From contig OZ024742.1 of NCBI GenBank assembly GCA_964016885.1, forward strand, positions 121,334,001 to 121,398,000: 64,000 bases of DNA, in the 5' to 3' direction. The stretch is from Eledone cirrhosa. Its lineage: Eukaryota. The position numbers were made by a program, and so were the translations under genes. The notes under the pieces are model-generated. The model saw nothing but the letters and a program-made list of their open reading frames with translations. It did not search any database and was not told where the DNA came from. Of the stretch, positions 1 through 64,000 are shown one piece after another (the first letter of the stretch is position 1; the number at the start of each line of letters is the position of its first letter).

Positions 1-175
1 AGGGTACAATGGGCCCAGCACTATGTGTCAGTAATTGTCACAAGTGTAGTGTTTGTACCAGAGTTTTCAAGTCGCTGGCTGGACTAAAATGTCACACTCG
101 TTCAGCGCATCAGTAGGGGTTCTCCTACATGGATATAAAGTAGTGGCCGTACTCGAAAACGAGTTGGCAGCCACC

Positions 176-259
176 ATGTATGTATGTATGTATGTATGTA
201 TGTATGTATGTATGTATGTATGTATGTATGTATGTATGTATGTATGTATGTATGTATGT
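176..259. repeat. (TATG)n microsatellite
   Basis: Direct reading of the sequence. Confidence 0.95.
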
Positions 260-389
260 TCTAATTTCCTCTATTTTCACCAATAGAGAGCCAGTTACTA
301 ATATAGATACAAAACTCTTTCATTGGAATTTAGACAATATCAACTAGGCAAATGCGTATGTATATATGTCTGTATGTGTGTGTATATGT

Positions 390-421
<32 letters not shown>

Positions 422-504
422 TTGTTGTCCGGCCACCGGACAAGGTTGTAAAGAAAAAGAAATGTTCACCTTGTGCAAACGTTGTCCCTTGTGCAAACAT
501 TCAT

Positions 505-900
505 CCTTTGAATCGTACTAATGTTTTACAAATTTGAAGGTTCCAGATTTTGCAGACATTTGTAGCTTATACATTAAAGAGCGACGTTCTTTCTTCTCAA
601 ATTCAAGATGAGTCTTATTTTGATCCAGGCTGGCTGGCATATATCTCGTAGCTCCAATAATTGTAGGTATGAAGCTGAAAGTGTATCTTTGGTATTGAAT
701 TTATAAACTATTCATCAATGGTCCATAGAAATCCTCCTTTCCGTGTATTTTTCTTATTATATTGACATCGAGTAGGCTGCTGACTTTTACAACAGAGCAT
801 ATTTTTAATGTGTGGTCCCAAACAACAGTAGCAGTCCGATTGTGTTTTAATTTGGTGGCGGTTTATATTTTTAGGTTCCATCAGTATTCATTTGAGCCAT
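505..900 (-). mobile_element. Decayed C-terminal restriction-like endonuclease region of an R4/Dong/NeSL-type non-LTR retrotransposon
   Basis: Manual minus-strand translation: EY*WNLKI*TATKLKHNRTATVVWDHTLKICSVVKVSSLLDVNIIRKIHGKEDFYGPL...FIPTIIGA. This fits the HNRPD..D...EV..P.D.N...K...Y..L...P..IGA pattern, with stops. Confidence 0.7.
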
Positions 901-1433
901 CAGTCTCAACATATTTCTCTCCATTTGTATTTATTTTCGTCTTCCTTAGTGCATTCCAGTCGTTACTGTATGAAGAATTGTTTTTGTTATGAAGGCTGAA
1001 ACATTGATTACGTGTAATCAATGTTTCAGCATTGTAAAAAAATATTTTCAAGTTTTGAAAAAGATAACATTACCGTAAATATACATACATTTATGTCTAT
1101 ATACTATACTATATACAACATGAAAAAAAAAAAAAAGAGGTTCATTTGTATATGACTTTAATTCTCTTAACATATTCCTAAAAGATCTGGCACAATTATA
1201 CCAGCGTCAGCTCGGAGTTGATCAATTTGATCTGGATAATGACAAAGTTGAAGGGATAACTTTCTTAGAAATCATGCATATTTTTCCACTTTCGAAATTT
1301 CCTTGGAAATACCCCTACATCGGACATAAACAGTTCATTTTACTTTCATGCACAGGTGGATTTGGATGTACTTCATCGGAAGACGAGTTTCTAAAAAAAA
1401 ATCTATTTATGGTGAACACCTTTAGTTTATATA

Positions 1434-1976
1434 CGAGGGGGCTACAAAATATTCGTGGTAAAAGCACATAGCTAAAAATCATATCCAGGGATTTTGATCT
1501 GAATGCGCCTGCACGTTCTTGTACTAACGTGTCATAAAATGTTCTAACATGAAACATTAAATGCATGTTGCAACGCGGCACCGCCTGTCGGAAGTAAGCA
1601 CCTGCTTGAGCAGCATAGCCTCCCTCAAAATATCAAATTCATAGTGAGTCTAGAGTGGAAGAACAGCCAAATCATTGACGCTCTGGAGCAAGTTTATGGA
1701 GACAATGTCCCAAAGAAATCAACAACCTACAAATGGATAAGTCATTTTAGAAGTGGAAGAGATTGAAGTGGATCACCAGTTGAAGATGTGAAAAAACACG
1801 CTTTGACACGGTTTAAATCACATGGTCCTCAGTTTTACACAGATGGACCTAAAGGCTGGTATCAACTCTTGCAGAAGTGTATTGACCTAGATGGAGAATA
1901 TGTTGAAAATAAACATCATAACTTAAACCGTTTTTTCCAACTGTCCTTTTTCAAAAAAACATTTGAAGCACCCTCT
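1434..1976 (+). mobile_element. Internally deleted mariner transposon
   Basis: Ends TA-CGAGGGG...CCCTCT-TA. Remnants IIDALEQVYGDNVPKKSTTYKWISHFRSGR (HTH region) and QFYTDGPKGWYQLLQKCIDLDGEYVE (transposase C-terminus). Confidence 0.85.
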
Positions 1977-2933
1977 TACACATAGTTAAACACGTATGCT
2001 TGACCTATGTATAAAAGGGATACACACCTCCGTACTAGTTTTACAAAGTGAGTAAAGATGCTACAGACTGATAGATTTAAAGGAATCCATGGACTATTTG
2101 GATATAATCTGGCAATGATGCTTTACGTGGGAAAGATGTCATTCTCTCTGTTAAGAGACATGTCAGTATCAAGTTATTAGGCGGTGAAATTTATTAATCA
2201 CCTTACTTAGCAGTTCTATGTCTAGCCAGCTGGAATTTATTGTAGTGAAGGTATTTCTCCATAAATATGTAGTGTACCTGTCTCTGTCGAGGCCTCTAGT
2301 GTCCTTGGTCCCCGCACTGCTGATTTCCTTCGTAAAATCGGAAAGACGGCGGCCCGCTTGAGGGAGGAGCCCCGTGAGGTGGGGTGGCTATTGCAGCAGA
2401 TATCTCTGGTCGTTCCCCGCGGTAACACATTTGCCATTTTGTCCTCGGAGTGCGGCAGAGGCGCGCTCAGATTGGTATGTAGTGTCTTCCTTTCTTTCGT
2501 TACTTGATTCATTTTACTTTTTCTTCTTTTCATTTCCCTTTTTATTCCCTTTAATAGTGTTTTGCTTTTGTGTAAACATCTTCGCAAAATAAAATAGTAG
2601 GCCACGCGTATTAATGTAAAAAAGTGTAGTTTAAAGTTAATTTAAATTGTTTTATAATTTTTGAAGAATCTATTATTTTAGGAGTTCTTATTAGCTAACG
2701 CAGGGATAGTCCTTTATCTAAATTTAACCCCATTATACTTTCTTATTCTTCAGGTATAAGGCCGTGAGAGATTTACTGTCATCATCCTTCAGTAAATTCG
2801 ATAGATAATATAAATAGAAGTGTGGAGAGGGAGACTGATATGTATGCGCGACTGCTGGCTTTCCACAAAATTACCTTGCTCCAGGGTTGTGCCTCAGTGG
2901 GGCTCTACACTTTATCTTTATATATATAAATAT

Positions 2934-3123
2934 ATGTACGTATGGGTTTACCGAACATTTATTATAATGCTCGGTTTGTTTGAAAACAAACAGCCCGAAT
3001 TAAGCCGTACAGTGTTCGGCAACCATCGTTCCCTTTTGTTTAACACTGACTAAGGAACGATGAACTAGTTTCTAGCTTCAAACCGAGCATTATAATAAAT
3101 GTTCAGTAAACCCACACGTACAT
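2934..3123. repeat. Fold-back element with about 45-bp inverted arms, likely PLE-derived
   Basis: atgtacgtatgggtttaccgaacatttattataatgctcggtttg (2934-2978) is mirrored at 3079-3123; flanks are TA-rich. Confidence 0.7.
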
Positions 3124-3270
3124 ATATATGTGTGCATGTATGTATATACATACTATTGTACGTCTGTTTATATATATGTATGTACGTATACATACTTATA
3201 TTCAAGTATCAGCCGTACTAGAAGTGAGAAATGAAATTATGAAATTTAATTTTTTCCATTTATATATATA

Positions 3271-4478
<1,208 letters not shown>

Positions 4479-4521
4479 TATATATATGTATATGTATATA
4501 TACACACGCGGACACTTATAT

Positions 4522-4587
<66 letters not shown>

Positions 4588-5275
4588 TCAAGAATAAAGA
4601 ACACAATTGCACATTAATAGAGGAATCGTTACAGAAAGCCTACAAGGTAATGAAACTAAATTACGTTGAACAATTATATTACATTTTTTCAGCGTCTCAT
4701 GTATAATTAAATGTAGGAGACATTTATGTATTTTAAATTAAGTGTCGCAGAAAATTCGAGAAAGAAGAGAATAAAAGTGACTTCATTTTGATCTTCTTTT
4801 AAAATCTTCTTCATATCTGCATTCACACTTTGTTTAAAATATATAAATGAATTACATCTCGTTTTCGGGGAAATATGGCTCGGTTTTTAAAAAGAACCAA
4901 TTGTTAAAATCTTGCAAAAGTGTAGTAATATAACTATTGTTTTACACAGTGGGAGCATTCTCTATGGGCACAATATAGTTCTCCATAGAAACAATATAAT
5001 TTTTTTATGACCACAATATCCTTCTTTATGACTATAATATAGTGCTTTATCGACACTATATAGTTTTGCATGGGCACACTATAATTTAACAACATGTAAA
5101 AAAGATGATTGGTTAGCAAAGATCAATAAAACAATTCATTCCATTTACATTTGAGACCTGGAGAATCATAAATTCTCATGTCAGTAGATAGCTATAATTA
5201 ACTGTCAGTATAAAGCAGAAACATATTCAATAAAATCTCCAGTATTTTACTATATGATATCTACAGCAACAGTAA

Positions 5276-5590
5276 AATGGTCTAATGGTTAGTATGCTTG
5301 ACGTATGATCGTAATGTGGTCAGTTCGATTCCTACTACTGCGTTGTGTTCTTGAGCAAAACACTTTATTTCACGCTACTCCAGTACATCCAGCTGAGAGT
5401 GAGTAGCAGCAATAGTTGGGGGATTAATCTTGCGATACCCGGCATCCTGTCCAGGGAAAGTCTTGTGGTCGGAGTCGCGTAACGCCAGGGAAATCGGGGA
5501 TAAGTACAGGCGTGATGAACCTTCGGCTTAGAACATACTTTACCCAAGTGAAATAAAGATGTAATACATGGCAGTAATACCAAACTGGGA
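5276..5590 (+). mobile_element. tRNA-derived SINE, second family
   Basis: A-box-like TGGTCTAATGG and B-box-like GTTCGATTCC, then gtgttcttgagcaaaacacttta core. Relatives near 12735-12850, 15240-15330 and 38515-38630. Confidence 0.7.
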
Positions 5591-5652
5591 ACCAAGCCAA
5601 CCTCACTTCCATACGGGGATCTCTGGAAAGTATTTGTTGTGTTAACGAAACT

Positions 5653-5968
5653 CTGTAATACTAAGCTGGAGCAGTAAGCTGTAGCACTAGGCTGTAATAC
5701 TAAGATGTAATCATAGACTATATTAGTAGGCTGTAATACTGAGGTGTAATACTAAGCTGTAATACTAGGTTATATTACTAAGCTGTAATACAAAGCTGTA
5801 ATACAAAGCTGTAATACAAAGCTGTAATACTTAGCAGTAATACCACTCTATAAGACTAGATAGTAATAGATGTAATCATAGGCTATATTAGTAGACTGTA
5901 TTACTAGACTGTAATACTAAGCTGTAATACTAGGTTATATTACTAGGCTGTAATACTAAGCTATAATA
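5653..5968. repeat. 13-bp minisatellite, consensus GCTGTAATACTAA
   Basis: Many degenerate tandem units read directly. Confidence 0.9.
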
Positions 5969-6187
5969 TACAGGCAAATGTGTAGAACCTTTGATAGAAG
6001 GACAAACAATGCAAAGCCAATACTAAATTGCAGTGTTATATGTGTATATGTGTATGTGCCAGTGTGTGAATGCGTGTATATGCCTAGACTTCTAACGAAC
6101 TATGTATTCTTACATTCTATACAGATTGTCTGTTGTTAAGGTTTGATATGTCTTATGCATTTATATCATTGGATATTTATGTATATA

Positions 6188-7850
<1,663 letters not shown>

Positions 7851-7997
7851 TCTACACTCCGGATTATAAGAGAATCGAAAACCAAGTTTCTTTAACTGTT
7901 CTTTTATAACTCGTTGAGTAACCCCTCACCGACTCTATCTAGTGTAGTAATTAACCATTACTGCATTCAGGATATTCCTAAGCATTTCTTGCATAAC

Positions 7998-8090
<93 letters not shown>

Positions 8091-8323
8091 GAATAATCGA
8101 GTATCGGAAAATCAGCTCACGAGTTTACGATAAACAAATCCGACATGAGTGGCAGAGGGCTCAATAATTCAGATAAATCAGAGCTATAACTATCGTTAAA
8201 ATACCAACACACAAAGATTATGCCTAAAATCACCCATGCGGCCGAAAAATAACGACCAGGAAGATTCGGGTCACTCAGATAAAATATCAATAAATCAATA
8301 ATTCATATGAATGTAAAAAACTT

Positions 8324-8459
8324 ACCCGGACCCACTAGAAAGATGGTAAATCTAGCTTCTTGGGTTTCTGCAATTCCTTAATCCGCCCTCTATCAGCCCA
8401 CATAAAAAATATATAAGACTTCTAGAGAGCGGATGGACCGGAACACTTTATCAACGGGT
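8324..8459 (-). ncRNA. Type I hammerhead ribozyme with U3-A8 core and long stems II/III
   Basis: Minus strand: ACCCG-UUGAUAA-A-[GUG UUCC..AUCCGCUCUCUA / UAGAGGGCGGAU..GGAA UUGC]-A-GAAA-CCCA...UGGG-UC^CGGGU. Confidence 0.8.
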
Positions 8460-8641
8460 CTTGTCCAAACGAATAAAGAAGCTAACCCTAGCTGAGACGC
8501 ACATGGTGTCCAGCAAGGGAGATAACCTCTATATCCGCGAAAGATTTTCGGTAATGTGGGAAACCACATATCGAATAAGAGTGCTCAATAGACATATAAA
8601 TTCAAAATATTAACAAAAATAGACATTCGTGTGATCAAGTA

Positions 8642-8708
8642 TATTTTATTATAAATATTTCAGAGGTACTGAGCTATCTTCAACAGTACGTCCTCATCAG
8701 ATAAAATA
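8642..8708 (-). ncRNA. Minimal type I hammerhead, canonical core
   Basis: Minus strand: UAUUUUAU-CUGAUGA-GGAC GUACUG...CAGUAC CUCU-GAAA-UAUUUA-UA^AUAAAAUA, with an 8-bp stem I. Confidence 0.75.
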
Positions 8709-8929
8709 AGATGATGCATGACATACTCTGACTTTAAACCTCATTCTTTGATTTATTCATTGAAGCTTGTTTAACCTTTAAATATATATATATATATATA
8801 TGTCATTCACTATTTTATAATGATTAAATGCTCGGATTTATTCTTTGAATTTTTTCTATGAGCTGATTTTGGAAGACAGGACCCATGTTCGACATTATAT
8901 CATTCATGACATCCATAACTTTGAATATA

Positions 8930-10394
<1,465 letters not shown>

Positions 10395-10405
10395 TATATA
10401 TATAT

Positions 10406-10479
<74 letters not shown>

Positions 10480-10575
10480 GTATGTATGTAAAAGGTAAAC
10501 AGAAATAACAACACACTCGGTAGAGTATATGGAAGGAATATATTAGGTTAACGCTTGAAATAGCAGGAAGTAGGT

Positions 10576-10612
10576 CTTAACGTTTCGGACGCTAGTCCTT
10601 CATCAGATGAAA
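10576..10612 (-). ncRNA. Minimal hammerhead-like motif in a short PLE end
   Basis: Minus strand: CUGAUGA-A-GGAC UAGC GUCC-GAAACGUU; stem I is weak. Confidence 0.55.
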
Positions 10613-10713
10613 GAATGAGAAATAAGATAGATTGAAGGGACGGGCGGGGTGGAATTGGAAAAAAGATGTATGTATATGTGTATATGTGTGTATGTGTGTC
10701 TGTGTGTGTATGC

Positions 10714-10806
<93 letters not shown>

Positions 10807-11701
10807 AATCGACTCTGTTCAGACCTGGAGAGGTGATAGGCTGTGCCAGTTATATATATAAATTTATATCCATATACAACATGCATGCTTACATTCGGAC
10901 ATACCTATAAACCCATACGTACATACACACATTATATAAATTTAGAAAACCATAATGTATGAGCACAAAACGAAAGCAATGAGTCAGATAGAAATCAATA
11001 TAATACCAGTTGTATCGATCCTAAAGCACAGAAACAACATATCACTAGCGATCGTCCGATGAGAAGAGACCGCGTCTCGCTCGTTTTTACGCCATCGATG
11101 ACGTCATTAAGGGGCAATGGTGTGATTGTGTAATCCGACTAAATGGTGACATAACAATTTCACTCGACTTGCTACAAACAGTAGCTAAACTCTCCTTCAC
11201 AGCACACCCTACAGTCTTGAAATTGGATGGGTATGTCAGATTTAGATGTAATTCTCAATGCCCATATGTTTGGAAAGCATCGATACATGGCTGGTCATAC
11301 TACTAACACGTGGCGTTCCTAGAGTATTTTAAAACCTGGTGGAGCCAGGTCTGAATACAGCTGAATCTTCCAGAGAAGTATAGAAAGTGATAGAAAGGAC
11401 TTGAGAAAGAGATATAGAGGAAGAATCAACCCCAGTACTAGACTGGTACTTTTTTTTTATTGACCTTGAATGGATGAAAGGCAATGTTGACCTCGGCGGG
11501 ATTTGAACTGAGAGAGAAGAGAACTGGAACGAATACAGCCTATATTTGATCATAGGCGTACACAATCTGGGCTGAACATGGTTTGAACAGCAGCAACAGC
11601 AACAACAAAAACACAAGACCGATCACAAATGGTGCTGTTTTTGGTGTTTGAAAAGGATATAGTGAATGCGCTGCAGACCATCAACAGGATTGTTCTTGCT
11701 A

Positions 11702-11855
<154 letters not shown>

Positions 11856-11941
11856 TACGTACATATAAATGTGTGTGTGTGTATATATATATATATATGT
11901 GTATGTATGTAAAATGTAAACAGATATAACAACACAATCGG

Positions 11942-11993
<52 letters not shown>

Positions 11994-12038
11994 TAGTGTG
12001 TGCGTTTGTGCGTGCATGTAATATATATATATATATGC

Positions 12039-12087
<49 letters not shown>

Positions 12088-12125
12088 CATACACATATAT
12101 ATATACATGTATGTGTGTGTGTGTG

Positions 12126-12156
<31 letters not shown>

Positions 12157-12329
12157 TTATACGCGCGCGCATATATATATATGCTTCGTTTTTATAAACA
12201 AATATATATACTTGGATTTATTCAGATAAAGTTTTGTTCCAAGGGCAATAACTCAGTTTTCTTAATTCCCCTTAATCAAGGGAAATTATATGGGTTATAT
12301 GAATCATAATTATGTTTTATAGAAACATA

Positions 12330-12693
12330 CTCTCGGGTCATGACTACCCCCACCCCCCTAGCTTATTAATTTTTCAGATTTTTTTCCACTCACCCACTCT
12401 TATTCCACCTGCCGCTTATCTTGCTAATCTATCTCCAGCGAAATTCTATTTTAAGTTGTAGCTTTCCTGCAACAATCAATTTTCTTTATACATTAAAATA
12501 CATTATACATGGCAAAGAAAGAACATTGCAAGAAATCTGATACGCTACAAAATAAATCGGATGGTCTGGGGTCTCAATATGTATACTAAACGACTAATTT
12601 TGGTTTGAAAAAAATCAAGGGAGACAACCTAGAAAAATTACCGACCCCCCCCCCCCCGCTTATTCCAACCCCCTATTATTTGAAACCTGAGAG
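12330..12693. mobile_element. Tc1/mariner-superfamily (pogo/Tigger-like) MITE
   Basis: Termini TA-CTCTCGGG ... CCTGAGAG-TA. Confidence 0.55.
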
Positions 12694-13633
12694 TATGTAT
12701 ATTTGTGTGTGCGTGTATGTGATATATAGTGAAACCCCATGGCTTAGTGATTAGGGCCTTGTGAATTCGATTCAGTCTGTTGTATCCTCGAAGAAGACAC
12801 ATTGTTTCACTTTACCTCAGTTCACTCAGTTGGCAAAAATGAATCGAACCTTTAATTTCCAACGGTTAGTCTGTTACAAAATGTGCCATGGAGTTATACG
12901 CTCCTACATGCACACAGTGTATTATGAAAACCCTGAGAATTAAGCTAAGGGTACATGTCATATTTTCCTCGCGATCCCCTACTCTCTTATTCACGCTTTT
13001 CCTGCTGTTATTTATTCATCCTCCTACACCAACAATCAACATGCAGTCTTTCCTCCATTATTCCATCCATCCATTCCATCCAGTTTCATTACTCTGTTTT
13101 TCCTACCACCTTCATCACAATACATCGCTGTCCACATTACACTCCATCCTATTTATTTTCACGTTTGCATTGGAACAAAGTGACTGAGGATCTTAACCCA
13201 CGCCAATATATTCACTATTGATCTATAGTATGCATTCGGTACTTTTCCTAAAGTAGTTGGCGTTCGAATGACAGCAACATAAATAGAGAGGACTTTTCAG
13301 TCACGTCAAGGATACGACAACACCTCTACTGCTAGTGCCACGATAAAATGCATCCAGTACGCTCTGTAAAGTTTTTGGCTTTATGAGCATTATCCAAGCG
13401 TAGAAGCCATATAAATGTCTTAAAAACAACTGCAGATATCTGTTATAAATGTGTATCGTAGTTCACCAAAGCAAGTCAGCATAGAACTGTTATTCTCATC
13501 GAATCGTTAGTTGTCATGGGTAAGTATGCTAAACATACACAAAAGGCATGTAATAAAATTAGCAAAGCACTAATATCACTAAAAAAATAGATACATGCTA
13601 TGTGTAGATGTTGAGCGGATATATTTGAATATT

Positions 13634-14050
13634 GATTTCTTATTTAGGCACAAGGCCAGCAATTCTGGGGAAGAGCAAAGCTAATTAAATCAACCACAAT
13701 ATCTGACTAAAACTTTATTTTATCGATCCTCGGGAAGATGAAAAGGAAAGTTGACCATGGTGAGATTGCGATCAGAATATAAGAGCCAGAACAAATACCA
13801 CAATGACATTTTATCAACGCTCTACCGATTCTGCCAATCATCGACCCCCTAAGAATTCTTTCTGACATTAGCACAAGGCCAGCAATTTGGGAGAAGGGAA
13901 AGTCGATTAGATCAACCCTAGTACTTAACTGGCGCTTTATTTGTCGACTCTGGAGAATGAAAGGCAAAGATGGCCTCAGCCAGAACATAGAGGGCCGCAA
14001 CGAAATACTGCAAGGAATTTCACCCGACGCTCTACCGATTCTGCCAATCC
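13634..14050 (-). mobile_element. Two older tandem copies of the main tRNA-derived SINE
   Basis: gcacaaggccagcaat ... gatgaaaggcaaag ... ctctaccgattctgccaatc motifs occur twice. Confidence 0.8.
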
Positions 14051-14094
14051 GCCGTGATAGATTTACATAATAATAAGAGAAAACGATAGATGCA

Positions 14095-14282
14095 ATTGTT
14101 ATATTTGAAGGTAGTATTGCCAGTATTGCCAATAAAAACAAAACACATGCACCATATTATTTTCACTTTATCTCTATTAGTAGTTATTGGACGAACTTAT
14201 AAAAATAAAGTGAAAATCATGTGGTGCGTGTGTTTTTTTTATTAGCAATACTGGCAACATGACCATCCCCAAATATAACAAT
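14095..14282. repeat. Palindromic pair of PLE 3' ends (same family as 53359 and 54778 ends)
   Basis: Imperfect inverted arms ending in ggcaacatgacc..cccaaatataacaa. Confidence 0.65.
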
Positions 14283-14377
14283 ATCGGTTTCAACACACGA
14301 TTTCACATCAAGAATCTTGCAAAACGAATACATAAACGATAGATACAATATCACTCCAATCACTAAAGATAAATAAT

Positions 14378-14561
14378 TGTTTCTACTTTAGGCACAAGGC
14401 CAGCAATTACCCAGTGCATTACTGGTACTTTATTTTATCGACCCCGTAAGGATGAAAGGCAAAGTTAACCTCGGCGGGATTTGAACTCAGATCGTAAAGG
14501 GACGTAACTATGCTGGAAAGCATGGCGTCCGCCCCTCTACCGATACTGCCAATCCACCACC
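14378..14561 (-). mobile_element. tRNA-derived SINE, main young family
   Basis: Minus strand has A box TGGCAGTATCGG, B box GTTCAAATCC and a gcctttcatcctt.cggggtcgataaa core. A 15-bp TSD ctaaagataaataat flanks it. Confidence 0.92.
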
Positions 14562-14601
14562 CTAAAGATAAATAATGTTACTAATTTTATCTGTCATTAT
14601 A

Positions 14602-15120
14602 CAAGGTGTATTCCAGAAGATTTCATATATTTTTCAGGAGAGACATTAATTAATTTTAAAGAAGTACAAAACTCCTTCAAAATAAGATTCACTGACTCCA
14701 GTTCACTTCTCATGTCACTGCAGCCACTTCGTGGAAGTCCTCTAAAGTGAAGATGTCCAGGACACTAGTCACAGCAGCCTTCATTTTCTCAATATATTCA
14801 AAACGACTGTCTCTGAGGTTCTCCTTCAGCTTGGGGAACAATAAAATGTTACGGGGAGTGTAGGGAGAGTGAGCGACAGTTTTGATGTCAATGTCTATCA
14901 AGTAGTTGGTTACCAGGATAGAATTGTGGACTGGTGCATGTGCCACTGACCCGAATGGAAACGCTCTGGCTTTTTGCGACGAAATCTTTCCCGAACTCCC
15001 TCACAACCTCACAAAGTGCACTTTGTTGATCGTCTGGCCAGAGGGACCACAGTGGATGTAGATGATGTCCTTGCTGTTGAAAAAGGGGATCATAATCTAT
15101 TTGTGGCTTCTGAATATCCT
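14602..15120 (-). mobile_element. Decayed mariner transposase fragment
   Basis: ORF 14710-14946 HAPVHNSILVTNYL...TVAHSPY...LLFPKLKENLRDSRFEYIEKMKAAVTSVL; TA-CAAGGTG terminus. Confidence 0.8.
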
Positions 15121-16699
15121 ATGATATTCAGCTAACCCTACACGGTGTTGTTGTCCAATTCATTACATTGCCGTGAAGGATGACAAAAATTAATAGTACT
15201 GAAAGCATGAACGGTTCTAGAAGTTGAACATTAGTAGCAGAAGTATGGCTTAGAAGTTCGCTTCACAATCTCAACGTTCCAGTTTTGATCTCGCTGCATC
15301 GTATCTTGAACAAGTGACTTTTTCTTAATTTCGTATAGACTAGGGTCTTGTGAGTGAAATTGGGTAGACAGAAATATATGCCTTGTGCCTGTAATTCAAA
15401 GATCTATCCTCGCCACACACTGTCTCACCAATTTACTTTAAGAATTATGTTAAATGGAGTACATGTGTTTGGAATATTCAGCCACACGCTTATTCAATGA
15501 CTAAGTGTTTCAGTTGACCAAACAACTGAATAGTCCTCGTACGATCGACGGAGGTTGATTTTACTACAGTGGATTACATGATAACGCAACGGCTCTACAG
15601 TAGATGGTGAAGCCGGTGATGTTGGCTCATTGTTGACATTATCATGATAACCAGGTATGCTTGAGGAATGATATTTAAGAGCTATTTGTTTAATTAACGC
15701 TAAATGAGCTTTTTCCTATTCCGATTTAATCCACGCTGCATTTCTGCCAGCATGAATCAGATAACATGCATCTGCAGGAAATTTCATTCTCCTGTTCTTA
15801 TAATGAACCATTTGTGTAAACTCATAAAAATGGTTTACTGTTACTCTTAATTGCTCGCCAGATGCACTAAGATGGCCAAAAAGAACCCCAAGCAAACACC
15901 CATCAAACGTTTCCATTAATGGAAAGTAGTATTTTAATCAAAGCATCGAAGTTGTAGAATCGCTAGAACGTCGAACAGAATGCATTGCAGTAGTCATTCC
16001 AGCTGCATGCGTTCTGAGTTCAGATTCCACCAAAATCAACTTTGCGTTTCATCCTTTCTGGGTCAATAAATATAGTATTGGTCCATGGTGGTAGCTAGGC
16101 GGGATTATTAGGGGATCAGACTTTCAGCATTTGTTCAGTCTCTTTGCGTTTTGAGTCCTTGCATGGCAGACACAAACCGTTTCTCAGTTTAATACCACCA
16201 CCTGGTCAGTGGGTGCGTTTGCCAGAGTTCACTCTGTTGCAAGTATTCGGATCTGGTTTTTGGTTTGAGGAAACTTCCTCTGCTCCTCCAACCAATTTCG
16301 TAGAATTTAAATAAAATAAAAGGGGTTATAAAGACCGCCCTCTCCTCGTTTATTCAGCAGTAACAACAACTCAATATCTAATGGAAAATTATTGGAACTC
16401 GGATTTGAATTATTGAAGGATGACGTTCCGGGGAAGAAAGGATTGAGTATGGGGTTAGTGTGAGCCCTTATCAGAAAGTATATTGGCGAAGGGAGAAGTA
16501 GAGACTGTTGAAATTGGTTGGCCTGAGGACGGTGGTATGTAATTAGCCAGTCCGGAAACCAAGCGGGGCAGTTATAAATTTGTGGGTTTGAGATATAATA
16601 GAGCCTTTCATTTCTTTTATTTGTTATTTTTCGTAAGCTAACATTTGAAATTAGAGCTTCCAGAATCTTCCACATATGTCTGTGCTCCATCACTCGTGT

Positions 16700-17335
16700 A
16701 AACGCCCCCAAGACTTTTTAATCTGCTTCAGTGCAATTCCACTTACATGTAGAGTGCACTGTGCAGCAGTCGGAAGCAAACCTATCGAGTACATGACAGA
16801 GATCACCTTCTGATGAATTGAATAGTACCATACCGTTTGCAAATTCCAGTTGACTAATCATACACCCGCCAGTCTTGATACCACTTCCAACCCAGCTGCA
16901 CATGTCAATCCCGTTCATGAAGATTATGAACAGGAAAGGTGACAGTACGCAACCGTGGTGGAGTCCGACTCCCACATTGAATGGTTTCAACTTAGCACCA
17001 TTTATCTGAACATACTTCAAGGTACTAGAGAGCTCGATCCCATGGAATGTGGTTTTATGCTTTTTCAAAGCCCACGAAACAAGCCCACACCTCTTAGCAA
17101 TACTTCCACGATTTCTGAAAGACCTGCCGCAGAGTGACTATTTCGTCGGCAGTGCTGCACCCTGGGCGGAAACCACACTGTTCATCAGCTACCTTTAACT
17201 CGACAATATCTTTGCATCTCTTTGCCAGATACTTAGCATAGACTTTAACGGCGAGGCTTATCAAAGAGATCCATATATAATTAAAGCAATCTCCCTTGTT
17301 CTCCTTTTTGTCATTGCCTTGATGCTTTTCCAAGG
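16700..17335 (-). mobile_element. RTE-clade LINE reverse transcriptase fragment (pseudogenised)
   Basis: DCFNYIWISLISLAVKVYAKYL...DEQCGFRPGCSTADEIVTLRQ and FNVGVGLHHGCVLSPFLFIIFM...LEFANGMVL. Confidence 0.85.
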
Positions 17336-17699
17336 GATCCAGCTCCCTTAGCTCACACGAGCCAGTCAGAGACTACCTTCTCTATTTTCGGTTTTTAACG
17401 TCTTCTGTCGAATGTTTGAAACAGCAACACGGTTTTTAATATCAAGATAAGCTATTTTCACTTTAACTGCGCAGCTAATTTTCTTATGAACACCACAAAA
17501 TCCAATCCCTTCTTATCTAAGATATTATTTTTGCATAAACCATTAATAATATTTTATACTCGATTGCGTACATTCTTAACATGGTACTAATAATGCATCT
17601 AAAAATACTTCAGAAAATACTTCAACCCTCATCTATTACTAACTCTCTACAAATCTAAAGCAAGACTCACAATGAAGTACTGATCATACATCTGGGACG

Positions 17700-35392: not shown

Positions 35393-36315
35393 TAGGTAGA
35401 ATTCCAATGGGGATCGGGAAGTGACCACAGTTAAAGAAAGTACTTAGTATGATGGCATTTTATTTTATATAGAAATGACATCTACTAAACTAAAATTATT
35501 TCATTTGTAGGAATGCCAAATGAAGTTGGTAAATCTGGTTATTTATAGGTGTCTATTGGCTTTTGTACGTTGACGGCTAGATCCGCTTTAATATGCCGCA
35601 ACTGAGACACTGAGGCCACCATAGAAGCGACGGAAAGGAATGCAGGGAATTTAAGAATTAAAGGGGCTTTAATCACCAACAGACATATAAACAATAGAGT
35701 AGAACTACACGGAATAAATAAACAATAGAGCAGAACTACACGGAACATGCAAAATCCAGACACTTGGACCAGTCAAGTTTTTGTTTTGTAACGTTTTTGG
35801 TTTGTTTCGCATTTGAAAATAGGTTTTAACTTTGAAATATTATGTTAAAATATACTGGGTAAATTTTTATATTTCTACCGCATTGTACCGGCTTTCTGAA
35901 ATACTTATCAATAATTTTATATATACATATATATATATTTGAAAAGGGAAGTAAGGTTCTAAGGTTCTATTGAAAACAGTGGTTATAGAGATTGGAAATA
36001 GCACTGAAAATATATTTAAGGGTCTGTTTTTCTTTTTTTTCCTTTTCTTTGATTCGTCAAAGTGATATTATTGAAAAAATGAGAGGGACAATTCTTTTAA
36101 AGAGAGTTTTATAATGTATATAAAGTATATCAAGTATTACCGGTCTCGATGGATTAGTAAAATTCATCTTATCAAATGTTGAGTATTATAATTAAAAAAG
36201 AATTAATAAGGATTACAAACTAAAAATTGAAGATTTAAAATTAAGTGTTGGGGTAAGTTTTTTCATCTTCCTTGTTGAGAAGGAGACTGCAAAAAAAAGT
36301 GCACTGCATACTGTT

Positions 36316-36351
<36 letters not shown>

Positions 36352-36356
<5 letters not shown>

Positions 36357-37186
36357 TGAATTTAGCGAGAATCGCATTTCGGCGGGTAGGAATTAGCGAA
36401 ACGCAACTTCCAAATTGTGTTGACAAGCGCTCAATGGATATGAAGATACCAGAGCTATAAACATAAGTTAAAAAGGTCATACAAAACTGAGACGGTGGTT
36501 AAGAAGCCATTAACCACCTAAGCCAAAAAAGCGAACAAGCTAAACGGGTCAAACAAAATAAGATATGATTGAAATATTTACCCGGACCCTCGGGGAAGAT
36601 GGTATACTCCGATATAGGGTTTCTGCGACACCTAAATCAATAATACGGTCTGCTTATAACAAATAATAAGCTTTTGGTATAATGATCGAACAAGGATATC
36701 ACTTTCTCAACAGGCATTTTGTTCTGCGTGCGCCAGAGTCTCACAGCGTATGAAAGCACATGTGAGGTTCTAAGGGGAGAAAACTCCTAGTTTTGGCCGA
36801 TGAATTCAGTATGTAGTCATTGCAAAAATTTGCAAAAATAGCACAAAACGAATTAAGCTCTCAACCGAGTGGTTTTTAAAATAAACTTAAGCGATTAATC
36901 AGTCAATAGAATTAACTAAAAAAAATCAAAAAAATTAATTGGTTAATCGCTAGACTTGGAAGATTAATACAAATATGAATTTAGCGAGAATCGCATTTCG
37001 GCGGGTAGGAATTAGCGAAACGCAACTTCCGAATTGTGTTGACAAGCGTTCAATGGATACCAGAGCTATAAACATAAGTTAAAAAGGTCATACAAAACTG
37101 ACAACGATGGTTAAGAAGCCATTAACCACCTAAGCCAAAAAAGCGAACAAGCTAAACGGGTCAAACAAAATAAGATATGATTGAAA
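36352..37186 (-). mobile_element. Retrozyme-like non-coding element, about 1.35 tandem units of 619 bp
   Basis: Direct repeat 36352-36574 / 36971-37186; one HHR per unit; ends in (TA)n; homologous to 44360-45460. Confidence 0.7.
36581..36714 (-). ncRNA. Large type I hammerhead with U3-A8 core
   Basis: Minus strand: CCUG-UUGAGAA-A-GUGAUAUC...GGUGUCGC-A-GAAA-CCCU...AGGG-UC^CGGG. Confidence 0.8.
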
Positions 37187-37781
37187 CGGTCGAAACCGTT
37201 GAAAATTCTCGCAATAGAACAACTCTAATCCATAAATATGGATAAAATAACACCAAGTTACAATCCATTACTATAACAAACATTCAATACAGATATAACT
37301 TAACATATGTAATGGATGTGAAATCTGTAACTTTCATATTCTACACACATAACAAAATTTGAACTATACAAAAAAATCATCGCATTGCATCCCCCATAAT
37401 ACACTAACATATTCGCTTAAAGTGCTTGTATTTCATGTAATACCTTGCCATACAGTACTCATATATGCATGATATATTTGTTATTCCATTCCTTTATATA
37501 TGACTAACGCATGTACTATCTCTTTAATTTAATTATTGGACTATTCTCTTGTATTATCTGTCGCATGTATTCCACTCTTTGCTTTTAATTTTAATTTTAA
37601 TTTTAAATTTAAAATTTTAATTTTAATCTTAATTTGAATTATTGTACAATTCTCGTATAATATGTGTCGCATCCATTCCACCCTGTAAACATGAAACTGT
37701 TGTTCACAACATCAATATATATGTATCTGTATTATTCTTCAGTTGAATAGGAGGTTAATTACATGTACAAACATTAATAAT

Positions 37782-37825
37782 GCTCCGAGGACTCCAAGCT
37801 TAAGTTTGGAAGAACAATTGTCAGC
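37782..37825 (+). ncRNA. Degenerate minimal hammerhead at a PLE-like 3' end
   Basis: GCU-CCGAGGA-CUCCAA...UUGGA-AGAA-CAAUUG-UC^AGC then ATTAAA; the core has substitutions. Confidence 0.5.
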
Positions 37826-37877
37826 GATTAAATATTTTCAGCGATTAAATATTTTAAACATAACTTTGATACTTGTG

Positions 37878-38001
<124 letters not shown>

Positions 38002-38056
38002 ATGTGTGTAAATCAATTAAATAATGTATTAATGTATTAGACCTTAGTGAGCTCTT

Positions 38057-38149
<93 letters not shown>

Positions 38150-38151
<2 letters not shown>

Positions 38152-38500
38152 GGCCTACATATATAGCTCATTCCAACGTTAATAATTGTATTCCTTCTGT
38201 AGAAAGCATAAATCATGGAGATAGTGTGCTACCATTTTCTTCAGAATTGTTTCTTCTTCCATTCTAGAAGTTTGAAGTAGAGAGCTGCTACATATGCTTC
38301 TTGTTCCATAATGACGACATCTTTGTTGATTAATGTCTTCAAATCTATTCTGACATTTACAATACTTCTCTATTTCTTGTGATCATTGCAGCATTGATTA
38401 GTTTAACACTCACAGATGTGGCTTAAACGCAACTTGGGGTTTCCTCTTTTTCGTGCTTCTTTAGAAAGTGCACTGCGTACTGTTTGATATGGTCTTTTCA
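38150..38500 (-). mobile_element. Highly decayed RTE-like LINE C-terminal fragment
   Basis: ARKRGNPKLRLSHICEC resembles the R..GRPKLR.KD.CK motif. Confidence 0.4.
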
Positions 38501-38764
38501 TAAGTATATTAAGACCAGTGGTTTAGTAGGTAGAGAGTTTGATTCACAATCGAGAGCTTGTGAGTCCGATTTCCGGACCGGCAATGTGTTATGTCCTTGA
38601 GCAAGACACTTTATTTCACGTTGCTCCTTCTGCCAAGAGTTGCGGCCAGTATCACTAATCGACGAACTCATGGAAACATTGTTTCCTTGGTTCAAACTGA
38701 CAATTTCCATCTCACTCGGTCAGCGAATGAGGCATGAGATCTTGTCGATCTTTATATATACACG

Positions 38765-39445
38765 CTAGCAGAAAACCGCCCGAACGGTGGTTTTTCTGCT
38801 AGCTATATTAAATGAGTTTAAAAAAAAAGAGTTAATAAATAAATAAAGAGTTAATAAATAAATAAAGAGTTAATGAATAAATACGGAGTTAGTAAATAAA
38901 TAAAACGTTATACTTGTTTTACCCTCCCATTTCCAATTAAATCTAACGCTATCATGACTATGTGTGTGTTTGTGTAAATGTATATGTGTGAATGTATGTA
39001 TGTTTGTGTGAAAGTATGTGTGAATGTATGTGTATTTGTGTGAATTATGTCCGTGAGTATGTATTTTTATAAGTTTGTGTTTGCGCGATTATAGTTATAT
39101 ACTCATAATAGTTATATACTCATACATATAGATATATGTATGTATACACTCATACGCGTCAGTGTGTAGAAAATCATAATCTCTCTATCTCTCTCATCAC
39201 ACACTCTCGCTTTCTATATATATGGTAGTGGCGGTGGAAGCGACGATATACCGGAAGTGCAACTTTGAAAAGAAGTCAATTTTAGATTATTTATTTTTAC
39301 GAAATTATTTGTTTACGAAATTTAGCACATAAATTATGTAATAGTCATTCATTATTTATTCAAAGTAATCCAACTTATTTTACTAACTGGATTAAAAGAA
39401 ATAAACCGTACGCAGTCCCGCAGCCCTTTCTTTATTATAGTTTAA
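38765..39445 (-). mobile_element. Probable non-autonomous Helitron with mirrored CTAG end
   Basis: Hairpin ctagcagaaaaccgcc-cgaac-ggtggtttttctgctag; body related to about 58030-58240. Confidence 0.45.
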
Positions 39446-39455
39446 ATATATATAT

Positions 39456-39797
39456 ACTAAGAAAATGTGAAGTGATTTCAGATTTTAAAGTCCTTTATTA
39501 ATAAGGTTGTGATACATATTTCAATGATGACAGTAGCCACGCGGGAACGGGTGAAGACTTCAAGAACATCATCTTGGATTGCTTTGAGTATGTAACCTTA
39601 TTATGAAAGAAGCTGTCTGATGAGATCATGGCACTGGTTGGCACTGTCATTGAAATATGTAACCCAGCCTTATCAATAAAGGACTTTAAAATCTGAAACC
39701 ACTTCGCATTTTCTTATTCTAAATATACTCCGTCATTCCTATGTGGAAAAAGTACGTAGAGTGCTTGAATCGAATTGCATCAATATTTACCGCAAGT
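39456..39797 (+). mobile_element. PLE-type fold-back end with degenerate hammerhead (CTGATGA 39617, GAAA 39652)
   Basis: Inverted arms about 39458-39540 / 39640-39717; tail homologous to the reverse complement of 22163-22285. Confidence 0.65.
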
Positions 39798-40112
39798 ATA
39801 TATAAATATATATATATATATAATTATTTAGGTTTGTTGGTTCACCACTGGATAGAACTGGTCATTCCGTATAGTCAACTGTGATGTAATATTAGGAAAA
39901 GCATTCGACGTAATGTAACTCATCCATCTTCGTTTATGTTGAATCTTGTACAATTAATACCTGTTGATGTTGAATCTTGTACAATTAATACCATTTGATG
40001 TTGAATCTTGTACAATTAACACCTGCGGAACCTGGTCATTGAAATGTTCATAGTGTTTGTAATAAATCTTTGAAGGAATTTCACCAGTTCACCCTACTGT
40101 CATTTTACTCAA

Positions 40113-40184
<72 letters not shown>

Positions 40185-40475
40185 CAGGGATTGTAACTTG
40201 GAGTTACTCTAGGTTCACCCGGGTGAGCACTTAATGTTTAGGTTCACTTCTGTGTCGAGGTGTAGAGCTAGACAGAGTGTATTATAGTAAAATAAAATAA
40301 CACAAGGATGATGCCCAACTCTGTAATCCGCAGATCTTCAGACCACTTACAATGGTAATGGAAACATTTTTTTGTTCCATTACCATGGTAGGGGGTCTGA
40401 CGAGCCGCGGATTACAGAGTCGGGCTAGATCGATACAAATCGAACCTATATATATATATATATATATATACATAT

Positions 40476-40549
<74 letters not shown>

Positions 40550-40756
40550 TTGAAAGAAGCATACATGTTGTTTGACTATGAAAAATAGTTGTGAATATAA
40601 ACTCTGAGGACGGAAAAGATTTTTTACAGCATAACATGCCCAACTTATAAGACTGTTTTTCATAGACAAACAACGTTGATGTTTCTTTAAAATTTACAAA
40701 CTTCCTACCGTTCAACGATTCTAAAAATAGATTGTTTATATATATATATATATGTG

Positions 40757-41311
40757 CAGAGGTTATATTTAATTTGTTGGGATTCAACAAGCTTAAACAT
40801 TTTTATAACTGATATAAAGCACTCAACAGTTTAGTGGAGTAAATACACAATATATTAATAAATGGAAACTATATTGATAAAACCATATTTATTTTATTAT
40901 ATATATTTCAAGGGCAACCAAGGCGAATTATTGTGCGCTTTCATCAGATAAAATACAGATTTGTTTTATAAATAAATATTGACATACCCGGAAAAAAGAC
41001 AACCTTAACGGTTGGAGCTTCCTGGAAGCTCCAACCGTTAAGGGCAACCAAGGCAAATTATGGTGCGCTTTCATCAGATAAAATACAGATTTGTTTTATA
41101 AATAAATATTGATATACTTGGAAAAAAAGACAACCCGGAAAAAAGGTTCAACCGTTAAGGTTGTCTTTTTTCCGGGTATGTCAATAATTATTTATAAAAC
41201 AAATCTGTATTTTATTTGATGAAAGCGCACCATAATTTGCCTTGGTTGCCCTTGAAATATATATAATAAAATAAATATGGTTTTATAAATATAGTTTCCA
41301 TTTATTAATAT

Positions 41312-41316
<5 letters not shown>
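40757..41316. mobile_element. Family A complex insertion: two inverted segments plus one forward segment; HHRs at 40890-40955 (-) and 41208-41273 (+, UUGAUGA core)
   Basis: Near-identical to 25287-25718; flanked by (TA)n. Confidence 0.85.
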
Positions 41317-41385
<69 letters not shown>

Positions 41386-41516
41386 GATAAATCTACCAAG
41401 AGTTTACGGTAGTGTCCAATCCGTATGAAGAACTCAATGTATTCCGGATATCATGGAAAGAAGAGATGCAATGAAAAATCACTTTCGGTGAAAGATAAAC
41501 GGAATACAGAGTCAAG

Positions 41517-41943
41517 ATAAAATATTAAAAAAATAATGAATAAAACAATGAAACAGTTCCTTATATTAAACAAAAAAAGTTCATTATTTAACGATCGTTT
41601 CTAGGATATATATGTGTTTGAATTGGCATGCATATTCAACAGATCTATGTACAAAATTATACAAAATTATACAAACTATCAAGATTAAATATACATACCA
41701 AACACACATATATGCCGTCTTCAGAAATATTATTTCTGAAGACGGCATATATGTGTGTTTGGTATGTATATTTAATCTTGATAGTTTGTATAATTTTGTA
41801 TAATTTTGTACATAGATCTGTTGAATATGCATGCCAATTCAAACACATATATATCCTAGAAACGATCGTTAAATAATGAACTTTTTTTGTTTAATATAAG
41901 GAACTGTTTCATTGTTTTATTCATTATTTTTTTAATATTTTAT
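41517..41943. repeat. 427-bp palindrome (213-bp arms, 1-nt centre at 41730) of family C, with an HHR on each arm (41731-41875 + and 41585-41729 -)
   Basis: Mirror ORFs in the track; arms read as reverse complements; same family as about 30520-30822. Confidence 0.92.
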
Positions 41944-41958
41944 ATATATATATATATA

Positions 41959-43414
41959 TGCCCAACGGGCATGAATCACAACCCACTTATAGCAGTGTAC
42001 AAAACAACAGTGTGGAAGCTACACGAAATAACACCTCAAACTGTAACTGTCACCATTGGCGAATAGATGCCTTGATTCGAGCCTAGTGAACATGTGTACG
42101 GTCAACTCAGACAACTCCACTTGGCATTACATTGGATCCACCGCGGGTACTTTTAAAAAAAGATGGTATGTGCACAGACACTCGATGAAAAACCGGGCAC
42201 TTATGGGTTCTACAACCCTCGCCAAAAAAATCTGGGAACTTAAGGACAATAACACCAACTACAATATCAACTGGTTGAGGTTGTCGGCTGCAAAGACCTA
42301 CAGTACCGGTATGTCCCACTGTAGGCTATGTGATCTAGAATTACTATATATCCTTAGAAATGTAAAAAGGCTACTCAACAACAAGTTAGAAAGATCAATA
42401 TTCTGCAGACACAGGATCGCCACTAAATTCACAAGATTTAAGCCTCCGTGAATCGAACCAAAGTAACTTAGCTTTCAACTTAGGATACCCACTATACTGC
42501 ACGAACCACCACAGAAGTATAATCATTAAGTACATTCTAGCCTTCTTAGTTCTATACCACAATAATGTCTGTAAGTACCTTATCAACCCATAAATATTTC
42601 TCTTCTCAGCTGCTGTCAACACAAGTCCCTCACCCTTGACTCTCAACAAATGAACCTAAATCCAAGAACATTTCAAAATACTACTACAGCAGAACTTTAC
42701 CTTCCTCCTGTTATAATTGTAGCCAGCATGTTTTCTCTTTATATATATATATATATGTATATATATATTGCCTCCTTAACCTCTGTATTAACTTGCCTAT
42801 TATATTGCTACTCTGTTAATGTTGTGTTATACATGTATGTTATTGATGATGAGAAAGCTAGACAACCCTTTCATCTAATATAGACCACACAAATATTGAA
42901 CCTAACACTACAAATATTACTACCCTCACTACAGTGACAAATTTCTCATCCGTCGGATAATAAATGATTCTTACGGCCACCAGACCTACATTGTTTAAAG
43001 CCACCGGCTTATCTTTACACTATATATAATACACTCCACGACAGCTTTTACATGTCAATTTTATACATCTGCCTCATGTCAGCTAGTTTTACACGCTAAA
43101 ATCGTAGATATACTATATTTCCCACCTAGATTGATGTGATTATTTAAAATAATTTATTGCTAGCATTGTTAGTATTGTTGTTGTTGTTCTGATTGAATGC
43201 CATTACTACTATATATAGTAGCCATGCCTGTATATTCCTTTCATTCTCACAAGCTCCGATGAATTAACTGGTTATAACTTTGTATTGGTGATCGAATAAC
43301 GTGAAAACAAGCGGGTGGCGATCTCTAGACCTACCAGTTCAGAGAAACAATTGTCAGCAATAAGATTAAAAGCCTTTTTTGTATAGCAAACCGTGTCACT
43401 CTTCTTTCCTGATT
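41959..43414 (+). mobile_element. 5'-truncated Penelope-like element; GIY-YIG ORF 42056-42451; 3' HHR at 43253-43358 (CCGAUGA core)
   Basis: WHYIGSTAGTFKKRWYVH...CRLCDLEL...LLNNKLERSIFCRHR; flanked by (TA)n. Confidence 0.88.
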
Positions 43415-43505
43415 TATATATATATATATACACACACACAATATATTAATAAATGGAAACTATATTTATAAAACCATATTTATTTACATATATATATATA
43501 TAACC

Positions 43506-43585
<80 letters not shown>

Positions 43586-43649
43586 TACACTAAGTATCGA
43601 GTACTCTGGTACGTTATGGTCCACCTGGTTCCTTACCACACTTTCTTTG

Positions 43650-43684
<35 letters not shown>

Positions 43685-44117
43685 TGTGTGTGTGGTGTGT
43701 GTGTGTGTTTGTGTGTGTGTGTGTATGTATATAAATGTGTATATGCGCTTCCTCATACACACGCACTCAAATATATGTGTATACACCTTTCTTTGTTCAA
43801 CGAGTTAATTAATTTAGGTAGGAATTATTTCCACCATAGGAAATAATGTGTATGCCACTTTGCACACAACATAGATAGCGCTAATTCATAATATGGTAAG
43901 TTATTCACGGAGTATAAACATATGGGAATTGATTCAAAGACAAGAGATTATATTTCCATATTTTATTACGTGATACATATTATAACTAGAAAGTCATCGC
44001 AACACCATGAATTTATATATAATTAGGATTACGTAAACCACATTAAAATAGGTAAAGAACAGAAATGTACATCACATAAAATATGGAATTTAATCTCCTT
44101 TCTTTGTATCAATTCCC

Positions 44118-44145
<28 letters not shown>

Positions 44146-44149
<4 letters not shown>

Positions 44150-44310
44150 AAGTATGACCCCGACGGCAGAGCTCAAGCCGTTTCGACGTCGAAACGGCTT
44201 GAGCTCTGCCGTCGGGGTCATACTTTTTCCTATTTCCCACTCTACTACCCTAAGTATTGAGTACTCTGGTGCGTTATGGTCCATTTGGTTCCTTACCACA
44301 ATTCCTTTGT

Positions 44311-44312
<2 letters not shown>
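44146..44312 (+). mobile_element. Family B tail with a short fold-back centred on ttcgacgtcgaa
   Basis: Palindrome 44146-44229, then tail; lies between (TA)n tracts. Confidence 0.8.
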
Positions 44313-44361
<49 letters not shown>

Positions 44362-44680
44362 AAAGCCAAAGCTTCGATTTTACTAAGCTTCCACTTGTAT
44401 TATTTTCTCCTAGCTTTAATAACTAACTAATTAATTTAATTAGACAATTCTGTTGATTGGTTAATTATTTGTGTTTTTTTAATAACATCTGGTTGAGAGC
44501 TTTTATTCGGAATGTTAGCGGAAATTATAATATTTCCCTTGTTAAAATTTGAATCTACCCGCCAAAAACCGGGGGTTGCTTCCTTTGTTGGAAATAACAC
44601 GTGACAACGAAGTGTTCGCTGGCTGCATACTTAGCGGCCGTATTTTGTTTGTTCACACCGCTTTGAGGCAGAACGGAATC

Positions 44681-44805
44681 CCTGTTGATGAAATGAATCC
44701 TCTGTTCGATCATGGAATACCACGAGCTTGCCTGTTATGTAAGTTGTATAAATGATTTCGGATTCATAGAAACACTTTAGACGTATATCGTTTGATTTGT
44801 CCAGG
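44681..44805 (+). ncRNA. Large type I hammerhead with U3-G8 core
   Basis: CCUG-UUGAUGA-A-AUGAAUCC...GGAUUCAU-A-GAAA-CA..UAGACG UAUAU CGUUUG..UG-UC^CAGG. Confidence 0.75.
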
Positions 44806-45113
44806 TGTATCTTTTAACCTGTTAGTTCTTTCGTTACTTTGGTATTGTGTGGTTGGGTTTTGCCTACCACAGTGTTCAATTTGTCAAGCTATTTAAACGT
44901 ATGTTGTTACTATAAGGACCTATCCTTATCGAGTGCTTTGCTAACTCATTCCTATTGTAGGTCGACCAAAGCCAAAGCTTCGATTTTACTAAGCTTCCAC
45001 TTGCATTATTTTCTCCTAGATTTAATAATTAACTAATTAATCTAATTAGACAATTCTGTTGATTGGTTAATTATTTGTGTTTGTTTAATAAAATCTGGTT
45101 GAGAGCTTTTATT

Positions 45114-45420
45114 CAATTCAATTCAATATATTTGGCAGAAATTAAAACATAGATGCTTCAGATGCTATGTAAGGGGGGAATTACACTGTCGGAAACACAG
45201 TGGTCCAACACCGGTCCAATTTCGCCTTGAATTGTTGCGTGGTTAACGCGTTGACTACTTCTTGACCACATCATCTGCAAATAGAAGCACGTTTCCACCA
45301 ATCACGTCCGGCATGTCGTTGATGTATAGAAGGAAGAGAATTGGGCCCAACACAGAGCCCTGGTGAACGCCGTTGCCTACACCCACCCCCGATGATAGAC
45401 TGCCATTGATCCGAACTCAC
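45114..45420 (-). mobile_element. CR1-type LINE RT fragment with (TTGAA)n tail
   Basis: [50 protein letters not shown]; absent from the first repeat unit. Confidence 0.85.
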
Positions 45421-45697
45421 AGAATGTTTGAGCGGAAATTATAATATTTCCCTTGGTTAACAAGCAGAAATTGAAAATTAGAATTGGTGCTCTGAAATAG
45501 CGATATAAATTGCATACAGTGTATTGCAAAATACACTATATATACATTCATATATATATCGCTATTTCAGAGCACCAATTCTAATTTTCAATTTCTGCTT
45601 GACCGGCAACCGCTCTGTATAATCAGTTCCTGATTATTACTGGAATTCTATAAGAATCAAACATTCATAATTTTCAGCAAACAGGCGGAGTAGTTAG

Positions 45698-45738
45698 CTT
45701 TGATAAGCACCAAAAAGTGCGAAACAGAGCTCTGTCAG
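45698..45738 (+). ncRNA. Compact hammerhead with U3-A8 core (family D)
   Basis: CU-UUGAUAA-GCAC CAAAAA GUGC-GAAA-CAGAGCUCUG-UC^AG. The copy at 24533-24560 has stem II GUAC/GUAC (covariation). Stem I is short. Confidence 0.65.
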
Positions 45739-45805
45739 AGACAGTGTATTGCAAAATACACTATATATACATTCATATATATATATCGCTATTTCAGAGC
45801 ACCAA

Positions 45806-45854
<49 letters not shown>

Positions 45855-46483
45855 TGATGATGGGTGACCATATATATATATATATCATGATGATGGCTGA
45901 CCATTGCACTATATACCATTATTAATAATTATTAATTAATTCTATCGTGCAATGCTTGTGCGTGAAGATATTTTTTAAAGTGAGGAAAGACTGTGCACTG
46001 AGCCAATCCCACTCTCTGAGCGACAGTAACTATAACCCGAAAAGAAGAAAAGTTCAACATCATCGGTGACTACTGAGTCGCAGGTTTTATATCGGAGTTA
46101 TCCTAGTTTCCTAAGTTGCCTTCTCCTAGAAGAATGCCCTGACAAAAGCTAGGTGTCCTTCACTCCCAGTGGTTTAACCGCGCGATCGGATGTCCAGCCC
46201 GAATATTTCTGTATCCCCGCGCATATACACACACATGCACACATATATATACACATATACATATATATACATATGTACATGTGTATATACATATTTACAC
46301 ACTTTTGGATGGTCGTTGACCCTTATGAGTTCTTCCGCCCTTTGACGGGGTTGCCGGTTTAGTTGCCGACGAACCGACCATGCGACAGGTTGTACTGGGT
46401 TACATGTTACCAGTAACACTCAAGAGTGACCCGACATATATATATATACACACACACATACATACACGCACACATATATATAT

Positions 46484-46764
46484 TGTTATACTTCTATGCT
46501 GCCAATAGAAACACACAAACATGTTAGGTTTCACTTCAATTTATTACAAATTTCTAGTTGGTTGGTATAATAACCGGATGGTCGTTTGTTTATTTTCAAA
46601 GCTCTTTCGATAGACATTCTCTGACCTCTCTCCTTTGTTCTGTCCTATACCATTTTGTTTTTGTGTTTTGTGTTCTGTGTATTTCGGTTGCGCAGGCGTT
46701 ATATCCAGGTGTGTGAGTTTTTATTTATTTATTTATTTGTTTATTTATTTATTTATTTATTTGT

Positions 46765-46803
<39 letters not shown>

Positions 46804-47908
46804 TTCATACGTTTATTTACTTGTCACTAATTGGTTGCTTGTTCTATCTGTGTGTGTCTGGTTTATTTTATTAGTTTGGTTCTTGTGTCTCTCTATGTCT
46901 TTGTCTTGTCCTTAATTACTAGTGGTGATGTTGTTATTCAACTCGTTTTCTGTTTAATTTTGGTTGGAGTTCGTTTATATTTGTCGCCTCTGTGGTTTGT
47001 CTGAACATTGCATCTTTTCTGTGTGTGTGGATATAATTTTCATCTTTATGTTCTCTAATGTGCCCCCATGTTGGTGGAATACTGATGAGTTTTTCCCAAC
47101 CTGGAGTTCTCGTCAGTGTTTACTTATCATTTCTCCTTTGCTGCGGACCGTCTCAGCTATGTATATCATGTTTCTAGTCCTACATTTCCCCTCCGTACAT
47201 CTTATACTATATACTACCTTTATTACGGTCCTAGTTTTGCAGTTAATTTGTGGTCTTAATTTGCAGAGTATAAATTTTTTTTATCAGTGCAGGTGTTTTT
47301 CTCTCGAAAGGATATGTTCTACTAATTAGGGCTTTTATGGGAATACCTGGTGTTTCAACTATCTTAATATTCAATTTTTGTTTGTCTAGAGCCCTTCTAA
47401 ATCTGTAAGCTAGTTCGCCTCTGGGTTTGCATTGATGAACATTACACTCTGGTATTTATTGCTGTCATACCACAAGTTGACTTTATTAGTCTTCTTAATT
47501 CTTTTTATCTTATTCCAAAATTTGCTCCTATATATGGGGCAAGTCCCGTTCGCATCATTTTCTACAATCTTTGTCCATTTGACCCTGTATCTCTGATTGT
47601 AACCAGAGAAACCAACTACATGCAGTGGATGAAGTGTTGTATGTATTTCTATAATTCTTTAAGGTTGCACATGCGGGAAACATCCCTCTCTACTCTTAGT
47701 AAATCCGCAATTAGTATGTTAACTTTCATGTTATCCGAAACGGCTGAGTTTGGAGATCATGGGTTTGGCATAATGCAAATGGAAGATTTGTGTTTTATTA
47801 CTAATGGTTTCTAACCAGATTTCTGTGTCTAGTACAGGTAATCTATGGTTGGGGTGTTTAGTTGGGGAGTCTATAGTAACTTTAATACTCTGGTGGATGG
47901 AGTTAGCT
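46484..47908 (-). mobile_element. Decayed Penelope-like element of a second lineage (RT end, linker, GIY-YIG, 3' UTR)
   Basis: ANSIHQSIKVTIDSPTKHPNHRLPVLDTEIW, HYAKPM, FSGYNQRYR, VVYSIRCTEGKC...IYIAETVRS; frameshifts and stops; (TA)n flanks. Confidence 0.8.
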
Positions 47909-61599: not shown

Positions 61600-63377
61600 T
61601 TAGTGTATAGATAAAATGGACATCTGAATAAATAGGATTAGGGGGCTATAAAACAAAGCGAGGAATGAGAAATTGATACTTTGGAACTGTCATTACCCGG
61701 TCTCTGTGACCAAGATACCTAAAACTGAGTTGACGAAGTAAGTACAGCAAGGTGACAATTCTCTGCTGTAAGCAGTGGCAGCACTGTAAACATGATGAGT
61801 GCTTTGTTTATTTGCAGTGTCGGGTTCAAGTCTATCTTCTGTTAAATATACCCACAGTAGACTGGCGTCCTGTGCAGGCGAAGGCTGTTTCTCCAGCACG
61901 TAACGTAGAAAAATGGTCTGAACCTCGGCTAAAAATATTTGGCAACGGTAAGGAAAGGAGGGTATATAGTCAACTAAACTCAATCATTACGTATTTCTAC
62001 CCGGCCCTCTGCTGGTCGAAGCCTTAACAATTATATACTCGTTACCTGGATCTACCTGGATCCTCCGACACTAACAAACCCGCCAATCCATTGGTTGACT
62101 TTGCCTTTCATCCTTACGGGGTCGATAAAATAAAGTACCAGTAATGCACTGGGTAATTGCTGGCCTTGTGCCTAAAGTAGAAACAATTTTTGTTTATCAA
62201 CGCTGAAAAGAGGAAAAGAAAACTGAACCCAGCGAGGTTTGTACCCAGAGTGTATTAAGCTATTACGAATACTGCAATACGTTCTACCCGATATGACAAC
62301 GTTTCTGCCTATTCGCTGTCTTTATTACTGGAAGGTATTAATAATTTCTTCTTTACGGACACAGCCAGTAATTTGTGGGAGGGGGAAAATCAATTAAATC
62401 GACTCCATTACTTACCTTGTACTTTATTTTATCAACCCCTAAAGGATAGAGTTGACCTTGGTAATGTTTGAACTCAGAACGTAAAGAACCGGAACAAGAC
62501 TCCGACGCTCTACCGATTTTGCCTTTACTAGTATGTATTAACACTACTTATTTTATTCCCGGTAAAATCCGTCCCGTCGAGATTTGAACCACAAAAACAA
62601 AGATGGTGCAACTAAATCTGCAAGAGTTTGTTCAAGGTTTAACCGTTCTTCACTTCCACTCCACACTGCCCTTATTAATCACAAAATATTAATCAGAATT
62701 AAAAAAAATACACTTTAATACATTAATGGCATCCTAGCCGGATCAATGTATTTTCATTGAGGATATATTGGGGAATTATTTGTGAAGATCAACGTCAAGA
62801 GTTGAATTTCAATTGTTCAGATTGGTTTTATTGCAGTAGCAATGCTAAAGAAATTCGGTTAACTTAATAATGTGAACTTTAAGCTTCCCTCTTAAGTCTC
62901 TTAACGTTCTTAGAATCTAGCGAGATACATTTGTCAATTATAGTAATTGTTAGAGAGGCTAGAATTTACAGTGTTCAAATAACTATTGGTAAATGCAGAT
63001 TAAAATATAAATAAAACAAGTAATTCTTATAAGCTATCTGGTCATTGGAGAATAGCTTGGAAACTTAATTTTCAAATATAATCTATAGCAGAACCTAGAA
63101 TAAATTGTGACCGAGTCAACAGGGCATTGGTTAATGAAGTGAACAGTCTGCAGGTTATACTTTATCAACGACGTCGTGTGGTGTCAAAGGTCATAACATT
63201 TAGATCCCCAACGGCTTTGTCTCTGTGGCTATAACAGGAATGTAAGTTTTGATGAGTGCTTTGTTGGCTTATAATACTGGTTGGCTTATATTTAATTTTC
63301 CCGATAGGCGTGGGAAGAGGAACAGCTATACTGTTTAAAAGTGTAAACCATTCACGTTTACATAATACTATTACAGG

Positions 63378-63567
63378 GTGGTGGATTGGCAGTATTGGTA
63401 GAGCGTCAGACACCATGCTTTGCAGCATAGAGTTATGGGCCTTTATGTTCTGAATTCAAATCTCGCCGAGGTTAACTTTGCCTTTCGCCCTTACGGGGTC
63501 GATAAAATAAAGCACCAGTAATTCACTGGGGTAATTACTGGCCTTGTGGCAAAAGTAGAAACAATTA
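63378..63567 (+). mobile_element. tRNA-derived SINE, main family
   Basis: Family match; partial or older copies at 62093-62187, 62353-62523 and 63608-63735. Confidence 0.9.
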
Positions 63568-64000
63568 TTACCTATATGGACCAAGTAGCTCAGATATGTA
63601 TAGACGACGAATTGGCAGAGGTGTTAGAACGTCGAATAGAATGCTTTGCAGTATTCGTTTCAGGCTCTCTGCAATCTGAGTTCAAATACAGTCGAGGTCA
63701 ACTTTGTCGTTCATCCATTCGAGGTCGATAAAGTACTGGAGTCAATTCTTCCTCTATATTTCTTTTTCACTTTCTTTCTTTCACTCACTATCTTTCTCTG
63801 GAGGAAATCTGCTGTATTCAGATCTGGAGAGGAGATGGGCTTTGCTAGGTTTTAAAAAATGCTCTAGGAATGTTGTATTTCAATATGGCGCCCCACGACA
63901 CCCACAGAAATTACGGGACCATGAAGGCACGCATCTCAGATATGTACAAAACTCAGGATATGAACCTCAGACACTCCAGCTAACAGTTTGTCCCTTTACA

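What the first reader, a model, noticed from the sequence alone, without database searches (positions are those of the whole stretch)
36352..37186. Retrozyme-like ORF-less unit of about 610 nt with one large non-canonical hammerhead per unit
Seen: a 619-bp tandem period on the minus strand with a fully foldable type I HHR (36581-36714, core UUGAGAA). The array's 5' end (37186) corresponds to a point about 10 nt after the predicted cleavage site, and its 3' end joins (TA)n. A diverged homologue at 44360-45460 has a 606-bp period but starts and stops in a different phase. Known: metazoan non-LTR retrozymes are short tandem HHR repeats, usually a few hundred nt, processed to circular RNAs and thought to be mobilised by PLEs. 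Inference: phase-shifted, greater-than-unit-length copies fit reverse transcription of a self-cleaved or circular RNA of about 610 nt. This could be an unusually large, possibly undescribed retrozyme family using the resident PLE machinery.
Basis: partly seen in the sequence, partly recalled or inferred. Interest (0 to 1): 0.9.

Follow-up and report, generated by a model that had tools for sequence, protein, structure and literature searches.

The report
Penelope-type retrozyme with oversized hammerhead
This is one copy of a roughly 610-base, protein-free repeat that is scattered through the genome's TA microsatellites and folds into an unusually large, predicted self-cutting RNA (hammerhead); it likely borrows the enzymes of Penelope-like retrotransposons, and its copies often begin right at the predicted cut, a hint that the ribozyme helps define what gets copied.

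Summary
Real. 36352-37186(-) is 1.35 units of a 612-619 nt ORF-less repeat with a type I hammerhead fold (core UUGAGAA, ~80 nt helix II, 33 nt helix III). Two related families (44360-45460; 8085-8595) keep the fold with compensatory changes; Rfam misses it. Copies are not phase-shifted: 82 of 85 sampled copies share one homologous 3' end, 213-244 nt past the predicted cut, mostly running into (TA)n; 5' ends vary. Resident ORF-bearing Penelope-like elements (PLEs) have the same layout. 0 of 150 copies is joined to a PLE ORF, and no matching partner was found. 5' ends pile up at the predicted cut (stop rate 4.7-fold higher; first pass 32 of 85 versus 3 of 30 in an autonomous PLE family). Best reading: a non-autonomous PLE derivative (non-LTR retrozyme), copied by internally primed reverse transcription. 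Size is not unprecedented (published units 51-972 bp). Cleavage, expression and circles are untested; polymerase stalling could also explain the 5' pile-up.

The parts
36352..37186 (-). Family A element: one full unit plus a 220-nt second start, 5'-truncated at +11 after the predicted cut, fixed 3' end
36579..36716 (-). Large type I hammerhead fold: U3-A8 core UUGAGAA, extra A after A9 and before G12, ~80-nt helix II region, 33-nt helix III region, predicted cut 36585|36584
36318..36357 (.). (TA)n tract at the 3' junction, the likely insertion target
   Evidence: (TA)n at the 3' junction in 79 of 85 sampled copies
36880..36960 (-). AT-rich hairpin just downstream of the fixed 3'-end position within the unit, conserved in sequence across the three families; candidate protein-binding or priming signal (inference)
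   Evidence: fold; three-way alignment
44360..45114 (+). Family B copy (59% identical to A), 5'-truncated; hammerhead core UUGAUGA at 44685, predicted cut 44801|44802; passes the family's usual 3' end at about 45006
45115..45421 (-). LINE-type RT fragment inserted into the family B copy (not part of the element)
   Evidence: translation [17 protein letters not shown]...LFADD
45422..45460 (+). Last 39 nt of the family B copy after the insertion; normal 3' end missing
8085..8595 (-).

Best explanation
The element is a dispersed, protein-free ~610-nt repeat with a fixed 3' end in TA microsatellites and a conserved hammerhead fold, and it is likely a non-autonomous Penelope-like element (a non-LTR retrozyme) moved by the reverse transcriptase/endonuclease of resident PLEs. 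Shown: the repeat, three related families, the covarying fold, no ORF, fixed 3' end, variable 5' end, (TA)n junctions, and 5' ends enriched at the predicted cut. Inferred: a multi-unit transcript is cut by the hammerhead into ~610-nt monomers, some of which are ligated into circles; a PLE protein nicks (TA)n and primes reverse transcription internally, 213-244 nt past the cut; on a cut RNA it runs off at the cut and leaves a ~220-nt copy, trimmed to the nearest TA-like microhomology; on a ligated circle or an uncut multimer it runs on and leaves partial tandems such as this one.
For: Fixed 3' end within 6 nt in 26 of 27 A, 28 of 30 B, 28 of 28 C copies; (TA)n at the 3' junction in 79 of 85 and at the 5' junction in 58 of 85. 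Longest ATG ORF 41-62 aa. 0 of 150 elements has a same-strand PLE ORF joined upstream without a TA tract between (1.5-kb flanks, 7 PLE proteins as queries). Hammerhead helices across 12 sequences from 4 groups: 87.9% of cells paired, 7 of 18 pairs changed on both sides, slid controls 19-46%. A resident ORF-bearing PLE family (L181, 784 aa; RT-like MGSND/YRDD, Cys linker and GIY-like motifs; nearest Atlas clusters carry GIY-YIG/RVT_1 in part of their members) has the same layout: hammerhead with an 85-nt helix II region and a spare base on each side of it, then (TA)n 197 nt after the cut. 5' ends: 39 stops in 3,379 nt at risk within -12..+31 of the cut against 45 in 18,362 nt elsewhere (ratio 4.7; A 7.2, B 4.6, C 3.0) and 3 in 2,390 nt in the adjoining -55..-13; first pass 32 of 85 against 3 of 30 for the autonomous family (Fisher p 0.005). 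Internal priming downstream of the hammerhead is shown in vitro for an anole PLE (PMC11167929). The two units of one locus are more alike than units of different loci in A (0.944 vs 0.913, 25 pairs) and C (0.989 vs 0.975, 10 pairs).
Against: No autonomous partner with matching ends was found (profile and covariance-model scans of the held PLE and random loci), so the mobiliser is inferred from layout only. The -12..+31 window was chosen after seeing the ends, so p-values are optimistic; samples are the 30 best-scoring of 1,811-2,723 candidates and exclude copies shorter than the query. None of the 39 clustered ends starts at +1..+3, and 4 start 6-9 nt before the cut, which needs an uncut or religated template and fits stalling as well. 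Family B has U3.G8 rather than a Watson-Crick 3-8 pair in the plain register, its hammerhead is not the minimum-energy fold (z -0.8 and -0.7), and its intra-locus identity equals inter-locus (0.951 vs 0.949, 5 pairs). The covariation rests on only 3-4 independent lineages. In the anole PLE, hammerhead mutants transposed normally in vitro and no RNA-seq reads ended at the cut. In the 2026 preprint 8 of 9 predicted retrozymes did not cleave in vitro.
Confidence: 0.72

Rival explanations
1. Non-autonomous PLE derivative copied from uncut, linear multi-unit transcripts of a few master loci; the hammerhead is slow or idle and 5' ends cluster because reverse transcriptase stalls at the folded junction. 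No circle is involved.
For: 4 of 39 clustered ends start upstream of the cut and none at +1..+3; many copies run through an intact hammerhead; hammerhead not needed in vitro for the anole PLE; 2-unit-plus loci exist that could be masters (L005, L066).
Against: The autonomous family has an equally long helix II yet only 3 of 30 ends at its cut; core nucleotides and GUC are kept across families 48-59% identical; long arrays were not seen (longest about 2.3 units among the loci).
Confidence: 0.15
2. The repeats are solo or tandem pseudo-LTRs of a rare or extinct autonomous PLE family, not a separately replicating RNA.
For: Same layout as the pLTR of resident PLEs; most PLE insertions are 5'-truncated (preprint); only a small share of the copies was inspected.
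Against: 0 of 150 joined to an ORF (95% upper bound 2%), whereas at least 7 of 30 copies of the autonomous family, sampled the same way, ran 1,400 nt upstream into the ORF. Copies close on themselves head to tail with a 604-619-nt period and no ORF between, including young family C.
Confidence: 0.08
3. Mobilised by another non-LTR element (LINE) or spread by DNA-level amplification, with a chance hammerhead-like fold.
For: The genome holds many LINE fragments (one sits inside the B copy); no partner is identified.
Against: Covarying three-helix fold with invariant core; the motif scanner found 0 hits in 3 shuffles of 520 kb; fixed internal 3' end with unique flanks on many contigs; no poly(A) tail.
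Confidence: 0.05

Closest known systems
Metazoan non-LTR retrozymes (Cervera and de la Pena 2020, PMC7229834; read parts 2-4 of 6 of the text)
   Same: ORF-less head-to-tail repeats, one type I hammerhead per unit, GC below 50%, coexistence with PLEs, proposed circle-templated copying by PLE or LINE enzymes.
   Different: Unit 604-619 nt against 150-450 bp; hammerhead much larger with U3 core; copies mostly shorter than two units and dispersed in (TA)n; circles and cleavage are shown there, untested here.
Non-LTR retrozymes as non-autonomous PLE sequences (Li, Clavereau, Pollet 2026, bioRxiv 10.64898/2026.07.22.740005; read parts 1-3 of 5; supplements closed)
   Same: Same proposed origin from PLE pLTRs; consensus lengths 51-972 bp cover this unit.
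   Different: 35 genomes (31 vertebrates, 3 insects, 1 coral), canonical/minimal descriptors and a two-hammerhead rule that the window's copy fails; no analysis of copy ends in the parts read; there 24 of 57 Xenopus families match annotated elements, here no partner was found.
PLE hammerheads (Cervera and de la Pena 2014, PMC4209133; read parts 1-2 of 4)
   Same: U3-A8 covariant core (Schistosoma Cercyon PLE), spare base between 9 and 10.1, 7-8 bp helix II; large helix III as in fungal and protist PLEs that cleave as monomers.
   Different: Metazoan PLE motifs there have a minimal palindromic helix III and need dimers; here helix III spans 27-34 nt and is not palindromic, helix II spans about 80 nt, and a spare A precedes G12.
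Non-autonomous Chlamys elements such as MRC1, and microsatellite-targeting Neptune/Naiad PLEs (Craig et al. 2021, PMC8557442; passages seen)
   Same: Non-autonomous PLEs with pLTRs and head-to-tail insertions; microsatellite targets that hide target-site duplications.
   Different: Those mostly lack hammerheads and resemble an autonomous family at the 3' end; that match was not found here.
Poseidon PLE of Anolis, in vitro (Frangieh et al. 2024, PMC11167929; read parts 1-2 of 4)
   Same: Reverse transcription starts internally, downstream of the hammerhead cut, at AT-rich DNA, giving a fixed genomic 3' end.
   Different: Autonomous; hammerhead is protein-assisted and dispensable in vitro, with no reads ending at the cut; here genomic 5' ends cluster at the cut.

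Membership tests
Non-LTR retrozyme | Type I hammerhead fold in each unit | tested here: met
   non-canonical, no Rfam match; weakest in family B
Non-LTR retrozyme | Head-to-tail tandem copies | tested here: met
   periods 604-623 nt; up to about 2.3 units; no long arrays seen
Non-LTR retrozyme | No protein coding; GC below 50% | tested here: met
   longest ATG ORF 41-62 aa; GC 37%
Non-LTR retrozyme | Unit length | tested here: inconclusive
   outside 150-450 bp, inside 51-972 bp
Non-LTR retrozyme | At least two complete hammerheads in tandem (preprint's 'active' rule) | tested here: inconclusive
   not met by the window's copy (one); met at L005, L019, L022 and L066, L068
Non-LTR retrozyme | Self-cleavage of the RNA | not testable with these tools
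   only indirect: 5' ends cluster at the predicted cut
Non-LTR retrozyme | Expression as unit-length linear and circular RNA | not testable with these tools
   needs RNA data or a Northern blot
Non-LTR retrozyme | No PBS or PPT; target-site duplication when present | not tested
   junctions lie in (TA)n, so duplications cannot be read
Non-autonomous Penelope-like element | Fixed 3' end, variable 5' truncation, partial tandem | tested here: met
   82 of 85
Non-autonomous Penelope-like element | Microsatellite target shared with resident PLEs | tested here: met
   79 of 85; autonomous family ends in TA-type tracts too
Non-autonomous Penelope-like element | Hammerhead about 200 nt upstream of the 3' end, as in resident ORF-bearing PLEs | tested here: met
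   +230, +213, +244 against +197
Non-autonomous Penelope-like element | Sequence similarity to the 3' end of an autonomous family | tested here: inconclusive
   none in the PLE families held; the genome has 39,000-63,000 PLE-protein candidates per query, of which few families were read
Ordinary pLTR of an autonomous PLE | Physically joined to an RT + GIY-YIG ORF | tested here: not met
   0 of 150 elements

The most novel reading that the evidence does not exclude
[quoted passage not shown] That would be direct genomic evidence for the circle model of retrozyme and PLE copying, with a young family (C) and intact PLE ORFs in the same genome to reconstitute it.
Probability: 0.35. Interest if true: 0.72.

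Novelty: new variant of a known kind. Interest (0 to 1): 0.5.

Why it matters
What the hammerhead does in Penelope-like elements is open: PMC8557442 calls its function unclear, and PMC11167929 found it dispensable in vitro. Here copy ends point to the cut site in three diverged families and much less in an autonomous family with a dimer-type hammerhead, which gives a testable in vivo handle. The fold also lies outside Rfam's models and outside short-helix descriptors, so such families are likely undercounted. The class of element itself is known.

Tried and rejected
Rfam: no hammerhead family among the 150 listed of 208 matches at E up to 1 in the window, none in 36340-37200 at E up to 10. Phase-shift argument rejected. 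Search for the autonomous partner: three PLE-protein searches, 8 ORF-bearing regions and 52 evenly spaced regions, tblastn of held ORFs against the units (best E 0.047), nhmmer and a covariance model on 69 sources found none; a whole-genome search with the model was not available. Expression: no RNA holder listed; two runs of unrecorded kind, kept as contigs, were laid and say nothing on RNA; they showed TA loose ends at 36967, the first unit's equivalent of the fixed 3' end. Pfam did not recognise three of four long PLE ORFs and the PDB sequence search gave nothing, so the Neptune-like label rests on motifs and recall, not on a tree. Circular folding is only moderately better than shuffles (z -1.8, -4.1, -3.4 with 15 shuffles; 56-65% paired), not viroid-like. 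Intra-locus identity cannot separate a circle from a uniform multimer. A possible shared CTCCTA-like word just after the 3'-end position in family B and two autonomous families was seen by eye and not tested. Literature: 7 full-text searches showed no description of this family or of 5' ends clustering at PLE hammerhead cuts; Repbase and Dfam could not be searched, subscription papers are missing, and supplements of the preprint and of PMC8557442 and PMC7229834 were not seen and may list such families. The host species is not established; 'octopus' in three searches was a guess from genome size and microsatellites.

Full report
Observation. The minus strand of 36352-37186 holds one unit and the first 220 nt of a second, 94% identical. 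The period is 612 nt at the start and 619 nt after an 8-nt indel. A type I hammerhead fold spans 36716-36579 and is the minimum-energy structure of that piece (7 of 200 shuffles as good). The core reads UUGAGAA (U3-A8), with a spare A after A9, an 8-bp helix II base closing about 80 nt, a spare A before GAAA, a 33-nt helix III region and GUC at 36587-36585. The element starts at +11 after the predicted cut and ends in (TA)n. Rfam has no matching hammerhead model.

Families. The window lies at G000:C3:121334001-121398000 of a 3.0-Gb genome. Units are 48-59% identical pairwise. Genome searches gave 4,719, 3,380 and 2,550 candidates, of which 40 were scored each; these are not copy numbers. Of 52 evenly spaced 10-kb regions on the four largest contigs, 3 held a related piece, or roughly 17,000 genome-wide (95% range 3,600-50,000). 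Family C is young: its 40 best matches to a 181-nt query are 99-100% identical. The longest ATG ORF in any unit is 41-62 aa.

The fold is conserved. In 12 sequences from four groups (A, B, C and a C-like copy, L205), 87.9% of 214 cells pair, 7 of 18 pairs change on both sides, and slid controls give 19-46%. Only 3-4 lineages are independent, and the structure was drawn from family A. Family C folds into the hammerhead with z -3.29. Family B keeps helix II, but its best fold is not the hammerhead, and its core is UUGAUGA, with U3.G8 unless position 7 holds two bases. U3-A8, the spare base after A9 and a 7-8 bp helix II are published traits of PLE hammerheads; a large helix III is reported for fungal and protist PLE hammerheads, one of which cleaves as a monomer (PMC4209133).

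Ends. Short queries just downstream of the cut gave 90 loci, 85 after removing 5 duplicates. The 3' end is fixed and homologous: +230 in A (26 of 27), +213 in B (28 of 30), +244 in C (28 of 28), with (TA)n after it in 79 of 85. So copies are not phase-shifted. The window's B copy is an exception: it is 5'-truncated, split by a LINE RT fragment and lacks its normal end. 5' ends vary but pile up around the predicted cut: 39 stops in 3,379 nt at risk within -12..+31, against 45 in 18,362 nt elsewhere and 3 in 2,390 nt in the adjoining -55..-13; one copy ending at an assembly gap was censored. The pile-up recurs one and two units further upstream. The window was chosen after seeing the data, and the samples favour copies close to the window's own. 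None of the 39 starts at +1..+3, and 4 start 6-9 nt before the cut.

Resident PLEs. Protein searches gave 39,000-63,000 candidates each, many with open frames of 780-790 aa. One such family (L181) has RT-like, Cys-linker and GIY-like motifs, and its nearest Atlas clusters partly carry GIY-YIG or RVT_1. Pfam itself missed it. 'Neptune-like' is my inference from the linker and the TA target (PMC8557442), not from a tree. Its 3' region has the same layout as the finding: a hammerhead with an 85-nt helix II region and spare bases on both sides, then (TA)n 197 nt after the cut. Its helix III is short (6 nt). In contrast, 0 of 150 A-C elements has a same-strand PLE ORF joined upstream without a TA tract between. 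No autonomous family with matching ends was found.

Mechanism. Shown: repeat, fold, ends, target, absence of ORF. From the literature: an anole PLE primes reverse transcription internally, downstream of its hammerhead cut, at AT-rich DNA (PMC11167929); animal retrozymes self-cleave and are circularised, likely by RtcB (PMC7229834). Inferred: multi-unit transcripts are cut into ~610-nt monomers, a PLE protein primes at +213 to +244 in a (TA)n nick, run-off at a cut end gives the common ~220-nt copies, and circles or uncut multimers give the partial tandems. The two units of one locus are more alike than units of different loci in A and C but not in B. This fits one template but cannot tell a circle from a uniform multimer. 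The chief rival is stalling at the folded, uncut hammerhead. Against cleavage in vivo, the anole hammerhead was dispensable and no reads ended at its cut, and 8 of 9 predicted frog retrozymes did not cleave.

Standing. It works like a non-LTR retrozyme and passes the sequence-level tests; the RNA-level tests could not be run. The size is within the 51-972 bp of the 2026 preprint, which already proposes that such repeats are non-autonomous PLE derivatives. New here are the hammerhead architecture and the 5'-end footprint, which seven paper searches did not show in print; repeat databases and several supplements were not seen. The scan held no note on this genome or sequence and one on a similar TA-targeted repeat elsewhere, which I did not check. 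Verdict: new variant of a known kind, interest 0.5.

Noticed in passing
L189-L240 (52 evenly spaced 10-kb regions of G000): A relaxed scanner finds 52 PLE-type hammerhead motifs in 21 of 52 regions and 0 in each of 3 shuffles; 11 are one array. Extrapolated, 240,000-300,000 per genome, above the 126,247 reported for axolotl (different descriptor). 12 of 52 have a helix II region of 45 nt or more.
   Followed up: partly
L223:281-3381 (-): Array of at least 11 copies of a 310-bp unit, each with a CUGAUGA hammerhead: a classic retrozyme-type array.
   Followed up: no
L227:6638-9636 (+): Three 528-bp tandem units, each with a hammerhead (50-nt helix II region, palindromic loop III), just upstream of a GIY-YIG/RT ORF.
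   Followed up: no
window 30617 (+), 41724 (-), 41736 (+): Hammerhead motifs with a 116-nt helix II region; the pair at 41.7 kb is an inverted repeat that gives false miRNA hits in Rfam.
   Followed up: no
window 8700 (-), 22831, 25616, 26118, 40947, 41216, 53532: Further short PLE-type hammerheads, several in inverted pairs and near (TA)n.
   Followed up: no
window 45690-45745 (+): A small hammerhead-like motif with a U3-A8 core and palindromic helix III, seen by eye; a similar motif lies upstream of a PLE ORF in L195.
   Followed up: no
window 33301-34247, 42047-42448, 53740-54141, 9015-9278: 5'-truncated GIY-YIG ends of at least four PLE families; three have many near-identical, partly full-length relatives in the genome.
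   Followed up: partly
window 44146-44227 (+): Near-perfect 80-nt palindrome beside (TA)n; likely the inverted end of another element.
   Followed up: no
L311, L312, L303 (family of window 33301-33684): No hammerhead core seen by eye in 1.1 kb after the ORF, although the 3' end runs into TA about 1.1 kb on.
   Followed up: no
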